From Thermoplasmata archaeon (GTDB taxonomy: Archaea > Thermoplasmatota > Thermoplasmata > Lutacidiplasmatales > UBA184): a stretch of 64,000 nt of DNA. The position numbers and the translations under genes were made by a program. The notes beneath the pieces were generated by a model, which was not told the DNA's origin, made no database searches, and saw nothing but the letters and a program-made list of their open reading frames with translations. Shown piece by piece: positions 1 through 64,000 of the stretch (position 1 is the stretch's first letter; every line of letters starts with the position of its first letter). The stretch lies in assembly GCA_035502475.1 (NCBI GenBank), contig DATJUJ010000036.1, positions 66,357 to 130,356 of the forward strand. Direction: 5' to 3'.

Positions 1-2
1 TC

Positions 3-1022
3 GCCGGGAAGCTCCGACCCGAGTTCGCGCCGCGCCCGCCAGACACCCGGGACCTCGAGGCCTACGCGCGGTTCCTGCAAGCCCAGAAGCTCTGGGGCGA
101 AAAGGCCTCGGAGACGAGCGTCCGTCACGCTCTGCGGCTGTTCGAGGAGGCGAGCGAACGGGATCCGACGTTCGCCCGGGCGCTGGTGGGCAGTGCGGAG
201 TGCCTGCTCTGGCTCATCACCGAGGGGGCGGAACCGGTCGGGCGGACGACCCGGGTCGCTCGCGAGCGGATCGAGCGCGCGCTCGCGCTCGACGACCGGC
301 TGGCGGAGGCCCACTCGGCGATGGCGGGGCTGCTCCTCGGCGAGGACGAGACCGCCGCGAGCGAACGCGAGGCGCGACTGGCGATCGAACTCAATCCGAG
401 CGCCGCCGACGCGTACCGGTGGCTGGGTCAGATCGAGGCGGGGGAGGGCCGGATCGACTCGACCGCGCGGCTCCTCGAGGAGGCCTACCGGTTGGACCCG
501 CTCGACGTGAACGTGATCGCGTTCCTAGGACGCGCGTACAGCTACGCCGGGCGGGACGCCGAGGCGTTCGCGTTCTGGGAGCGGACCCAGCCGCTCGTCC
601 CGTTCCGCACGATCGCGCACCGCACCGAGTACTACCTCGGTCACGGGGAGCTCGAGCAGGCCGGCGAGGGCATCCTGGAGCTCGAGCGGCTGCGCCCGGG
701 AAGCGCCTGGACGCACGTCTACCGGGGCATCTATGAGGCGAAGCGGGGGCATCGCGAGGAGGCGCTGCGGTCGATCGAGCGCATCCGCGAGCGGCAGAAG
801 GCCGGGGACGGCACGCCGTTCTTCATGGGGTTCATCCGGTACGCCCTCGGAGACCTCGACGGGTTCGTGGCCACGCTGGAGGAGTCGTTCCGGCTCCACC
901 AGCTGCCCCTGCTCGAGCTCCTCTACTCGAGCCTGTTCACCGAGGCGCGTAAGGACCCCCGGATCATCGACCTGATCCGGCGCCAGCAGGCCCTCCACCC
1001 GGGCTCCACCGGGTCGCCCTGA
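3..1022 (+). CDS. TPR-repeat protein, C-terminal part (5' end outside the window)
   Basis: Track ORF 186..1022 stays open in the same frame back to nt 3 (..DLEAYARFLQAQKLWGEKASE..). Repeated helical-hairpin motifs (AEAHSAMAGLLLGE, AADAYRWLGQIEAG, NVIAFLGRAYSYAG, HVYRGIYEAKRG) are typical of TPR arrays. Confidence 0.7.
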   Translation, partial: AGKLRPEFAPRPPDTRDLEAYARFLQAQKLWGEKASETSVRHALRLFEEASERDPTFARALVGSAECLLWLITEGAEPVGRTTRVARERIERALALDDRLAEAHSAMAGLLLGEDETAASEREARLAIELNPSAADAYRWLGQIEAGEGRIDSTARLLEEAYRLDPLDVNVIAFLGRAYSYAGRDAEAFAFWERTQPLVPFRTIAHRTEYYLGHGELEQAGEGILELERLRPGSAWTHVYRGIYEAKRGHREEALRSIERIRERQKAGDGTPFFMGFIRYALGDLDGFVATLEESFRLHQLPLLELLYSSLFTEARKDPRIIDLIRRQQALHPGSTGSP

Positions 1023-1405
1023 CCTCGGGCGGGTCCGCGCCGGCGCCGAGGGCGGCGGTCGCGCGGAGTCGGTGGGCCGTCGCGGCCGGTGCCTCGCCCC
1101 GACGGCGAGCCCGCCCGCGAGGCGGATGGAGCCAAGGATCTAGCGCGGCGGCGTCCGTTCCGCGAAGGGGAGGAGTTCGGGAGGGCGTGTCCCCGAGGGC
1201 CGTGGCCGGTCCCGAAGGCGGGATTTCCATCGCGCTCACGGGCGCGGGCTCGACCGCTCGAGGGGTCAGCCGAGGGGCGGACTAGAACGAGGGGTCCATG
1301 GCCACGCCGTGGGGGCGCGCTCGGACTCCTCGCTTCGAGGACGGATCGCGTCCCCCGCGCGCCCGCTCGCTCCGGTCGACTCGCAGCGGTAACCCCACCC
1401 CGCGT

Positions 1406-2509
1406 TCAGACTCGCCGAGCCCAGAGGAGCGTACCGTACTCGGGGCCGAAGAGGAATCGATGCGGCCCGGGGACGCCGACCTCCTTCGCGAAGGGTCGAA
1501 GGTCGGGGTGGTCGATCCGAACGTCGGAGTAGCCGGCCCGTCGGGCGAAGCGGGCCAGCCCCCGATCGTCGTAGAATCGCACGCCGCCCTTTCGTTTCGG
1601 CCCGGCCGTGGGAGTTCCGTACATCTTCGGGGTGCCGGTCCATACCACGAACCGCCCGCCCGGACGCAAGGTCCGGAACACCTCCCGGAACGCGTGCTCC
1701 GGGGCCGGGAGCCACGGAAGGACTCCCGACATGGCCGCACACGTGAACCGCCCGTTCGGAAACGGCAGAGCGGTCGCATCCCCCAACCGAAGGTGGAGGT
1801 GCCCCGCGGCGATGGCTCGTGCGTTCTGCTGCGAGGCGACCTTCAGCATGTCCGCGCTGTGGTCGACCGCGGCGGCACGGCACCCGGTCGCGAGCGCTCG
1901 CTTGAGCAGCGCCCCGCCTCCACAGCCCACCTCGAGCAGGACGTCCTCCCTCCGGAGCGCCAGGCCTTCCAGGATCGCGCGAAAGCCGGGCAGGTGATAG
2001 ACGGGTTCCTTCCAGTACCGCTTGCTGGACGGCCCCGACGGCCGTCCTCCTGATCGATCGTCGGACCACTCCGCCAACCGCGCCGGGGCGACGGCCAGGA
2101 GCAGGGGGGCGACGACCTCGGACGTGAGCCAGCCCAGTCCCTGCTCCTCTCTCGGATCCCCCCGCAACCCGGTTCCCCCGCCGTGTTCGATCACGATCGT
2201 CGTTCCCGAACCCGCGCCCTCGCACCGAACGCGGAGCCGCGGGGCCGGCCCCTTCCGGTCGGCCTCTGGGTCCCAGACGATCTCCAGCCGTCGGGGGGGC
2301 TCCCATCGAACCAGCCGCGCGCGGCCCCGGCGAGGTTTCCGATCCTGGGTGCTCCGAAGCTGACCGCCGCGCTCCCCGGCGATCAGCCAGCCCCGTTGAA
2401 GGAGGGAGGAGGAGAGTTCGGCCCAGAAGAGGGGGAAGACCTCCGCGGGCGAGGCGGAGACGCGGGAGCGAATCTCGACCAGCGGACGGGGGGCGATCGA
2501 ACGCGACAT
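1406..2509 (-). CDS. Fusion protein: N-terminal SRPBCC/AHSA1-like domain plus class I SAM-dependent methyltransferase
   Basis: 367-aa ORF. C-terminal half has SAM motif I LLEVGCGGGALL, then DHSADML and RPGGRFVVW. N-terminal ~150 aa looks like an Aha1/SRPBCC ligand-binding fold (by eye). Confidence 0.75.
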   Translation of the reverse strand: MSRSIAPRPLVEIRSRVSASPAEVFPLFWAELSSSLLQRGWLIAGERGGQLRSTQDRKPRRGRARLVRWEPPRRLEIVWDPEADRKGPAPRLRVRCEGAGSGTTIVIEHGGGTGLRGDPREEQGLGWLTSEVVAPLLLAVAPARLAEWSDDRSGGRPSGPSSKRYWKEPVYHLPGFRAILEGLALRREDVLLEVGCGGGALLKRALATGCRAAAVDHSADMLKVASQQNARAIAAGHLHLRLGDATALPFPNGRFTCAAMSGVLPWLPAPEHAFREVFRTLRPGGRFVVWTGTPKMYGTPTAGPKRKGGVRFYDDRGLARFARRAGYSDVRIDHPDLRPFAKEVGVPGPHRFLFGPEYGTLLWARRV

Positions 2510-2926
2510 CTCGACTCACCTCCAGCGGGGCCGGGACTATCCTACTTTGGTCGCCCGCGAGAGCGCGGGCCGACGGGTCCCGTCTCGACAGCACCGCGCG
2601 AGCGGGGCGGCCCCTTCGCTTGATGGTTTGGTTGCCCGGGGTAACCGCGTTCTGGTGGCCGCTCGCCGGAGCCCGAACGCTCTCCGGCAGTCTCCCCAGT
2701 CCCTCGAGGGGACCGGGCCGCAACGGGGTGGAGGGCTCGGTGTCCGGAGCTCGAGAGCGGTGGGGATCGATGTGGGAGGCGCCGGAGGTAGTTCGCTCGG
2801 AGGACGGGCGCTCCCGCCGGACGTCAGCGACCGGGACGCTAAGGACCGTTCGGAACCGGGTCGCGGGAGGTCCCACCGAGCTGCATCCGGAGGCGACCCG
2901 GTGGTCGGAGCGGATGGGGAAAAGAC

Positions 2927-3553
2927 TCACGACGGCGGGAGTGCGGGCTTCTGCGCGATGACCACGTCCATCGCCTTCCGATGGGGAACGCCGCTCGCGT
3001 CGGAGATGAACTCCACTTGCCCGGAGTCCAGGATCTGCCAGTCCCAGTAGTAGCCGAGCAGCTCTCCCGAGCGGAACGGAGTCGCCCAGGGGTTCGTCGT
3101 CTGGGGCGGGATGTACGGTTTCAGGACGTCGGCGTTCACGGCGTTGATCCCCCCCGGTGCGGTGTTCGCCTTGAAGTGTTCAAATCGGCTCGCCCGAAGT
3201 CGACGAGGGAGGTTGTTCAGGGCGCCCGAGGAGAACACCGCGTCCACTCGATGGCTCAACCGATAGGTCCGGATGTCGCCCACTTGAAATCGAACCGGGA
3301 CCCCGAGCCGAGCCGCCCGGCGCTCCGCCTTTCCGACTCCCACGCTCGAGATATCCACGCCCAGGACCCGGTAGCCTTGCCGGGCAAAGTAGATCGCGTC
3401 CCGTCCCTCGCCGCAACCGAGATCGACCACGGTACGGGGGGGGTGCGGGAGTGAGCGAGCGAGGCGAACGACCTTCCGGGCCAGCTGGGTGGGCTGGCTG
3501 CCCCAATACAATCCGGGGCGAGCGTACCGTGCGTCGTAGATCGGCTGCCTCAA
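2927..3553 (-). CDS. SAM-dependent methyltransferase (TehB-like)
   Basis: 208-aa ORF with motif I VVDLGCGEGRDAIYFARQGYRVLGVDIS and motif II/III DAVFSSGALNNL. Confidence 0.8.
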   Translation of the reverse strand: MRQPIYDARYARPGLYWGSQPTQLARKVVRLARSLPHPPRTVVDLGCGEGRDAIYFARQGYRVLGVDISSVGVGKAERRAARLGVPVRFQVGDIRTYRLSHRVDAVFSSGALNNLPRRLRASRFEHFKANTAPGGINAVNADVLKPYIPPQTTNPWATPFRSGELLGYYWDWQILDSGQVEFISDASGVPHRKAMDVVIAQKPALPPS

Positions 3554-3889
3554 CGCGAACGCTCCTCCGGACCCGGGGCGTAGCGGCCTCGGCCTGATGA
3601 GGGAGACTGCCGCCGGGCCAGCCCTCGACTGAAGCGACTCGGGTTGGAGATCCTGGTTCCCACGACGGGGGGCGGGGACGCGGTCCCGGCGACGGTCGCC
3701 CGACGGCCTGTCTCGGCGAGTCGTTCCGTGGTGCCGGAGTACGGGCCGGGGGTCGGCGCTTCCGGCTCCGCTCCAGGGCTCGCCGGGCGAGAGACGCCGA
3801 CCCGGCAGGGGCTTCGTTCACGCCTCTCGCCGGAGTCCGCCGTCCGAACGGGCGGCGGGGGGAAGGACGAACCAGAGGGCGGGAAAGCC

Positions 3890-3963
3890 AGCCACTGGAG
3901 GGACTTGAACCCCCGACCTGCTGATTACGAATCAGCCGCTCTGCCAGACTGAGCTACAGTGGC
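3890..3963 (-). tRNA. tRNA-Thr (anticodon CGU)
   Basis: The reverse complement folds as a 74-nt cloverleaf: acceptor GCCACTG/CAGTGGC, D arm GCTC..GAGC, anticodon stem GCTGA/TCAGC with loop TTCGTAA, T arm GGGGG-TTCAAGT-CCCTC, discriminator T. No encoded CCA. Confidence 0.9.
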
Positions 3964-3990
3964 GCGCCGGGCCGACGAGAAACCTCGACC

Positions 3991-3996
3991 TATAAG
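3991..3996 (-). promoter_or_regulatory. TATA-like box for tRNA-Thr
   Basis: Isolated AT island (plus-strand cctataaggg) about 30 nt upstream of the tRNA 5' end, in otherwise GC-rich DNA. Confidence 0.45.
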
Positions 3997-4014
3997 GGTG
4001 CCGGCGCCGACCGG

Positions 4015-5232
4015 TCAGGCGAGCGGGTCGAGCGCCTCTTGGAGGTCCCGGAGGAGGTCCTCGGGTTCCTCGATCCCGAGGGCGAGCCGGACCAGTCCGT
4101 CGTCGATCCCGAGCGCCGCGCGCTCGTCGGCAGAGAGACCCCGGTGCGAGGTGAGCCCCGGCACGCTGACGAGCGACTCGACCCCGCCGAGGCTCGCCGC
4201 GATCTCGACCAGACGGAGCCGGTCCAGGAACCGCTCGACGGCGGGGGCTCCGCCGCGCAGCGACACCGCGACCACTCCGCCCCGGCCCGTCATCTGGCGC
4301 CGGGCGATCGCCTCCTCCTGGGGACTTCCGAGGCCCGGGTAGTGCACCCGGGCGACGGCCGGATGGTCGCGGAGGGCCGCGGCGACCCGTCGACCGTTCT
4401 CGTTGTGCCGGGCGACCCGGAGGGCGAGGGTCTTCAGGCTTCGGTCGAGCAGGAATCCCGCGAACGGGTCGAGCGGCGCGCCGAGCGAGCTCTTGGGGTC
4501 GATCCGGTCGAGGAGCTCCCGCCGGCCGACCAGGGCGCCGCCCACCAGGTCGGAGTGCCCTCCGAGGTACTTCGTGGCGCTGTGGACCACCAGGTCGGCC
4601 CCGAGGGCGATCGGCCGCTGGTTGATCGGCGTCGCGAACGTGTTGTCGACGAGCAGGATCGCCCCGGCCGCGTGGGCCGCCCCCGCCCACCGGGTCAGGT
4701 CGTGGACCTGAAGGAGGGGGTTCGTCGGCGTCTCGAGCACGACGAGCCGGGTCCCCCGGGCGATGTGCGCCTCCGGCTCCCGGGCCTCCGTCCCCCCGAT
4801 CTCGTGCACGGCGACCCCGAACCGGGGCAGGAACTGGCGGAGGAGGTCGGTCGTGCCCCCGTAGATGCCGCGCAGCGCGACGACCGAGTCTCCGGAGGCG
4901 ACGAGCCCGAGGACCGCGGAGGAGATCGCGCCCATCCCCGAGGCGAACAGGCGGGCCGACTCGCCGCCCTCGAGCTGGCGGAGGGTCTCGGCCGGCACGT
5001 CCAGGGTCGGGTTCTCGTTGCGGGTGTAGAGGTACACCCGTCCGCGCTCCCGGGCCTCCGAGCGCTCCGCGGGAAAACGGAACGTGGAGGTCTGGTAGAT
5101 CGGCGGCACGACCGCCCCGGCGTTCCAGTCCGGCCGCCGGGCCCCGTGCACGAGCCGGGTCGTGGGTCCGACCCACTCGGGCACGGGCCGGAACTTCCCG
5201 CCCTTTGGGGCCTCGTCGGGCGGCTCGGTCAT
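4015..5232 (-). CDS. Cys/Met-metabolism PLP-dependent enzyme (cystathionine gamma-synthase / beta-lyase / methionine gamma-lyase family)
   Basis: 405-aa ORF. Family motifs YTRNENPT, ETPTNPLL and the PLP-lysine motif HSATKYLGGHSD. Confidence 0.85.
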   Translation of the reverse strand: MTEPPDEAPKGGKFRPVPEWVGPTTRLVHGARRPDWNAGAVVPPIYQTSTFRFPAERSEARERGRVYLYTRNENPTLDVPAETLRQLEGGESARLFASGMGAISSAVLGLVASGDSVVALRGIYGGTTDLLRQFLPRFGVAVHEIGGTEAREPEAHIARGTRLVVLETPTNPLLQVHDLTRWAGAAHAAGAILLVDNTFATPINQRPIALGADLVVHSATKYLGGHSDLVGGALVGRRELLDRIDPKSSLGAPLDPFAGFLLDRSLKTLALRVARHNENGRRVAAALRDHPAVARVHYPGLGSPQEEAIARRQMTGRGGVVAVSLRGGAPAVERFLDRLRLVEIAASLGGVESLVSVPGLTSHRGLSADERAALGIDDGLVRLALGIEEPEDLLRDLQEALDPLA

Positions 5233-5771
5233 GGACGCCCGGCCGACGGCGCGGGGCGGTCGCCGCGCCCGGCGAGGAGGCGGAGCCGCCCCGGCGCGTC
5301 GATCCCTTCAAGGTACGCTGCGACCGCGGGGGGCACCGCGCGCTTCCAGTCGCCGCCGCTGGCGAGCAGGCGACGGATCGCGACCCCCTCGTAGCGCCCC
5401 CGGTCGTAGAGCGGCGGGCTCTCGACCGCGTAGCCGGCGCGTTCGAACAGGAGCCTCGTGAGGGGATTGTTCGTGTAGACCCGCTCGAACGGCGGCAGGA
5501 GGGCGGCGACGTACGCGACCCACTCCGCGTGCCGCTGAATGTCGGGGATGGGGACGATCGCGCAGCCGGTGATCCCGGCCTCGTCGAGGGCCCGCTCGAT
5601 CGCCTCGAACCGCTCGCCCGCGGTGAACGGGTTCGCCTCGGTGTACGACTCCTGGGCACTGCCGATCCCGAGAACGAGCCCCTCCGGCGGTCGCTCGCTG
5701 CGCACGTGCCGGACGACCTCGAGGTGCCCGCCGTGGAACGGCTGGAAGCGGCCGATCAGCACGCCGCGCAC
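5229..5771 (-). CDS. nadM: Nicotinamide-nucleotide adenylyltransferase, archaeal type
   Basis: 180-aa ORF starting MRGVLIGRFQPFHGGHLEVV (the (H/T)xGH nucleotidyltransferase motif). 4-nt overlap with the downstream PLP-enzyme gene. Confidence 0.85.
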   Translation of the reverse strand: MRGVLIGRFQPFHGGHLEVVRHVRSERPPEGLVLGIGSAQESYTEANPFTAGERFEAIERALDEAGITGCAIVPIPDIQRHAEWVAYVAALLPPFERVYTNNPLTRLLFERAGYAVESPPLYDRGRYEGVAIRRLLASGGDWKRAVPPAVAAYLEGIDAPGRLRLLAGRGDRPAPSAGRP

Positions 5772-5783
5772 GGGCCCCTCCCC

Positions 5784-6017
5784 TCACTCGGGGCTCAGGT
5801 CATCGACGTCGTCCAGGAACTCGTCGATGTGCGGGCAGCGGGCGGTCAGGTAGTGTCGGCAGTGCTCGCAGCGCCGGTCGTTCCAGGACGGTAGCAGCGC
5901 GCCGTTGAACTCGTAGCACGGACGGTTGACGAACCGATCCTCCTCTTCCTCCTCGGCGACGGGCGGGAACGGGGTCGGTTGGGGCGTATGGGCGGGGACC
6001 CGGAAACTGCCTCTCAC
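5784..6017 (-). CDS. Small Cys/His-rich acidic protein (possible zinc-binding), function unknown
   Basis: 77-aa ORF. Its GTG start overlaps the lonB TGA (GTGA). Cys/His pattern C-x15-CEHCRH-x5-CPH, with acidic patches EEEEED and DEFLDDVDD. High GC3. Confidence 0.5.
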
Positions 6018-8044
6018 GAACCCGCCGGTCGGCCGGGCGGAGCGGTCGTCGACCCGGCGGGCGTGGCCGACGGGATCTCCTCGGTCGTGCGGCTGGTGGC
6101 GTGCACCATCGCGGCGAGGCGCTCGAGCAGCGACTCCTTCTTCGTCCCCTGGCCCACGAGAGCGTACTTGAGCACGTCCCGGAGGGTCCGGACCGGGATC
6201 ACCTCGATCACGCCCTTGTAGCGGGACTCCAGCACCAGGTCGTCCACGTTGTCCTCCGGGATGAGGACGCGGCGGATCCCCGAGTCGGCCGCCGCCTCGA
6301 CCTTCGCGGTCACGCCCCCGACGGGGAGCACCTGGCCGCGGACGCTCAGGGACCCGGTCATGGCGACCGACTGGTCGACGGGGACGCCCTCGAGCGCGCT
6401 GATGACGGCCGTGGCGATCGAGACCGACGCGCTGTCGCCCTCGACGCCGTCGGACGCGCCCACGAACTGGATGTGGATGTCGAAGCGCGAGATGTCCTCG
6501 CCGGTGTACTTCTTGATCAGCGCGCTCACGTTCTGCACCGCCTCGCGCGCGATCTCGCCGAGCTTGCCGGTCGCGACGACGACCCCGCCGTCCCGCGTCT
6601 GGGCGGGCGTCACCTCGGCGGCGATCGGGAGCACGATGCCCGAGAACTCGGCCATGCCGGTCTGGGCGTTGATCGCCGCGAGGCCGTTCACGACCCCGAC
6701 GGTCGCGCCTTCGACCGAGAACATGCGGTACTCCTTGCGGCGTTCGATGTACCGGTCGGCGATCTGCTGCTCCAGGGAGCGGCTCGCCCGCTTTGCCTTC
6801 ACGACCTGATCGGCGTGCACGAGCGGGACGCCCTCCGAGAGCGCGATGTCGCCCGCGACGCGGACGAGCCCGCCGAGCTCGCGGAGCCGCAGGGTCAACT
6901 GCCCCGACCGTCCCGAGCGGCGCTGGGCCTCCCGGATGACCTCGGTGATCGCCGGGACATCGAAGTGCGGGATCTTCTTGTCCTTCGCGACCTCCTGGGC
7001 GACGAACCGGACGAGCTTCATGCGGTTCTCGGGCGTGTCGGGCATCGTCGTCTTGACGAACAGCTCGTAGCCATAGCCCCGGATCCGGGAGCGGAGCGCC
7101 GGGTGCATCGTCTGGACGCTGTCGACGTTGCCGGCCGCGACCAGCACGAAGTCGGACGGGACGGGCTCGGTCTTCACCATCGCCCCGGCGGAACGCTCGG
7201 ACTGCCCCACGATCGGGAACTTCCGCTCCTGGAGGGCGGTCAATAGGGAGTGCTGGCTCTCGATCTTGAGGAGGTTGATCTCGTCGAGGAACAGGACCCC
7301 GCCGTTCGCCTTGTGGATGGCGCCCACCTCGACGCGCTCGTGGGGCGGCGTCTCGAGCCCGCCCGACTGGAACGGGTCGTGCTTCACGTCGCCGAGCAGC
7401 GCGCCCGCATGAGCGCCCGTCGCGTCGACGAACGGCGGTTTCTCGTCCGTCGAGTGCGAGACGAGCAGCTTCGCGACCCCGCTATTCGCGTCGTTCCGAC
7501 CGCCAGAGAAGCGCACCAGGGCGTAGATGAACACGACGATCAGGATGCCGAACAGGAGCGCCGTGAGGTCCTTGGTCTCCAGCACGATGTAGATCGTGAA
7601 CGCAAAGACCGCGACCGTGAGGACGATGAACAGGATCGTGCGCTGTTCCTTCTTGGCGGCGGCCTCGAGCTTCTGCGCCGCCACGATCTCCTTGCCCTTC
7701 CCCGCCGGGACGACCCGGATCTTCGGCTCGTTGGGGTCGTCGTTGTTGGGATAGGCGAGGATGTCCTGGAGCTGCTCCTTCGGCAGAAAGTCGACCATCG
7801 ACCGGGCGAGCATGCTCTTGCCCGTGCCGGGTTCGCCGATGAGCATCATGTGCCGCTTCTGCGTCGCGGCCTTGCGGGCGACCTCCACGGCCTCGTCCTG
7901 GCCGATCACCTGGTCGAGGAGGCGGGGCGGGATCTCGATCTGCGCCGTCGAGGAGTACGGAAGGGTGCGCGCCCAGGTCTCGAGCTCGCTTTCTGCGGTT
8001 TGGTCCCCGTTCTCGACGGGCGGTGTGTCCGCTCCCTCTGCCAT
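6014..8044 (-). CDS. lonB: Archaeal membrane-bound Lon protease (LonB)
   Basis: Walker [11 protein letters not shown]. Two TM helices inserted in the AAA+ module ([34 protein letters not shown]). Protease Ser-Lys dyad motifs EGDSASVS and [13 protein letters not shown] 8044 chosen; the track ORF extends to TTG 8089. Confidence 0.92.
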
Positions 8045-8185
8045 TGACGCGGAACGGTCCCGGTCGCAGAGACCCGTGCCGCCGGCCAAACAAGGAGAGG
8101 CAGTGTATAAATCCCTTCCCGGCGGGCCCGGGCCCTCGAGCGGCCGTACGGCAGCGGAACCGCAGGCGCGGGGCCGAGGAGCCCG

Positions 8186-8192
8186 TTATCTA
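8186..8192 (+). promoter_or_regulatory. TATA-like box (TTATCTA) upstream of folD
   Basis: gTTATCTACCg lies about 33 nt before the GTG at 8225. The same motif recurs before topA, the Kelch gene, and at 54553. Confidence 0.4.
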
Positions 8193-8224
8193 CCGAACCC
8201 GGCTCGGCCGCCCGGGCTCGTTCC

Positions 8225-9118
8225 GTGACCGAGCGTCTCGAGGGAAAACCGGTCGCCGAGACGCTCGACCGGGCGACGCGGGCCGCGATCGCGGCGCTGC
8301 CGACCGGCGGGGGGCCGCCGACGCTCGCGAGCCTCCACCGGGACGTCGAGAGCCCGTTCCGGTTCTACCTGAGGCGGCAGGAAGCGGCCGCGGCTCGGCT
8401 GGGGATCCGGTTCGTGTCGACCTCACTGCGCGCGGACGAGGGGCCCGCAGGCCTGGGGCGCGCGCTCGCCACCCTGGATCGCGATCCGTCCGTGCACGCG
8501 GTGCTCGTCGAGCACCCCTTGCCGGCGCCGTACGACTTCTCGGGCGCCCTCGCGGCCCTCCGGCCGGAGAAGGACGTCGACGGCGTCGGGCCGATCAACC
8601 TCGGTCGGCTCGTCGGCGGTCGGGCGGTCCATGTCCCGGCCGTCGCGAAGGCCGCGCTCGACATCGCGCGCCACTACGCCCTGCCGATCGAGGGGGAACG
8701 GGTCGTGGTGATCGGTCGATCGGAGACCGTCGGCCTTCCGCTCGCCCTGCTGCTCACCGCCCGGGCTCCCGGGCCGAGCGCGACCGTCACGGTCGCGCAC
8801 TCCCGGACCCGCGACCTCGCCGCGGTGCTCGCGGGAGCCCGCACCATCTTCTCGTGCGCCGGCCAGCCCGGACTCCTGCACCGTCGCAACGTCCCGGAGG
8901 GCGCGGCGATCGTGGACGTCGGCCTCTCGAGCGTGCCCGACCCCTCGAAGCCCAGCGGCGCCCGCGCCGTCGGGGACGCGGACCCCGACTCGCTCGACGG
9001 TTGGGCCGGCGCCCTCACCCCCGTGCCCGGCGGCGTCGGACCCGTCACGGTCGCCGAACTGATGGCCGAGACCGTGCGCTCTCGTTCCCTGCTCACGAGC
9101 CCCGGAGGGTCGGCGTGA
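8225..9118 (+). CDS. folD: Bifunctional methylenetetrahydrofolate dehydrogenase / methenyl-THF cyclohydrolase
   Basis: 297-aa ORF. Motifs VLVEHPLPAP, PEKDVDG, VVVIGRSETVGLPLALLL, TPVPGGVGPVTVA. Confidence 0.88.
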   Translation: MTERLEGKPVAETLDRATRAAIAALPTGGGPPTLASLHRDVESPFRFYLRRQEAAAARLGIRFVSTSLRADEGPAGLGRALATLDRDPSVHAVLVEHPLPAPYDFSGALAALRPEKDVDGVGPINLGRLVGGRAVHVPAVAKAALDIARHYALPIEGERVVVIGRSETVGLPLALLLTARAPGPSATVTVAHSRTRDLAAVLAGARTIFSCAGQPGLLHRRNVPEGAAIVDVGLSSVPDPSKPSGARAVGDADPDSLDGWAGALTPVPGGVGPVTVAELMAETVRSRSLLTSPGGSA

Positions 9119-9483
9119 GCCCGGCGGGAAGGCGCCCTTCGCGCGCGCGGTCGGCCCCACCGGTCCCGCTCCACTGCAAGGACTGCCCGATGTGGTATGG
9201 GGCGGAGGACGACGGGTGGGGCCCCTGCTCGATCAAGAACCGCCGGGGCGACTCCCGCTACCTCACCTGGGGCGGGCACCGGTGCGACGAGGGTTACGAG
9301 CTGCCGACGACGAGCGACGCCCGCGCCCGGGCCGGGGCGTTGAGCGGCTCCCGTTCGACCTCGAGGGCGTCGGCGGTCGGGTACTCCTCGACCGCGAAGG
9401 CCGGCCAGGGAAGGCGCCGGGCCGCGCGCCGAAGGACCCGCGGGGCGAGTTCCACCCGGCGCCGGACCGGGTCGAGACGGTAG
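9115..9483 (+). CDS. Candidate small Cys-rich protein (CxxC..C..C), C-terminal part antisense to the next gene
   Basis: GTG overlaps the folD TGA (GTGA). Segment ..LHCKDCPMWYGAEDDGWGPCSIKNRRGDSRYLTWGGHRCDEGYE.. has protein-like composition and high GC3. The frame has no stop until 9483, i.e. 190 nt into the convergent radical SAM gene. Confidence 0.35.
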   Translation: MSPAGRRPSRARSAPPVPLHCKDCPMWYGAEDDGWGPCSIKNRRGDSRYLTWGGHRCDEGYELPTTSDARARAGALSGSRSTSRASAVGYSSTAKAGQGRRRAARRRTRGASSTRRRTGSRR

Positions 9484-10463
9484 TCCGCGCGATCGACCCC
9501 GATCCGCCGGGCCACGGAACGGGCCCAGCGGTCGAGGTCGTTCGCCCGGGTCGCCTCCACGATGCCGAAGAGGACGGTCCCGTCGGGCAAGCGCTCGGCG
9601 AAGCCCGGGGCCGTCCGCTCGGCCCGCCGGAGGAGCCGCTGGCGCAGCTGGACGCCGTCCTTGAACCGGGACGAGCAGTAGTGCAGGGGCACGCGGAGCC
9701 GGAGGTCCCGCACGAGCCGTTCCGCGACGGCCCGGCTGCCCTCGACACCCCATCCGTTCCGGGGGTCGACGCGGTAGCCCCGCGCCCGCATCGCGTCCTC
9801 GTTCGTCTCGGAGAACTCGAGCTCGTTCAGGTTCACGAAATCGACGCCGATCGCGTCCAGGGTCTTCAGCAGGCGGCGGAGTTCGGCCTCCTTTTCGGGC
9901 AGCACCGGGATCTCGACCCCGCGCCGGATCCCCCAGGCGGGCGCCTCCTCGAGCACCGCCCGGTAGGCGCCGCCGCTCGCGGCGAGCGGCCCCCAGAGAT
10001 AGTGCGGGATGTGGAGGCGGAACTCGTCGAGGCCCGCCGCCGCGAGGCGCCGGAGCTTCTCCGGGTTCGGTTCATGCGTGTAGAGGTGGATGTTGTGCTC
10101 GGGCCCGAAGGCGCCCTTGAGGAGCCGCACGTAGTGCTCGACGCGGTCGACGTAGCCAAGAGGATCGCCGCCGGTGATGCCGGTCCCGGCCGCCCCGATC
10201 GCCCGCGCCTCGGCGAGGACGTCCTCGTCGGAGAAGACCGGTCGTTCGTTCGCGTACACCAGGTCCTTCTGGTTGCGGGTGGGGCTCACGGGGCAGTAGA
10301 AGCAGCGGAACCGGCAGATCCCGGTCACGAAGAGGACCATCTTGCGGCCCTCCCGGCACTGGGCGCACGCCGGCGAGAGGGTCCCCCGGTAGCTGGAGGC
10401 CATGGGAAGGAGGTGGAGCCGCTCGACCGCCATGGGACCTGAGGGACGCGGGGCGGCCGCCAA
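9294..10463 (-). CDS. Radical SAM protein (archaeal, pyruvate formate-lyase-activase-related family)
   Basis: CRFRCFYCP CxxxCxxC cluster motif preceded by CAQCREGRKMVLFVTG; GITGGDPL. In-frame ATGs at 10433 and 10403 are alternative starts. Confidence 0.85.
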   Translation of the reverse strand: MAAAPRPSGPMAVERLHLLPMASSYRGTLSPACAQCREGRKMVLFVTGICRFRCFYCPVSPTRNQKDLVYANERPVFSDEDVLAEARAIGAAGTGITGGDPLGYVDRVEHYVRLLKGAFGPEHNIHLYTHEPNPEKLRRLAAAGLDEFRLHIPHYLWGPLAASGGAYRAVLEEAPAWGIRRGVEIPVLPEKEAELRRLLKTLDAIGVDFVNLNELEFSETNEDAMRARGYRVDPRNGWGVEGSRAVAERLVRDLRLRVPLHYCSSRFKDGVQLRQRLLRRAERTAPGFAERLPDGTVLFGIVEATRANDLDRWARSVARRIGVDRADYRLDPVRRRVELAPRVLRRAARRLPWPAFAVEEYPTADALEVEREPLNAPARARASLVVGSS

Positions 10464-10586
10464 AAGGGTTTCCGTCGCGGCCGTCGGTGGCCGAACGCCA
10501 CCAAGTGAGGTCCGGGAGCGCTGGAGGGCGCACGCTCAAATCCCCGACCCGGCTGGCCGCCCTCGCACGCAGGAGGTTCGACGGCG

Positions 10587-11345
10587 ATGGAGATGCAACC
10601 GGGTCAGATGGCCTACGACCGTGCGAGCACCGTCTTCTCGCCCGACGGACGCCTCTTCCAGGTCGAGTACGCCCTCCAGGCGATCCAGATGGGCGGGACC
10701 GCCGTCGCGGTCACGTACGATACGGGGATCGTCTTCGTCGCGTACCGCAACCTGCCGGTGAGCTCGCTCGCGGAGGCCGGGTCGATCGAGAAGAGCTTCG
10801 CGATCGACGCGGGGCTCGGCTGCGTGACCGCGGGCCTCATCGCCGACTCCCGTGTGCTCGTGGAGTTCCTGCGCGTGGAAGCCCAGCGGCACCGGCTGAC
10901 GTACGGGGAGTCCGCCCCGTACACGCTCCTCGGCCACGCCTTGGGCACGCTCCTCCAGCAATTCACCCAGTTCGGCGGCACGCGCCCGTTCGCGGTCTCG
11001 CTGCTCCTGGGCGGCTTCAACCAGGGCGCCCCGGGCCTCGTCGAGCTCGACCCCAGCGGGGCCACCATCGGATGGAAGGCGTACGCGATCGGTCGGAACC
11101 GCCGGGCCGTCGCCGACTACCTGGAAGAGAAGCTCGGCGAGAAGCTCTCCGAGGATGCGGCCTTCAAGCTCGCGGTCCAGGCGGTCGCCGAGGGGTCCCC
11201 GACGCCGTTCCAGGCCGAGGCGCTCGACGTCGCGATCTTGGAGCCCGACACGGAGCTCCGCCGCCTGCCCGTCGCCGAGGTCGCCCGGCGAGTCCAGGGC
11301 ATGCCGTTCATCGGCACCCCCGAGCGGAAGCCGAACGGCCGCTGA
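10587..11345 (+). CDS. psmA: Proteasome subunit alpha
   Basis: 252-aa ORF with the signature YDRASTVFSPDGRLFQVEYA. Confidence 0.93.
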   Translation: MEMQPGQMAYDRASTVFSPDGRLFQVEYALQAIQMGGTAVAVTYDTGIVFVAYRNLPVSSLAEAGSIEKSFAIDAGLGCVTAGLIADSRVLVEFLRVEAQRHRLTYGESAPYTLLGHALGTLLQQFTQFGGTRPFAVSLLLGGFNQGAPGLVELDPSGATIGWKAYAIGRNRRAVADYLEEKLGEKLSEDAAFKLAVQAVAEGSPTPFQAEALDVAILEPDTELRRLPVAEVARRVQGMPFIGTPERKPNGR

Positions 11346-11388
11346 GCCGGCCGGCGCGCGGCTAAGAGCCGCCCGGCCTTCCCGACGC

Positions 11389-11937
11389 ATGGCCCGCCCG
11401 CTCGAGCTCTCGGTGCGCGACCTCCGCGCGCTCGTCGACTACAACCGCGCAGTGTTCGATCGGTTCGCCCGGCGGGTGCGACGCCTGCCGCTCGACGCGG
11501 CGATGAAGCGGCGGGGGACCGGCCACGAGTCGCTGTTCCAGACCCTCGTGCACATCCTCAACGTCCAGGAGGTCTGGTGGGTCTACATCCTCCGGGGGCG
11601 TACCTCGGATGCGGAGCTGGAGGCCCTCTTCCAGGAGGCTGCGCGCAAGCCCACCGATTGGAAGGGATTCGATCGATACCGACGGCGGGTCTGGGCCGGG
11701 GTCGACGAGACCCTCTCGGCACTCACCCCGGCGCGCCTCGGGGCCCGCGTGTCGGTGTTCTGGATGCCGGGCCGCTACACCGTGCGCGACGGGGCGCTCC
11801 AGACGACGTTCGAGGAAGCCCACCACCTGGGCGAGATCATCGGCGCACTGTGGCAGGACGACATCGAGCCCCCCGCGATGACCTGGATCGATGTGCGCCG
11901 CGCGGCCGAACGGTCGGCCCGACGCCGCCCCCGCTAG
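11389..11937 (+). CDS. DinB-family (DinB_2-like) four-helix-bundle protein
   Basis: ATG 11389, in frame within track ORF 11155..11937. Contains ..NRAVFDRFARRV..HILNVQEVW..FEEAHHLGEI.. His-containing helices typical of the DinB superfamily. The earlier part of the track ORF overlaps psmA. Confidence 0.6.
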   Translation: MARPLELSVRDLRALVDYNRAVFDRFARRVRRLPLDAAMKRRGTGHESLFQTLVHILNVQEVWWVYILRGRTSDAELEALFQEAARKPTDWKGFDRYRRRVWAGVDETLSALTPARLGARVSVFWMPGRYTVRDGALQTTFEEAHHLGEIIGALWQDDIEPPAMTWIDVRRAAERSARRRPR

Positions 11938-12566
11938 CGCGCCGCACGCCGCCCGGCGGCTCCCGGGAGCTCGGCGGCGGGCGCGGCCAGCAGCGAGTTC
12001 ATGGCGCTCCGGAGGACCGCCCGCGTCCGGGCCGGGTCGAAGCCCACGCTTAAGTCCCAGACGGCCGCCTGGAACAGGGCCACGACCATGAACGTCAGGA
12101 CGTCCAGGTCCCCGTCCCACCCGATGACCCGGCGGCGGCGCAGCTCCGCGAGGAACTTGCGGAGGCTCTTGAGGTCCTCCCGGTGGTCGACCCGGATCGC
12201 CGCGCGGATCTCCTCATCGTGCGAGGCTTCGCCCAGGATCTCGAAGTAGAGCGCGACCTGCTCCCGGCTCACGGCCTTCCGGAAGACGTCATCGAAGGTC
12301 TCCGAGAACCGGTCTGCGGGATCCGAGCGTTCGAGGGCCTCACGCATCCAGGCGCGGGCGGTGCGCCGGTTCGCGGCCTGGATCTCGCGCAGGAGGTCGA
12401 TCTTGGAGCGGTAGTAGAGGTAGATCGCCGCCTTGCTCACCCCGAGGGCGTCGGCGACGTCCTCCATCGTGGTCCGTCGGTAGCCCCGGGTGACGAAGAG
12501 GTGGCGCGCGGCGTCGAGGATGCGCGCCCGGGCCTCGGCCTTGTATCCGGGGACGACCTTCGGCAT
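11934..12566 (-). CDS. TetR/AcrR-family transcriptional regulator
   Basis: N-terminal HTH ILDAARHLFVTRGYRRTTMEDVADALGVSKAAIYLYYRSK. Divergent from an MFS gene. Confidence 0.9.
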   Translation of the reverse strand: MPKVVPGYKAEARARILDAARHLFVTRGYRRTTMEDVADALGVSKAAIYLYYRSKIDLLREIQAANRRTARAWMREALERSDPADRFSETFDDVFRKAVSREQVALYFEILGEASHDEEIRAAIRVDHREDLKSLRKFLAELRRRRVIGWDGDLDVLTFMVVALFQAAVWDLSVGFDPARTRAVLRSAMNSLLAAPAAELPGAAGRRAAR

Positions 12567-12596
12567 GGCTCGACCCGGGGACGCGGAGCGCCCTTA

Positions 12597-12652
12597 ACTG
12601 ACTTTCCGTCTGACACACTGACTCATGGACTGAAAACTGACTTATAGTCAGT
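12597..12652. promoter_or_regulatory. Candidate TetR operator cluster: ACTGACT half-sites including the perfect palindrome ACTGACT-TAT-AGTCAGT
   Basis: ACTGACT at 12597, 12617 and 12636, with the inverted copy AGTCAGT at 12646..12652. Located in the AT-richer 127-bp spacer between tetR and the MFS gene. Confidence 0.55.
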
Positions 12653-12693
12653 ATGCTCCTGCCCTTCGACGGGCCCTGGCCCGCACGGAACCG

Positions 12694-14313
12694 ATGGACG
12701 CGACGGAGCCCGCCCCCCCGCCGGCCTTGCCGGAGCCCCACTACCTCACGGGGGCCGCCGCGGCGGGCGTCGTCCTCGGCATCTTCCTCGCGATCCTGCT
12801 CGCTGGCCTCGATGGCCTCGTCGTCGCGACGGCGCTGCCGACGATCGCGCGGTCGCTGCACGCCGCGGACGGGGTCACGTTCGTGACGAGCGCCTATCTG
12901 ATCGCGTCGACCGTGGCGATCCCGATCTTCTCGAGGCTCTCGGACCTCTACAGCCGGCGGGACGTCTTCCTGATCGCGCTCGGCATCTTCATCGGCGGCT
13001 CCGCGCTCGCCGGGCTCAGCCAGTCGCTCGCGGAACTGATCGTCTTCCGCGCGGTCCAGGGCTTCGGGTCCGGCGCGTTCCTGCCGGTCGGGATCGCGAT
13101 GGTCGCGCTCCTGTTCTCGCCGAAGAACCGGACGCGCCTCACCGGGATCCTCTCGGCCGCGGGCGGCCTCTCGATCGTCGCCGGGCCGCTGCTCGGGAGC
13201 TACATCGTGAGCGTCACCACCTGGCGGTGGGTGTTCTACGTGAACCTCCCGATCGGCGTCGCGGCGATGGGGGTGCTGTTCCTCACCCTCGCGCCGCTGC
13301 GCTCCGAAGCGCCGGGGCGGTTCGACGCCCTGGGCGCGGGCCTGCTCGCGGGCTGGGTGAGCGCGCTCATGCTGCCGCTGGTCGAGATCGCCGACGGCTC
13401 GTGGGCCTGGACGACCCCCGCGTCGATCGCGCTCCTCGCGACCGCCGCGGTCGCCTTCGGGGCGTTCGTCCGCTGGGAGCTGCGGCACTCCGAGCCCATC
13501 GTGCCGCTGCGGCTCCTGGGCCGGCGGGTGGTCGCCGCGACCGGCGGGATCTCGCTCGTGACGGGGATCGTCTTCACGTCGCTGCTGACCCTCCTCGGGC
13601 TGTTCGTCGGCCTCGTCCTGTTCCCCACGGACCCCAACAGCCAGGCGCTGATCCGCGACGTCGACTACTTCTTCGCCGTCCCGCTCATCCTGGGCGCGGT
13701 CCTCGCGGGCGGGCTCCTCACGCGGTTCTCCTACCGGGCGATCCTGCCTCCCGCGCTCCTCCTCGCGGGCGTGAGCGCGCTGTTCCTGTACGGCGTCCAC
13801 GCCTCGACGCCGCTCTGGGTCCTCGCCTACGGATTCCTGCCGGTAGGGGGCCTCGTGCTGCCGCTCATCCCGTTCGGGTTCGGCGCCGGCATCGGGCTCG
13901 CCGGGGCCACGATCGCGATCCAGAACGAGGTCCCGCGCCACGAGGTCGGCGCCGGGATCGGCATCACCCGGTTCCTGCAGAGCCTCGGCGGAGCGGTCGG
14001 GCTCTCCCTCTTCACGGTCTACCTCGCCTGGCGGTCGACCCAGGGCCTGCCCGCGGCGCCGACCCCGGGCGATGCGCTCGCCGCGACGGTCGCCGGATAC
14101 GACGTGGTCTTCCTCGTGATGGCGATCGTGACGATCGCCGCCGGGCTCGTCGCCTTCGCGATCTCGGGCCGGGCGGTCCCCGCCCCGATCGAGGCGCCGG
14201 ACGAGCCCGGCGCGGAGGGCGTGGGGCCCGGGCTCAGGCCGACGACGGAGGGGGCGGCGCCGCGGCGAACTCCTCCCGGAGTCGCATCCGACGACGCGTC
14301 CGGTGGTACGTGA
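12694..14313 (+). CDS. MFS drug/H+ antiporter (DHA2/EmrB-like, about 14 TM)
   Basis: 539-aa hydrophobic ORF. MFS motif A-like FSRLSDLYSRRDVFL. Many predicted TM helices. Divergent from tetR. Confidence 0.85.
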   Translation: MDATEPAPPPALPEPHYLTGAAAAGVVLGIFLAILLAGLDGLVVATALPTIARSLHAADGVTFVTSAYLIASTVAIPIFSRLSDLYSRRDVFLIALGIFIGGSALAGLSQSLAELIVFRAVQGFGSGAFLPVGIAMVALLFSPKNRTRLTGILSAAGGLSIVAGPLLGSYIVSVTTWRWVFYVNLPIGVAAMGVLFLTLAPLRSEAPGRFDALGAGLLAGWVSALMLPLVEIADGSWAWTTPASIALLATAAVAFGAFVRWELRHSEPIVPLRLLGRRVVAATGGISLVTGIVFTSLLTLLGLFVGLVLFPTDPNSQALIRDVDYFFAVPLILGAVLAGGLLTRFSYRAILPPALLLAGVSALFLYGVHASTPLWVLAYGFLPVGGLVLPLIPFGFGAGIGLAGATIAIQNEVPRHEVGAGIGITRFLQSLGGAVGLSLFTVYLAWRSTQGLPAAPTPGDALAATVAGYDVVFLVMAIVTIAAGLVAFAISGRAVPAPIEAPDEPGAEGVGPGLRPTTEGAAPRRTPPGVASDDASGGT

Positions 14314-15952
14314 TCGCGAACCGGTGCGCTTCGTCGCGCACCGCCCGCAGCAGCAGCATCGGGGCCGAGTTCGGGTTCGGACGCAGCGGTTCCGGCCGGT
14401 CCGACGTGTAGACCTCCTCTTCCCGCTTCGCGAGCCCGATCGTCGGGATCCGGTCGGTGAGGTTGAGCGCCGAGAGCGAGCTCAGGGCCGCGGAGAGCTG
14501 CCCGGCCCCCCCGTCGATGAGCAGGAGGTCGGGGAGCGGTTCGCCCTCGGCGGCGCGCCGAAGGTAGCGCCGCCGGACGACCTCCGCGATCATGGCGAAG
14601 TCGTTCATGCCGGGGACGGTCCGGATGCGGAAGCGCCGGTACTCCGCCTTCTTCGGGACGCCCCGCTCGAAGACGACGAGCGAGCCCACCGCCTCCGCGC
14701 CCTGGAAGATCGAGATGTCGGTGCCCTCGATCCGGTTCGGGATCGTCGGGAGCGCGAGCAGGCTCTGGAGCGCGAGGAGGACCTCCCGCGGGGGCGGTCG
14801 GGCCACGACCTGGTCGACCGTCGCGCGCGCGAGCCGCTCGGCGAGCCGCCCGAGCGAGGCGAACCGTCCCGTGGGGCGGAACTGGACGTCGACGCCGCGG
14901 GCGCCGAACAGGTCGTCGAGCGTCGCATCGAGGCCGGCGGGTCGCGGCCCCGCGATGTAGATCCGATCGGGGAGTTCGAAGCGCCCGCCGTAGAACTGCG
15001 TCAGGAACTGCCGGAGCACCTCGCCCGGTTCGGGGACGTCGTCGGCCGGGATCGAGAGCAGGTGGGGCTCGGTGCCCCGGACCTCTCCGTCCTCCACGCG
15101 GAGGAGGCCGATCGCGACACGCAGGGTGCCGGGATCGGTCGGGAAGGCGAGGGCGAGCACGTCCGCGCGTCCCGAGCCCCGGCCGATGACCGCCTGGCGC
15201 TCGGCGAGGGCCCCGAGCCCGCTGAGGGCGTCGCGGAGCAGGGCAGCGCGCTCGAACTCCTCGCGGCGGGCGGCGTCCCGCATCGCGTCCTCGAGCGCGG
15301 GCCGGACGAGGGTGGTCTTTCCCCGGAGCACCTCGACCGCGCGGTCGATCTGGGCCCGGTAGGTGGGCGCATCGATCGCGCCGATGCACGGCGCGCTGCA
15401 GACCTTGAGGTGGTAGTAGAGGCACGCCTGCTTCGGGAGCTTCACGCACCGGCGGAGCTGGAAGAGGTCGCCGAGGAGGTGCTCGACGCCGCGCGCCTCG
15501 CGGGCGCTCGTGTACGGACCGAAAAGGAGCACGCCGGCCCGGCGGCGGGGCCGCCGCACGAGCACGATCCGGGGGAACTCGTCCCCGACGGTGACGGCGA
15601 GGTACGGGTAGCTCCGGTCGTCCTTGAGGAGGACGTTGTACGGGGGCTGGTACTGCTTCACCAGGCTCGCCTCGAGGAGGAGCGCCTCGCGCTCGGTCGA
15701 GGTCGGCACGAACTCGACGCTCGCGCTCTGCGCGACGATCGACCCGTCCTTCTCGATCTTGGCCCGGAGGTGGTCGAGGACGCGGCGCCGCAGGCTCCGC
15801 GCCTTCCCGACGTACACGACCTCGCCGGCCGGGCCGCGGAACAGGTAGACCCCGGGGGCGTCCGGCCCCGTCCGGAACCCCTCGCGGGTCTCGGCCGCGA
15901 GGTGGCTCGCGGGCACGAAGGCGGGGAGCTCGGGCGCCGGCTTCTCCGTCAT
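14234..15952 (-). CDS. uvrC: Excinuclease ABC subunit C, lacking the C-terminal (HhH)2 domain
   Basis: In-frame ATG 15952 inside track ORF 14234..18427. GIY-YIG GVYLFRGPAGEVVYVGKA, UVR-like helix EEFERAALLRD, endonuclease domain IEGTDISIFQG, DEAHRFAITYHR. ATGA overlap with the uvrA stop. Confidence 0.9.
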   Translation of the reverse strand: MTEKPAPELPAFVPASHLAAETREGFRTGPDAPGVYLFRGPAGEVVYVGKARSLRRRVLDHLRAKIEKDGSIVAQSASVEFVPTSTEREALLLEASLVKQYQPPYNVLLKDDRSYPYLAVTVGDEFPRIVLVRRPRRRAGVLLFGPYTSAREARGVEHLLGDLFQLRRCVKLPKQACLYYHLKVCSAPCIGAIDAPTYRAQIDRAVEVLRGKTTLVRPALEDAMRDAARREEFERAALLRDALSGLGALAERQAVIGRGSGRADVLALAFPTDPGTLRVAIGLLRVEDGEVRGTEPHLLSIPADDVPEPGEVLRQFLTQFYGGRFELPDRIYIAGPRPAGLDATLDDLFGARGVDVQFRPTGRFASLGRLAERLARATVDQVVARPPPREVLLALQSLLALPTIPNRIEGTDISIFQGAEAVGSLVVFERGVPKKAEYRRFRIRTVPGMNDFAMIAEVVRRRYLRRAAEGEPLPDLLLIDGGAGQLSAALSSLSALNLTDRIPTIGLAKREEEVYTSDRPEPLRPNPNSAPMLLLRAVRDEAHRFAITYHRTRRRMRLREEFAAAPPPPSSA

Positions 15953-18813
15953 CCGCGGGCCCGCCGGACGATCGGCGCGGGTGCGCGCAGGATCGGGGCG
16001 AGGAACCGGCCGGTGTGGGAGCTCCCGACCCGGGTGACGTCCTCGGGGGTCCCCTGCGCGACGACGCGGCCCCCGGCGTTGCCGCCCTCGGGCCCGAGGT
16101 CGATGAGCCAGTCGGCGGCCTTGAGGACGTCGAGGTTGTGCTCGATGACGACGATCGTGTTGCCGCCCGCGCGCAGGCGGAACAGCACCTCGAGGAGCCG
16201 CTCCACGTCGGCGAAGTGGAGGCCCGTGGTCGGCTCGTCGAGCAGGTAGAGCGTCTTGCCCGTCGGGGGCTTCGCGAGCTCGTAGGCGATCTTGATCCGC
16301 TGCGCTTCCCCGCCCGAGAGCGTGGTCGCGCTCTGGCCGAGCCGCACGTAGCCCAACCCGACGTCCTGGAGGAGCCGAAGGCGGCTCTCGATGCGGCGGT
16401 GCAGGGCGAAGAACCGGAGCGCCTCGTCGACGGTCATCTCGAGCACGTCGGCGATCGTCTTGCCCTTGAACGTGACCTCGAGGGTCTCGGAGTTGAACCG
16501 CTTGCCCCCGCACTCCTCGCAGGCCACGTAGACGTCGGGCAGGAAGTGCATCTCGTACCGGAGCTCCCCGTCGCCCTCGCACGCCTCGCATCGGCCGCCG
16601 GCGACGTTGAAGCTGAACCGGCCCGGCGCGAACCCCCGGGCCTTCGCCTCCGGGAGGCCGGCGAACAGCTCGCGGATCGGGGTCATGAGGCCGGTGTACG
16701 TCGCGGGGTTGGAGCGGGGGGTCCGGCCGATCGGGGACTGGTCGATGAGCAGCACGCGGTCGATCTCGTCGATCCCCTCGATGTAGTCGTGCTTGCCCGG
16801 GGTCTCCCGCCCGAGCCCCAGGTGCCGCCGCACCGCCTTGTAGAGGATCTCCTCGAGGACCGTCGACTTCCCGCTCCCCGAGACGCCCGAGAAGGCGACG
16901 AGGAGGCCGAGCGGGATCTTGATCGGGTCGCCCTTCAAGTTGTGCTCCCGGGGGTTGTGGATCGTCAAGAACCGGCGGGCCGGCGCGGCCCGCTGCGTCG
17001 GGACCGCGATCGAACGGCGCCCCGAGAGGAACTGCGCGGTCAGCGACCGCGGCGCCCCCGCGATGCGGTGGGGGGGCCCGGAGTACAGGATCTCCCCGCC
17101 CTGCACGCCCGCGCCCGGCCCCAGGTCGACGAGCCAGTCCGCCTCGCGCATCGTCATCTCGTCGTGCTCGACGACGAGCAGCGTGTTGCCGAGGTCGCGG
17201 AGGGTCTTGAGGGTCGCGAGGAGCCGCGCGTGGTCGCGCGGGTGGAGACCGATCGACGGCTCGTCGAGGATGTAGAGGACCCCGACGAGGCCGGAGCCGA
17301 TCTGGGTCGCGAGCGCGATCCGCTCCGACTCGCCCCCCGAGAGGCTGCCGCTCGCGCGATCGAGGGTGAGGTACGTGAGCCCGACGTTCTCGAGGAACTG
17401 GAGCCGGCTGCGGATCTCCTTCACGACCTGGCCCACGATCTGCTCGTCGCGCTCCGCGAGCGTCAGGCCCCGGAACATCGCGGCGACCTCGAGGATCGTG
17501 AGGTGGGCGACCTCGGCGATCGATCGCCCTTCGACGGTGACCGCGAGGCTCGCGGGCTTGAGCCGCTTCCCCCCGCACGAGCGGCAGGGGACGAACGACA
17601 TGAACCCGAGGTAGTACTCCTTCGCTCCCTCGCTCTTCGTCGACCGCCACCGACGCTCGACGGCGGCGACGAGGCCTTCGCGCAGCCAGCCCGAGAGCCA
17701 CCAGTGGGACGGCGTGCCGCGGCCGGCGGCGCCGAGACTCTTGTCCGAGCCGTACATGAGCGCCTTCCAGCCCTTCTCGGAGAGCTCGCGGACGGGCCGG
17801 CGGGGATCGTAGCCGAACATCTCGGCGAACCGCTGGAGCGACGGCCCTTCGGGGGTGAGGCCCCAGACTGCGATCGCCTTCGCGAGCGGCTTGTCCTTGT
17901 CGGGGACCAACCGCTCGGGGTCGGCGTGGAGCGTGGCCCCGATCCCCGAGCACTCGGGGCAGGCGCCGATCGGGTTGTTGAACGAGAACATGCGGGGCGC
18001 GAGCTCCTCGATCGAGAACCCGCACGTCGGGCAGGCGCGTCGGCTCGAGAACGTCTCGCGGACCCCACCCGCCCGGCGCAGCACGACCAGGCCGTCGCCG
18101 AGCTGGCGGGCGAGCTCGATCGACTCGGCGAGCCGGCTCTCCTCGCCGGGTCCCACCTCGAGGCTGTCGACGATCACCTCGACCGTGTGCTTCTTGTTCT
18201 TCTCGAGGCGGATCTCCGGGCCCGGAAGGCGGACCTCGACCCCGTCGATCACGAACCGACGATACCCCGACTTCCGCAGCCGGTCGATCACGTCGCGGTG
18301 CTCCCCCTTCATCGCCCGGATCGCGGGCGCGAGCAGGTCGACCTTCTCGCCCGGGGCGCGGGTCCGGACCGCGTCGGCGATCCGGTCGACCGACTGCGGC
18401 GCGATCGGCTGCCCGTCGTTCGGGCAATGCGGCACGCCGATCCGCGCGTAGAGGAGCCGGAGGTAGTCGTAGATCTCGGTCACCGTGCCGACGGTCGAGC
18501 GCGGATTGCGGCTCCCGGCCCGCTGCTCGATCGCGATCGCCGGCGAGAGGCCGTCGATCGAGTCGACGTCGGGCTTGTCCATCTGGCCCAGGAACTGGCG
18601 GGCGTACGACGACAGGCTCTCGATGTACCGCCGCTGTCCTTCCGCGTAGAGCGTGTCGAAGGCGAGCGACGACTTCCCCGAGCCGCTCACCCCGGTGATG
18701 ACGACGAACTGGCCCCGGGGGAGGTCCAGGGAGACGTTCTTCAGGTTGTGCTGGCGCGCCCCGCGGATGCGGATGGCGTCGGACGGATCGGCCATGCGTT
18801 CGCGACCGTTCAC
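15949..18813 (-). CDS. uvrA: Excinuclease ABC subunit A
   Basis: 954-aa ORF. Two ABC ATPase modules ([46 protein letters not shown]) and zinc-finger CxxC pairs. Confidence 0.95.
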
Positions 18814-19532
18814 GCGGGCAGGAGGTCCTTCACCGTCGTCTCGAGGCGGTCGAGGACGTGCGCCTGGACCCGGCGGCCGAGCTCGGCGGAGGCGGGCCGG
18901 GTGTCGCCCATCACGCTCTCGGGCCAGTCGGCGGCCGCGGGCGCGCCGGGGACGAACGGACTGGGCCGGTACGGGACCACGGGACGCTCCGGGCCGACCG
19001 TCGTCGGCGCGATCGCCATCACCCGCGACGTCTCGAGGAGCCCCGCGTGGCCGTCGGTGGGCGGCGACTCCTGGCCCCGGAGCTCGTAGACGAAGTCGTA
19101 GTCGGAGAGCACGACGATCTTGAGGCCCGGCCGGGCCCGCATCGCCTCGTCCGCGGCCTCGCGCAGGGCGGCCATGTGGCCGCGCTCCGCGTGGCCCGAG
19201 AGCACCAGGATGCGACGCACCCCGGAGCGACCCAGCTCGCTCAGGACGCCGGTGGCGTGCAGCCCCAGTTGCGCGAGCGAGAGCGAGACCGTCCCGGGGA
19301 AGTTGCGGGCTCCGGGCGCGGAGCCGTAGGCGAGGGTGGGGGCCACGAGCGCTCCGACGCGCTCGGCGAGCGCGTCCGCGGTCGCCTCCGCCTGGAGCTG
19401 GTCGGCTCCGAGCGGGAGGTGGGGCCCGTGCGCCTCGAGGGCGCCCACGGGCACGATCACGAGAGGGTTCTGCGCGAGCCGACGCTCGAACGCGCGCGAG
19501 TCGAGGTCGAGGAGGCGATGCGAAGCATCCAT
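18810..19532 (-). CDS. Creatininase-family amidohydrolase (ArfB-like)
   Basis: 240-aa ORF. Motifs [37 protein letters not shown]. 4-nt overlap with the uvrA start. Confidence 0.75.
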
Positions 19533-19554
19533 CGCCGAAACGACGGGCCGTCGG

Positions 19555-19561
19555 TATTTAA
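19555..19561 (-). promoter_or_regulatory. TATA-like box for the creatininase-uvrA-uvrC string
   Basis: Plus-strand gtatttaac lies about 26 nt upstream of ATG 19532. Confidence 0.4.
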
Positions 19562-19668
19562 CGCGGAACGAGGGGTGAAGGAACGGGTACGCTCCGGTCG
19601 CGGGGGACCGGGCGGGGCGTCGGGCTCTTAGCCGACGCGCGCCTCCGGGTGGGATTCGGCCCCCCGGC

Positions 19669-22155
19669 TCAGGGGGCGCTCGGCGCCGACGGCGGGGGCG
19701 CGTCTTCGTTCTGGGACGGGGCCGGTTTCGCCTTGCGGCGGGGGGTCCTCGCGCGGGCGGGACGCGCAGCGACCGGCGGCTCCGCGCCCGCCGCCGGGGT
19801 CGATCTCGGCTTCGCCGCGCGCCGGCGCTTCGGGGGGGCCGCCGCCCCGGGGGCCGACGCCTGCTCCTTCGCCTTCTCCTTGTGTCGGGTCGGGCACTCC
19901 GGGTTGATGCAGAGCGTCCACGGCGGCCGGCCCTGCTCGATCGCGGTGACGACCGGCGCCCGGCAGACCGGGCACGGCGGTTGGTCCTTCTCGAGCTTGC
20001 CGCGCTGCGGCAGCGGATACGTGACCCGACAGTTGGGGTAGCCCGAGCAGCCGACGAACCGCTTCCCCGCGAAGGAGTAGCGGATGTGGAGCGGACTGCC
20101 GCAGTTGGGGCAGGTCCCGATCCGGAACGCCTTGTGGTGCTCGGGGCAGTCCGGGTTGATGCAGTAGAGGTCGGGCCGCTGGCCGCGGAAGATGATCTTC
20201 ACGCGGGGGACCTTGCAGGTGGCGCACAGGAACTCCGGCGCGGGCTCGATGAAGCCCGCCGACGGGAGCGCATAGCTCGCCGTGCACGAGCCCGGGTTGT
20301 TGACGCACTGGACCCAGCGGGCCCCGCGCGGGCTGCGCCCGAGCTGCAGGGCACCGCCGCACTTCACGCACGGTCCGACGAACCGTTGCCGGTCGAGCGC
20401 CCCGGTCAAGGTCTCCTTCACGCCCTGCGCGTTGGCGGCGAGGAGCGCGTGCGCCTCGCGGAGCATCTCGCGCGACTCCTCGAGCACGTCGGCCTTCGGC
20501 TTCTTCGACTCGGCGACGAGCTCCATGTCCTCCTCGAGGCGGTGGGTCATCTCCGGTCGCGTGATCAGCGGCGCATGGGCCCGGAGCGCCTCGGTCACGG
20601 CGATCCCGGTCGACGTCGGTTCGAGCTGGCGCTGGTTCACGTAGTGCCGGTCGAACAGCTTCTGGAGGACGTCGTGCCGCGTGCTCTTCGTCCCGAGCCC
20701 GAGCCGCTCCATCTCCTGGATGAGCGAGCCCTGCGAGTAGCGCCGCGGGGGCTTCGTCTGGTCCTCGCGGAGCTCGATCCGGGGGATCCGTACGGTCTCC
20801 CCGACGACGAGCGCCGGCATCGGCGACTCCTCGGGGTGCGAGTACGGGTAGATCGCGTACCATCCGGGGTCGAGGACCGTCTGCCCCTTCCCCTCGAACC
20901 GCTCGCCCCGGATCTCGACCGCGGCGGTGCGGCTCCGGCTCCGGGCATCGGGTCCGAGGGTGGCGAGGAATCGACGGACGACGAGCTCGTACAGCTTCGC
21001 GTTGTCCGGGCGCAACTTCTTGGGGTCGACGTACGCGGTCGGGTAGATGGGCGGGTGGTCCGTCGTCTCGGTGCGGCCCCGGGTCGGGTGGAACGACGGC
21101 TGCGCGAGGACGAGCGCCGCCGCTTCGGCGAACGGGCCGTCCTGGAACTTCTCGACGAGGGTCCGGAGGCCCAGCCCCCGCGGGTAGACCGTGTTGTCCG
21201 TCCGGGGGTAGCTGATGAGCCCCGCGGTGTAGAGGTCCTCGGCGATCCGCATCGCGTACGCCGCCCCGAGCCCGAGGCGGGTCGCCTCCCCGACGAACAG
21301 CGTCGTCGAGAACGGCACGGGCGGTCGCCGCTTCGTCTCCTCCTCCGCGAACTCGCGGACGACCCCGTCCGGCGCGCCCTCGAGCCGGTGGAAGATCCGC
21401 TCCGCGTCGGCCTTCGACTCGAAGAGACCGTGCGCGTGGTGGAGGCCGAACTCCTCGCCGCCCTTCGCGCCGGTGGCGAGGATCTCCCAGAACGGGGTCG
21501 GCGTGAACTCCTTGATCGCCTGGTCGCGCTCGACGAGGAGCGCGAGCGTCGGGGTCTGGACCCGGCCCACGGAGAGGAAGCTCTTCCCGCGCTGCTGGGC
21601 GGTCAGCGAGAGGTAGCGGGTCAGGAGCGCGCCCCAGACGAGGTCGATCTCCTGGCGCGCCTCGCCGGCTTCCGCGAGCGCGCGGTCGAGGTCGGTCAGG
21701 TGCGCGAAGCTCTGCTCGATCTCCTCGCGGGTCAGCGCGCTGTAGCGCGCCCGCTTCACCTCGATGGTCGGGTGGACCTTCTGGAGCAGTTCGAGCGCCT
21801 CGAGCCCGATCAGCTCGCCCTCCCGGTCGAAGTCCGTCGCGATGATGACCCGGTCGAACCGGCGGACGATCGACTGCAGCGCGGCCACGATGCCGGTCTC
21901 GGTGACGCGCTTGTGCGGGACCGTCTCGAGGAGCTGCGGCAGGGTGTCGAGGCTCCACTCCGCGAGCTCCTTCGGGTAGTCGAGCTCGACGATGTGGCCG
22001 CGCAGGCCGAGGACCGCGTACGGGCCCTCGGGCCGCTCGAACTCGAAGACGTTCGTGCCCTCGATGCGCGAGCGCTTCATGCGGCCGTCCGACAGGACGA
22101 CGGCGATCCGCAGGGCGGTGTTGAACTTCTCAGCGACGACGAGCGTGCGGCTCAC
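19669..22155 (-). CDS. topA: DNA topoisomerase I (type IA) with four C-terminal zinc ribbons and a basic Pro/Ala/Lys tail
   Basis: Toprim TLVVAEKFNTA and IATDFDREGE. Active-site ISYPRTDN. Four CxxC..CxxxxC ribbons. GTG 22155 chosen because a TATA-like ATTTTATCTACC sits about 24-35 nt upstream; the track ORF extends to 22278. Confidence 0.92.
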   Translation of the reverse strand: MSRTLVVAEKFNTALRIAVVLSDGRMKRSRIEGTNVFEFERPEGPYAVLGLRGHIVELDYPKELAEWSLDTLPQLLETVPHKRVTETGIVAALQSIVRRFDRVIIATDFDREGELIGLEALELLQKVHPTIEVKRARYSALTREEIEQSFAHLTDLDRALAEAGEARQEIDLVWGALLTRYLSLTAQQRGKSFLSVGRVQTPTLALLVERDQAIKEFTPTPFWEILATGAKGGEEFGLHHAHGLFESKADAERIFHRLEGAPDGVVREFAEEETKRRPPVPFSTTLFVGEATRLGLGAAYAMRIAEDLYTAGLISYPRTDNTVYPRGLGLRTLVEKFQDGPFAEAAALVLAQPSFHPTRGRTETTDHPPIYPTAYVDPKKLRPDNAKLYELVVRRFLATLGPDARSRSRTAAVEIRGERFEGKGQTVLDPGWYAIYPYSHPEESPMPALVVGETVRIPRIELREDQTKPPRRYSQGSLIQEMERLGLGTKSTRHDVLQKLFDRHYVNQRQLEPTSTGIAVTEALRAHAPLITRPEMTHRLEEDMELVAESKKPKADVLEESREMLREAHALLAANAQGVKETLTGALDRQRFVGPCVKCGGALQLGRSPRGARWVQCVNNPGSCTASYALPSAGFIEPAPEFLCATCKVPRVKIIFRGQRPDLYCINPDCPEHHKAFRIGTCPNCGSPLHIRYSFAGKRFVGCSGYPNCRVTYPLPQRGKLEKDQPPCPVCRAPVVTAIEQGRPPWTLCINPECPTRHKEKAKEQASAPGAAAPPKRRRAAKPRSTPAAGAEPPVAARPARARTPRRKAKPAPSQNEDAPPPSAPSAP

Positions 22156-22178
22156 GGGACCCGTAAGAGGCGGCGCGC

Positions 22179-22190
22179 GGTAGATAAAAT
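22179..22190 (-). promoter_or_regulatory. TATA-like box (ATTTTATCTACC on the coding strand) for topA
   Basis: Only AT island in the topA upstream region. Spacing is compatible with a leaderless or short-leader mRNA starting at GTG 22155. Confidence 0.45.
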
Positions 22191-22301
22191 CGCGGGGGCG
22201 CCGGTCGGCGAGAACCGCCCTGAACGTGGGCGCGCGCGTTCGACCGGGACCCGGGCCGCGGTCCGGGCCAAACGGCAAGAACCGGACCTCCTTGCCGGGG
22301 C

Positions 22302-22796
22302 ATGGTCGCGCTCGAGAACCCGCCCGAGAACCCCTGCTTCGGCTGCGGACCCCTCCACCCCCGGGGCTTGCGCCTCCACTTCGAGCGGATCGTGGCGCCC
22401 GACGGGGTCGACGAGATCACCACGACGTTCGAGCCGGCGCCCGATGCGATCGGGTGGCCGGGGATCTTCCACACCGGCCTCCACTTCGCCGTGCTCTACG
22501 AAGCGTCCTATTGGACCGCCCTGACGCTCGGGGGCCGACTCATGGTCAGCACGGGGCCGGGGACGTACGAGCACCGTCGGCTCCCGCGCGTCGGGCGTCG
22601 GCACGTGGCGCGCGCCCGCTGGGGGGCGGAGGCGCCCGAGGGCCGGATCGTCACCGCCACGACCGAGACGGAGGACGGGAAGCCGTGCGGCTCGCTGCAG
22701 ACCTTCTGGCGACCGGTGCGCCGAGAGGAGATCGAGCGGGCCCACGTGCCGCTCCCCGACTACCTGCTCTCCGAGATCCCCGACTCCGCGCCCTGA
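22302..22796 (+). CDS. PaaI/hotdog-fold thioesterase superfamily protein
   Basis: 164-aa ORF with the N-terminal NPCFGCGPLHPRGLRLHF motif characteristic of PaaI-type thioesterases. Confidence 0.7.
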   Translation: MVALENPPENPCFGCGPLHPRGLRLHFERIVAPDGVDEITTTFEPAPDAIGWPGIFHTGLHFAVLYEASYWTALTLGGRLMVSTGPGTYEHRRLPRVGRRHVARARWGAEAPEGRIVTATTETEDGKPCGSLQTFWRPVRREEIERAHVPLPDYLLSEIPDSAP

Positions 22797-22817
22797 CTCC
22801 GCGGACCCGGTCACTTC

Positions 22818-22824
22818 TATTATA
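22818..22824 (+). promoter_or_regulatory. TATA box for tRNA-Phe
   Basis: TATTATA lies 25-31 nt upstream of the tRNA 5' end. Confidence 0.5.
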
Positions 22825-22848
22825 CCCGGGAAGTACCCGCTTCGGCGC

Positions 22849-22922
22849 GCCGCGGTAACTCAGTTTGGGAGAGTGCAAGACTGAAGATCTTGAAGCCGCC
22901 GGTTCAAGCCCGGCCCGCGGCA
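22849..22922 (+). tRNA. tRNA-Phe (anticodon GAA)
   Basis: 74-nt cloverleaf: acceptor GCCGCGG/CCGCGGC, D arm ACTC..GAGT, anticodon stem CAAGA/TCTTG with loop CTGAAGA, T arm GCCGG-TTCAAGC-CCGGC, discriminator A. Confidence 0.92.
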
Positions 22923-22939
22923 CCTCCTTCTCCGCCTCC

Positions 22940-23515
22940 ATGAGCGCGATCGGCCGGGATCCCGCGGGGCCTGGGCGCCGGTTCACCCGCTTTCGGCCCG
23001 GCCACGAACCGATCGGACCCGGCTACTCCGCCGTGCCGGGGAACGGGCTCTGCCTCTCGACGTTCCTGATCCTCCACCCTCCCGGCGACCGACGCCAGGT
23101 CCTTCTCGGTCGGCCCGACGTGGGCGGCCCCTGGCTCGAACGGGGCGGGCTCGATCCGGGGCGCCTCGCGGGCGTCGCGGACCGGTGGCTGCTCCCCGCG
23201 TGTCAGTGGCTCCTCTTCGAGGAGCCCCGCGCGTCGGCGGAGCGGATCGCCCGGGACCTCCTCGACTCCGCGCTCCCCCCGGTCACCGGGCCCGCGGTGT
23301 TCTCGGAGACCACCCCGCGGGCCAGCGCCGAGTCCTCGGACCCGCACTGGGACGTCCACTTCGTCTACGAGGGCGACTGGCCGACCGCCGCTCCCCCGAC
23401 GGCCCGGCTGTGGCGCGAGCTCGCGTTCCGCGACGTCGCCCGCGTGCGACGAGCGGAGATCGGGAGGAACCAGGCGGACATCCTCGACCTCGCCGGTCTG
23501 TCGCCGGCCCCCTAA
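22940..23515 (+). CDS. Hypothetical protein, possibly Nudix-fold with a degenerate Nudix box
   Basis: ATG 22940, in frame in track ORF 22865..23515 (whose 5' part overlaps tRNA-Phe). Contains GNGLCLSTFLILHP..VLLGR..WLLPACQWLLFEEPRASAERIARDLL. Confidence 0.45.
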   Translation: MSAIGRDPAGPGRRFTRFRPGHEPIGPGYSAVPGNGLCLSTFLILHPPGDRRQVLLGRPDVGGPWLERGGLDPGRLAGVADRWLLPACQWLLFEEPRASAERIARDLLDSALPPVTGPAVFSETTPRASAESSDPHWDVHFVYEGDWPTAAPPTARLWRELAFRDVARVRRAEIGRNQADILDLAGLSPAP

Positions 23516-23536
23516 GGGTCCGCGCCGTTCCGCGGA

Positions 23537-26455
23537 CTATCCCGTACCGGGAGGCGGGGGCGGAGGCGGCGGCGGACTGAAGACCGCGATCGGCGGGGGC
23601 GTCGTCCCTCCCCGGGTCCTGCCCCGTCGCGCCAGCAAGAGCCCCACGGCCGCCCCGAGCGCCAGGCCGACCACCAAGCCGATCGCGAGCCACGTCCCGC
23701 TGAAGCCGGTGCCGCTCGAGCTGCCCGAGCCGCTGGAGCCTCCGGGGCTCGAGGTCGTGTTGACCGTGACGTTGACGGAGCGGACCACCGAGTCCGAGGC
23801 CGAGTCGTTCGTCCACACGAACGCTTCGTACGTTCCCGCGGTCGCGTAGGTATGGGCCGGGTCCGCGACGGCGCTGGTGGCTCCGTCCCCGAACCGCCAG
23901 GCGTAGGTGTAGGGGGGGGCGCCGCCCGTAGCCGAGTCGCGGAACTGGACGGTCAACGGCGCCGGTCCACCGCCGACACTCGCCGACGCGTCCGCGAACA
24001 ACGGACTGCGCGCGGAGACGACGAGCGTGGTGGACGCCTGCGCTCCGAGCGCATCGGTGACGGTGAAGGTCACGGTGTAGTTGCCCCCCATCGCGAAGCC
24101 GTGCGTCGGGTCCGCCGCCGAAGAGCTCGTGCCGTCCCCGAACGTCCAGCGGTAGGCGTACGGCGCGACGCCGCCGACGGGGGCTCCCGTGAAGCTCACC
24201 GTGAGGGGCGCCGTCCCGGTCACGACGGGAGCGGAGGCGGTCGCCCCGACCACGTCGAACGCCCAGAGGTCGTTGTCCGGACCCGGGGACTGGGCCGGGC
24301 TTCCGCCGTAGAGGAGCAGCAAGCCGTCCGCCGGATCGTACGCGAGCCCGCCGCCGTTGCGGCCGCCCGGGTTCGACGGCGAGGCGAGCATGTTCGCGTC
24401 GGTGTTCGCGGTGAGCTCCGTCCAGGCGTGGTCCGCGAAGGACCAGGTGTCCCACGCGTCCAAGTAGCTGTACGGCCCCGCGATCAAGCCGCCGTAGAGG
24501 ACGAGGCTTGCCGTCTCGGGGTCCCACGCGGCCTGCGCGAACTCGCGGGCCTGCGGGGCGACCGTCTCGAGCGGTTCGGTCCAGGCGAGGTCGACGAGCT
24601 CCCACGTGTCCCCGAGGAGCTCTCCGTCGTCGTATCCGCCGAAGAGGATCGAGGCGTTCTCGGCCGGGTCGAAGACGAGGCTGGCGCCCTCGCGGCCCGG
24701 GGGCGGGGCCGGTTCGCTGAGCTGCCTCCAGGTGCCGTCGTAGGCCCAGGTGTCGGAGAAGTACTGGTAGGCCGAGGCGGTCGCGTTGTAGCCGTAGCCG
24801 CCGAAGAGCACGACGGTCGCGTCCCCCGCGTCGTACGCCATCGCCGCCCCGTACCGAGCCGTCGGCGCGGCCCCCGCGGTGGCGGTCCGGTTGGTCCACG
24901 CCCCCCCGGCAAAGGTCCAGGTCTGGTTCGTGAAGGTCGGGTTCCCGTGGGCGTCGAACCCTTCGCCGCTGAACAGCACGACCTCGTTGAGGGCGGAGTC
25001 GAACGCGATGCCGGCCTCCAGCAGCGGTGGCGGGGACAACGCGGGATGGAGCTGGGTCCAGTTGCCCTGGCTCCACGTCCAGGTGGCGTTGGTCGTCTCG
25101 GCGTAGTCGTTGCCCCCGCCGAAGAGGAGGACGTAGCCGTCCCGGGCGTCGTACACCATCGCGGGCGAGTAGACCCGGGGGCCGCTGGCTCCCGGCAGGG
25201 GCACGAGCTGCCAGGCGCTCCCCGAGAAGGTCCAGGTCGCCTGCGAGTCGTTGTACAGCTCCGCGTTGTATCCGCCGAAGAGGATCATCGGCCCCGACCC
25301 TTCCTCGGCCAGGCCGGCATCGTCGAGGGGTCCCGGCGTGGGGCCCGGGGGAGTCACGTTCGTCCACGAGCCGCCGGCGAAGGTCCACGTGTCGTTGTAC
25401 GCGACGTCCGTCGACTCGTTGTATCCTCCGTACATCACCACCTTCGAGAGGTCGGTGGAGTACGCCATCGCCTCGTCGTCGCGGCCGGGCGGCGCCGGGG
25501 ACGGCGAGAGCTCGGTCCACAGGCCGCCGGCGTAGGTCCAGGTGTCGTTGAACGAGTCGTAGTCGGTGGTGTTGAGCCCGCCGAACATCACGACCTCGTG
25601 GTCGGCGGCATCGTAGGCGAGCCCCGGCACGTTGCGGGGGGCGGGGCCCCCGGACGGGGTGCGGTTGACCCATCCCGAGGCGGCGTACGACCAGGTGCTG
25701 CCGAGGCTCACGTAGTCGCCGTTGACCCCGCCGAACACGAGCAGGTAGCCGTCCTGGGCGTCGTAGGCGGATCCCTGACCCCAGCTCGCGGGGGGCGCGG
25801 GAGCCCCCGCGACCGTCACGTTCGTCCAGACCCCGGCGTGGTACGTCCAGGTATCGTTGTCGACGTAGGGAGCGCCCAGGGACTCCTGACCGTACCCGCC
25901 GAAGAGCACGACCTCGCCGCCGCCGAGGGTCGGGTCGTAGACCAGCGTCTCGGCGTCCCGCGGCGAGGGCGCCTGCGCGGGGTGGAGCTGGGTCCACGCC
26001 CCGTCCGAGAAGATCCAGGTGTCGTTGGTGAGGTAGTAGGTGTACGTCGTGAGGCCGCCGCCGAACAGGAGGACGTAGCCGTCGGACGCGTCCCAGACGA
26101 GCGGAGCGTAGGCGCGCTGGAACGGAATCCGCGAGTCGGGGCCGGGGTCGAGGCTGCCCCAGACCGGGCCCGACGCGTTCGAGGTCGAGGAGACCGCACA
26201 CCGGGCGGCGTCGGGACCGCTGCTCGAGCAGCTCAACGCGGACCCGGCCGCGGGTCCGTCCCCGCGGGCGAGCGAGGCCGACGCCGCCGCGAGGGCCGTC
26301 GTACCGACGTCGGCCGCCGTGACCCCCGACGGGGCCGTCGCCGCCTCGGTCCGGGCCGCGCCCGGGATCGCCAGCAGCAGTACGGCGGCGATCAGCAGGA
26401 CCAGCCCGGGCGACGCGGGGCGGCGCCGCATCCCGGCCATCGATCGAGCGCGCAT
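23537..26455 (-). CDS. Large secreted/membrane-anchored protein: signal peptide, 12 Kelch-type repeats, 2 PKD domains, Ser-rich linker, C-terminal TM anchor and poly-Pro tail
   Basis: N-terminus MRARSMAGMRRRPASPGLVLLIAAVLLLAIPGA. Twelve (V/L)(L/M)(F/Y)GG..NDTW blades. WTFGDGTSS and WRFGDGATS PKD cores. WLAIGLVVGLALGAAVGLLLARRGR anchor. Many N-x-S/T sequons. ATG 26455 chosen (TATA-like box 20-30 nt upstream); the track ORF extends to 26512. Confidence 0.85.
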   Translation of the reverse strand: MRARSMAGMRRRPASPGLVLLIAAVLLLAIPGAARTEAATAPSGVTAADVGTTALAAASASLARGDGPAAGSALSCSSSGPDAARCAVSSTSNASGPVWGSLDPGPDSRIPFQRAYAPLVWDASDGYVLLFGGGLTTYTYYLTNDTWIFSDGAWTQLHPAQAPSPRDAETLVYDPTLGGGEVVLFGGYGQESLGAPYVDNDTWTYHAGVWTNVTVAGAPAPPASWGQGSAYDAQDGYLLVFGGVNGDYVSLGSTWSYAASGWVNRTPSGGPAPRNVPGLAYDAADHEVVMFGGLNTTDYDSFNDTWTYAGGLWTELSPSPAPPGRDDEAMAYSTDLSKVVMYGGYNESTDVAYNDTWTFAGGSWTNVTPPGPTPGPLDDAGLAEEGSGPMILFGGYNAELYNDSQATWTFSGSAWQLVPLPGASGPRVYSPAMVYDARDGYVLLFGGGNDYAETTNATWTWSQGNWTQLHPALSPPPLLEAGIAFDSALNEVVLFSGEGFDAHGNPTFTNQTWTFAGGAWTNRTATAGAAPTARYGAAMAYDAGDATVVLFGGYGYNATASAYQYFSDTWAYDGTWRQLSEPAPPPGREGASLVFDPAENASILFGGYDDGELLGDTWELVDLAWTEPLETVAPQAREFAQAAWDPETASLVLYGGLIAGPYSYLDAWDTWSFADHAWTELTANTDANMLASPSNPGGRNGGGLAYDPADGLLLLYGGSPAQSPGPDNDLWAFDVVGATASAPVVTGTAPLTVSFTGAPVGGVAPYAYRWTFGDGTSSSAADPTHGFAMGGNYTVTFTVTDALGAQASTTLVVSARSPLFADASASVGGGPAPLTVQFRDSATGGAPPYTYAWRFGDGATSAVADPAHTYATAGTYEAFVWTNDSASDSVVRSVNVTVNTTSSPGGSSGSGSSSGTGFSGTWLAIGLVVGLALGAAVGLLLARRGRTRGGTTPPPIAVFSPPPPPPPPPGTG

Positions 26456-26474
26456 GCCGGTCGACCGGGGAAGG

Positions 26475-26484
26475 GGTAGATAGT
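26475..26484 (-). promoter_or_regulatory. TATA-like box (ACTATCTACC on the coding strand) for the Kelch/PKD gene
   Basis: Same TATCTACC core as upstream of folD and topA. About 20 nt from ATG 26455. Confidence 0.4.
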
Positions 26485-26560
26485 CGCTCCGCCGGCATTC
26501 ACGCCCATCCATCGACCGCGCCCGGCGGCCGCTCGCCGGGCGGGGCTCGACGCGTCTCCG

Positions 26561-27088
26561 CTACTTCGACGGCACGAACCAGACGTCGGTGATCGAGTAC
26601 TTCGGGTTCGGATCGAACCGCGCCTCGACCGGCATGCCGACGTAGAGGTCCGACTCCACGCAGTCCTTGAGCCGGGCCAGCAGCACGCTGCCGACGCCGG
26701 CGAACTCCACGAGCGCGAGGTTGTACGGCGTCTCCTTCAGGAACGCTTCGCTGCCGAAGTGGCAGGTCGTCCACGAGTGGAGCCGGCCTTTCGTCGGCAG
26801 ATCGATCCACTCCGTCGGCGAGCCGCAGACCATGCAGTGGCTGCGCGGGGTCGCGAAGACGAAGCCGCACTTCACGCGGCGGCACTTCGATCCCCTCAGC
26901 TTCCCTTCCGCGAGCCCGAGGAAGAACGGGGAGTCCTCGGCGTAGCTGTGGATGTAGTTGATCTGGTACGGGAACTTGATGACGAGGCTCTCGACGCCGT
27001 CCGTGTCGCGGTAGATCGCGGCGCCCGAGCGCTCGAGCTCGGCCTGGACCTCCCGGAACTTCGAGTACGTCGGGGGACGGGCCCTCAT
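26561..27088 (-). CDS. DUF35-family protein (rubredoxin-like zinc ribbon plus OB fold)
   Basis: ATG 27088 in frame in track ORF 26561..28186. Contains CRRVKCGFVFATPRSHCMVCG followed by an OB-like segment. ATGA overlap with the upstream thiolase-fold gene. Confidence 0.8.
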   Translation of the reverse strand: MRARPPTYSKFREVQAELERSGAAIYRDTDGVESLVIKFPYQINYIHSYAEDSPFFLGLAEGKLRGSKCRRVKCGFVFATPRSHCMVCGSPTEWIDLPTKGRLHSWTTCHFGSEAFLKETPYNLALVEFAGVGSVLLARLKDCVESDLYVGMPVEARFDPNPKYSITDVWFVPSK

Positions 27089-28452
27089 CGGAACCCCCGC
27101 TCGAGGATCGAGACCGTCACGGCGGAGCCCGTGCCCGCGTGGCTGTGGATCGCGCCGCGCTTGGGGTCCTTCAACTGGAGCGCGGGGTCCCCGAAGTGCT
27201 TCGCGATCGTGCCCTGGAGCTGCCAGAAGGCGAAGACGCCCTGCATGAGGCCGGTCGCCCCCACCGGGTGACCGCAGGCGATGAGCCCGCCGGACGGGTT
27301 CACCGGGATCGCGCCCGCGTTCGGGGTCGGGAACCCGTAGTCGATCCCCTTCAGGAACGGGTCGCCCCGCTCGGTGAAGCCGTAGCCCTCGCCGTAGCGG
27401 CAGAGCCCCAGGTCCTCGTACGTCTGGATCTCGCTCGACGCGTAGGCGTCGTGGAGCTCGATGAAGTCGAGGTCCCGGTTCGGGTTCGTGATCCCCGCGT
27501 GCCGGTACGCCTCGATCCCCGCGGCCCGACCCGCCCGGAACGAGTGGACGCCGGGGTACGGGAGGTCCTCGTAGTCCTTCGCCTTCTCGTGCGGGAGCAG
27601 CGGCACCTTGCCGAACGGCCGGTCGGCGAGCCGCATCGTGTCGGTGCCCGTGCCGACGCCGATCACGCGGACCGGCCGGTCGGTGAACTCCTTGGCCCGC
27701 TCCTCGTCGCACATCACGACCACGGCCGCGCCGTCGCTCATCGTGCAGATCTGCTCGCGGGTCAGCGGGTAGCTGATCATCTCCGAGCGCAGGACGTCCT
27801 CGACCGTCAGCCGCTTCGGGTACTGCGCGTACGGGTTGTGGAGCGCGTTGCGGTGGTTCTTCACCGAGACGAGGCTCATGATGCGCGAGCCTTCGGCGAT
27901 GGCGAGCCGCTGGGCCTCGCGCTCGTCCTTCACGTGGGCGAACTTCTGGAGCCGCAGGTACTCGTAGATGTGCCGGATGACCATCAAGGCATAGTAGCCC
28001 GTGTAGAAGCCGCCGAGCGGGAAGTCGAAGTTCGTGTCGGAGGCGAGCGCGATGAACTCGTTGCCCTTCCACGTCGCCACCCGGCTCATGGTCTCGAAGC
28101 CGGCCGCGAGGCAGACGTCCATCCGGCCGCTCGCGACCGCCTCGTAGGCGGCCTGGAAGCACTCGCCGCCGGTTGCGCCGCCCCACTCGATGCGGACCGA
28201 TCCCTTCGGGTTCATCCCGAGGTAGTCCTGCACCATGCTCGCGGCCTTCAGCTGGCGGGTGAAGTGGTCGGAGAAGTAGGAGATGCGCGTGCCGTCGATC
28301 CGGTCGGCCGTGAGCTCCGGGATGTCCTTGAGCGCGTAGTCGTACGCGCGCTTCACCATCAGGCGGAAGTCCATCGAGGGGTGGGCCTTCGCGAACTTCG
28401 TGACGCCGCCGGTGACCATGTACACCCGACGGCCCTTCGACGGGGGCGTCAC
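27085..28452 (-). CDS. Thiolase-fold (SCP-x/Ltp-like) protein; the canonical nucleophilic Cys appears replaced
   Basis: Motifs VYMVTGGVTKFAK, RIEWGGATGGECFQAAYEAVASG, NPSGGLIACGHPVGATG. Start uncertain: GTG 28452 chosen, with in-frame ATG 28419 and GTG 28521 as alternatives. The rest of track ORF 27085..28752 runs into the argF promoter. Confidence 0.75.
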   Translation of the reverse strand: MTPPSKGRRVYMVTGGVTKFAKAHPSMDFRLMVKRAYDYALKDIPELTADRIDGTRISYFSDHFTRQLKAASMVQDYLGMNPKGSVRIEWGGATGGECFQAAYEAVASGRMDVCLAAGFETMSRVATWKGNEFIALASDTNFDFPLGGFYTGYYALMVIRHIYEYLRLQKFAHVKDEREAQRLAIAEGSRIMSLVSVKNHRNALHNPYAQYPKRLTVEDVLRSEMISYPLTREQICTMSDGAAVVVMCDEERAKEFTDRPVRVIGVGTGTDTMRLADRPFGKVPLLPHEKAKDYEDLPYPGVHSFRAGRAAGIEAYRHAGITNPNRDLDFIELHDAYASSEIQTYEDLGLCRYGEGYGFTERGDPFLKGIDYGFPTPNAGAIPVNPSGGLIACGHPVGATGLMQGVFAFWQLQGTIAKHFGDPALQLKDPKRGAIHSHAGTGSAVTVSILERGFR

Positions 28453-28583
28453 CGAGCGCGGGCGGGCCGTCGGTCGGCGGGCGGGGGTCCCCTTCGAGCG
28501 AGCCTTGGGGCGTGCGGGCACGGAAAAACCTCGCGCCCCCAATTCGGTCCGGCTCTTAAGCGTCGGCGACGCGCGAGGGAACC

Positions 28584-28590
28584 GTTTAAC
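28584..28590 (+). promoter_or_regulatory. TATA-like box for the OTCase gene
   Basis: GTTTAAC lies about 26 nt upstream of ATG 28613, suggesting a leaderless mRNA. Confidence 0.4.
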
Positions 28591-28612
28591 CCGAGGGCGC
28601 GGTGCGCACGCG

Positions 28613-29560
28613 ATGGCCTCCGCGCCCGCCCCCAAGGACTTCCTCTCGATCCGCGACCTCGCCGGTGAGATGGACGCGCTGCTCGCGCACGCGGCCCGCT
28701 TGAAGTCGGAGCGTCGCCGGGGGGTGCTCGCGCGCACCCTGGCGGGCCGCAACCTCGCGATGATCTTCGAGAAGTCGTCGACCCGGACCCGGACGTCGTT
28801 CGAGGTGGCGATGAACGACCTGGGAGGCCACGCGCTCTACCTCTCGACCCGCGATCTCCAGTTGGGCCGGGGCGAGACGATCCCGGACACGGCCCGGGTC
28901 CTCTCGCGGTTCGTCGACGCGATCTGCTACCGGGCGTTCCGCCACGGGGACATGGAGGAGCTCGCCCGCTGGTCGACGATCCCGGTGATCAATGCGCTCG
29001 ACGACCTCGAGCATCCGTGCCAGGTCGTGGCGGACCTCCTCACGATGCGCGAGCGCTGGCCGACGGGCTTCCGCGGCCATCGGCTCGGATGGGTCGGCGA
29101 CGGCAACAACGTGCTGCACTCCCTCCTCCTCGGGGCTGCGGCCGTCGGCCTCGACGTCACGGCCGCGACCCCGGCGGCGTACCGGCCCCGCGCCGAGATC
29201 GTGCAGGCCGCCGAGACGCTCGCTCGAGGGTCCGGCGCGCACCTCCGCTTCACCGAGGACCCCCGGGAGGCCGCCCGCGACGCCGACGCGCTCTACACCG
29301 ACGTCTGGGTGTCGATGGGCGACGAGGCCGAGGAAGCGGCCCGGCTCGCCGCCTTTCGGGACTTCCAGATCAACGACGCCCTCCTGGGGCTCGCGAAACG
29401 CGAGGCGTTCGTGCTCCACGACCTCCCGGCCCACCGGGGCCAGGAGATCACCGACGCCGTCCTCGACGGGCCGCGCGCGGCCGCCTGGGACCAGGCGGAG
29501 AACCGCCTCCACGCCCAGAAGGCGATCCTCGAGCGGCTGGTCCGGCCCGGCGGAACCTAG
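28613..29560 (+). CDS. argF: Ornithine carbamoyltransferase-family transcarbamylase (HCLP motif reads HDLP)
   Basis: ATG 28613 in frame in track ORF 28400..29560. Motifs FEKSSTRTRTSFE, HPCQVVADL, DVWVSMGDE, VLHDLPAHRGQE. Confidence 0.85.
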   Translation: MASAPAPKDFLSIRDLAGEMDALLAHAARLKSERRRGVLARTLAGRNLAMIFEKSSTRTRTSFEVAMNDLGGHALYLSTRDLQLGRGETIPDTARVLSRFVDAICYRAFRHGDMEELARWSTIPVINALDDLEHPCQVVADLLTMRERWPTGFRGHRLGWVGDGNNVLHSLLLGAAAVGLDVTAATPAAYRPRAEIVQAAETLARGSGAHLRFTEDPREAARDADALYTDVWVSMGDEAEEAARLAAFRDFQINDALLGLAKREAFVLHDLPAHRGQEITDAVLDGPRAAAWDQAENRLHAQKAILERLVRPGGT

Positions 29561-29580
29561 GGCCGGGCACGCCCCGGTCG

Positions 29581-30030
29581 CTACCCGGGGCCGGGCTCCG
29601 GGTCCGCGCGCAATCGCACCTTGAGCAGTTGCTCGAGCTTGCGGACGAGCGCATCCGGAGGGCGGAACGCGCCCGCCTCGATCTTGAGGACGACCGACTT
29701 CTTCTCGTTGAGCTTCTTGCCGAGGTCCTCGGGAGTCCAGGCGTGCCCCTCGCGGGCCTGCCGGACCCGCTTCGCCCAGTCCGGGGCGAGCTCCATCTCT
29801 CCAATCTCCGTGTACAGGTCGCGCTCCTCCATCCGTCGCGGTCGCGGCGCGGCCCGTGTGGCCCCCGCCGGGACCGGCCGCCGGCTCGGCCCGCCTTCGG
29901 CGGGGGCCGCCGGCGGCGGGTCGAGGAGCTGACCGAACCTCGCACAATCGGGGCAGACGGACAGCACCGAGCCCTCGACCTTCGCGCGCGCGGTCGACGC
30001 CACGTCCTTCCCACACATCTCGCACAGCAT
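29581..30030 (-). CDS. mbf1: Archaeal multiprotein bridging factor 1 (zinc ribbon plus Cro/C1-type HTH)
   Basis: N-terminal CEMCGKDV..CPDCARFG ribbon, then the C-terminal HTH RVRQAREGHAWTPEDLGKKLNEKKSVVLKIEAG. Confidence 0.85.
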   Translation of the reverse strand: MLCEMCGKDVASTARAKVEGSVLSVCPDCARFGQLLDPPPAAPAEGGPSRRPVPAGATRAAPRPRRMEERDLYTEIGEMELAPDWAKRVRQAREGHAWTPEDLGKKLNEKKSVVLKIEAGAFRPPDALVRKLEQLLKVRLRADPEPGPG

Positions 30031-30039
30031 GTTCTTCCC

Positions 30040-30525
30040 TCAGGATCGTTCGGGCGGTCGGGTCCGCCGGCGCTGTTCCATGCGCCCCCGGCCCTCGCCG
30101 AACCGGGCCCGCTCCTCGTCGGATTCCAGGACGAGCGGCGGGACGCCCGTCGGCCGGCCGTCCCCATCGATCGCGACCATGGTCACGAACGCCTGGGCCA
30201 CGTGGCGGGCCGGTCCCCCGTGGACCTGCTCCGCGCGGACCCGCACGGCGACCTCCATCGACGAGCGACCGACGAACGTGAGCGCCGCTTCGAAGTCGAG
30301 GACCTCGCCGACGTGCACGGGGGCCAGGAAGTCGACCCGGTCGAACGAGGCCGTGACACAGGTCCCCTTCGCGTGCCGGCTCGCGGTGATGTACGCGACC
30401 CGATCGATCTCTTCCAGGATCGAGCCCCCGAACACGTTGCCGCTGAAGTTCGCGTCGGTCGGCACCATGAGGCGGACGACCGACGCGCGGCTCGCGCGCA
30501 CGGTACCCGCAGGGACGTTGGCCAC
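30040..30525 (-). CDS. Acyl-CoA thioesterase (hotdog fold, YciA/4HBT-like)
   Basis: 161-aa ORF. Motifs MVPTDANFSGNVFGGSILEEIDRVAYI, SFDRVDFLAPVHVGEVL. Confidence 0.8.
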   Translation of the reverse strand: MANVPAGTVRASRASVVRLMVPTDANFSGNVFGGSILEEIDRVAYITASRHAKGTCVTASFDRVDFLAPVHVGEVLDFEAALTFVGRSSMEVAVRVRAEQVHGGPARHVAQAFVTMVAIDGDGRPTGVPPLVLESDEERARFGEGRGRMEQRRRTRPPERS

Positions 30526-30687
30526 GAGCTAACCCTCGGAGGGGGACGGGGGACCGAGCGGACCGTCCGCTAAAGCGGTTGCCCGGCGTCGGGGCCCCGC
30601 GGCCGGCGCCGCGGCCTCTCTCGGCGGAGCGGCGGCCAAACCCCTAAATAGGGGCACCTTTTGGCCGCGCCCGGAGCCCGTTAGGAA

Positions 30688-31965
30688 ATGGCGCAGAAGC
30701 CCCACCTCAACATCGTGTTCATCGGCCACGTGGACCACGGCAAGTCGACGACCGTCGGCCGCCTGCTCCTCGATACCGGCTACATCCGCCAGGAGGAGAT
30801 CGACAAGTTCCGGGCCGAGGCCGAGTCGAAGGGCAAGGCGACGTTCGAGTTCGCCTGGGTGATGGACGACCTCAAGGAGGAGCGCGAGCGCGGCGTCACG
30901 ATCGACATCGCACACCGCCGCTTTGACACCCAGAAGTACTACTTCACCATCATCGACGCGCCCGGCCACCGCGACTTCGTCAAGAACATGATCACGGGCA
31001 CGAGCCAGGCCGATGCGGCCGTCCTCGTCTGCTCCGCGGCCGAGGGGATCCAGGAGCAGACGCGGGAGCACATCTTCCTCTCGCGGACGCTCGGCGTCAC
31101 GCAGCTCATCTGCGCCATCAACAAGATGGACCGGCAGGAGGTCAACTACTCCGAGAAGAAGTTCGAGGAGCTCAAGGAGGAGCTCACGAAGCTCCTCAAG
31201 AACGTCGGCTACAAGGTCGCCGAGCAGGTGGTCTTTGTGCCGATCTCGGCGTTCAAGGACGACAACATCAACAAGCCGAGCCCCAACATGGCCTGGTACA
31301 AGGGGCCCACCCTCCTCCAGGCGCTCGACAACCTCAAGGTCCCCGAGAAGCCGACGGAGAAGCCGCTCCGGCTCCCGATCCAGGACGTCTACACGATCAC
31401 CGGGATCGGCACGGTGCCCGTCGGGCGCGTGGAGACGGGGAAGCTCAAGGTCGGGGACAAGATCATCTTCCTGCCCAGCGGGAAGTCGGGCGAGGTCAAG
31501 TCGATCGAGATGCACCACGAGGCCGTCCAGGAGGCGATCCCGGGCGACAACGTGGGCTTCAACGTCCGCGGCATCGACAAGAACGACATCCGGCGCGGCG
31601 ACGTCGCGGGCCCGGTCTCGAACCCCCCGACCGTGGTCGAGAGCTTCACCGCGAACATCCAGGTCCTGAACCACCCCAGCGTGATCACCGTCGGCTACAC
31701 ACCGGTGTTCCACTGCCACACGGCGCAGGTCGCCTGCGAGTTCACCGAGCTCCTGAAGCGCCTCGACCCGAAGACGGGCCAGACCGCGGAAGAGAACCCC
31801 CAGACCCTGAAGACGGGGGACGCCGCCGTCGTCCGCATCACCCCGAAGCGCCCCCTCGCGCTCGAGAAGTACAAGGAGTTCCCCCAGCTCGGCCGGTTCG
31901 CGGTCCGCGACATGGGCCAGACGGTCGCCGCCGGCGTCGTCGTCGACGTCAAGAAGCGCGAGTAG
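30688..31965 (+). CDS. tuf: Translation elongation factor aEF-1 alpha
   Basis: 425-aa ORF. Motifs [27 protein letters not shown]. Confidence 0.97.
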
Positions 31966-32007
31966 GCGTTCCGCGGGTCGGGGACGGCGCTCGGGGAGGG
32001 ACTATCG

Positions 32008-32319
32008 ATGCCGCAGAAGGCTCGGATCTCGCTCTCGGGCACCGACTCCCAGAAGGTCGACTCGATCTGCCGACAGATCCGCGACATCTCGCAGAAGACC
32101 GGCGTCGCGATCGCCGGTCCGATCCCGCTCCCGACGAAGAAGCTCAAGGTCCCGGTCCGCAAGGGCCCCGACGGCGGGGGCACGAGCACGATCGACCACT
32201 GGGAGATGCGGATCCACAAGCGCCTCATCGACATCGATGCCGACGAGCGGGCGCTCCGTCAGGTGATGCGGATCCAGGTCCCGGACGGGGTCAACATCGA
32301 GATCGTCCTCACCGGGTAG
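32008..32319 (+). CDS. rps10: 30S ribosomal protein S10 (uS10)
   Basis: 103-aa ORF directly after tuf. Contains ARISLSG.D....D..C..I........GPIPLPTKK and HKRLIDI. Confidence 0.93.
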
Positions 32320-32323
32320 GCGC

Positions 32324-32950
32324 GTGTTCGCCCCGGGCGCGGGCCGGCCGCTCGCCGCGGTCGCCGTCGTCCTCGGGCTCGTCGTGGGCCTCGTGGGGAC
32401 GGGCGTCGTCCCGTTCTCGTTCGCCGCCGTCGCCGCGCTCGCGGTCGCGGCCGCCCTCTGGGGGTTCTTCGCGACGTTCTTCCGCGATCCCGACCGGACC
32501 CCTGGGCCCGGGATCGTCTCCGCGGCCGATGGCCGGGTGCGCGCGGTCGGGGTGGAGGGCGACCGGCTGCGGATCTCCGTGTTCATGAACGTCACCAACG
32601 TGCACGTGAACCGGTTCCCGCTCGACGCGACGGTCGACTCCGTTGACACCTCGGGCCAGGGCTTCCGGCCCGCCTACGCCGCCGACGCGGACCACAACGT
32701 CCAGCGGCGCTACCTCCTCCGCACGGCCCTCGGGCCGGTCGAGGTCGTGCAGATGACCGGGATCGTGGCCCGCCGGCTGGTCTCGTTCGTCCGACCGGGG
32801 GCGACCGGCCGCAAGGGCGACCGGATCGGGATGATCGTGCTGGGCTCGCGCGTGGACGTGCTGCTCCCCGCTGCCCGGGCGGAGGCCGCGGTCGCCGTCG
32901 GGGACCGCGTGCACGCGGGTGAGACGACGATCGCCCGGGAGCGCGCGTGA
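32324..32950 (+). CDS. psd: Archaetidylserine (phosphatidylserine) decarboxylase proenzyme, short type
   Basis: 208-aa ORF. N-terminal TM segments, then FFRDPDR, NVHVNRFP and the self-cleavage-type LGSRVD motif. Confidence 0.8.
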   Translation: MFAPGAGRPLAAVAVVLGLVVGLVGTGVVPFSFAAVAALAVAAALWGFFATFFRDPDRTPGPGIVSAADGRVRAVGVEGDRLRISVFMNVTNVHVNRFPLDATVDSVDTSGQGFRPAYAADADHNVQRRYLLRTALGPVEVVQMTGIVARRLVSFVRPGATGRKGDRIGMIVLGSRVDVLLPAARAEAAVAVGDRVHAGETTIARERA

Positions 32951-33693
32951 CCGATCGCTGGCGCATCGGCGCCAACCTCGCCACGCTCGGCAACGGGCTC
33001 CTCGGGGTCGGCGCGATCGCCTACACGCTCGCCGGCAACCCGATCTGGGCGATGCTGCTCCTCGTGTGCGCGATCGCGTTCGACGGGCTCGATGGCCTCC
33101 TTTCCCGACGCAGCACGATCGCTTCGGGCCTCTTCGGCCGGGTCGCCGACTCCGTGGCCGACGGGATCTCCTACGGCCTCGCTCCCGCCGTCCTCGTGGC
33201 CGTTCACGGGCCAGGGGGCCCGTGGTCCGCGTGGACCCCGTTCGTCGTCGCGGTCGCCGCCTTCTACGCGGCCGCCACCTTCGCCCGGCTCGTCTACTTC
33301 ACGGTGAGCGCCCACGAGCACCCGTACTTCCTCGGCGTCCCCTCGCCCCAGGCGGCGCTCGCGGTGATCGTCGCCCTCCTGTTCCACGACGTCCCGGCGT
33401 TCCAGTCGGTGCAGCCGATCGGCGTCCTGGTCGGCGTGACCGTCATCGCGCTCCTCATGGTCGTGCCGATCCCGTACCCCAAGATCCGCCGCGGGTCGCC
33501 GCTGCGGATCCCGATGGCCGTGACCGCCGCCGCCGCGGTGCTCACGCTCGTCCCGCTGCAGTTCCGCCCGGCGCCCGGCAGCGGGCTCTACGAGCTCGCC
33601 TACGGGGCGGCGTTCGTCCTGTTCGCCGGGGTGGCGAGCTACTATCTCCTCGGACCGTTCACGGTCCGCCGTGACGCGCCGCACGCCGCCTAG
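32947..33693 (+). CDS. pssA: CDP-alcohol phosphatidyltransferase (archaetidylserine synthase-like)
   Basis: Signature D-G-x2-S/A-R-x8-G-x3-D-x3-D, seen as FDGLDGLLSRRSTIASGLFGRVADSVADGIS. Polytopic membrane protein. GTGA overlap with psd. Confidence 0.85.
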   Translation: MTDRWRIGANLATLGNGLLGVGAIAYTLAGNPIWAMLLLVCAIAFDGLDGLLSRRSTIASGLFGRVADSVADGISYGLAPAVLVAVHGPGGPWSAWTPFVVAVAAFYAAATFARLVYFTVSAHEHPYFLGVPSPQAALAVIVALLFHDVPAFQSVQPIGVLVGVTVIALLMVVPIPYPKIRRGSPLRIPMAVTAAAAVLTLVPLQFRPAPGSGLYELAYGAAFVLFAGVASYYLLGPFTVRRDAPHAA

Positions 33694-34138
33694 CGCGTCC
33701 GATCGCCCCGCGCTCTCCGCCCGCGAGACGCTCCTGTTCGAGGCCGGCATCAAGCTCGGCGGGGTGTTCCACCAGTACCTCGGGATGCCCGTGTCGGCTG
33801 AGACGGCCCCCGGCCTCGCCCGCACGATCGAGCGGGCGATCGGCCTGCAGCCGTACGTCGCCCGCGTCCGGGTCGGGATCGATCCCGCGGCGGGTGGCCC
33901 TCTCGGGCGGGGCCGGTTCGGCTACCGCTACCTCTCGCCGCCGATGCTGGATGTGACGGTCGAGCTCGCGGACCGGGGGACGCGCGTGGTCGCGCGGCTC
34001 GCCCACGAGCCCGCGCTCCGCTATCCGCTCATGCGGGTCGAGGCCGTGCGGCCCGCCGCGGCCCGGGCTACGGGCGCTCGGCGATCGGCACGTAGCGGAG
34101 GTCGGTCGCGCCGACGTACTTCGCGGTCGGCCGGATGA
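33671..34138 (+). CDS. MptD-like (archaeal dihydroneopterin aldolase family) protein
   Basis: LLFEAGIKLGGVFHQYLGMPVS..LQPYV..YPLMRVE resembles the archaeal DHNA/MptD family as I recall it. The basic C-terminal tail overlaps the convergent citrate synthase gene. Confidence 0.5.
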   Translation: MTRRTPPSASDRPALSARETLLFEAGIKLGGVFHQYLGMPVSAETAPGLARTIERAIGLQPYVARVRVGIDPAAGGPLGRGRFGYRYLSPPMLDVTVELADRGTRVVARLAHEPALRYPLMRVEAVRPAAARATGARRSARSGGRSRRRTSRSAG

Positions 34139-35198
34139 GTCGAAGGTCCTGGTACTCCTCGAGCACGTGCGCCGTCCACCCGGCGACCCGGCTCGCCGCG
34201 AAGATCGGGGTGAACAGATCGCGCGGGATGCCGAGGAGCGCGTAGACCGAGCCGGAGTAGAGGTCGACGTTGGGGTAAAGCCCCTTCTCGCGGTGGACGA
34301 CCTCCTCGAGCTTCTTCAAGAGCTCGAAGTAGCGGAGGTTCCCCTTCGCCTCCCCCAGCTTGCGGGACCACTCGCGCAGGATCGTCGCGCGCGGGTCCTC
34401 GACCTTGTAGACCCGGTGCCCGAAGCCCATGATCCGCTCGTGGCGGGAGAGCTTCCCCTTGACGACCTCCTCGACCAGGTCGACGGTCCCGATCTCCTCG
34501 AGGAGCTCCATGACCCGCTCGTTCGCCCCGCCGTGGAGCGGGCCCTTGAGCGTCCCGATCGCGCTCGTGACGGCGCTGTAAAGATCGCTCAGCGTCGACG
34601 CCGTGACCCGCGCGGCGAACGTCGACGCGTTGAGCTCGTGGTCGGCGTGGAGGATGAGCGCGACGTCGAGGGCTCGGGCCTCGAGCTCGGACGGCTCCCG
34701 GTTGAGGAGCGCGTAGAGGAGGTAGGCGGCCGCGGAGAGCTCCTTCCGCGGCTCGAGCGCCGGGAGGCCCGCCCGCCGCCGGTGAAAGCGCCCCAGGATC
34801 GTCGGGAGGACGGCGGTGAGCCGTTGCGCCCCGCCGATCGAGCTCGACCCGGGCTTCGTCTCGTCGGGCTCGAACAGCGCGAGCGCGCTCACCGTCGTCC
34901 GGAGCACGTCCATCGGGTGGACGGTCGTGGGGAACTCGTCGAGCATCCGGTCGATCGCCTCGGGGAGGGTGCGCAGCTGCACGAACCGCTGGGCGAGGTC
35001 GTCGAGCTGGGAGCGGTTCGGGAGCCGCCCGTACCAGAGCAGGTAGGCGACCTCCTCGAAGGTCGAGCGCGCCGCCAGGTCCCGGATGTCGTAGCCGTCG
35101 TAGAGGAGGCGGCCGCGCACCCCGTCGATGAAGCAGATCCGCGACTCGAGTGCGACGACGTCCTGGAGGCCCCGTTGTACTTCCGATGGCTCGACCAT
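34068..35198 (-). CDS. gltA: Citrate synthase
   Basis: 376-aa ORF. Motifs LLYDGYDIRDL, LILHADHELNAST, GPLHGGANE, GFGHRVYK. Confidence 0.93.
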   Translation of the reverse strand: MVEPSEVQRGLQDVVALESRICFIDGVRGRLLYDGYDIRDLAARSTFEEVAYLLWYGRLPNRSQLDDLAQRFVQLRTLPEAIDRMLDEFPTTVHPMDVLRTTVSALALFEPDETKPGSSSIGGAQRLTAVLPTILGRFHRRRAGLPALEPRKELSAAAYLLYALLNREPSELEARALDVALILHADHELNASTFAARVTASTLSDLYSAVTSAIGTLKGPLHGGANERVMELLEEIGTVDLVEEVVKGKLSRHERIMGFGHRVYKVEDPRATILREWSRKLGEAKGNLRYFELLKKLEEVVHREKGLYPNVDLYSGSVYALLGIPRDLFTPIFAASRVAGWTAHVLEEYQDLRLIRPTAKYVGATDLRYVPIAERP

Positions 35199-35231
35199 GG
35201 CGATCCGACGACCGGCCGAGCCGGTCCGCGG

Positions 35232-36632
35232 TTAATGGGTTTTCGTGGGCCCGCTCGATCCCGGCGGGCCGACGGGCGACTCCGGCCGCGGCGGCACGAC
35301 CTCGATCGGCGCGTGGCGTCGGCGGTACGCGACCGAGGCCGCGGTCCAGATCGGCACCGAGGCGAGGAGGGCACCGCCCGAGACCAGGAAGACGAGGCGG
35401 AAGCTCCCGACGAACGAGAGCACCCCCGAGAGGCCGGCGCCCGCGACGGCCGCGACGCCCCCGAGCGCGCTGCTGACGCCGAGGAGGCTGCCCGCCTCGC
35501 GGCCCTCCACGGCGCGGAACAGGAGGAGCGAGCTCGCGGTCGTGTAGACCGCGATCGCCCCACCGAGGACCGCGTACGCGATCATGTTCGCGTCGAGCGA
35601 GCCCGAGGCGGCGAACGCGGCAAAGGTGAATCCCGCCGTCGCGAGGTAGCCGAGGCTGCGCAGGTACGACGAGTAGCGGACGAGCCGGTCGGCCCCGAAC
35701 CGGGCCGAGAGCCCGCCCGTGAGCGGGAAGACAAGGGTCTGGGTGAAGTTGTTGGCGAAGTTGACGAGGAAGATCGACGACGCGGCGAGGCCGACCGAGT
35801 AGAGGTACGGCGTGTAGGAGATGTTGTAGAGGTTCGCCGAGAGGTTGAACAGGAACATCGCGGCCAGGATGAGCGGCAGCTCGTGGCGGAGCTCCTGACG
35901 GGCCCACGCCCGAAAGCGCCTCCACGGGTGCGGGCCGGGCCGGGGCCGGTGCGGAAAGAACGGGATCGAGATGCGGTAGGCGATGTTGACGCGGATCCGG
36001 GAGACGAGGCTCTCGGGGTGACGGGCGACCTGGCGGGTCGTGAGCGGCCGGTGGGCCTCCCGGATGCCGAACCACAGCGCGATCGCGCTCGCCCCGGCCA
36101 GCGCGGCCAGGACGTAGAGGAGGGAGATCAACGCGTCGTTCGCGAGCGTCCAGAAGTATCCGATGAGGAGCCCGGCGACCGAGCCGATCATCGTCATCTC
36201 CTGGAACGACGCGAACGCGGTCGCGCGCTCCGCTTCCGAGAACTTCTCCAGGATGAGCAGGTTCGAGGCGCTCGCGCCCGCCGGCGCGAGCAGCCCGATC
36301 CCGGTGTAGAGCGCGTAGAGCGCCGGCAACGAGTCGAGCCGGGAGAGGGCGAGGTAGAGGAGCGCGTAGCCGCCGTAGTTCACGACGAGGAACAGCCGCC
36401 GACCCGGGAACCGGTCGGCGAAGTGGCCCCAGGCGACCGAGGAGAGGATCACGGCGCTGTTGAACAGGGTGGCCGCGACCGCGACATCGGCCCACGACCC
36501 GTGGAGCGAGATCAAGATGAGGAGCGGGAGGACGACGCCGAAGCCCGCCGTCGCGGCGTTGATGGGGACGAACGCGAGCAGCCAGCTCCGCGCGACGAGC
36601 CGCGCCGGCCACGTGCGGAGCGAGACCGCCAT
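35232..36632 (-). CDS. MFS transporter
   Basis: 466-aa strongly hydrophobic ORF with about 12 TM helices and the GHFADRFPGRR motif-A-like loop. Confidence 0.8.
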   Translation of the reverse strand: MAVSLRTWPARLVARSWLLAFVPINAATAGFGVVLPLLILISLHGSWADVAVAATLFNSAVILSSVAWGHFADRFPGRRLFLVVNYGGYALLYLALSRLDSLPALYALYTGIGLLAPAGASASNLLILEKFSEAERATAFASFQEMTMIGSVAGLLIGYFWTLANDALISLLYVLAALAGASAIALWFGIREAHRPLTTRQVARHPESLVSRIRVNIAYRISIPFFPHRPRPGPHPWRRFRAWARQELRHELPLILAAMFLFNLSANLYNISYTPYLYSVGLAASSIFLVNFANNFTQTLVFPLTGGLSARFGADRLVRYSSYLRSLGYLATAGFTFAAFAASGSLDANMIAYAVLGGAIAVYTTASSLLLFRAVEGREAGSLLGVSSALGGVAAVAGAGLSGVLSFVGSFRLVFLVSGGALLASVPIWTAASVAYRRRHAPIEVVPPRPESPVGPPGSSGPTKTH

Positions 36633-36791
36633 GCTCTGGTCCCGGGCCTACGGTGCCGTTACTTAAGGGCGGTCGATTCGAGTGGCGACGGGGGTCGTCG
36701 GCTCCCCGGTCCTCGAGGGGAGAACGCGCGTGGTTAACAACCCTTATTACCTCAACCCGTTCTTGCCGCCCCTCGAGAGCGAGGCATAGAC

Positions 36792-37025
36792 GTGGCCATC
36801 GGCTTCGTACTGATCAGCACGGCTCCGGCCAAGGAGCACGAGGTGTACACCGAACTGCTCCGGGTCAAGGGGATCGTCGAGCTCCACCCCCTGTTCGGGG
36901 AGTACGACCTCATCGCGAAGGTCGAGGCCGAGGACTTCAACGCCCTGGGCCAGCTCGTCGTCGACAAGATCCGGTCCGTGCCGGGCGTCATCGACACCAA
37001 GACCCTCACCGGCATCAAATTCTGA
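36792..37025 (+). CDS. Stand-alone Lrp/AsnC ligand-binding (RAM) domain protein
   Basis: 77-aa ORF. FVLISTAPAKEHEVYTELLRVKGIVELHPLFGEYDLIAKVEA..VVDKIRSVPGVIDTKTL is the classic RAM fold sequence. Confidence 0.8.
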   Translation: MAIGFVLISTAPAKEHEVYTELLRVKGIVELHPLFGEYDLIAKVEAEDFNALGQLVVDKIRSVPGVIDTKTLTGIKF

Positions 37026-37035
37026 AAGGTCTCGT

Positions 37036-37368
37036 ATGCTCGAAATGATCGCTACCACGGTGGCCATTGGCGGCTGGCAGTTCCTGACGATCCTCTTGCT
37101 GGTCTTCGGGCTGTTCCTTATCCTCGCCGGGATCTTCACGGCGTACTTCGGGAGCGGGAAGAGCCGGACGATCGGGGTCGCCCTCCTCGTCGCCGGTCTC
37201 GTGGTCGGCATTCTCGCGGGCTACCTCTACCACACCGGGGCGCTCAACAACGGGACCTCGGGCCAGCTCGGCGCGCTCATCTGGGAGTCGTTCCTCGTGA
37301 TCGTCGCCGCCGTGATCGGCGCCCTCGTCGCGGTCGGGATCTTCCTGGTCGCGATCATGAAGTCGTAG
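37036..37368 (+). CDS. Small integral membrane protein (3-4 TM), unknown function
   Basis: 110-aa hydrophobic ORF 10 nt after the RAM gene. Confidence 0.6.
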   Translation: MLEMIATTVAIGGWQFLTILLLVFGLFLILAGIFTAYFGSGKSRTIGVALLVAGLVVGILAGYLYHTGALNNGTSGQLGALIWESFLVIVAAVIGALVAVGIFLVAIMKS

Positions 37369-37390
37369 ACCCGACCCCGGTGGGCCGCCC

Positions 37391-38254
37391 GTGGCGCGAG
37401 CGCGCCGAACGCCCCCGCGCCTGGTGACCCTCGCGTCCGACGTCGGCGCGGCGTACGCCGCCCAGATGAAGGCGGTGCTCGCCCGCCGACTCCCTCCGGG
37501 CCTCGTCGTCGACCTGGTCCACGATCTCGCCCCGCACGACGTGCGCGAGGCCGGCTTCCTGGTGCGGGCGATGGGCCAGGGCTTCCCGGCCGGGACGGTC
37601 CATCTCGTGGTCGTCGACCCCGGGGTCGGTGGCCGGCGCGCCCCGATCGCGGTCGCGTGCCGGGACGGCTCGGCGCTCGTGGGCCCCAACAACGGGGTAT
37701 TGGAACCGCTCGCCCGCGCCCTGGGTCGGCCCCGCGCGTACCGTCTCTCCCCCGAACGGCTCCCCACTCCTGCGGCGCGAGTGGGCACCACGTTCGACGG
37801 GCGGGACCTGTTCGCGCCGGCGGCCGCCGCGATCGCGCTCGGGACGCGCCCCGCCGCGCTCGGCCCCCCGATCGCTCTGCGGGCGCTCGCCCGGGCGGAG
37901 CCGCGACGCGGTCGCGGCGTCTTGCGCGGGGAGATCGTGCACGTGGACCGGTTCGGCAACCTCGTCACGAACCTGCCGTCCGGCTGGGCCCCGCCGCCCG
38001 GCCGGTCGCTCACCGTGACCCTCGGCGGCCGGCGGATCGGCCGGCTCCCGGTCACGACGCACTACGAGGCGCTCGGCCAGGGCCGGGCCGGGATCCTCGG
38101 CTCAAGCTTCGGCCTCCTCGAGATCGCGGTCCGTGAGGGGCGCGCAGCCGAGCGCTTCCGGGCCCGCGTCGGCCTCGCGGTGACCCTCGCCGCGACGCCG
38201 GCTTCCCGACGCGCCACTAGCACGGTAAATACCGTCCCCTCTAGGAGACGGTAG
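37391..38254 (+). CDS. SAM hydroxide adenosyltransferase (DUF62, fluorinase/chlorinase-like) family protein
   Basis: Motifs [51 protein letters not shown]. Confidence 0.8.
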
Positions 38255-38279
38255 CCTTCTCGCTCCGGGACGGACGGTC

Positions 38280-39422
38280 ATGGCCAAACGCGACTACTAC
38301 GAGATCCTCGGCGTGCCGAAGACCGCCTCCGAGGACGAGATCAAGCAGGCGTACCGGAAGCTTGCCCGGCTCTACCACCCCGACGTCGCCAAGGAGAACC
38401 CGAAGGTCGCGGAAGAGAAGTTCAAGGAGCTGAGCGAGGCGTACGAGGTCCTCGTCGATCCGGCGAAGCGTCAGCGCTACGACCAGATGGGCTTCTCGGG
38501 GGTGGAGACCGACTTCGGACCCGGCGGCTTCGACTGGCAGAACTTCACCCACGTCGGCGACCTCGAGGACCTGTTCGGCTCCTCGCCGATCTTCCAGCAG
38601 CTGTTCGGGAACCTCGGGGGATCGTTCATCGGGGGTCGTCCTCCGGGGCCGATGCGGGGCGGCGACGTCGAGGTGACGCTGCGGCTCCCGCTCGCGGCCG
38701 CGGTCGAGGGCGCGCACCCGATGATCGACGTGCCGCGGACCGAGCGCTGCCCGGACTGCCGGGGGACCGGCGCGGAGCACGGCACGGCGCTCGAGACGTG
38801 CCCCGAGTGCCACGGCCAGGGCCAGGTGCGCCACGTCCAGAAGCGGGGGTTCACCCAGCTCGTCACCGTCGGCGTCTGCCCGCGCTGCCGGGGCGCGGGG
38901 CGGATCATCCTCAAGGCGTGCCCGACCTGCCGCGGGACCGGACGCCTCCGCAAGGTCGAACGTCTCGAGGTGACCGTGCCACCGGGCATGGAGGACGGCC
39001 AGGTGCTCCGCGTGCCCGGGCACGGGTCCGAGGGGGAGCCCGGCGCGTCGCCGGGGGACCTCTACGTGCAGGTGACGTTCGAGGGGTCGGACCGGATCCA
39101 CCGGGAAGGCCAGCATGCCTACACCGAGACGACGATCCCGCTCGCGACGGCGCTGCTCGGCGGCGAGGTGACCGTCGCCACGATCGACGGCCAGGCGACC
39201 GTAAAGATCCCGGCCGGCACGCAACCCGAGACCCAGTTCCGCATCCGGGGCCAGGGGTTCCCGCGGTTCCGCGGGGGCTCCCGCGGCGACCTGTTCGTGA
39301 CCGCGCACATCGAGATCCCGCGCGCGCTCTCGGGCCGGGAGAAGGAGCTCGTGCGCGAGGCGTTCGGCGGGGCGACCGCGGCGCCCCGCAAGGAGTCGAT
39401 CTTCCATCGCCGGGCTCCGTGA
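38280..39422 (+). CDS. dnaJ: Molecular chaperone DnaJ (type I)
   Basis: J domain [33 protein letters not shown] region. Four CxxCxGxG repeats ([32 protein letters not shown]). Confidence 0.95.
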
Positions 39423-39423
39423 G

Positions 39424-40110
39424 ATGGACGACGACCGCCCGACCGGGCCCGACCAGTACTTCACGGAGCGGCCTCGGTCCCGGTCCGCCCGCTCGGAGCG
39501 CCGGTTCCTCTACCGGGGCGAGCTCCTGAGCTTCACCGTGGACCGGGGGATCTTCTCCTCGCACGGGCTCGACCCGGGGACGTCCCTCCTCATCGAGAAC
39601 CTGGGGATCCGGCGGACCGACCGGGTCCTCGACCTCGGCTGCGGCTGGGGCGCGGTCGGCGTCGCCGCCGCGAAGGCGGCCCGGGACGGCCACGTCGTCC
39701 TGACCGAGGTCAACCGGCGCGCCGCCCGCCTCGCCCGCGAGAACGTCGCCCGGAACGGGATCGGGAACGCGGAGGTCCGGGTGGGGCCCGGCTTCGAGCC
39801 CGTCCCGGGCGAGCGGTTCGATGTCATCGCGACGAACCCGCCGTTCCGGGTCGGCCGTGCGGTCGTGCTCGAACTGCTCGCCGCGGCGGCGGAGCATCTC
39901 GTCGACGGGGGCCGGCTCGTCCTGGTCGGCAAGGGCAGCCAGGGGATCCGGTTCTACCAGCGCTGGCTCGAGGAGCACTGGCCCGGGACCGTTTCGGTGC
40001 TCGGCCGCGGGTCGGGCTACCGCGTGGTCGAGGCACGCCGGGCGGCCTCCGCGCCCGCCCCACCGCCCCCGGCCGCGTCGCGACGACGCGCTCCGCTCCG
40101 AAGCGCTTAA
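39424..40110 (+). CDS. Class I SAM-dependent methyltransferase (RsmC/RlmG-like MTS domain)
   Basis: Motifs VLDLGCGWGAVGV and the catalytic NPPF tetrad (DVIATNPPFRVG). Confidence 0.8.
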   Translation: MDDDRPTGPDQYFTERPRSRSARSERRFLYRGELLSFTVDRGIFSSHGLDPGTSLLIENLGIRRTDRVLDLGCGWGAVGVAAAKAARDGHVVLTEVNRRAARLARENVARNGIGNAEVRVGPGFEPVPGERFDVIATNPPFRVGRAVVLELLAAAAEHLVDGGRLVLVGKGSQGIRFYQRWLEEHWPGTVSVLGRGSGYRVVEARRAASAPAPPPPAASRRRAPLRSA

Positions 40111-40152
40111 AAAGGCCGGGCTGCTCGGCGGCCGCGCTCCCGACCCGGGGGA

Positions 40153-40977
40153 GTGAACGGCGGGACCTCCCGTCGCCCACGGTCCCGGTTCGGCCGCATC
40201 GTCCCCTCAAGGGGAGTGAGTCCCGCGCCCAAGGAAACGAAGGACCCGAAGGAGGAAGCGGCCGCGCCGGCGGCGAATGCCGGGCCGGAGGCCGTTCCCG
40301 AGAAGGGGGCCCGCAAGGACAAGGGCGGCAAGGGCAAGGACTCGAAGGACGGCAAGGACGCGAAGGAGCCCGGCAAGGGGAAGGGCAAGGGCGCTCCCGG
40401 CACGGGCAAGGCCGCGAAGTACGTCCCCGACAACCCCAACTTCCGCTACATCGTGCGCGTCGCGAACTCGGACCTCGACGGGACCCGCCCCGTGGCGCTC
40501 GCCCTGACGGGCGTTCGCGGCGTCGGCCTCCGCATCGCCGAGGTGACGTGCCGGCTCGCGGGGGTCAACGGGGCCGAGCGGATCGGCAACCTCCCCGAGG
40601 CGACGGTCGAGGGGATCGAACAGACGCTCGCGACCCTGCCCACCAAGGTGCCGGGATGGATGGTCGACCACCGCGGGGAACCGTTCCTCGGCGAGTCCCT
40701 CCACCTCTACGGACCGGACCTCGAGACCCGTCGGCGGGACGACGTGAACGTGATGAAGATGGTCCGCAGCTACCGCGGCGTCCGCCACGAGCGGGGCCAG
40801 AAGGTGCGCGGGCAACGGACCCGGTCGAACGGCCGGACCGGCATGGCCGCCGGGGTCCTCAAGAAGGCCGCCAAGGAAGCGGCGGCCGCGTCCGGCAAGG
40901 AGGAGGCGCCCGCCGCGGCCGCCCCCGCCGCGCCGGCCGCGCCCGCCGCGAAGGCGCCGGCCGCCAAGAAGGAGTGA
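40153..40977 (+). CDS. rps13: 30S ribosomal protein S13 (uS13) with long low-complexity N- and C-terminal extensions
   Basis: Core FRYIVRVANSDLDGTRPV..GVRGVGLR..YRGVRHERGQKVRGQRTRSNGRTG. The only in-frame canonical starts upstream of the core are GTG 40153 and GTG 40216. First gene of the S13-S4-S11-RpoD block. Confidence 0.88.
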   Translation: MNGGTSRRPRSRFGRIVPSRGVSPAPKETKDPKEEAAAPAANAGPEAVPEKGARKDKGGKGKDSKDGKDAKEPGKGKGKGAPGTGKAAKYVPDNPNFRYIVRVANSDLDGTRPVALALTGVRGVGLRIAEVTCRLAGVNGAERIGNLPEATVEGIEQTLATLPTKVPGWMVDHRGEPFLGESLHLYGPDLETRRRDDVNVMKMVRSYRGVRHERGQKVRGQRTRSNGRTGMAAGVLKKAAKEAAAASGKEEAPAAAAPAAPAAPAAKAPAAKKE

Positions 40978-40984
40978 CGCGGCG

Positions 40985-41584
40985 ATGGGCGATCCCAAGT
41001 TCCTGCGCCGGACCTACGACACGCCGAAGCACCCGTGGGAAGCCGGTCGGATGGCGGAGGAACGGAAGCTCCTCGCCAAGTACGGCCTCAAGAACAAGCG
41101 CGAGCTGTGGAAAGCGCAGTCCATCCTCCGCCGGTTCCGCGGCCAGGCGCGCGAGCTCCAGGCCCGCCTGCGCGCCGGCGAGACCCAGGCCGAGCGGGAG
41201 ACCACGCTGCTGCTCGCGCGGCTCACCCGGCTCGGCGTGCTGCCGGTCGGCTCGCCCACGATCGACGACGTGCTCGCCCTCACGACGGAGGACGTCCTGC
41301 AGCGCCGGTTCGAGTGGATCGTCTTCACCCGGTCGATGGCCCCCACGCCGTTCGCGGCGCGGCAATGGATCGTCCACGGGCACTTCTCGATCGGCGATCA
41401 CCGGATGACCCGTCCCGGCTACCTGGTCCCGTCGAACGAGGAAGGCGCGATCGCCTACACGCCCACGAGCCCGTACGCGAGCGACGATCACTCGGTGCGG
41501 GTCGCCCTGCGGGACCGCCTGCAGAGCCGCCCCACGTCGGCGCAGGTCGAGGCGACGCCCGCCGAGGGACCGGGGGGCGCGTAG
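40985..41584 (+). CDS. rps4: 30S ribosomal protein S4 (uS4)
   Basis: Motifs GDPKFLRRTYDTPKHPW, YGLKNKRELWKA. Confidence 0.93.
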   Translation: MGDPKFLRRTYDTPKHPWEAGRMAEERKLLAKYGLKNKRELWKAQSILRRFRGQARELQARLRAGETQAERETTLLLARLTRLGVLPVGSPTIDDVLALTTEDVLQRRFEWIVFTRSMAPTPFAARQWIVHGHFSIGDHRMTRPGYLVPSNEEGAIAYTPTSPYASDDHSVRVALRDRLQSRPTSAQVEATPAEGPGGA

Positions 41585-41587
41585 GCG

Positions 41588-41971
41588 ATGACGAAGATCG
41601 GCATCGCGCACATCTTCGCGAGCTACAACAACATCCACATCACCGTCACCGACATCACCGGCGCCGAGACCCTCGCGAAGGCGACCGGCGGCATGGTGGT
41701 CAAGGCCGCCCGGGACGAGTCGAGCCCGTACGCCGCGATGAAGGCCGCCGACCAGATCGCGGCCGTGATCAAGGAGAAGGGGTACGACACGCTGCACGTC
41801 CGGGTCCGCGCGCCCGGCGGCAACCGCTCCCGCTCGCCGGGCCCGGGGGCCCAGGCCGCGATCCGCGCGCTCGCGCGCGCCGGTGTCAAGATCCAGCGCA
41901 TCGAGGACGTGACCCCCGTCCCGCACGACGGCACCAAGCCGAAGGGCGGCCGCCGGGGCCGGAGGGTGTAG
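41588..41971 (+). CDS. rps11: 30S ribosomal protein S11 (uS11)
   Basis: Motifs [43 protein letters not shown]. Confidence 0.93.
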
Positions 41972-41972
41972 G

Positions 41973-42818
41973 ATGCCGGTCACGATCGAGGAGCTGACGC
42001 CGCGCCAGACGCGGCTCGAGATCAGCGGTGCGACGGCCTCCCAGGTGAACGCGGTCCGCCGCACGCTCCTCGCCGACGTCCCGAAGCTCGCCATCGAGGA
42101 CGTCGAGTTCCACCTGGGGCCGATCCGCGACGAGACGACGGGCAAGGACTACGACTCTTCGACGAGCATGTTCGACGAGGCGGTCGCGCTGCGCCTCGGG
42201 CTGCTGCCGATCCCGACCGACCTCGGCCAGTTCCGCCGCAAGGCGGAATGCGACTGCGCGGGCGCGGGATGCGCCCACTGCCAGGTCATGTTCTCCGTCG
42301 ACAAGAAGGGCCCGTGCACCGTGTACGCGAAGGACGTCGTGCCGCTCGGCGATGCGACCCTCGCGATCCTCGAACCCGACGTGCCGATCGTCCGCCTCGG
42401 CGCCCGCCAGGCACTGCTCGCCTACGCGACGGCGACGGTCGGGAGCGCGCGCGACCACGCGAAGTGGCAGGTGGCGCACGGCGTCGGGATGTACCCGCGG
42501 CCGCACGTCCGGATCCAGAAGAAGGAAGGGACGAGCGACGCGACGCTGAAGCGCGCCGCCGCGGCGTGCCCGGTCAACATCCTCGAGTTCGCCTCGGGCA
42601 AGCTCACGGTCACGGACGAGACGAAGTGCATCTTCTGCGGCGCCTGTGAGCGGATCGCCGACGACGGCTCGATCAAGATCGAGGCCGACGAGGAGGACTT
42701 CTTCCTCCGGTTCGAGACCGACGGATCGCTCTCCGCGCGCGAGGCGCTCCGCTTCGCGCTCAAGAACCTCAAGGCGCGCTACGAGGACCTGCGCGAGGCG
42801 ATCCAGGCGATCCCGTAG
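41973..42818 (+). CDS. rpoD: DNA-directed RNA polymerase subunit D (Rpo3) with ferredoxin-like Fe-S domain
   Basis: Conserved position after rps11. Motifs NAVRRTLLADVP and Cys clusters CDCAGAGCAHC and CPVN..CIFCGACE. Confidence 0.9.
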   Translation: MPVTIEELTPRQTRLEISGATASQVNAVRRTLLADVPKLAIEDVEFHLGPIRDETTGKDYDSSTSMFDEAVALRLGLLPIPTDLGQFRRKAECDCAGAGCAHCQVMFSVDKKGPCTVYAKDVVPLGDATLAILEPDVPIVRLGARQALLAYATATVGSARDHAKWQVAHGVGMYPRPHVRIQKKEGTSDATLKRAAAACPVNILEFASGKLTVTDETKCIFCGACERIADDGSIKIEADEEDFFLRFETDGSLSAREALRFALKNLKARYEDLREAIQAIP

Positions 42819-43878
42819 CGCGGGTCGGGCTCACCCAGTCCCAGCGCAGGATCGCCGCGACCCGTCCGAGGCCGGCGAGCCGCTTGCCGGCTTCCCCTTC
42901 GTCCCGGACCACGAACAGCCGGACGCGCGCCGCGCGGGCCCGGTCGAGCATCGGCGCGAGCGCGGGGTCGGCGAGCAACGACTCGGAGAGCAGGATCAGC
43001 TCCGCGGCGCCCGCGTCGATCGCCTCGCCGACCTCGCGGGGACCGACCGCCGCGCGCACGCCGCCCGCGAGCGAGCGGACGAGGCGCTCGACCATCTCGG
43101 CCTCCTCGGCGGCGACGCTCCCGCGGAGCGCCTCGGTCGCCTTGCCGGAGCGCAGCAGCTCGTCGATCCCGACGCGCCCCGACTCCGCCGTCGGGTAGAC
43201 CTTGAGCTTCTTCGCGACGGCCGGATCGTCCTCCTGGAGCCGCCGGACGAGGTGCTCCTTCAGGAACCCCGGTCCCGCGATCACCACCGCGGTCGCGTTC
43301 GGCCCCTCGCGGCGGACGACGCTCGCGAGCTCGTCGAGGTAGGTGCGTCGGTCCTTCTCGGCCTGCCCTCCCTCGTACTGCTTGCCGGCGATCGTGCGGC
43401 GGATGTCCGCGACCGGCTCGATCGCGCGACCGCGCAGCCGCACGAACGACGAGTCGCCCCAGTCGACCGCGCCCAGCAGGATCGTGGGGTCGCCGGTCCC
43501 CTGGAGCCCCTCGTCGAGGATCGCCCGCTCGGCGGCCGAGAGCGTCGGCTTCGCGACCACGACGTCGTCGCCCTCCGCGAGGTCGAGCGTGTGGTGGCGG
43601 CCCAGGTCGAACGGGCCCTCGACGATCGGTCCGGTGATGCGGACGTGCTTCGAGAAGCCGTGGAACTCGACCTGCTCGGCCCGCACGACCAGGAACACGC
43701 GTCGCCGCTCGCGTTCGGCGCCCGCCACCTCCGCCGGGGCCTCGGGGTCCCGACGGGTCGTGGACGCGCCCACGGTGTCGCCGGGGCGGACGAGCCGTGC
43801 GATCCGCCAGAGGTCGCTCGGCGTCTCCAGCCGAAGCTTGAGGGTGCCGGTGTTGGCGTCCCGATGCACGAGCCGCAC
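42769..43878 (-). CDS. pelA: Pelota (Dom34-type mRNA surveillance factor)
   Basis: GTG 43878 in frame in track ORF 42769..44043. Motifs LKLRLETPSDLWRIARLVRPGD, VIAGPGFLKE, eRF1-like C-terminal domain. 50-nt convergent overlap with rpoD. Confidence 0.85.
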   Translation of the reverse strand: MRLVHRDANTGTLKLRLETPSDLWRIARLVRPGDTVGASTTRRDPEAPAEVAGAERERRRVFLVVRAEQVEFHGFSKHVRITGPIVEGPFDLGRHHTLDLAEGDDVVVAKPTLSAAERAILDEGLQGTGDPTILLGAVDWGDSSFVRLRGRAIEPVADIRRTIAGKQYEGGQAEKDRRTYLDELASVVRREGPNATAVVIAGPGFLKEHLVRRLQEDDPAVAKKLKVYPTAESGRVGIDELLRSGKATEALRGSVAAEEAEMVERLVRSLAGGVRAAVGPREVGEAIDAGAAELILLSESLLADPALAPMLDRARAARVRLFVVRDEGEAGKRLAGLGRVAAILRWDWVSPTRATGSPGSPRAGPRSAP

Positions 43879-43943
43879 GGTGCGCCCCGCCGGCGCAGGA
43901 CGGGCGACGCTTAAAGGGGCTCGCGCGGGCCGGGCCCGGTCCG

Positions 43944-45338
43944 GTGCGGCCGGCGCGATACTTTTATCGCGCACGGGACGGCTCGGGAGGCCCCGGTGGG
44001 GGGGAGCCCCTGGCGAGCTATCGAGCGCTGTTCCGCCAGCCATCGTTCCCGGCGTTCTTCTGGGCCGGGGCGCTCCAGTTCGCGGCCCCCGCGAGCGTGC
44101 TCGTGGTCCTCCTGTTCTCGATCGCGTTCGCCTACCCGGCGGACCAGCGCACGACCTTCGGCGCGCTCGCGCTCGCCTTCCTGGGCCTCTCGTCCGCCCT
44201 CCCCACGCTCGGGAGCGCGTTCTTCTCCGGGGCCCTCGCGGACCGGTACGACCGCGCCGACCTGATGCGGGGCGTCAACGTCCTCGCCCTCCTCGCGACG
44301 GCCGCGATCGCGGTCGTGCTCGTGTACGCGCCCGGGACCCGCGTCCCGCTCCCCGGGCCGGCCGGGTTCTACCTGCCCCTGTGGGTGCTGCTGCTCTACC
44401 CCGGCTGGGCCGCGGTGACGGTCTCGTCGACGCTCTTTCGGCCCGCGTTCAACCCGTCGGTCTCGCGCGTCGTCCCCCCCGAGCTCCTGGCCACGGCGAA
44501 CGGGACCATCTACGCGGTCGCGGGGGTCGTGGCCGCGGCCGCGACCCTGGCGGTCGGCGTCCTCCTGACGGTCGCCCCGGTCGTCTGGGCGCTCACGATC
44601 CCGTTCGCGCTGTTCTTCCTGACCCAGATCGCGCTCTCCGTGCTGCGCGCCGACCTGACCGTCCGGCGATCGGCGCCGTCGCACTCCCTGCTCGCGGACG
44701 CCCGGGAGGGCTTCGCCTACCTCGCGGAGCGCCGGGAGATCCTCGAGATCACGATCGCCGCGCTCGTCCTCAACTTCTTCTCGGCGGTCGCGCTGGTCGA
44801 GCTGGCGCTCTACGCCGCCTCGTGGCTCGATCTCGCCCAGGGCTACTGGTACGGGGCGCTCGTCGCAACCATGACCATCGGCTCGTCGGTCGGACTCGTC
44901 CTGATCCCGAAGATCCGGTTCGAGCATCGCGCCGGCCGGGTCCTCCTGTTGCTCATGCTCGTGATGGGGCTCGCCCTGGTCGCCCTCGCGCTCGTCCGCT
45001 CGGTCTGGTTCGCGCTGCCGATCGTCTTCGTCTACGGGATGGTCCCCGGCATGTTCATGACGGTGTTCCTCACGACCGTGCAGGCGACCGTCCCCGACGA
45101 GAAGATGGGCCGCGTCTTCTCCGCCGACGAGGTCGGGAGCTACGCGTTGGTGCCGGTCGGCCAGTACGCGGGCGGCCTCCTGACCGTCGCGATCGGCGTG
45201 CAGGGCACCTACCTCGCCTCCGGGGTCGCGATCGCCCTGTTCGGGGTGATGGCGGCCGCGTCGTTCCGCGCCCTGAGGGGGCTCAAGTACCGGACCGCCG
45301 CCCCGGTCGAGCCGACCGAGGGCGCCGCGCCCGCCTAG
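43944..45338 (+). CDS. MFS transporter (EntS/MFS_3-like)
   Basis: 464-aa hydrophobic ORF. YRALFRQPSFPAFFWAGAL N-terminus and the GALADRYDR motif-A loop. GTG 43944 is the only canonical in-frame start before TM1. Confidence 0.8.
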   Translation: MRPARYFYRARDGSGGPGGGEPLASYRALFRQPSFPAFFWAGALQFAAPASVLVVLLFSIAFAYPADQRTTFGALALAFLGLSSALPTLGSAFFSGALADRYDRADLMRGVNVLALLATAAIAVVLVYAPGTRVPLPGPAGFYLPLWVLLLYPGWAAVTVSSTLFRPAFNPSVSRVVPPELLATANGTIYAVAGVVAAAATLAVGVLLTVAPVVWALTIPFALFFLTQIALSVLRADLTVRRSAPSHSLLADAREGFAYLAERREILEITIAALVLNFFSAVALVELALYAASWLDLAQGYWYGALVATMTIGSSVGLVLIPKIRFEHRAGRVLLLLMLVMGLALVALALVRSVWFALPIVFVYGMVPGMFMTVFLTTVQATVPDEKMGRVFSADEVGSYALVPVGQYAGGLLTVAIGVQGTYLASGVAIALFGVMAAASFRALRGLKYRTAAPVEPTEGAAPA

Positions 45339-46276
45339 GCCGACGGGACGAGCGGCACGCGCCCGCGATCGTACCATCCGGGGCTTGGGCCCAGGCTCCG
45401 CACGAACCCGATCGACTCGTAGAGCCGCAGGGCCGGGACGTTCTCGTCCGTCACGTTGAGCACGGCGACCGTCTCGCCGGCGGCCCGCAGGGCGACCAGG
45501 CTCCGCCCGAGCACCGCCCGCCCGAGCCCCCGCCCGCGCTCGGCGGGGTCGACCATCACGTCCGCGATGAGGGGGCCATACGGCGCGTCCACGAGGAACG
45601 TGGCCGCGACGAGCCGCCCCCCGTCCTCCGCGGCGACCGAGCAGTCCAAGCGGGGAGGCCCCCACTGTCCGTCGAACAGCTCCCCGACGAGCTGGGCCGC
45701 GTCCCGCGCGTCGTCCGGATCCCGGTAGAACAGGTACCGGTCGAGGAGGCCGCGGTAGGCGCGGGCATGCAGCGCCGCGAGCGGTCCCCGGTCCTCTTCG
45801 GTCACCGGGCGCAACGTGACGCCGGCGGGCGCCGCTCCGCTCGGCGGCGGCCGGTCGGCCGGATACCGCATCTCGCTTCGGGCGAACGGGGTGAACCCCC
45901 GGGCCGCCATCGCCCGCCCCTGCTCCGGCCCCGGCACGCCGGGCCAGATCCCGGGAGCGAACGCGACGGGTCCCCCCGACCCGCCGATCGCGTCGAGCGC
46001 CTCCGTGTAGCGGGCGACCGTCTGCTCCCCGACGTCCAGCGCGAGCAGCTCGAGCGTGAGGCCGAGCGGGCTCGTAGGGTCCCAGAGCGCGACCCCGACC
46101 GTCCGCTCCCCGTCCGCGAGCAGCGCTCCCGGTGCGTCGCCCGACCGGACGGACTCCGCGAGCCCGGGCAGGCGACGGGCCGTCTCCTCCGCGGAGAGCT
46201 CGAACGAGGGCAGCGCGACCGCGATCCGACGGACCGCCGCCTCGGGGTCGCTCGTCAACGGCACGAGTCGAAGCAC
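45335..46276 (-). CDS. GNAT-family N-acetyltransferase (two GNAT-like halves)
   Basis: C-terminal half has the acetyl-CoA motif MVDPAERGRGLGRAVL and NVPALRLYESIGF. Confidence 0.75.
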   Translation of the reverse strand: MLRLVPLTSDPEAAVRRIAVALPSFELSAEETARRLPGLAESVRSGDAPGALLADGERTVGVALWDPTSPLGLTLELLALDVGEQTVARYTEALDAIGGSGGPVAFAPGIWPGVPGPEQGRAMAARGFTPFARSEMRYPADRPPPSGAAPAGVTLRPVTEEDRGPLAALHARAYRGLLDRYLFYRDPDDARDAAQLVGELFDGQWGPPRLDCSVAAEDGGRLVAATFLVDAPYGPLIADVMVDPAERGRGLGRAVLGRSLVALRAAGETVAVLNVTDENVPALRLYESIGFVRSLGPSPGWYDRGRVPLVPSA

Positions 46277-46401
46277 GGCGCGCGCCGAGCGGGCTCCCGC
46301 ATATCACCCTGCCGAGCGCGGAGCGTCTCGGGCGCCGACGAGGGACCCGCCGGTTCGACCGAGCGCGCCGTCGCGGGGCCGCGAGACCCGCCGCTCGGCG
46401 G

Positions 46402-47397
46402 CTATGCGGAGCCCGGACGAGCGGGCGCGAGCCGGCGCTCGCCCTGGACGTGCTCTTGCTGCCGGGTGAACCCGAGCCGCTGATTGATCGTCCACATGGC
46501 GATGTTGAGGGAATCGTTGTAGGTCCGGATCCGCGCGATGCCGTGCGATTGGGCGTAGGCGATCCCCCGTCGCTTCAGCTCGAGGGCCACCCCTCGGCGA
46601 CGCCAGTCCGGCCGGGTCCCGGTGAACACCTGGAGCAGCGAGCTCGGCTCCGCCAGCCGCTCAAGAAAGCTCAGCCCGACGTACTCCCGCCCCCACTCCG
46701 CGAGGAAGAACGCGTCCGGCAGAACGCCGGGGGCCTCGAGGTTCCGCGCGACGAACTCGGACTCCGAGACGGGGCGGGTGGGCACGACCGTCGGGATCCC
46801 TTCCCGCGCCGCGAGATACGCCCGATGGACGGCGGCGCGGACCTCCGGCCGGTCCCCGCCCTCCTCCGCGAGCGTGGTGAATCGAAGGCCCGCCTCGGCG
46901 AGACGGTCGGTCCCGTCGGGGATCCCCTCGAGGCAGGTCGGCGTGACCTCGAGCACGGAAAGCCAGCTGCGTCGGCGTTCGACGAACCCCTGACGGTGGA
47001 GGAAGGCGACGTCGCGCGGGACGTCCGCGCGCACGGCGGTGTAGAGGAACTCCATCCCGTGCGCTTGGGCGCGCGTCGCGAGTTCGTCTGCGAGGGCCCG
47101 ACCGATCCCGTGGCCCTGCCTCGGCGGGTCCACGAACACCTGCAGCCATCCGCGCCGGGGGTCGAAGGCGGCGAACCCCGCCGGCTCGAGCTCGCCGAAG
47201 GCGACGATCGGGCCGCCCGTTCGCTCCTCGGCCACGAGATCGACCCGGAACCGGGGAGGAGCGCCGTTCAGTCGCCGGCGGTGGCGCAGGTCCTCGACTG
47301 AGATCGGGGCCTCCGGGGTCAGTCGATTGAGGACCTCGACCTCCGCGGGCAGGTCCTCGTCTCGCGCCGAGCGGATCGCGTACGCGGGGTCGACCAT
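46402..47397 (-). CDS. Tandem-GNAT N-acetyltransferase (mycothiol-synthase-like architecture)
   Basis: First half VFVDPPRQGHGIGRAL; second half TRPDWRRRGVALELK..NIAMWTINQRLGF. Confidence 0.75.
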   Translation of the reverse strand: MVDPAYAIRSARDEDLPAEVEVLNRLTPEAPISVEDLRHRRRLNGAPPRFRVDLVAEERTGGPIVAFGELEPAGFAAFDPRRGWLQVFVDPPRQGHGIGRALADELATRAQAHGMEFLYTAVRADVPRDVAFLHRQGFVERRRSWLSVLEVTPTCLEGIPDGTDRLAEAGLRFTTLAEEGGDRPEVRAAVHRAYLAAREGIPTVVPTRPVSESEFVARNLEAPGVLPDAFFLAEWGREYVGLSFLERLAEPSSLLQVFTGTRPDWRRRGVALELKRRGIAYAQSHGIARIRTYNDSLNIAMWTINQRLGFTRQQEHVQGERRLAPARPGSA

Positions 47398-47462
47398 GGG
47401 TCACGCTCCGCCCGGTCGCGCGCGGCGCGGGGGTCGGGGGCCGACCCCAGCTCCGCCGGGTC

Positions 47463-48137
47463 CTAAACGTAGACCTGGTCGGTGTAGCAGTAGTAGCGCC
47501 CGTACTGGGCGATGTACGTGGTGGGCCTTCCGCACTTGGGGCACATCGGCGCCGGCGGCGCTGCCGGGGCCGGGGGCGGCGGGGGGGCGGCCATCGGAGC
47601 GGCGGCCGGCGGCGGCGCGGCCGGGGGTGGGGCCTGCGGGTACCCTGCAGGCGGAGGGGCGTAGGCCATGCCCGGCGCCATGCCGCCCTGCGAGCGGCTC
47701 CAGTTGATCACCGGGTCGAACTTCAGGTAGGCGATCAGCAGCAGGACGCCGACGAGGATCCCGCCGATGATGAACCCCAGGATCATCCAGATCAGCGTCT
47801 TCGACTTGGCCGCCTCGAACTGGTGCTGGTTCACCAGCGCCTCGATCTCCTTCATCTGGACGTAGATGACGAAATCGACGACTCCCCAGATCAAGATCAG
47901 GATCGGGAAGACCAGGGCATACGCCTCGACGCCGCCACAGTAGACACTGCCGATCGAGCCGCAGACACTGAACACGTACACGACGAACGCGACGTACGCG
48001 AGCCCCGCCAGCAGCAGCAGGATCCCGAAGATGATCGCCAGGATCCGGACGATGTGGAGCATCGACTTGATCGACTGGACCTCGGGCGGCTCCGTTGGCG
48101 CCATCCCCGGAGGGGGCGCGTACTGCTGGTATCCCAT
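47463..48137 (-). CDS. Four-TM membrane protein with Pro/Ala-rich linker and a C-terminal (degenerate) zinc-ribbon motif
   Basis: 224-aa ORF. Four hydrophobic helices, then PPPAGYPQAPPPAAPPPAAAPMAAPPPPPAPAAPPAP, then CPKCGRPTTYIAQYGRYYCYTDQVYV at the very C-terminus. Confidence 0.7.
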   Translation of the reverse strand: MGYQQYAPPPGMAPTEPPEVQSIKSMLHIVRILAIIFGILLLLAGLAYVAFVVYVFSVCGSIGSVYCGGVEAYALVFPILILIWGVVDFVIYVQMKEIEALVNQHQFEAAKSKTLIWMILGFIIGGILVGVLLLIAYLKFDPVINWSRSQGGMAPGMAYAPPPAGYPQAPPPAAPPPAAAPMAAPPPPPAPAAPPAPMCPKCGRPTTYIAQYGRYYCYTDQVYV

Positions 48138-48341
48138 GGGGGTCGCTCGCGGGAAGGAGTTGGACCCCCTTCTTAGACCCTCCGATTCGATGCGGGCGCA
48201 TGCGGGACCTCGTGCGGAGGGGTCCCGGCCCCGTAGCAGAACTCCGGCACACGGGGCCGCCCGACGCGCGTCGAACGGTCCCTGCGGTGGAAGGGAGGGT
48301 TCAAAAGGGGGGCGTGCGCGTGGTCGTACTCCGTAGCACGA

Positions 48342-48494
48342 ATGCGCGACGGGGTCGCCGCCTTCTACGACCCGTACGCCTCGGCGCTACGACGCGGGCA
48401 CCGGGTGACGGCGCGCCCTCCGCACCTCGCGCGGACCGTGCTCACGGTCGCGGTGGGGCTTGTCCTCGTGGCAGTGCTGATCGCCGTGGCGTGA
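48342..48494 (+). CDS. Candidate 50-aa tail-anchored small membrane protein (not in the ORF track)
   Basis: ATG..TGA ORF MRDGVAAFYDPYASALRRGHRVTARPPHLARTVLTVAVGLVLVAVLIAVA. High GC3, one C-terminal TM helix. No recognisable homology. Confidence 0.3.
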   Translation: MRDGVAAFYDPYASALRRGHRVTARPPHLARTVLTVAVGLVLVAVLIAVA

Positions 48495-48586
48495 GCGAGG
48501 GCTGCGCGCCCCGGCTCTCCCGGGCGGCGCTCTCGAGCTGCGTCGGCCCGGGATCCGGGTCCTCGAACGCGAACGGCCGCGGGGTC

Positions 48587-48615
48587 GCCCGACCCGGACC
48601 GCCCGACGGCCCGAC
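48587..48615 (+). repeat. Three closely spaced GCCCGAC(CCG) direct repeats
   Basis: GCCCGAC at 48587, 48601 and 48609; the first and third extend to GCCCGACCCG. A fourth copy is at 48259. Lies in the spacer upstream of the RHH/FtsZ-like pair. Confidence 0.35.
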
Positions 48616-48711
48616 CCGAGCGGTTCCCAGAACTCGGCCGGCGGCGTGCCGACGGTGTTCCGCTCGCGGTCGCCTCCGAGTCCCCAGACCTTGCGTCGCC
48701 TCCACCGAATC

Positions 48712-48717
48712 TATATA
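48712..48717 (+). promoter_or_regulatory. TATA box (TATATA) for the RHH/FtsZ-like operon
   Basis: aatcTATATAcc is the strongest AT island in the region, about 55 nt upstream of ATG 48773. Confidence 0.5.
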
Positions 48718-48738
48718 CCAGCAGTCCGATATGTCAAT

Positions 48739-48769
48739 CGTCAGACAAAGAAAGGGGTGTTGTCTGACG
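48739..48769 (+). promoter_or_regulatory. Perfect 10-bp inverted repeat CGTCAGACAA-N11-TTGTCTGACG (operator and/or 5'-UTR hairpin with the SD in the loop)
   Basis: Arms at 48739..48748 and 48760..48769. The loop agaaaGGGGTG is SD-like. ATG 48773 follows 3 nt after the repeat. Confidence 0.55.
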
Positions 48770-48772
48770 GAC

Positions 48773-49138
48773 ATGGTCGACACGTCGGAGCGGGTGACGG
48801 TGCGGATCCCGCAGGACCTGCTCGAGAAGCTGAAGCAGATCCAGGGCCTCAAGGAGACGCCCACGATCTCCGACACGATCCGGGAAGGGCTCGAGCAGTA
48901 CATCGAGCTCAACCTTCCGCCGCAGAACGTCCGCAAGGTCGTCGTCGAGCTCTCCCGCCAGGACAACAGCCGCCTCGAGGAGTTCGTCCGCGAGGGCAAT
49001 TCGGTGAGCGTCGACGACGCCGTCCGCTCGGCGGTGCGGGAGTACATCCGCGGCCGCCTCGAGCAGATCGGGCCGACAGCGCGGACCCACCGTCGGGAGG
49101 GGGAACCGGTGGCGGCCGAGGGCTCCCCTCCGCCCTAG
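48773..49138 (+). CDS. Tandem ribbon-helix-helix (CopG/Arc-like) DNA-binding protein, two RHH repeats in one chain
   Basis: In frame in track ORF 48095..49138. Repeat 1: RVTVRIPQDLLEKLKQI..ISDTIREGLEQYI. Repeat 2: KVVVELSRQDNSRLEEFVREG..VDDAVRSAVREYI. ATG 48731 is an alternative start. Confidence 0.75.
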   Translation: MVDTSERVTVRIPQDLLEKLKQIQGLKETPTISDTIREGLEQYIELNLPPQNVRKVVVELSRQDNSRLEEFVREGNSVSVDDAVRSAVREYIRGRLEQIGPTARTHRREGEPVAAEGSPPP

Positions 49139-49153
49139 GCGGTCGGGGGAGCG

Positions 49154-50182
49154 ATGTCCGGGGAACCGCCTGCGCCCGAGGGCTGGGCCGCGCTGGCCGC
49201 GGCGCCCAGCGTCGCGGTCGTCGGACTCGGGGGGGCCGGCAGCGAGGCGGTCCAGGACCTGGTCACCCTTGGAATTCCGGGGGTCCGGGCGGTCGCGATC
49301 AACACCGACGTGAAGCACCTGCTGCGCATGAGCGTCGAGGAGCGGATCCTCCTCGGGCAGCGCGAGCTGCGGGGCCGCGGCAGCGGCGGCGACCGGGCGG
49401 TCGTGCTGCGGGCCGCGGAGGACGCGAAGGAGGAGATCCTCCGCCGCCTCGGACGGTTCGAGCTCGTTTTCCTGCTCGCCGGCCTCGGCGGCGGCACCGG
49501 GAGCGCCCTGCTGCCGTTCTTCTCGCGCGCGCTCCGGGAGACGGACGCGCTCGCCGTCCCCGTCGTGTTCCTGCCGTTCCAGGTCGAGCTCGACGCCAAC
49601 TCGGGCCGCCGGGAGAACGTCGAGGCGACGGTCGCCGACCTGGAAGCGATGGGCGGGCTCCTCCTCGCGCTCGCGAACGAGAAGCTCCGGCGGTTCGAGT
49701 CGCTGCCGATCCACCGCGTCTTCCAGGTCCGGAACGCCTACCTGCACTCCCTGGTCGCGAGCCTCGTCGACATGGTCGAGAACCCGTCCCAGCTGAACGT
49801 CGACCTCGCGAGCCTCAAGAACCATCTCCGCGAGGCGGGGCTGTCGACGCTCGTCACCGGAGAGTACCACATCTCCGAGCCCGAGCGCCTCGTCCACCAG
49901 GCGCTCAGCGACACCCTGCTCGATTTCCACCTGACCGAGCGCCCGTCGGCGCTCGTGCACCTCGACGGGGGCTCGAACCTCACGCTGCGCACGCTCGATC
50001 GGGTGCTGCGGACGATGCGCCAGCGCCTGGGCGACCCCGAGCGGCTCGTCTTCGGGACCCGGGTCCGGCCGGAAGCCCGCGAGGTCGTGCGGCTCACGGC
50101 GGTCGTCGGGGGGCTCAAGCCCCGGGCCGTCCACGACGCCCTCCGGGCGTCCCCCCGGTCGTCGCCGCTCGTCGCCCGCTAG
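49154..50182 (+). CDS. Divergent FtsZ/tubulin-family GTPase (FtsZ paralogue, no C-terminal tail, T7 loop NVDLAS)
   Basis: Motifs VAVVGLGGAGSEAV, AINTD, RGRGSGGD, GLGGGTGSALLP, LPFQVE, NVDLASL. Collinear with archaeal FtsZ over its whole 342 aa. GGGGGAG SD precedes the ATG. Confidence 0.85.
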   Translation: MSGEPPAPEGWAALAAAPSVAVVGLGGAGSEAVQDLVTLGIPGVRAVAINTDVKHLLRMSVEERILLGQRELRGRGSGGDRAVVLRAAEDAKEEILRRLGRFELVFLLAGLGGGTGSALLPFFSRALRETDALAVPVVFLPFQVELDANSGRRENVEATVADLEAMGGLLLALANEKLRRFESLPIHRVFQVRNAYLHSLVASLVDMVENPSQLNVDLASLKNHLREAGLSTLVTGEYHISEPERLVHQALSDTLLDFHLTERPSALVHLDGGSNLTLRTLDRVLRTMRQRLGDPERLVFGTRVRPEAREVVRLTAVVGGLKPRAVHDALRASPRSSPLVAR

Positions 50183-50799
50183 CGGGGCGGGTCCGCGGAG
50201 CGGGCGTCCCGCTCGTCGAGCTCGTGGTGGACGAGGTCGATCACCTGGCTCGTCCGCAGCGAGCGGGGGCCGACCGAGACGGCGGGGGTCCCCCGGGTCG
50301 TGGCGATCGCCCGCTCCGCCTCGGTGGGATCGTACGGGTCCGAGACGACCGCGGCGATCTCGCGCGACTCCCTCGACCAGCGGCCGATCGGCTCGCCGTC
50401 CTCTGCGAGCCAGACCGCGCCCGGGAGCCCCAGGAAGGCGGCGATCGCCCGCACGGGATCGACGGGACCCACCTTGAGGCCCGGGGAGGCCTCGACGTCG
50501 TGGTCGAGCACCCGGGAGCGGACGAGGGCGTTCTTGAGCAGCGCGGCCGTCGACCGCTCGTCGGGGTTGAGGTAGCGGAGCCGGGCGCCGTCGAGCTCGA
50601 TCCGGCGCGCGGCGGGCGGGGGCTCGGCGACGAACAGCACGGTCACGGCCGTGTCGCGCCGCAGGTCGTTCGAGAGCGTGAAGGCGGTCGAGACCGCCCG
50701 GGCGACCTCGTCCATGCGCCCGGCGCCCCCCGCGAGGTCGTTGAGGGTGAACTCGCCGGACACCGGGACCCGGTGCGCGAGCAGGAGGAACCGGCGCAT
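50179..50799 (-). CDS. trmY: tRNA (pseudouridine54-N1)-methyltransferase (SPOUT, DUF358)
   Basis: Motifs NDLAGGAGRMDEVARAV..LSNDLRRD, NPDERSTAALLKNAL, VIDLVHHELD. Shares a CTAG stop/stop overlap with the FtsZ-like gene. Confidence 0.8.
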   Translation of the reverse strand: MRRFLLLAHRVPVSGEFTLNDLAGGAGRMDEVARAVSTAFTLSNDLRRDTAVTVLFVAEPPPAARRIELDGARLRYLNPDERSTAALLKNALVRSRVLDHDVEASPGLKVGPVDPVRAIAAFLGLPGAVWLAEDGEPIGRWSRESREIAAVVSDPYDPTEAERAIATTRGTPAVSVGPRSLRTSQVIDLVHHELDERDARSADPPR

Positions 50800-50823
50800 C
50801 GGGCGGCGGAGCCGCCCGGGAGG

Positions 50824-50829
50824 TTAAGG
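50824..50829 (-). promoter_or_regulatory. TATA-like box for trmY
   Basis: Plus-strand ggTTAAGGatt lies about 25-30 nt upstream of ATG 50799. Confidence 0.35.
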
Positions 50830-50865
50830 ATTCGGCGCGGCCGCCCGTCGGGGGATCGGGACGCG

Positions 50866-51537
50866 CTACGCGTCGTCCCCGCGGCGGCGGCCCCGGGGGG
50901 TGGGCGGTTCGGGAGCGCTCGGGAGGGGGTTCTGCCGGCGTTCCAGCCAGACCTCGTCCCCCAGCTCGTGGTAGACGGCGTGGGCAGCGAGGCCGGTCCC
51001 GTGCTCCCCGTGCGGGAGCCGGAACGCCCCCGATCGATTGGCATTCGAAGAGTAGACGATGTCCTTCTCCCCGGCGGCCGCCATCGCGGCCGTCTCCTCG
51101 CGGGCGAGGTCGAAGATGCGGTCCTTGCGGAACATCCAGTAGTGGATGCGCCACTCGCGGCCGTCGTAGAGGGTCGTCTCGTCGCGCTCGGTCTCGAGGA
51201 TCCCCGTGTCCTCGAGCATGTAGAACGTGTCGCGGTCGTCGGGCTCCAGCACGTTGTCGATGATCCGCTCGTTGAACCCGAAGAAGTTGAGCACGTGCGC
51301 CGCGATCGACCGGGCGTCCTCGGGACGCATCCCCTCGTGGCCGACCGAGCGTCGGATCGCCTTCGCGAGGGAGTCGAAATCGACCGGTCCGGCCACGTCC
51401 GTGAGCGCCGCGTCGGTGGGCAGGCCCGCGCGGGTCGTGGTGATGTCCTCCTGGGTCCGCAGGGGGACCGGGTTCCGGAGGACGTACGGCTTACCGGAGA
51501 TGGCCGGCTTGGCCGGCTCTCGCCCGTGGCCTCGCAT
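50866..51537 (-). CDS. Hypothetical protein
   Basis: 223-aa ORF with normal composition. Core HVLNFFGFNERIIDNVLEPDDRDTFYMLEDTGILETERDETTLYDGREWRIHYWMFRKDRIF. Strong TATA box 28 nt upstream. Confidence 0.65.
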   Translation of the reverse strand: MRGHGREPAKPAISGKPYVLRNPVPLRTQEDITTTRAGLPTDAALTDVAGPVDFDSLAKAIRRSVGHEGMRPEDARSIAAHVLNFFGFNERIIDNVLEPDDRDTFYMLEDTGILETERDETTLYDGREWRIHYWMFRKDRIFDLAREETAAMAAAGEKDIVYSSNANRSGAFRLPHGEHGTGLAAHAVYHELGDEVWLERRQNPLPSAPEPPTPRGRRRGDDA

Positions 51538-51561
51538 GACCGAATCTATCCGAACGGTCTC

Positions 51562-51569
51562 TATAAATA
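51562..51569 (-). promoter_or_regulatory. TATA box (TTATTTATAG on the coding strand) for 50866..51537
   Basis: Plus-strand cTATAAATAa is centred about 28 nt upstream of ATG 51537, suggesting a leaderless mRNA. Confidence 0.5.
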
Positions 51570-51623
51570 ACTTCGGAAATCCGCTGGTTTCCGTGGGTCA
51601 TCAGGGGGGGCCCCCTCCGGCGG

Positions 51624-52205
51624 TCACCCCGCGTTCCGGCGCCCTCTTCCGGACCGCTGAAGGCCCTCCATGCCGGGCCGCCACTCCTCCTCTTCGACCC
51701 GGACCTCGCTCTCGGCCAGCGGGCCGAGCTCCCGCGGGAACGGATAGAGGGACTTCGTGAGATAGACGTGGGCGAACGGACCGCTCGCGGGCGCCGTCCA
51801 CGGGCGCCCCGCGTCCACGACCGATCGGTACTCGTAGTACTCGGGCGCCGGGACGAACCAGAGGACGCAGTCGTCGGTCCCCTTGCCGGCCCGGGGGCCC
51901 CGGGCGGTCACCCGGAGGCCGAGATGCTGGATCACCGCGGTCGGGAGGCTGAACAGGTGGCGGTCGCCCGGCCGGGCCGAGGCGACGAGCCGGCCCCGGA
52001 CGGTCTCGACCGCGAGCGCCTCCCGGGCCGGGTAGGAGGCCAGGACACGGACGATCCCCGGACCCCGGGCGACGAAGGCGATCGACCGGCTCGCCTCCCG
52101 GGCCGGCCCCTCCTCCGGTCGGAACCGCAGGAGGTCGACGACCTCGGTCGGGAGCTGCATCGTGAGCCAGGTCGGGTGGCCCGCCCGGAGGATCACATAC
52201 TCCAT
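51624..52205 (-). CDS. Hypothetical protein, possibly two AbrB/SpoVT-like swapped-hairpin repeats
   Basis: ATG 52205 in frame in track ORF 51624..52415. MQLPTEVVDLLRF and FSLPTAVIQHLGLRV resemble AbrB-type DNA-binding loops (weak, by eye). Confidence 0.5.
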   Translation of the reverse strand: MEYVILRAGHPTWLTMQLPTEVVDLLRFRPEEGPAREASRSIAFVARGPGIVRVLASYPAREALAVETVRGRLVASARPGDRHLFSLPTAVIQHLGLRVTARGPRAGKGTDDCVLWFVPAPEYYEYRSVVDAGRPWTAPASGPFAHVYLTKSLYPFPRELGPLAESEVRVEEEEWRPGMEGLQRSGRGRRNAG

Positions 52206-52226
52206 CCGGGGGTTCGACGGCTCGAC

Positions 52227-52242
52227 GCTATAAGAATTCTTA
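52227..52242 (-). promoter_or_regulatory. TATA-like box overlapping the 12-bp palindrome TAAGAATTCTTA
   Basis: The palindrome is at 52231..52242. CTTATAGC on the coding strand is centred about 26 nt upstream of ATG 52205. Confidence 0.45.
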
Positions 52243-52261
52243 GACCTCGGGGGTCCACCGT

Positions 52262-52912
52262 TCACGGCGGGGGCGCGATCGACCGGATCGCGGCCACCAC
52301 GTCGTCGAACCGTCCCGAGTTGACGGCGAGGCTCGCCGCGGCACGGACCTCGGGGAGGGGGGCGTTGACCGCGATCCCGCCGCCGACCTCCCGGAACACC
52401 TCCGCGTCCGACCACCCGTCCCCCACGTGGACGACCGCCCGAAGCGGGACCCCGGCCCGCCCGGCGAGCCGGACCACGCCCCCGCGCTTGTCGGCATGGA
52501 CCGGACCGGGTCGGCCGAGGACCCCGTCGACCACGATCGACCCCGGGGTCGCGTCGAAGTCATCGAACCCGAACCGGCGCTGGTACCAGGAGCAGACGTA
52601 CGGCGGGTTGTGGGAGAGCAGGGCGACCCGGGCCCCCAGGCCGCGGAGGGTCGCGACCCCCTCGGCGATCCCGCTCAGCCGCGGGGTCGAGGCGAGGACC
52701 TCCTCCACTTCCGCCACGGTGTGACCGTTCGCGAGGTCGAGGAGGTCGGCGAGATGGGGGTCCTCGCCGATCTCGTGCGCGAAGAACCGTCGGTTGGACG
52801 CCTCGAACTCGGGGACCCGGTGGAACGCCTCGGCCATCCGGCGCCAGCCGTGCACGAGCGTGAGGGTCCCGTCGATGTCGACCGTGACGAGGCGCCAGGC
52901 GAAGGCGGTCAA
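52262..52912 (-). CDS. HAD-superfamily hydrolase (subfamily IB, phosphoserine-phosphatase-like)
   Basis: Motif I VTVDIDGTLT, motif II LLSHNP, motif IV HVGDGWSDAEVF. Confidence 0.8.
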   Translation of the reverse strand: MTAFAWRLVTVDIDGTLTLVHGWRRMAEAFHRVPEFEASNRRFFAHEIGEDPHLADLLDLANGHTVAEVEEVLASTPRLSGIAEGVATLRGLGARVALLSHNPPYVCSWYQRRFGFDDFDATPGSIVVDGVLGRPGPVHADKRGGVVRLAGRAGVPLRAVVHVGDGWSDAEVFREVGGGIAVNAPLPEVRAAASLAVNSGRFDDVVAAIRSIAPPP

Positions 52913-52919
52913 CGGCCCC

Positions 52920-53147
52920 CTACGAGCGGCTCCCGATGCCCATCAGGATCCCCCCGACCCACAGCACCAGGATGCCGGCGGCCGCGACCGGCAGGACGGT
53001 GCCGAACTTCCCAGGCGCGGTCGGCAGGAGGATCGAGAGCAGGAACAGCCCGACGAGCGTGCAGAGGAGCCCGAGGGCGATCTTTGCCCCCTTCGACAGT
53101 CGGGCCCGTGGGGCCGGGGCCTCGCGGGAGGACATTCGCGGCCCCAC
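52920..53147 (-). CDS. Small two-TM membrane protein
   Basis: 75-aa ORF with IALGLLCTLVGLFLLSILL and VLPVAAAGILVLWVGGILMGI helices. Confidence 0.55.
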   Translation of the reverse strand: MGPRMSSREAPAPRARLSKGAKIALGLLCTLVGLFLLSILLPTAPGKFGTVLPVAAAGILVLWVGGILMGIGSRS

Positions 53148-53186
53148 GCCGCGCGGGCAAGATAACCGTACCGCCGGTCGCGCAGC

Positions 53187-54446
53187 CTACGTCGGCGGGT
53201 CCCGACCCATCTTCGAGGACGGCAGCGAGAACTCGAACGCCGTCCGTCGGGCCTCCTCCTCGTTCGCCCGCCGCTCCGCGGTGATCGCCCGGACGAACGG
53301 TCGGGCCCCGATCGGCGAGATGATCATGGTGACGAGGCCGACCCCGGCGATCACGGTGTAGAGCGTCTCGGAGATCACGCCCTCGCTCAGCAGGATGACG
53401 GCCATCGCGAGGCCGACCGTCCCCTGGCTGACGACCAGGAACCCTGCGCCGAGCGACTCGTGGCCCGACCACCCGTAGAGCCGGGCGACGCCGGCGCCGA
53501 CGAACACCTTGGCGGCGACCGCGAAGACGACGAGCGCCACGAACGCGAGCAGGGTGACGTCGGAGGCACCGAGGGTCCGGAAGTCCGCGCTGAACCCGAC
53601 GAGCGCGAAGAAGAGCGGGATGAAGAAGCCCCAGGAGATCGCGTCGAAGACGAGGGTGAGCTCGCGGTGCTCGCGGCGCCCGGCGCTCTCGGGGGTCACG
53701 AGGAGCCCCGCGTAGAACGCGCCGACGAGGAACGTGAGGCCGAGGAGCTGGGAGAAGAGCGCGGCGCCGAGGGCGGCGACCATCAGGATCGCGAACCCCG
53801 CGTACCGGGAGCGCCAGGTCGTGCGGAACCACTCGACGAGCCGCTCCCAGGCGCGGCTGCGGCGGGCCGCCCGCAGCCCCCAGTGGACCGCGAGGACGGA
53901 CCCGAGGAACAGCGCGACCGTTCCGACGGCGGTGGCGATCGCGATGGCCGCGTCGGTGCCGCCGGAGTAGAGCCGCAGCAGGACGGCGAAGGCGCTCACC
54001 GCGGTGAGCTCGTTGACCACCGAGACGTTCATCAGGAACGTCCCGAACCGGCTCTCGGCGAGGTTGAACTCCCGCAGCATCACCCCGAGCACCGGGAGCG
54101 CCGTGATCGAGATCGCGAGCGCGACGAACAGGTCGGCGAGCGTCCCGAGCCCGGGGTACAGCAGGTGAACGACGGCCGCCCCGAGCAGGAACGGCAGGAA
54201 GAAGATCGCGAAGCCGAACCCCGCCGCCATCGCCCCGGTCGAGCGCACCTGGGACGGCGACAGCGCGAGCCCGGCGGTCATGAGGATGAAGAACGTCGCG
54301 ACCAGCTGGAGCCCCGAGAGCTCCGTCGACACGGAGGTAAGACCGATGTACGGTCCCAGCAGGGTCGGGCCGAGCAGGACCCCGACCAGCAGCTGGCCCA
54401 CGAGGGCGACCTGCCCGAGGCGGGCGAAGATCTCGCCGACGATCAC
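53187..54446 (-). CDS. Cation/H+ antiporter (CPA2, Kef/NapA-like); true N-terminus probably further upstream
   Basis: 419-aa polytopic ORF. GQLLVGVLLGPTLLG (TM2 motif). About 12 TM. The frame stays open 48 codons upstream and encodes ..TTLLVTGLFLLIALA., but without ATG/GTG/TTG. Confidence 0.8.
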   Translation of the reverse strand: MIVGEIFARLGQVALVGQLLVGVLLGPTLLGPYIGLTSVSTELSGLQLVATFFILMTAGLALSPSQVRSTGAMAAGFGFAIFFLPFLLGAAVVHLLYPGLGTLADLFVALAISITALPVLGVMLREFNLAESRFGTFLMNVSVVNELTAVSAFAVLLRLYSGGTDAAIAIATAVGTVALFLGSVLAVHWGLRAARRSRAWERLVEWFRTTWRSRYAGFAILMVAALGAALFSQLLGLTFLVGAFYAGLLVTPESAGRREHRELTLVFDAISWGFFIPLFFALVGFSADFRTLGASDVTLLAFVALVVFAVAAKVFVGAGVARLYGWSGHESLGAGFLVVSQGTVGLAMAVILLSEGVISETLYTVIAGVGLVTMIISPIGARPFVRAITAERRANEEEARRTAFEFSLPSSKMGRDPPT

Positions 54447-54589
54447 CGCCAGGGCGATGAGCAGGAAGAGGCCCGTGACCAGCAGGGTGGTCGTGTCGGT
54501 CGTGGGCCCCTTCCCTCCTGAGCGCGCGGCGACCGGGCGTGGTTGAGCCGCGTTATCTAGCTTTGCCCGGGACGGGCGTCGCGGGTCGG

Positions 54590-54596
54590 TTTATAG
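54590..54596 (+). promoter_or_regulatory. TATA-like box (TTTATAG) for the SWIM-finger gene
   Basis: Centred about 24 nt upstream of GTG 54617. A second TTATCTA motif lies at 54553..54559. Confidence 0.4.
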
Positions 54597-54616
54597 TCCG
54601 CGCCTCTCCGGAGGCC

Positions 54617-55060
54617 GTGCGGAACGTACGGGGCCCGACCCGACGGCGCCCCACGGCGCCCGAGGACCGAGCGGCGGTGGCGGAGCGACGGGCCCGGGCC
54701 CTCGAGGAGCCGCTCGACATCCGGCTCCGACGGGAGGCGCCGTATCCGCTCTACGAGGTCCGCAACCCGATCCACCGGACGGTCTACCTCGTCATGCTGC
54801 CCGAGTTCCCGGCCCGGACCGGCGAGCTGTGCACCTGCACGGACTTCGCGCGGCGCGGGCTCGGGACCTGCAAGCACATCGAAGCGACCTACCGCTACCG
54901 GATCGAGCACCCAGAACCCGCCCGGGCGCCGGCCGGGACCCCCGCCGAGGCCGTGGCACTCTGGAAGGAGATCGACCGGCGCCTCGCTCGGCCCGCCCCG
55001 GGGCCTGCCCCGATCGCGGTCCGTCGCCCCGGAGCGGTGCTGTTCGAGGACCCCGGCTAG
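54617..55060 (+). CDS. SWIM-type zinc-finger protein
   Basis: CTCTDFARRGLGTCKHIEA matches CxC-x(n)-CxH. GTG 54617 chosen on promoter spacing; the track ORF starts at GTG 54539. Confidence 0.65.
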   Translation: MRNVRGPTRRRPTAPEDRAAVAERRARALEEPLDIRLRREAPYPLYEVRNPIHRTVYLVMLPEFPARTGELCTCTDFARRGLGTCKHIEATYRYRIEHPEPARAPAGTPAEAVALWKEIDRRLARPAPGPAPIAVRRPGAVLFEDPG

Positions 55061-55116
55061 CGCGGACGCCCGCGTTCGGTGGGAAGGAAGGGGTTCCGGC
55101 GGACCGATGGGCGGGT

Positions 55117-56829
55117 CTACGCCGAGGACATGCCCGGGGCGCCCTTGAGCGCCCGGATCTTGTAGTACTCGGGGTCGACGATGACCTCGCCGTTCACGCC
55201 CATCGTCTCGATGGTCTTGAGCGGCGTCCCCGCCTGCTTCTTGGCAGCCTGCCAGTCGGGGATCGGGATCGAGAACTTCTTCTCGACCTCCGTCCGGTAG
55301 ATCGGGCCCGAGTTGTACGAGCAGAACGGGATGATCCGCCCGTCCGGGACCGCGTAGTGGATATCGCAGCGCATCAGGCGCTGGATATCGTAGTCGTACG
55401 CGTCCTGGAAGTGCATGTTCCCGATGTAGAGCGTGCGCCACGTGAACTTCGCGAGGGCCTCCTTGTTGCCCTCGGTGAAGATCCCGGCGATGACCTTCAC
55501 GCAGTTCTTCTCGTTGAGCCCCTCCGGGGACTTCGAGAAGTCGAAGTACTTCGCGACGTCGTGGAGGAGGCGCGCGCCCGCGACGGCCGTCCGCACCCGC
55601 GCGAACCGGGCGTCCCGGTACTTCTCGATCATCGACTCGACGTTCTCGAAGAACCCGTCGACGTCCATGAACCGGGGCAGCGGGGTGATCTTCTCGCCGT
55701 CCTTCGAGACGAACGCGAAGGTGGCGCACCCGCAGCCGGGGTGGGTCGTGAGGGTCATCTTCTCCTCGCCGTGGATGATCGAGACGAGCTCCGAGATCGG
55801 GGCGACCGACGGGACGGGGAAGAAGTCCGACTTCTCGAACGGCCCCTCGGTGCACAGGATGCGGACGAGGTCCGACTGGGTGAACCGCATCTGGAAGCGG
55901 TCCTTGTCGGGGATCCGCGCCGTGAGCGCGACCGGCTGGAAGTTGACGCCGCGGACGACGTCGATGTTGTCGATCGCGAACTTGACCGTCGGCCAGATCT
56001 CCTTCTCGTTGAACCCGCCGACCAGGGTCGGGACCAGCACGACGCTGAGCGGCTTGTCGGGCTTCCCGGCGGCGAGCTCGGTCGCCGGCGAGTGGGTCTC
56101 CCGGGCGGCCTGGATCGCCTTCTGCTTCACCTTGAGCAGCGGCACGCCCCGGACCTTCCGGTAGATCTCGTCGTCCAGCCCATCGAACTGGAGGTAGAGG
56201 GTGTGGAGCCCCGAGTCGCGGCACGCCTGGGCGAACCCGGGTTCGTTGGCGACCCGGATGCCGTTCGTGGCGACCTGGACCTGCTTGAAGCCGAGGTCCC
56301 GGGACATCGAGACCGCCTCGAGGAACAGCGGGGAGAGCGTGGGCTCGCCGCCCGAGAACTGGACGGCGACCGTACCGACCGGCTTCTGCTCCCGGAGCGT
56401 CTTCAGCATGAAGTAGATCTGCTCCCGGGTCGGCTCGAAGACGTACCCGGCGGCGTTCGCGTTCGCGAAGCAGACCGGGCACTTCAGATTGCAGCGGTTG
56501 GTGAGGTCGACGAGGGCGAGTCCCGTGTGCGACTTGTGGTGGCTGCACATCCCGCAGGTCGTCGGGCAGCCGCGGAACTTGTCGTAGTACGGGTTCTCGT
56601 AGCCGACCCCGTCGTGCGCGTAGACCTCCATCCGGAGGTAGAAGTCGACGTCGTTCGAGATGATGTCCCAGAAGTAGCCGTGCGTCCGGCAGGTCTTCTC
56701 CATGATGACCCGGCCGTCCTTCTCCCGCACGATCGCGGGAATGACCTTGATACACTCGGGGCAGACCGACGCCGTCTTCCTGGGCAGGCCCCGGGGGGCC
56801 TGGAATTCCTTCATTACGCGTGCGGGCAT
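55117..56829 (-). CDS. Radical SAM enzyme of the tetraether-lipid-synthase (Tes / GDGT-MAS)-like family
   Basis: N-terminal CPEC..C.THG rubredoxin-like motif, GCPTTCGMCSHHKSHT, and the radical SAM cluster DLTNRCNLKCPVCFA. About 570 aa. ATG 56829 preceded by GGAGAT SD; the track ORF extends to 56883. Confidence 0.7.
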   Translation of the reverse strand: MPARVMKEFQAPRGLPRKTASVCPECIKVIPAIVREKDGRVIMEKTCRTHGYFWDIISNDVDFYLRMEVYAHDGVGYENPYYDKFRGCPTTCGMCSHHKSHTGLALVDLTNRCNLKCPVCFANANAAGYVFEPTREQIYFMLKTLREQKPVGTVAVQFSGGEPTLSPLFLEAVSMSRDLGFKQVQVATNGIRVANEPGFAQACRDSGLHTLYLQFDGLDDEIYRKVRGVPLLKVKQKAIQAARETHSPATELAAGKPDKPLSVVLVPTLVGGFNEKEIWPTVKFAIDNIDVVRGVNFQPVALTARIPDKDRFQMRFTQSDLVRILCTEGPFEKSDFFPVPSVAPISELVSIIHGEEKMTLTTHPGCGCATFAFVSKDGEKITPLPRFMDVDGFFENVESMIEKYRDARFARVRTAVAGARLLHDVAKYFDFSKSPEGLNEKNCVKVIAGIFTEGNKEALAKFTWRTLYIGNMHFQDAYDYDIQRLMRCDIHYAVPDGRIIPFCSYNSGPIYRTEVEKKFSIPIPDWQAAKKQAGTPLKTIETMGVNGEVIVDPEYYKIRALKGAPGMSSA

Positions 56830-56922
56830 CTCGTGATCTCCTACGTTCCGCCCCCCGCGCCGCGGGAGGCTTACCTGGCCCACGAACCCGGGCCTACATA
56901 ATCCATCTGTCGTCGGGGGCGC

Positions 56923-56931
56923 TACAAAAAG
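56923..56931 (+). promoter_or_regulatory. TATA-like box (TACAAAAAG) for 56950..57654
   Basis: AT island ending about 19 nt before GTG 56950. Confidence 0.35.
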
Positions 56932-56949
56932 TGGCCCCCATGACGTGCA

Positions 56950-57654
56950 GTGGCACGGTCGAGCTCGCTACAACCGGGCCTGATTCCTCTCGAGAAACCT
57001 GTCCGGGCAGGCCCGATGGGGCGGTCGAGCCGCGTCCTTATGGCCCGGAGCGCCTCCCCGGAGCCGATGCCTGCCAAACCGAAGCCCCGGACCCGACGTA
57101 AGCCGCCGGCCCGCCGCCCCTCCGCGGCCCGACCGGCCCGGCCCGGGGGGTTCGTCGGCCGGGACTCCTCGCCGGTACTCGATCGGTACCCTCCCAAGGA
57201 TCCCTCCCTGAGCGTCCGGGGTCCCCCGACCCCCCAGGCCCCTCCGGTCCCCGGGGCCGCCCGACCGGCCGCTACCCCCCCGACGACCCCTCCGGCCCCC
57301 GCGCCCTCCAGCCCTTCGGGCGCGCCATCCCCCCCGGGCGCCCCGATGCCGCTGATCAGCCTCGAACGCCCGTTCGATGTCGATGAGTTCTCCTCGCTCC
57401 TGGGGGAGACCTCGATCCGGGTCACGGTGCCGCGCGAGGACCTCCCGGAGGTCCTGAGGCGCGTCACCGAGTTCATGGGATTCGGCATCTACGTCTATGC
57501 GATCGAGGTGAAGCCCGCACCGTCGGACACGCTGAAGTCGTTCCTCGTGGAGCTGCGCCGGGTCGACTACTCGGCCGACAAGAAGGCCTGGGTCGGATTC
57601 GAGGACAAGGGCACCTCCAGTTCGCCGTTCGGTCCGTCCGGTACCCGGACCTAG
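56950..57654 (+). CDS. Hypothetical protein: long Pro/Arg/Ala-rich disordered N-terminal region plus a ~100-aa globular C-terminal domain
   Basis: 234-aa ORF. The C-terminal part LISLERPFDVDEFSSLLGETSIRVTVPREDLPEVLRRVTEFMGFGIYVYAIEVKP..FLVELRRVDYSADKKAWVGFEDKG has ordinary protein composition. Start uncertain. Confidence 0.5.
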   Translation: MARSSSLQPGLIPLEKPVRAGPMGRSSRVLMARSASPEPMPAKPKPRTRRKPPARRPSAARPARPGGFVGRDSSPVLDRYPPKDPSLSVRGPPTPQAPPVPGAARPAATPPTTPPAPAPSSPSGAPSPPGAPMPLISLERPFDVDEFSSLLGETSIRVTVPREDLPEVLRRVTEFMGFGIYVYAIEVKPAPSDTLKSFLVELRRVDYSADKKAWVGFEDKGTSSSPFGPSGTRT

Positions 57655-57741
57655 TAGGGGTACGGGGATCCACCGGTCCGGAACCCCGCGCGGACGCACT
57701 CCCTATGTACGGCGGCCCGTTCCCGCCGCGAGGGGTCTCGC

Positions 57742-57960
57742 ATGGCTTCGGTGTCGGGCGGGGAGCGCTGGGAGGTCGAGCTGCGCCTCCTGCGTGACGA
57801 GCTCGCCAGCCTGAGGAGCGAGCAGCGCGAGATGGCGAAGGCGATCGATCAGCTGGTCACCACCTTCCGGACCCTCGCCACCCACCTCGGCATCGCGGCC
57901 GAGCCGTACAAGGGGAAGGGGAAGTCCTCGGCCGACCACGAACTGCGCGGGTTCGCCTAG
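57742..57960 (+). CDS. Small coiled-coil protein, unknown function
   Basis: 72-aa ORF. ERWEVELRLLRDELASLRSEQREMAKAIDQLVTTFRTLA heptad-like helix. Ends 10 nt before the M61 peptidase gene. Confidence 0.45.
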   Translation: MASVSGGERWEVELRLLRDELASLRSEQREMAKAIDQLVTTFRTLATHLGIAAEPYKGKGKSSADHELRGFA

Positions 57961-57970
57961 CCCGAGTCCC

Positions 57971-59746
57971 ATGCAGATCCGCTACGCCGCGACGGCGGCC
58001 GAGCCGGCCGAGCATTGGGGCCGGTTCTCGATCGACCTCGACGGGGTCGACGCGCCCAGCCTCGACCTCGTCCTGCCCTCGTGGGTGCCCGGCTCCTACC
58101 ACATCCTGAACTACGTGCGGGGGGTCCGCGACGTCCGCGCTCGGTCGGTCCCGTCGGGGACCCCGCTCGCGGTCGAACGGGTCGCCGGGACGCGCTGGCG
58201 GGTCCCGACCGCGGGCCACGCGTCGGTCCGGGTGGAGTACCGGGTCTACGGGCACGGCCTCGTGACGGAGGGGTTCGACCTCACCCCCGAGCACCTGTTC
58301 CTCAACGCCGCCCTCTGCCTCCTCTACGTGGACGGCCACCAGGACGAGCCGGTGGAGCTCGCCCTCGGGGTCCCCCCGGACTGGCAGGTGGTGACCGAGC
58401 TCCCCGAGACCGGCCCGGGGAGCCGCCGCTACCGGGCCGCGAGCTACGACGAGCTGGTCGACAATCCGGTCGACGCGGGCCGTCCGCTCGTCCTCACCGT
58501 CCACCCCCGCGGCATCCCGCATCGGATCGCGATCTGCGGAGAGGGGGGCAACTACGAGGCCCGGCGGATCGAAGCGGACCTCGTGAAGATCGTCGACGCG
58601 ACGATCGAGCTCGTCGGGGAGTCGCCGCTGCACCGCTACACCTTCTTCTACCACCTGAGCGACGTCCCGGACGGCGGCCTCGAGCACGCCGACTCGAACT
58701 CGTGCGTGGTGAGCCGGACCGTCTTCCGACCCGAGGAGTCGTACCGTCGATTCCTGGATCTCACGGCCCACGAGTACTTCCATCTCTACAACGTGAAGCG
58801 GATCCGGCCGAAGGCGCTGCTCCGCTTCGACTACACGGGCGAGCAGTACACCCGCCTCCTCTGGTGGATGGAGGGCGCCACGGACTACTTCGCCGACCTC
58901 ATCCTGCGCCGCGCCGCGCTGCTCACCCCGGCCCAGTTCCTCGACGCCACCGCCGCGAAGATGAAGCAGTACCTCGAGCTGCCCGGGCATCGGAAGCTCT
59001 CCCTCGAGGAGGCGTCGTTCACCGCCTGGGTCGACCACTACCAGCCGTACGAGGAGACCCCGAACGAGTCGATCTCCTACTACGTCAAGGGGAGCCTCGT
59101 CTCCACCTGCCTCGATCTCGAGATCCGCCACCGGTCCGAGAACCGGGCCTCGCTCGAGACCGTGCTCCGGACCCTCTGGACGGAGTACGGCAAGGTCGGC
59201 CGGGGGATCGAGGAAGGGGAGCTGCCCGCGATCGCCCGACGGTCGACGGGGCTCGACGTGGAGCCGTTCTTCGAGCGGTACGTCGCCGGGACCGAGGAGA
59301 TCGACCTCGACGCGTTCGCCCGGTACGCGGGCCTCACCTTCGGCGCCCGGCCGAAGCCGAAGGACGACGACTCCGAGCCGGCCGGCTGGCTCGGCATCCT
59401 GGTCGAGGACCGCGGGGGCCTCGCCCGCGTGCGGACGTCGTTCGCGGGGGGCCCCGGCCGCGCGGGAGGGCTCACGGCGGGCGATGAGATCGTCGCGATC
59501 AACGGGGTCCGCGTGCCGTTCGCGAACCTCGAAAAAGCGCTGCGCGGCCTCGCGCCCGGCTCCCCGATCGAGCTCGCCGTGTTCCGTCGGGGCTACCTGC
59601 GCCGCCTCGAGGTCACCGCCGGGACCCCGCCCCCAGAGAAGTACGTCTTCCGCCCGGTCGCGGACGCCGACGCACGGGCCCGGGCCGTCTACTCCGGCTG
59701 GGTCGGGGCGCCGTGGGAGCCCCCGGCGGCCGACGGCCCGGGCTGA
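57971..59746 (+). CDS. M61-family glycyl aminopeptidase with C-terminal PDZ domain
   Basis: Motifs HEYFHLYNVKRIRP (HExxH) and WWMEGATDYF. PDZ segment GGLTAGDEIVAINGVRV. Confidence 0.85.
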   Translation: MQIRYAATAAEPAEHWGRFSIDLDGVDAPSLDLVLPSWVPGSYHILNYVRGVRDVRARSVPSGTPLAVERVAGTRWRVPTAGHASVRVEYRVYGHGLVTEGFDLTPEHLFLNAALCLLYVDGHQDEPVELALGVPPDWQVVTELPETGPGSRRYRAASYDELVDNPVDAGRPLVLTVHPRGIPHRIAICGEGGNYEARRIEADLVKIVDATIELVGESPLHRYTFFYHLSDVPDGGLEHADSNSCVVSRTVFRPEESYRRFLDLTAHEYFHLYNVKRIRPKALLRFDYTGEQYTRLLWWMEGATDYFADLILRRAALLTPAQFLDATAAKMKQYLELPGHRKLSLEEASFTAWVDHYQPYEETPNESISYYVKGSLVSTCLDLEIRHRSENRASLETVLRTLWTEYGKVGRGIEEGELPAIARRSTGLDVEPFFERYVAGTEEIDLDAFARYAGLTFGARPKPKDDDSEPAGWLGILVEDRGGLARVRTSFAGGPGRAGGLTAGDEIVAINGVRVPFANLEKALRGLAPGSPIELAVFRRGYLRRLEVTAGTPPPEKYVFRPVADADARARAVYSGWVGAPWEPPAADGPG

Positions 59747-60735
59747 TCCCCGCTGGGGAGCGGCACCGCCTTGCGCCCGTACCGCCACTCGCCCTCCATC
59801 GGATAGAGCCGGCGGAGCCGGGTCCCGACCCGGGTTCCCAGGGCGAGACGGACCGGCGCGGCGTCGGTGACCGCGAAGGTGGCGTGCACGGCGGGGGCGA
59901 GCGCGACCAGCACCACGCCGTACGGACCCTGGGCCGCCACCTGGGCATCGAACTCGGTCGGCTGCCCGCCCGGACCGATCGCGGTGGCAGCGACCACGGT
60001 CCCGCCGTCGTACGGCAGGGCGAACGGCACGAGCCCCGACCGCTCCCCGCACCGCGCGCACGCCCCCCGGGCCGGGAACGTCGTCGCCGCGCAGCGGGGG
60101 CACCGCTCCGCGACGAGCCGCCAGCGACTCGGCAGGGACTCGAGGTACCGGGCCCGTGGGACCAGGGCCCCCTCGGCGACGACGCGGGTCGGGGCCTCGA
60201 CCGCGGCCCGGAGCCGGTGGGCGTCGAGCGTGAGCCGGCCCGGGCGGCGGGGGTGATCGATCCAGCCGCCGACCGCCGAGGCAGCGAGCGCGAGCGCCGC
60301 CTCGGCCCCGGTCCCGGTCCCCGGACGCGCGGTCTCGTCCGGCCCGCTCGGGCCCTCCGCGGCGAGCCGGGCGGCGACGGCGAGCGCCCCCTCCGCCGAC
60401 CGGGAGTCCTCGCCCCGTTCGGGCAGGTCGACCGCGACCACCAACGCGTCCTCGGACGGGCGGAGCGCGGCGGCGAGCCCGGAGGGGCCCTCACCGTCGT
60501 GCACGACCCGGACCGGGCGGCCCAGCAGCGGAGCGAATCCCCATTCCGAGACCTCGGGGAACGCGCCGACGAGCCGGAGCACGCCCGGCAGGGGGTCGGC
60601 CGGCGCCGAGGCGAGGAGCCCTTCGAGGGCGGTCGCGGCGAGGGTGAAGGCGTCCTCGTCCGGCCCGGCCGCCGGCCGACCGTCGAGCGTCCAGGCCGGC
60701 CGGTAGACGTACCCTCGGACGACCGTCGGCGGCAC
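59689..60735 (-). CDS. DUF35 (zinc ribbon plus OB) protein fused to an N-terminal degenerate HMG-CoA-synthase/KAS-III-like half domain
   Basis: GTG 60735 in frame in track ORF 59689..61497, 3 nt after the thiolase stop. N-terminal part: VRGYVYRPAWTL..GPDEDAFTLAATALEGLL..ALVVAVDLP. C-terminal part: CPRCAATTFPARGACARCG followed by an OB-like segment. Confidence 0.7.
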   Translation of the reverse strand: MPPTVVRGYVYRPAWTLDGRPAAGPDEDAFTLAATALEGLLASAPADPLPGVLRLVGAFPEVSEWGFAPLLGRPVRVVHDGEGPSGLAAALRPSEDALVVAVDLPERGEDSRSAEGALAVAARLAAEGPSGPDETARPGTGTGAEAALALAASAVGGWIDHPRRPGRLTLDAHRLRAAVEAPTRVVAEGALVPRARYLESLPSRWRLVAERCPRCAATTFPARGACARCGERSGLVPFALPYDGGTVVAATAIGPGGQPTEFDAQVAAQGPYGVVLVALAPAVHATFAVTDAAPVRLALGTRVGTRLRRLYPMEGEWRYGRKAVPLPSGDQPGPSAAGGSHGAPTQPE

Positions 60736-60737
60736 GG

Positions 60738-61937
60738 TCAGCCTCGCTGGAACAGCGCGACGGTCGCCGAGGCCCCGGCGCCGCCCACGTTGTGGGCCAA
60801 CGCCCGCTCGGCGCCCGGCACCTGGCGGGGACCGGCGGCCCCGCGCAGCTGCAGGAACACCTCGTGGACCTGGCTCACTCCCGTGGCCCCGATCGGGTGG
60901 CCCTTCGCCTTCAGGCCCCCGTCCGGGTTGGTCGGGAGACGTCCCGAGCGCGCGGTGGCGCCGGAGAGCGTGAGCGCCGCGGCGCCGCCGGGGCCCGCGA
61001 ACCCCAGGTCCTCGAGGGCCAGGAGCTCGGCGATCGTGAAGCAGTCGTGGACCTCGAGAAGCGCGATCGCGGAGCGGTCGAACGGCGCGTGCCGGAACGC
61101 CGCCTCGGCCGCCCGACGGGTCGCGGCGAACCGGACGAGGTCGTCGCGCGCCTGGACCGCGAGCCGGTCCGACGCGGCGCCGATCCCCTCGACGAACACC
61201 GGCGTATCGGTGAAGGACTTCGCCGGCTCCGGGGCGGCGAGCAGCAGGGCGGCCGCTCCGTCGCTCACCGGGCAGCAATCGTAGAGCCCGAGCGGCTCGG
61301 CGACCCGCGGCGCGCGCCCCACGTCCTCCCGGGTGATCCGCTTCTGGAAGTGGGCGTTCGGGTTGAGCGCCCCGTTCTCGTGGTTCTTGACCGCGACCGC
61401 CGCGAGCGCGTCGTGCCCCTCGGGATGGTCGTGGAGGTAGCGCGAGGCGAGGAGCCCGTAGACGCCGGCGAACGTGAGCCCGGCCGAGCGCTCCCACTCG
61501 GTGTCGCCCGAGACGCCGAGCCAGTAGCGGCGGCGGGCGTTCGTGACGTCGGTCATCTTCTCGACGCCGGCGACGAGCACGAGGTCGGCGGCGCCGGTCT
61601 CGATCGCCCGGACCCCGGCGAGGAGCGCGAAGCCGCCGGACGCGCAGGCGTTCTCGACCCGGGTGACGGGCACGCCGGGGAGCCCGGCCTCCTCGGCGAC
61701 CACCGCCGCCACGTTCCCGATCTGCCAGCCGCCGAACCCGAGCGTCGCGACGAACGCCTCCCCGATCCGGGACCGGTCCATCCCGCGGTCGACGCTCGCT
61801 ACCGCGCGGTCGATCGCCTCGCGGAGGAGCGCGCGGGGACCCGCGTCGAGCGCTCCGAAGCGGGTGTGCCCCGCGCCGACGATCGCCGCTCGATGCCCCA
61901 CCTCGGTCGCCTTCCGAATCGTCTTATCGAGCGACAC
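60738..61937 (-). CDS. Acetyl-CoA C-acetyltransferase (thiolase), archaeal type
   Basis: Motifs AIVGAGHTRFG, nucleophile motif VENACASGG, NPDGGLKAKGHPIGATG. Confidence 0.9.
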   Translation of the reverse strand: MSLDKTIRKATEVGHRAAIVGAGHTRFGALDAGPRALLREAIDRAVASVDRGMDRSRIGEAFVATLGFGGWQIGNVAAVVAEEAGLPGVPVTRVENACASGGFALLAGVRAIETGAADLVLVAGVEKMTDVTNARRRYWLGVSGDTEWERSAGLTFAGVYGLLASRYLHDHPEGHDALAAVAVKNHENGALNPNAHFQKRITREDVGRAPRVAEPLGLYDCCPVSDGAAALLLAAPEPAKSFTDTPVFVEGIGAASDRLAVQARDDLVRFAATRRAAEAAFRHAPFDRSAIALLEVHDCFTIAELLALEDLGFAGPGGAAALTLSGATARSGRLPTNPDGGLKAKGHPIGATGVSQVHEVFLQLRGAAGPRQVPGAERALAHNVGGAGASATVALFQRG

Positions 61938-61971
61938 CTTGAAGCCTCATAACTCAAGGGGCGACCGGATC

Positions 61972-62544
61972 GTGGAGGACCCGCCGTTCGTCATCGGCGT
62001 CTCGGGGGCGAGCGGGGCCGCCATCGCCCTCAAGGTGCTGGAGGCGCTCCGGGCCGCCCGGCAGCCCGTCGCGCTGGTCGTCACCGACGGGGCCGTGGCC
62101 GTGCTGCGGGAGGAGTGCGGGGTGGGCCCGGAGGCCCTGCGGTCCCTCGCCCGGGACGTCTACTCCGACCACGACCTCGGCGCCCCGATCGCCTCCGGCT
62201 CGCGGCCGACGCGCGGGATGGCGGTCGTGCCGTGCTCGGTCAACACCGTCGCCAAGATCGCGCTCGGCCTCGCCGACACGCTCCTCACCCGCGCCGCGCA
62301 CGTGCACCTGAAGGAGCGCCGAACGCTCGTCGTGGTGCCCCGCGAGACGCCGATGCCGTCGACCCTGCTGCGCCACCTGCTCACGCTCAGCGAGGCGGGG
62401 GTCGTCGTGCTCGATGCGGCCCCGCCGTACTACCTCCATCCCCGGTCCGTGGACGACCAGACGGCGTACCTCGCCGGGAAGGTCCTCGACCACCTGGGCG
62501 TCCCGCACCGTCTCTACGTCGGATGGAAGGCGGGGCCCGAATGA
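61972..62544 (+). CDS. ubiX: Flavin prenyltransferase UbiX
   Basis: GTG 61972 in frame in track ORF 61543..62544. Motifs FVIGVSGASGA, MAVVPCSVNTVAKIALGLADTLLTRAA, VVPRETP. Confidence 0.88.
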   Translation: MEDPPFVIGVSGASGAAIALKVLEALRAARQPVALVVTDGAVAVLREECGVGPEALRSLARDVYSDHDLGAPIASGSRPTRGMAVVPCSVNTVAKIALGLADTLLTRAAHVHLKERRTLVVVPRETPMPSTLLRHLLTLSEAGVVVLDAAPPYYLHPRSVDDQTAYLAGKVLDHLGVPHRLYVGWKAGPE

Positions 62545-63146
62545 GCGCCCCGGCGCCGCGGCCCTCCCGAGCCCCGGGGAGCCGTCGCTCGATCGGGGAG
62601 TACTTTCCCTGGCCGCTCGTCGGGGTCACCGTCCTCCTCGTCGTGCTGATCCTGCTGACCCCGGTCCTCCTCGCCCCGACCGGGCCCCCGGCGGCCGGCA
62701 CGATCTTCACGCAGGGGGAGCTCCTCGTCGACCGCGTCACGGGGGGCAACGCGACGTACATCTACGTCCACGCCTACGGGCCGACCGTCCGGTACGCGTC
62801 GATCCAGGTCACCTGGGCGTCGGACTTCAACTGGTCCGGTGCGGGCGCCCCCGCGTGGAATGCCCTTAACTGGTCGGTCGGGCTCAACGCCTCGAACGTG
62901 CTCGTCGGCGTCCTCAACACGGCGGAGAACCCGCTCGCGATCAACGTGACCGCGCTCTACAACGAGAACGGCGTCGCCTACTACGTCGGGGTCTTCGCGC
63001 TGTACCTCACCAACGCGACCGCGTCGCCCCCGAACTCGCTGCTCGCCGTCACCGCGACGTCGGGCGTCTCCGTGCCGTCCGTGACCGCGATCGCGAACCT
63101 GCCGATCATCGTCACCCTCTCCGACGTCGGGAGCACGGCCCCGTGA
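62541..63146 (+). CDS. N-terminally anchored extracytoplasmic protein with many N-glycosylation sequons, unknown function
   Basis: ATG 62541 (ATGA overlap with ubiX) in frame in track ORF 62115..63146. TM helix WPLVGVTVLLVVLILLTPVLLA. Sequons NAT, NWS (x2), NAS, NVT, NAT. Confidence 0.6.
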   Translation: MSAPAPRPSRAPGSRRSIGEYFPWPLVGVTVLLVVLILLTPVLLAPTGPPAAGTIFTQGELLVDRVTGGNATYIYVHAYGPTVRYASIQVTWASDFNWSGAGAPAWNALNWSVGLNASNVLVGVLNTAENPLAINVTALYNENGVAYYVGVFALYLTNATASPPNSLLAVTATSGVSVPSVTAIANLPIIVTLSDVGSTAP

Positions 63147-63493
63147 CGCGGCGGTCCCCGCCGATCCTCGCCCTGTGGACCGGCCTCATCGTCGTGCTGC
63201 TCGTCATCGAGGTCGCCGAGGTGACCCACCTCTTCACGATCCCGATCCAGTCGGCGATCGAGGACCCGCTCGCCTTCGTGCTCGCCCTCGTCTTCACGAC
63301 GATCCTCGCGCTCGTCGGCGCGATCTTCATCGGGATCTACATCTCGCACCGGATCCTGACGCCCGGCGGCTTCACGCCGTTCGAGGAGGAGATGCTCCGG
63401 ATGCGCCAGGACGTCCAGGAGCTGAAGGCGACCGTCGAGGCGCTCCGGCAGGAGACGGCCCCCGCGGATCCGCCCGAGGAGACGTCCCCGTGA
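63143..63493 (+). CDS. Two-TM membrane protein with C-terminal coiled-coil segment
   Basis: 116-aa ORF with GTGA overlap to the previous gene. Helices ILALWTGLIVVLLVIEV and FVLALVFTTILALVGAIFIGIYI, then EEEMLRMRQDVQELKATVEALRQE. Confidence 0.6.
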   Translation: MTRRSPPILALWTGLIVVLLVIEVAEVTHLFTIPIQSAIEDPLAFVLALVFTTILALVGAIFIGIYISHRILTPGGFTPFEEEMLRMRQDVQELKATVEALRQETAPADPPEETSP

Positions 63494-64000
63494 GGGTCCC
63501 GGTGATCGACAACGGCGGCCAGTGGACCCACCGGGAGTGGCGCGTGCTCCGCGACCTCGGCGCGGAGACCGAGATCGTGCCCAACTCGACCCCGTTCGCC
63601 GCGCTGCGCGCCGACGGGATCGTCCTCTCGGGCGGGGCGCTGAGCCTCGAGGGGACCGACACGCCCCTCGGCGAGGTCGCCGGGTGGATCGACAGCGCGG
63701 ACGTGCCGGTCCTCGCGATCTGCGTGGGGCACCAGTTCCTCGGCCGTCACTTCGGCGGCGCCGTCGGGAAGGGCGCCCCCGAGTTCGGCGCCGTCGCGCT
63801 CACGGTCGACCGGCCCGACCACCCGATGTTCGAGGGTCTCCCGCCGGCGTTCCGGGTCTGGGCGAGCCACAACGACCAGGTCGTCCGGCCGCCGCCCGGC
63901 TGGACGGTGCTCGCGCACTCCCCGAGCTGCTCCGTCGAAGCGATGGCCCACCCGCAGCGCCCCCTGTGGGGGGTGCAGTTCCATCCCGAGGTCGAGCACA
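63490..64000 (+). CDS. guaAA: GMP synthase (glutamine-hydrolysing) subunit A, class I glutamine amidotransferase; 3' end outside the window
   Basis: GTGA overlap with the previous gene. Motifs VPVIDNGGQW, GIVLSGG, the nucleophile elbow LAICVGHQ, and GVQFHPEVEH. Confidence 0.85.
   Translation, partial: MRVPVIDNGGQWTHREWRVLRDLGAETEIVPNSTPFAALRADGIVLSGGALSLEGTDTPLGEVAGWIDSADVPVLAICVGHQFLGRHFGGAVGKGAPEFGAVALTVDRPDHPMFEGLPPAFRVWASHNDQVVRPPPGWTVLAHSPSCSVEAMAHPQRPLWGVQFHPEVEH

Follow-up and report, generated by a model that had tools for sequence, protein, structure and literature searches.

What kind of system is formed by a small ribbon-helix-helix (RHH) gene lying directly upstream of a strongly divergent FtsZ homologue on an archaeal chromosome, and what might these two proteins do together? 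The question arises from a window of 64,000 nucleotides of a Thermoplasmata archaeon, the whole stretch of DNA that was analysed here, in which this is the single FtsZ gene.

Conservation and genomic context of the gene pair

The RHH gene (48773..49138, plus strand) is a confirmed ORF of 121 aa, and the FtsZ-homologue gene (49154..50182, plus strand) encodes 342 aa with a Tubulin GTPase domain and an FtsZ_C domain. Between the TAG stop codon of the RHH gene (49136-49138) and the FtsZ ATG lie 15 nt, in which GGGGGAG, a purine-rich Shine-Dalgarno-like element, is read from the sequence (49145..49151, plus strand). This agrees with the sequence-only reading of the locus, which had described the pair, its 15-nt spacing and the GGGGGAG run; both ORFs are present. 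Such a spacer suggests that the two genes would be co-transcribed and translationally coupled. An upstream ATG at 48731, used in gene calls of 135 aa, is missing from distant relatives, and position 48773 is therefore taken as the start of the RHH gene.

The persistence of the RHH neighbour in relatives had been set as a check on any functional link, and it is complete: the RHH and FtsZ genes are adjacent, in this order and on the same strand, in all 80 species-level genomes of the Thermoplasmata order UBA184/Lutacidiplasmatales, separated by 10-76 nt and mostly by less than 35 nt (tblastn coordinates, 80 genomes). Across related genomes, conservation is higher for the RHH protein (72-94% identity) than for FtsZ (63-93%). 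The pair sits in chromosomal housekeeping DNA in 80/80 genomes, on contigs of up to 2.3 Mb, with neighbours that include ribosomal proteins S13, S4 and S11, RpoD, TrmY, EF-1alpha, UvrA and topoisomerase I, as well as tRNA-modification genes. Members of the order are described as abundant archaea of acid soils, and the Lutacidiplasmatales/Thermoplasmatota literature that was searched does not mention FtsZ or division.

The divergent gene at 47463..48137, which encodes a 224-aa membrane protein, adjoins the pair in only 3 of the 80 genomes and is therefore no dedicated anchor of it; the proposal that it could serve as one fails on synteny. The 635-nt gap back to this gene corresponds to the approximately 0.6 kb of poorly coding DNA noted earlier. 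The gap is real, and it is merely unconserved spacer: it has no Rfam match, and relatives, which have a different upstream neighbour gene, conserve only its last ~70 nt.

A palindromic operator candidate at the promoter

A TATA-like element, TCTATATACC (48710..48719, plus strand, read from the sequence), is found some 25 nt ahead of the left arm of a perfect inverted repeat, CGTCAGACAA-N11-TTGTCTGACG (48739..48769, assigned to neither strand), which stops 3 nt upstream of the RHH ATG. Both elements had been pointed out before, and both were found. The TATA-like element reads TTCATATAC or TTCAAATAC in relatives, its position is kept across 79 related loci and the DNA further upstream is unrelated; it would work as an archaeal TATA box. 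The 10-bp arms of the inverted repeat (48739-48748 and 48760-48769) have as their cores two GTCnGAC heptamers (48740-48746 and 48762-48768), 22 bp apart from centre to centre. The pattern GTCnGAC-N14/15-GTCnGAC is present in the window and in 79/79 loci having enough upstream sequence, nearly always in the canonical form GTCAGAC-N15-GTCTGAC, and the only other occurrence in 1.25 Mb of related sequence is a looser N20 pair with a variant heptamer (locus L040). Six of the ten palindrome pairs never vary, and changes occur only at the central n and at the outermost pair. We propose that this element, new here, is an invariant operator candidate at the RHH gene's own promoter. The earlier suggestion of an RHH-autoregulated module is plausible on this point, because a strictly conserved, operator-like palindrome covers the predicted transcription start.

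It can also be hypothesised that the inverted repeat acts as a 5'-leader RNA hairpin controlling the translation or mRNA stability of the operon, and not as a DNA operator. The repeat lies inside the predicted leader, the hairpin would have a 10-bp stem with a G-rich loop of 11 nt and would end 3 nt short of the AUG, and the stem appears in the minimum-free-energy fold (-17.9 kcal/mol). In addition, the loop often has GGGG(T), a potential ribosome-binding element, and the outermost pair shows double changes from C-G to U-A in 6 distinct sequences. However, given its composition, the fold is ordinary (z=-1.67; 11 of 200 shuffles give one as good), the covariation score of the palindrome is equal to that of slid controls, with no RNA-type covariation seen, and the inverted-repeat region has no Rfam match. 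Changes at the central n of the heptamer break the pair without compensation (loci L002, L016, L030, L056 and L071), three loci (L079, L083 and L086) have broken outer AA/TT pairs, and in 8 distinct sequences the outermost positions do not pair. Furthermore, a third heptamer occurs 22 nt upstream in one subclade (L068, L084, L085 and L087), with the same phasing and outside any hairpin. Each arm, GTCnGAC, is itself a palindrome, and therefore suits recognition by a dimeric protein. The hairpin reading was thus tested and is disfavoured, and we regard it as unlikely.

The regulator probably contains two RHH units

The first RHH unit of the regulator (residues 6-47; 48788-48913, plus strand) is well supported, since Pfam RHH_1 matches residues 7-45 with E=7e-8 and 32.6 bits against a cut-off of 20.5 bits. 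The closest named family is CdrS: the top NCBIfam match is NF058555 (E=2.3e-7, 30.7 bits, residues 6-41), below its equivalog cut-off of 100 bits, and the aCcr1 model NF053762 matches weakly (E=4e-4). RHH domains are short and often recruited. The profile scores point to similarity to the CdrS family, as distinct from established orthology. A comparable case is a haloarchaeal replicon (PLSDB) with the same layout, in which a plasmid-borne RHH gene and an FtsZ2-type gene are separated by 60 nt; its RHH protein also falls under the 100-bit cut-off, with 57.9 bits, so that the CdrS model is narrow.

A second, RHH-like unit (residues 54-98; 48932-49066, plus strand) emerges as an internal repeat by profile-profile comparison: hhalign aligns residues 7-48 with residues 55-96 in register and without gaps over 42 columns (E=0.0011). 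The regulator has homologues in 366 clusters, and its second unit is nearly invariant. Weaker matches are found by several routes, with a second Pfam RHH_1 stretch at E<=1, RHH_8 on the C-terminal half (E=0.03) and a CopG antitoxin chain on residues 52-95 (E=0.88); BLAST of the two halves against each other gave no in-register match and just an out-of-register one. The AlphaFold2 model of residues 1-100 has two helix hairpins (H14-27 and H32-47; H62-73 and H80-99) with a pLDDT of 70.9, and an earlier model, built from a shallow alignment and including the tail, reached 52.8. These models are mediocre and form no beta-sheet; their leading Foldseek matches are all RHH proteins, at non-significant values (E>=0.4). 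Of the two RHH repeats claimed in the sequence-only reading, the first therefore holds and the second is probable but unproven. We propose, as a feature new here, that this regulator probably combines two RHH units in a single polypeptide, followed by a conserved tail rich in proline and glycine.

Natural single-chain tandem RHH proteins are exemplified by TraY of the F plasmid. Similarly, VirC2 of Agrobacterium carries two RHH motifs in one polypeptide (PMC3159463). The regulator described here would share with them two motifs per chain and could form an RHH "dimer" intramolecularly, although VirC2 and TraY are bacterial relaxosome or T-DNA accessory proteins. The linker between the units is only about 7 residues long (L48-R54), so that the units could just as well pair between chains (N with N', C with C').

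An FtsZ paralogue with weak affinity to FtsZ2

The GTPase belongs to the FtsZ family and is far removed from its known members. Tubulin PF00091 (86.2 bits, 4.5e-24) and FtsZ_C PF12327 (43.8 bits, 3e-11) both score above their cut-offs, so that all three profiles proposed for this locus, counting RHH_1, found their match. PDB FtsZ chains match residues 19-324, and the best structural relatives are true FtsZ proteins (M. jannaschii FtsZ1, 2e-43). On TIGR00065, the protein scores 192.8 bits, under the equivalog cut-off of 295.2 bits, whereas haloarchaeal FtsZ1 and FtsZ2 references reach 397-421 bits. Its identity to any other full-length 50%-identity cluster is at most 35% (1.84 billion representatives), bar two frameshifted members of its own clade. 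The view that it is not an orthodox FtsZ1 or FtsZ2 is corroborated by these values. A Thermoplasmata clade in a published supplement (RBG-16-68-12, Methanomassiliicoccales) was considered as a possible relative and rejected; it represents another family, in which a truncated FtsZ-like protein has the GTPase domain only.

To place the paralogue, FtsZ1 and FtsZ2 labels were taken from annotated haloarchaeal replicons in PLSDB; the FtsZ2-type group was identified through references from Haloarcula and Salinibaculum that match H. volcanii FtsZ2 in their N- and C-terminal peptides. Profile scores are highest for the FtsZ2-type group (267.6 bits), followed by bacterial FtsZ (237.5 bits) and FtsZ1 (227.9 bits). 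In neighbour-joining, the paralogue is sister within the FtsZ2-type group in 137 of 200 bootstraps and attaches to long bacterial branches in 62; this placement comes from a distance method applied to a long branch, with identities of about 31% to haloarchaeal FtsZ2-type references and about 30% to FtsZ1. In addition, the N-E-K-L of its "ALANEKL" resembles FtsZ1 or bacterial FtsZ and not FtsZ2 ("LDNNRL"). The affinity to FtsZ2 suggested by these comparisons is weak.

The most striking changes concern the GTP pocket. The T7 loop puts a catalytic acidic residue into the GTP site of the neighbouring subunit. Here the loop reads NVDLAS and departs from NxDxxD in the second, catalytic Asp: when the protein is aligned, without gaps, to the verified FtsZ of E. 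coli and of M. jannaschii, Ser220 (codon 49811..49813, plus strand) falls at the position of E. coli D212 and M. jannaschii D238. Position 220 is S in 115, T in 4, N in 1 and D in none of 120 orthologues; of 84 other FtsZ representatives, 79 have D at the equivalent position. Further pocket changes accompany Ser220, at E31, A118 and R81. The T1 loop reads GGAGSE, with E31 in place of an Asn found in 82/84 representatives, and the tubulin signature GGGTG[ST]G reads GGGTGSA, with A118 in place of a Gly found in 84/84; both residues are invariant in the clade. Most nucleotide-contact motifs and both FtsZ domains are kept, as is the first T7 Asp, D217, so that some GTPase activity may remain. Near-universal GTP-pocket residues, including the catalytic Asp of T7, have thus been replaced, a feature new here.

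Mutants of T7 (E. coli D212G/A/N; H. volcanii FtsZ1 D250A and FtsZ2 D231A) lose or slow hydrolysis and form hyperstable or dominant-negative polymers, and in beta-tubulin Lys254 of T7 forms a non-hydrolysing interface. The paralogue resembles both in having no catalytic acidic T7 residue. The substitution differs from those mutants (T7 mutants are also mentioned in the Liao et al. preprint) in being natural, fixed across the order (115/120 Ser) and accompanied by other changes in the pocket.

The C-terminus has been remodelled as well. In archaea, the C-terminal peptide is centred on a GID motif that binds SepF (PMC8178401); neither GID nor G[IL][DE] occurs in the C-terminus of the paralogue. 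The protein had been described as tail-less, which holds as regards the very short linker, a variable stretch of 7 residues (331-337), and does not hold as regards the peptide: the final five residues are conserved in 120 orthologues as P338 (109/120), three hydrophobic residues and then R or H. In the window this pentapeptide is P-L-V-A-R (50165..50179, plus strand; consensus P-[LIV]-[FLV]-[AV]-[RH]). The paralogue is not tail-less, which is also new here, and we propose the pentapeptide as a candidate docking peptide in place of GID.

Such changes raise the possibility that the paralogue has left division and become a non-enzymatic scaffold or, in the manner of CetZ, a protein of cell shape or of the cytoskeleton, the RHH protein being a local repressor. 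This would be in line with its extreme divergence from FtsZ1 and FtsZ2 references, which are themselves 47-49% identical, with the loss of pocket residues conserved in 79-84 of 84 representatives and of the SepF-binding motif, and with the presence in genome UBA184 of at least two further FtsZ/tubulin loci that could carry out division; a published supplement places these on contigs 7 and 13, the present gene being on contig 32. Among the protein sets screened by composition, no candidate for a canonical FtsZ1 or SepF was found in the same genomes. However, similarity to CetZ (1e-8) is far weaker than similarity to FtsZ (2e-43), in the organisms that have been studied the pairing of RHH with FtsZ2 is linked specifically to division, and strong purifying selection, together with single-copy, order-wide conservation, suggests a core function. 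We therefore give a departure from division the same low standing as the RNA hairpin.

A proposed lineage-specific variant of cdrS-ftsZ2

We propose as the best overall explanation of the locus, with a probability of roughly 60%, that Lutacidiplasmatales (GTDB order UBA184) have here their own form of cdrS-ftsZ2, the archaeal cell-division operon. The placement of an RHH gene directly before ftsZ2 has been published for archaea as cdrS-ftsZ2 (PMC7439475, PMC8406309), and the pair can therefore be regarded as a lineage-specific variant of a known one. In Halobacteria (Halobacterium salinarum VNG0194H-VNG0192G; Haloferax volcanii HVO_0582-HVO_0581), as here, a small RHH gene is immediately upstream of and co-directional with the FtsZ gene. 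The haloarchaeal genes are co-transcribed, and the arrangement is reported to be widespread in archaea (PMC7439475, PMC8406309, PMC8178401, PMC9871819), one account noting that ftsZ2 is often accompanied by parD (PMC8178401) and another that RHH_1 occurs in the surroundings of ftsZ2 (PMC9871819). The sequence-only reading had overlooked this established arrangement. Against this reading, none of five FtsZ2-type genes inspected in other lineages had an RHH neighbour, and no small ORF for one turned up in the gaps.

Each component differs from its haloarchaeal counterpart. CdrS is small, with one RHH unit (its NCBIfam model has 61 positions), whereas the regulator here has 121 aa, probably two units and a conserved tail. 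Haloarchaeal FtsZ2 has the GID tail motif, a long linker and the T7 catalytic Asp, all of which are missing here, and the locus has no CdrL-like gene. ChIP-seq in Haloferax located CdrS mostly upstream of promoters, including that of ftsZ1, and the reported table lists no autoregulatory site; the candidate site described here, in contrast, overlaps the operon's own start. A further comparison is aCcr1 of Sulfolobales, a small RHH repressor acting on division-machinery promoters (PMC9976878, PMC9976892). Like the present regulator, it is a small RHH protein, and the two are connected by a weak family match, but it regulates ESCRT/Cdv-based division, is unlinked to ftsZ and has a single RHH unit.

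Under the cdrS-ftsZ2 reading, transcription would start about 25 nt downstream of the TATA-like box, at or just inside the palindromic operator, whose two GTCnGAC heptamers lie two helical turns apart. A CdrS-like regulator would have acquired a second RHH unit and would bind this operator with one RHH module per heptamer, exerting feedback on its own operon; this autoregulation would determine how much is made of the FtsZ paralogue transcribed along with it. As with CdrS and aCcr1, further division genes at other places in the genome are probably under the control of the RHH protein as well. The paralogue would most likely descend from the FtsZ2 family through very fast evolution that fixed the substitutions of the T1 Asn by Glu31, the signature Gly by Ala118 and the T7 Asp by Ser220. 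We infer that it may still polymerise, with slow or no GTP hydrolysis, and that it would probably work beside a canonical FtsZ encoded elsewhere. Partner docking would probably involve the short, conserved hydrophobic C-terminal peptide, and not a GID motif.

The TubR/TubZ-like layout favoured in the sequence-only reading, that is, a type III (TubZ-TubR-tubC-like) or DNA-tethered cytomotive module in which an RHH adaptor loads the filament on upstream repeats and the membrane protein is the anchor, is highly improbable. The order of cis DNA element, small DNA-binding adaptor gene and tubulin-superfamily GTPase is indeed the same, RHH proteins such as ParG and ParR act as adaptors that bind centromeres in partition systems of types Ib and II, the GTPase is atypical and probably poor, and its N-terminal third weakly matches the tubulin PhuZ in PHROG (3e-5). 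However, TubR is a winged-helix protein whereas the adaptor here is RHH, the GTPase has both FtsZ domains with no TubZ chain among its PDB matches at E<=1e-3, and one palindrome (three heptamers in one subclade) between TATA box and ATG, with no repeat array in 48100-49200, is not an iterated centromere. The housekeeping location is neither plasmid nor phage, and the putative anchor is an occasional neighbour. With no TubZ similarity, iterated centromere or plasmid context, the locus is not a TubZRC analogue.

Archaeal FtsZ-based division is known almost wholly from haloarchaea, where its core consists of two canonical FtsZs together with SepF and the small RHH regulator CdrS. If the cdrS-ftsZ2 reading is correct, a whole archaeal order would keep the logic of a regulator-plus-FtsZ operon with each part remodelled: a regulator that is probably duplicated, a clear and invariant operator candidate, which is an immediately testable DNA target, and an FtsZ whose hydrolysis and SepF-docking residues have been replaced. 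If the paralogue still polymerises, it would constitute a natural experiment on filaments deprived of T7-activated hydrolysis and anchored without GID. A more daring conjecture, quite improbable in our estimation, is that this T7-defective FtsZ is an obligate non-hydrolysing partner of a canonical FtsZ, in a heteropolymer that hydrolyses at every second interface, with the single-chain tandem-RHH autoregulator fixing the stoichiometry and P-Φ-Φ-Φ-R/H taking over the docking to membrane or partner from the SepF-binding GID; it would then be an independently evolved prokaryotic counterpart of the division of labour between alpha- and beta-tubulin. At the level of annotation, the orthologues are named "hypothetical protein" by NCBI because they score below the FtsZ model cut-off, which leaves an annotation gap for these FtsZ proteins.

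The gene pair and its relation to known systems

The two genes are best read as a lineage-specific form of the cdrS-ftsZ2 operon, in which a ribbon-helix-helix (RHH) gene is co-transcribed with ftsZ2 (PMC7439475, PMC8406309). In the window, whose G+C content is 72%, the RHH gene (48773..49138, forward strand, 121-aa protein) is separated by 15 nt, counted from its TAG, from the start of the gene for an FtsZ paralogue (49154..50182, forward strand, 342-aa protein), and GGGGGAG lies inside this spacer. The first protein matches Pfam RHH_1 over residues 7-45 (E=7e-8), and the second matches Tubulin (E=4.5e-24) and FtsZ_C (E=3e-11). Upstream of the RHH gene are a perfect 10-bp inverted repeat (48739-48748 / 48760-48769) and, before it, a TATA-like element TCTATATACC (48710-48719), so that the anatomy described in the sequence-only reading is real. 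An upstream ATG at 48731, which gives rise to 135-aa gene calls, is absent from distant relatives, and the true RHH start is therefore 48773. A 25-nt direct repeat (49100-49124 and 49160-49184, 84% identical, 60 nt apart) codes for similar peptides, GEPVAAEGS at the C-terminus of the RHH protein and GEPPAPEGW at the N-terminus of the FtsZ paralogue; the RHH tail RREGEPVAAEGSPPP is kept across the order, and the FtsZ N-terminus is variable except for W11.

The top curated-family match of the RHH protein is CdrS (NF058555, E=2e-7), a haloarchaeal cell-division regulator, and aCcr1, a regulator of Sulfolobales, is also matched. The same layout is found on an annotated haloarchaeal replicon, where the gene for a Salinibaculum RHH protein scoring 57.9 bits on the CdrS model is followed, after a 60-nt gap, by an FtsZ2-type gene. 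The TubZ/TubR analogy initially drawn for the pair fails every defining test (GTPase family, centromere, context), the PDB matches of the GTPase being to true FtsZ (2e-43) and CetZ (1e-8) with TubZ absent, and both an iterated centromere and a mobile-element context being absent from the locus. What survives of that interpretation is the unorthodox FtsZ, together with a plausible autoregulation, but not the TubZRC module or the membrane anchor, which are both rejected. As a variant of cdrS-ftsZ2, the locus presents three testable peculiarities, namely a probable tandem RHH protein, an invariant candidate operator and a GID-less FtsZ with an altered hydrolysis site.

A divergent FtsZ with an altered GTP pocket

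The expectation that the FtsZ is not orthodox is borne out by its TIGR00065 score of 192.8 bits, below the cut-off of 295.2 (haloarchaeal references of FtsZ1 and FtsZ2 type reach 397-421 bits), and by its identity of 30-31% to either reference type, which are 47-49% identical to each other. It is because the orthologues fall below this cut-off that the NCBI pipeline names them 'hypothetical protein' (e.g. the matches P0126, P0149 and P0151); the JGI label is FtsZ. In a search of 1.84 billion cluster representatives the family forms one full-length cluster; apart from two members of the same clade with frameshifts, no other full-length FtsZ exceeds 35% identity to it. The archaeal FtsZ groups were labelled with haloarchaeal references whose terminal peptides match the published H. 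volcanii FtsZ1 and FtsZ2. Against these groups the paralogue scores best with the FtsZ2-type profile (267.6 bits), followed by the bacterial (237.5) and FtsZ1 (227.9) profiles. By neighbour-joining its sister lies within the FtsZ2-type group in 137 of 200 bootstraps, and in the remaining replicates it joins long bacterial branches. It may thus be a fast-evolving FtsZ2 derivative, a placement without strong support.

The GTP pocket was aligned with the FtsZ of E. coli and M. jannaschii, the sequences of which were checked against the PDB, and with 84 representatives. Near-universal residues are replaced in the clade at four positions: the T1-loop Asn (82/84 representatives) by Glu31, the Pro after GGxG (74/84) by Arg81, the last Gly of GGGTGxG (84/84) by Ala118, and the second, catalytic Asp of T7 (79/84; D212 in E. 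coli) by Ser220. An insertion of three residues also follows PFxxE. Within the clade, E31 and A118 are invariant, and all 120 orthologues have S, T or N at residue 220. Mutants of D212 in E. coli FtsZ keep GTP binding and assembly and show barely any hydrolysis; because of this behaviour, we infer from the alignment that self-activated GTP hydrolysis by the paralogue would be slow or absent.

The protein had been described as tail-less, and it is indeed short, but a conserved terminal pentapeptide is present after a variable stretch of seven residues (331-337) beyond the globular domain. The pentapeptide begins with P338 in 109 of 120 orthologues and continues as [LIV][FLV][AV][RH], a motif different from the archaeal GID motif, by which FtsZ binds SepF (PMC8178401).

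The RHH regulator and its candidate operator

The N-terminal unit of the regulator is a clear RHH. The second unit (residues 54-98), probably also an RHH, contains the nearly invariant REGNSVSVDDAVRSAVREYIR; it is more conserved than the first and aligns with it in register by profile comparison (E=0.0011); its matches to RHH_1, RHH_8 and CopG are weak, and the structure model predicts a second helix hairpin. The linker between them is only ~7 residues long, and the units may pair within one chain or between chains. Natural precedents with two RHH units per chain exist, such as VirC2, and the duplication is therefore a variant and not a new principle.

The final ~70 nt before the RHH ATG are kept across the order, and the DNA further upstream is unrelated. 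This segment holds a candidate operator, GTCnGAC-N15-GTCnGAC (N14 in four loci), which ends 3-6 nt before the ATG in all 79 loci with enough sequence and takes the canonical form GTCAGAC...GTCTGAC in nearly all of them. The two-heptamer pattern does not recur elsewhere in 1.25 Mb of related DNA, save at one locus (L040), where a looser pair, spaced by N20, has a variant heptamer. Each arm, GTCnGAC, is palindromic by itself. Six of the ten stem pairs lack any variation, the central n of the heptamer has uncompensated changes in five loci, and covariation of the stem does not exceed that of slid controls; the RNA fold of the leader is unremarkable (z=-1.67), and an Rfam search gave no match. Such a conservation pattern would fit a protein-recognised DNA site overlapping the predicted transcription start, which lies ~25 nt downstream of the TATA-like box. 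In archaea, repression classically acts at a site in this position. We infer that the RHH protein binds the candidate operator, and autoregulation of the operon by this protein is plausible. One subclade has an additional heptamer, GTCCGAC, 22 nt upstream of the left arm and adjoining the TATA-like box, resulting in three heptamers in phase (loci L068, 412-461; L084, 3043-3092; L085, 7541-7590; L087, 7535-7584).

Distribution and genomic neighbourhood

Close relatives of the two proteins number in the hundreds, and every one is from a metagenome bin labelled 'Thermoplasmata archaeon'. When one genome was scanned for each species, 127 genomes with a relative were returned, from which 80 loci were kept, including those of UBA184, UBA61 and Candidatus Lutacidiplasma silvani. 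Their host group is the order UBA184/Lutacidiplasmatales, acid-soil 'TMEG' archaea with a G+C content of ~69%. This survey of relatives, which the sequence-only reading had called for, upheld the pairing, the RHH gene being directly upstream of FtsZ in 80/80 genomes. In all 80, the next gene is a convergent one for a TrmY-type tRNA methyltransferase (window 50179-50799, reverse strand); in the window, its stop codon and the stop region of the FtsZ gene share 4 nt. A DUF6015 gene (50866-51537, reverse strand) comes next in 75 of the 80; in four of the five exceptions the contig ends earlier, and the fifth is locus L045. No functional link of these neighbours to the operon is evident. The contigs bearing the locus reach 2.3 Mb and its surroundings are of housekeeping type (S13/S4/S11/RpoD, EF-1alpha/S10, UvrA, topoisomerase I). 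It is a core locus of the chromosome. The long Lutacidiplasmatales contigs, of 1.8-2.3 Mb, include CAVTJV010000007.1 and CAWEHV010000002.1.

The divergent gene for a 224-aa membrane protein (47463-48137, reverse strand), which had been considered as a possible anchor, adjoins the pair in only 3 of 80 genomes and is not a dedicated partner. Its product has no family match in Pfam; in addition to ~4 predicted transmembrane segments it has a linker rich in Pro and Ala and, at the C-terminus, a CPKCG...CY motif resembling a zinc ribbon. By architecture alone (membrane attachment, disordered linker, zinc ribbon) it loosely resembles CdpC, the haloarchaeal FtsZ1 anchor (2026 preprint). Elsewhere in the window, at 23283-26512 (72-75% G+C), very long ORFs of the minus strand (991-1071 aa) overlap with a plus-strand reading frame of 875 aa, and a GC3 filter did not single out the coding frame.

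Other FtsZ and tubulin-family proteins

The window holds one FtsZ gene only. In genome UBA184, where the RHH-linked FtsZ gene is on DAEB01000032.1, two more matches, on other contigs (DAEB01000007.1 and DAEB01000013.1), are listed in a published data set of FtsZ and tubulin proteins, and further members of the tubulin superfamily are therefore probable in this lineage. A separate Thermoplasmata FtsZ-like family, represented by OGS45336.1 (RBG-16-68-12), consists of the GTPase domain only with an unrelated tail (PMC9871819 supplement), and its placement is unstable across published trees (PMC9871819). This family is unrelated to the RHH-FtsZ operon and represents a further diversification of the tubulin superfamily within Thermoplasmata. 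Three protein matches of 744-840 aa (P0245, P0247, P0249) carry two FtsZ-like stretches per chain, as tandem FtsZ-FtsZ fusions, and Candidatus Altiarchaeales is the source of two proteins in one such cluster. In marine metagenome DNA (L091), an FtsZ2-type ftsZ gene (3001-4146) lies close to a gene for a PRC-barrel protein (1746-2000, reverse strand); the CdpB division proteins belong to the same family.
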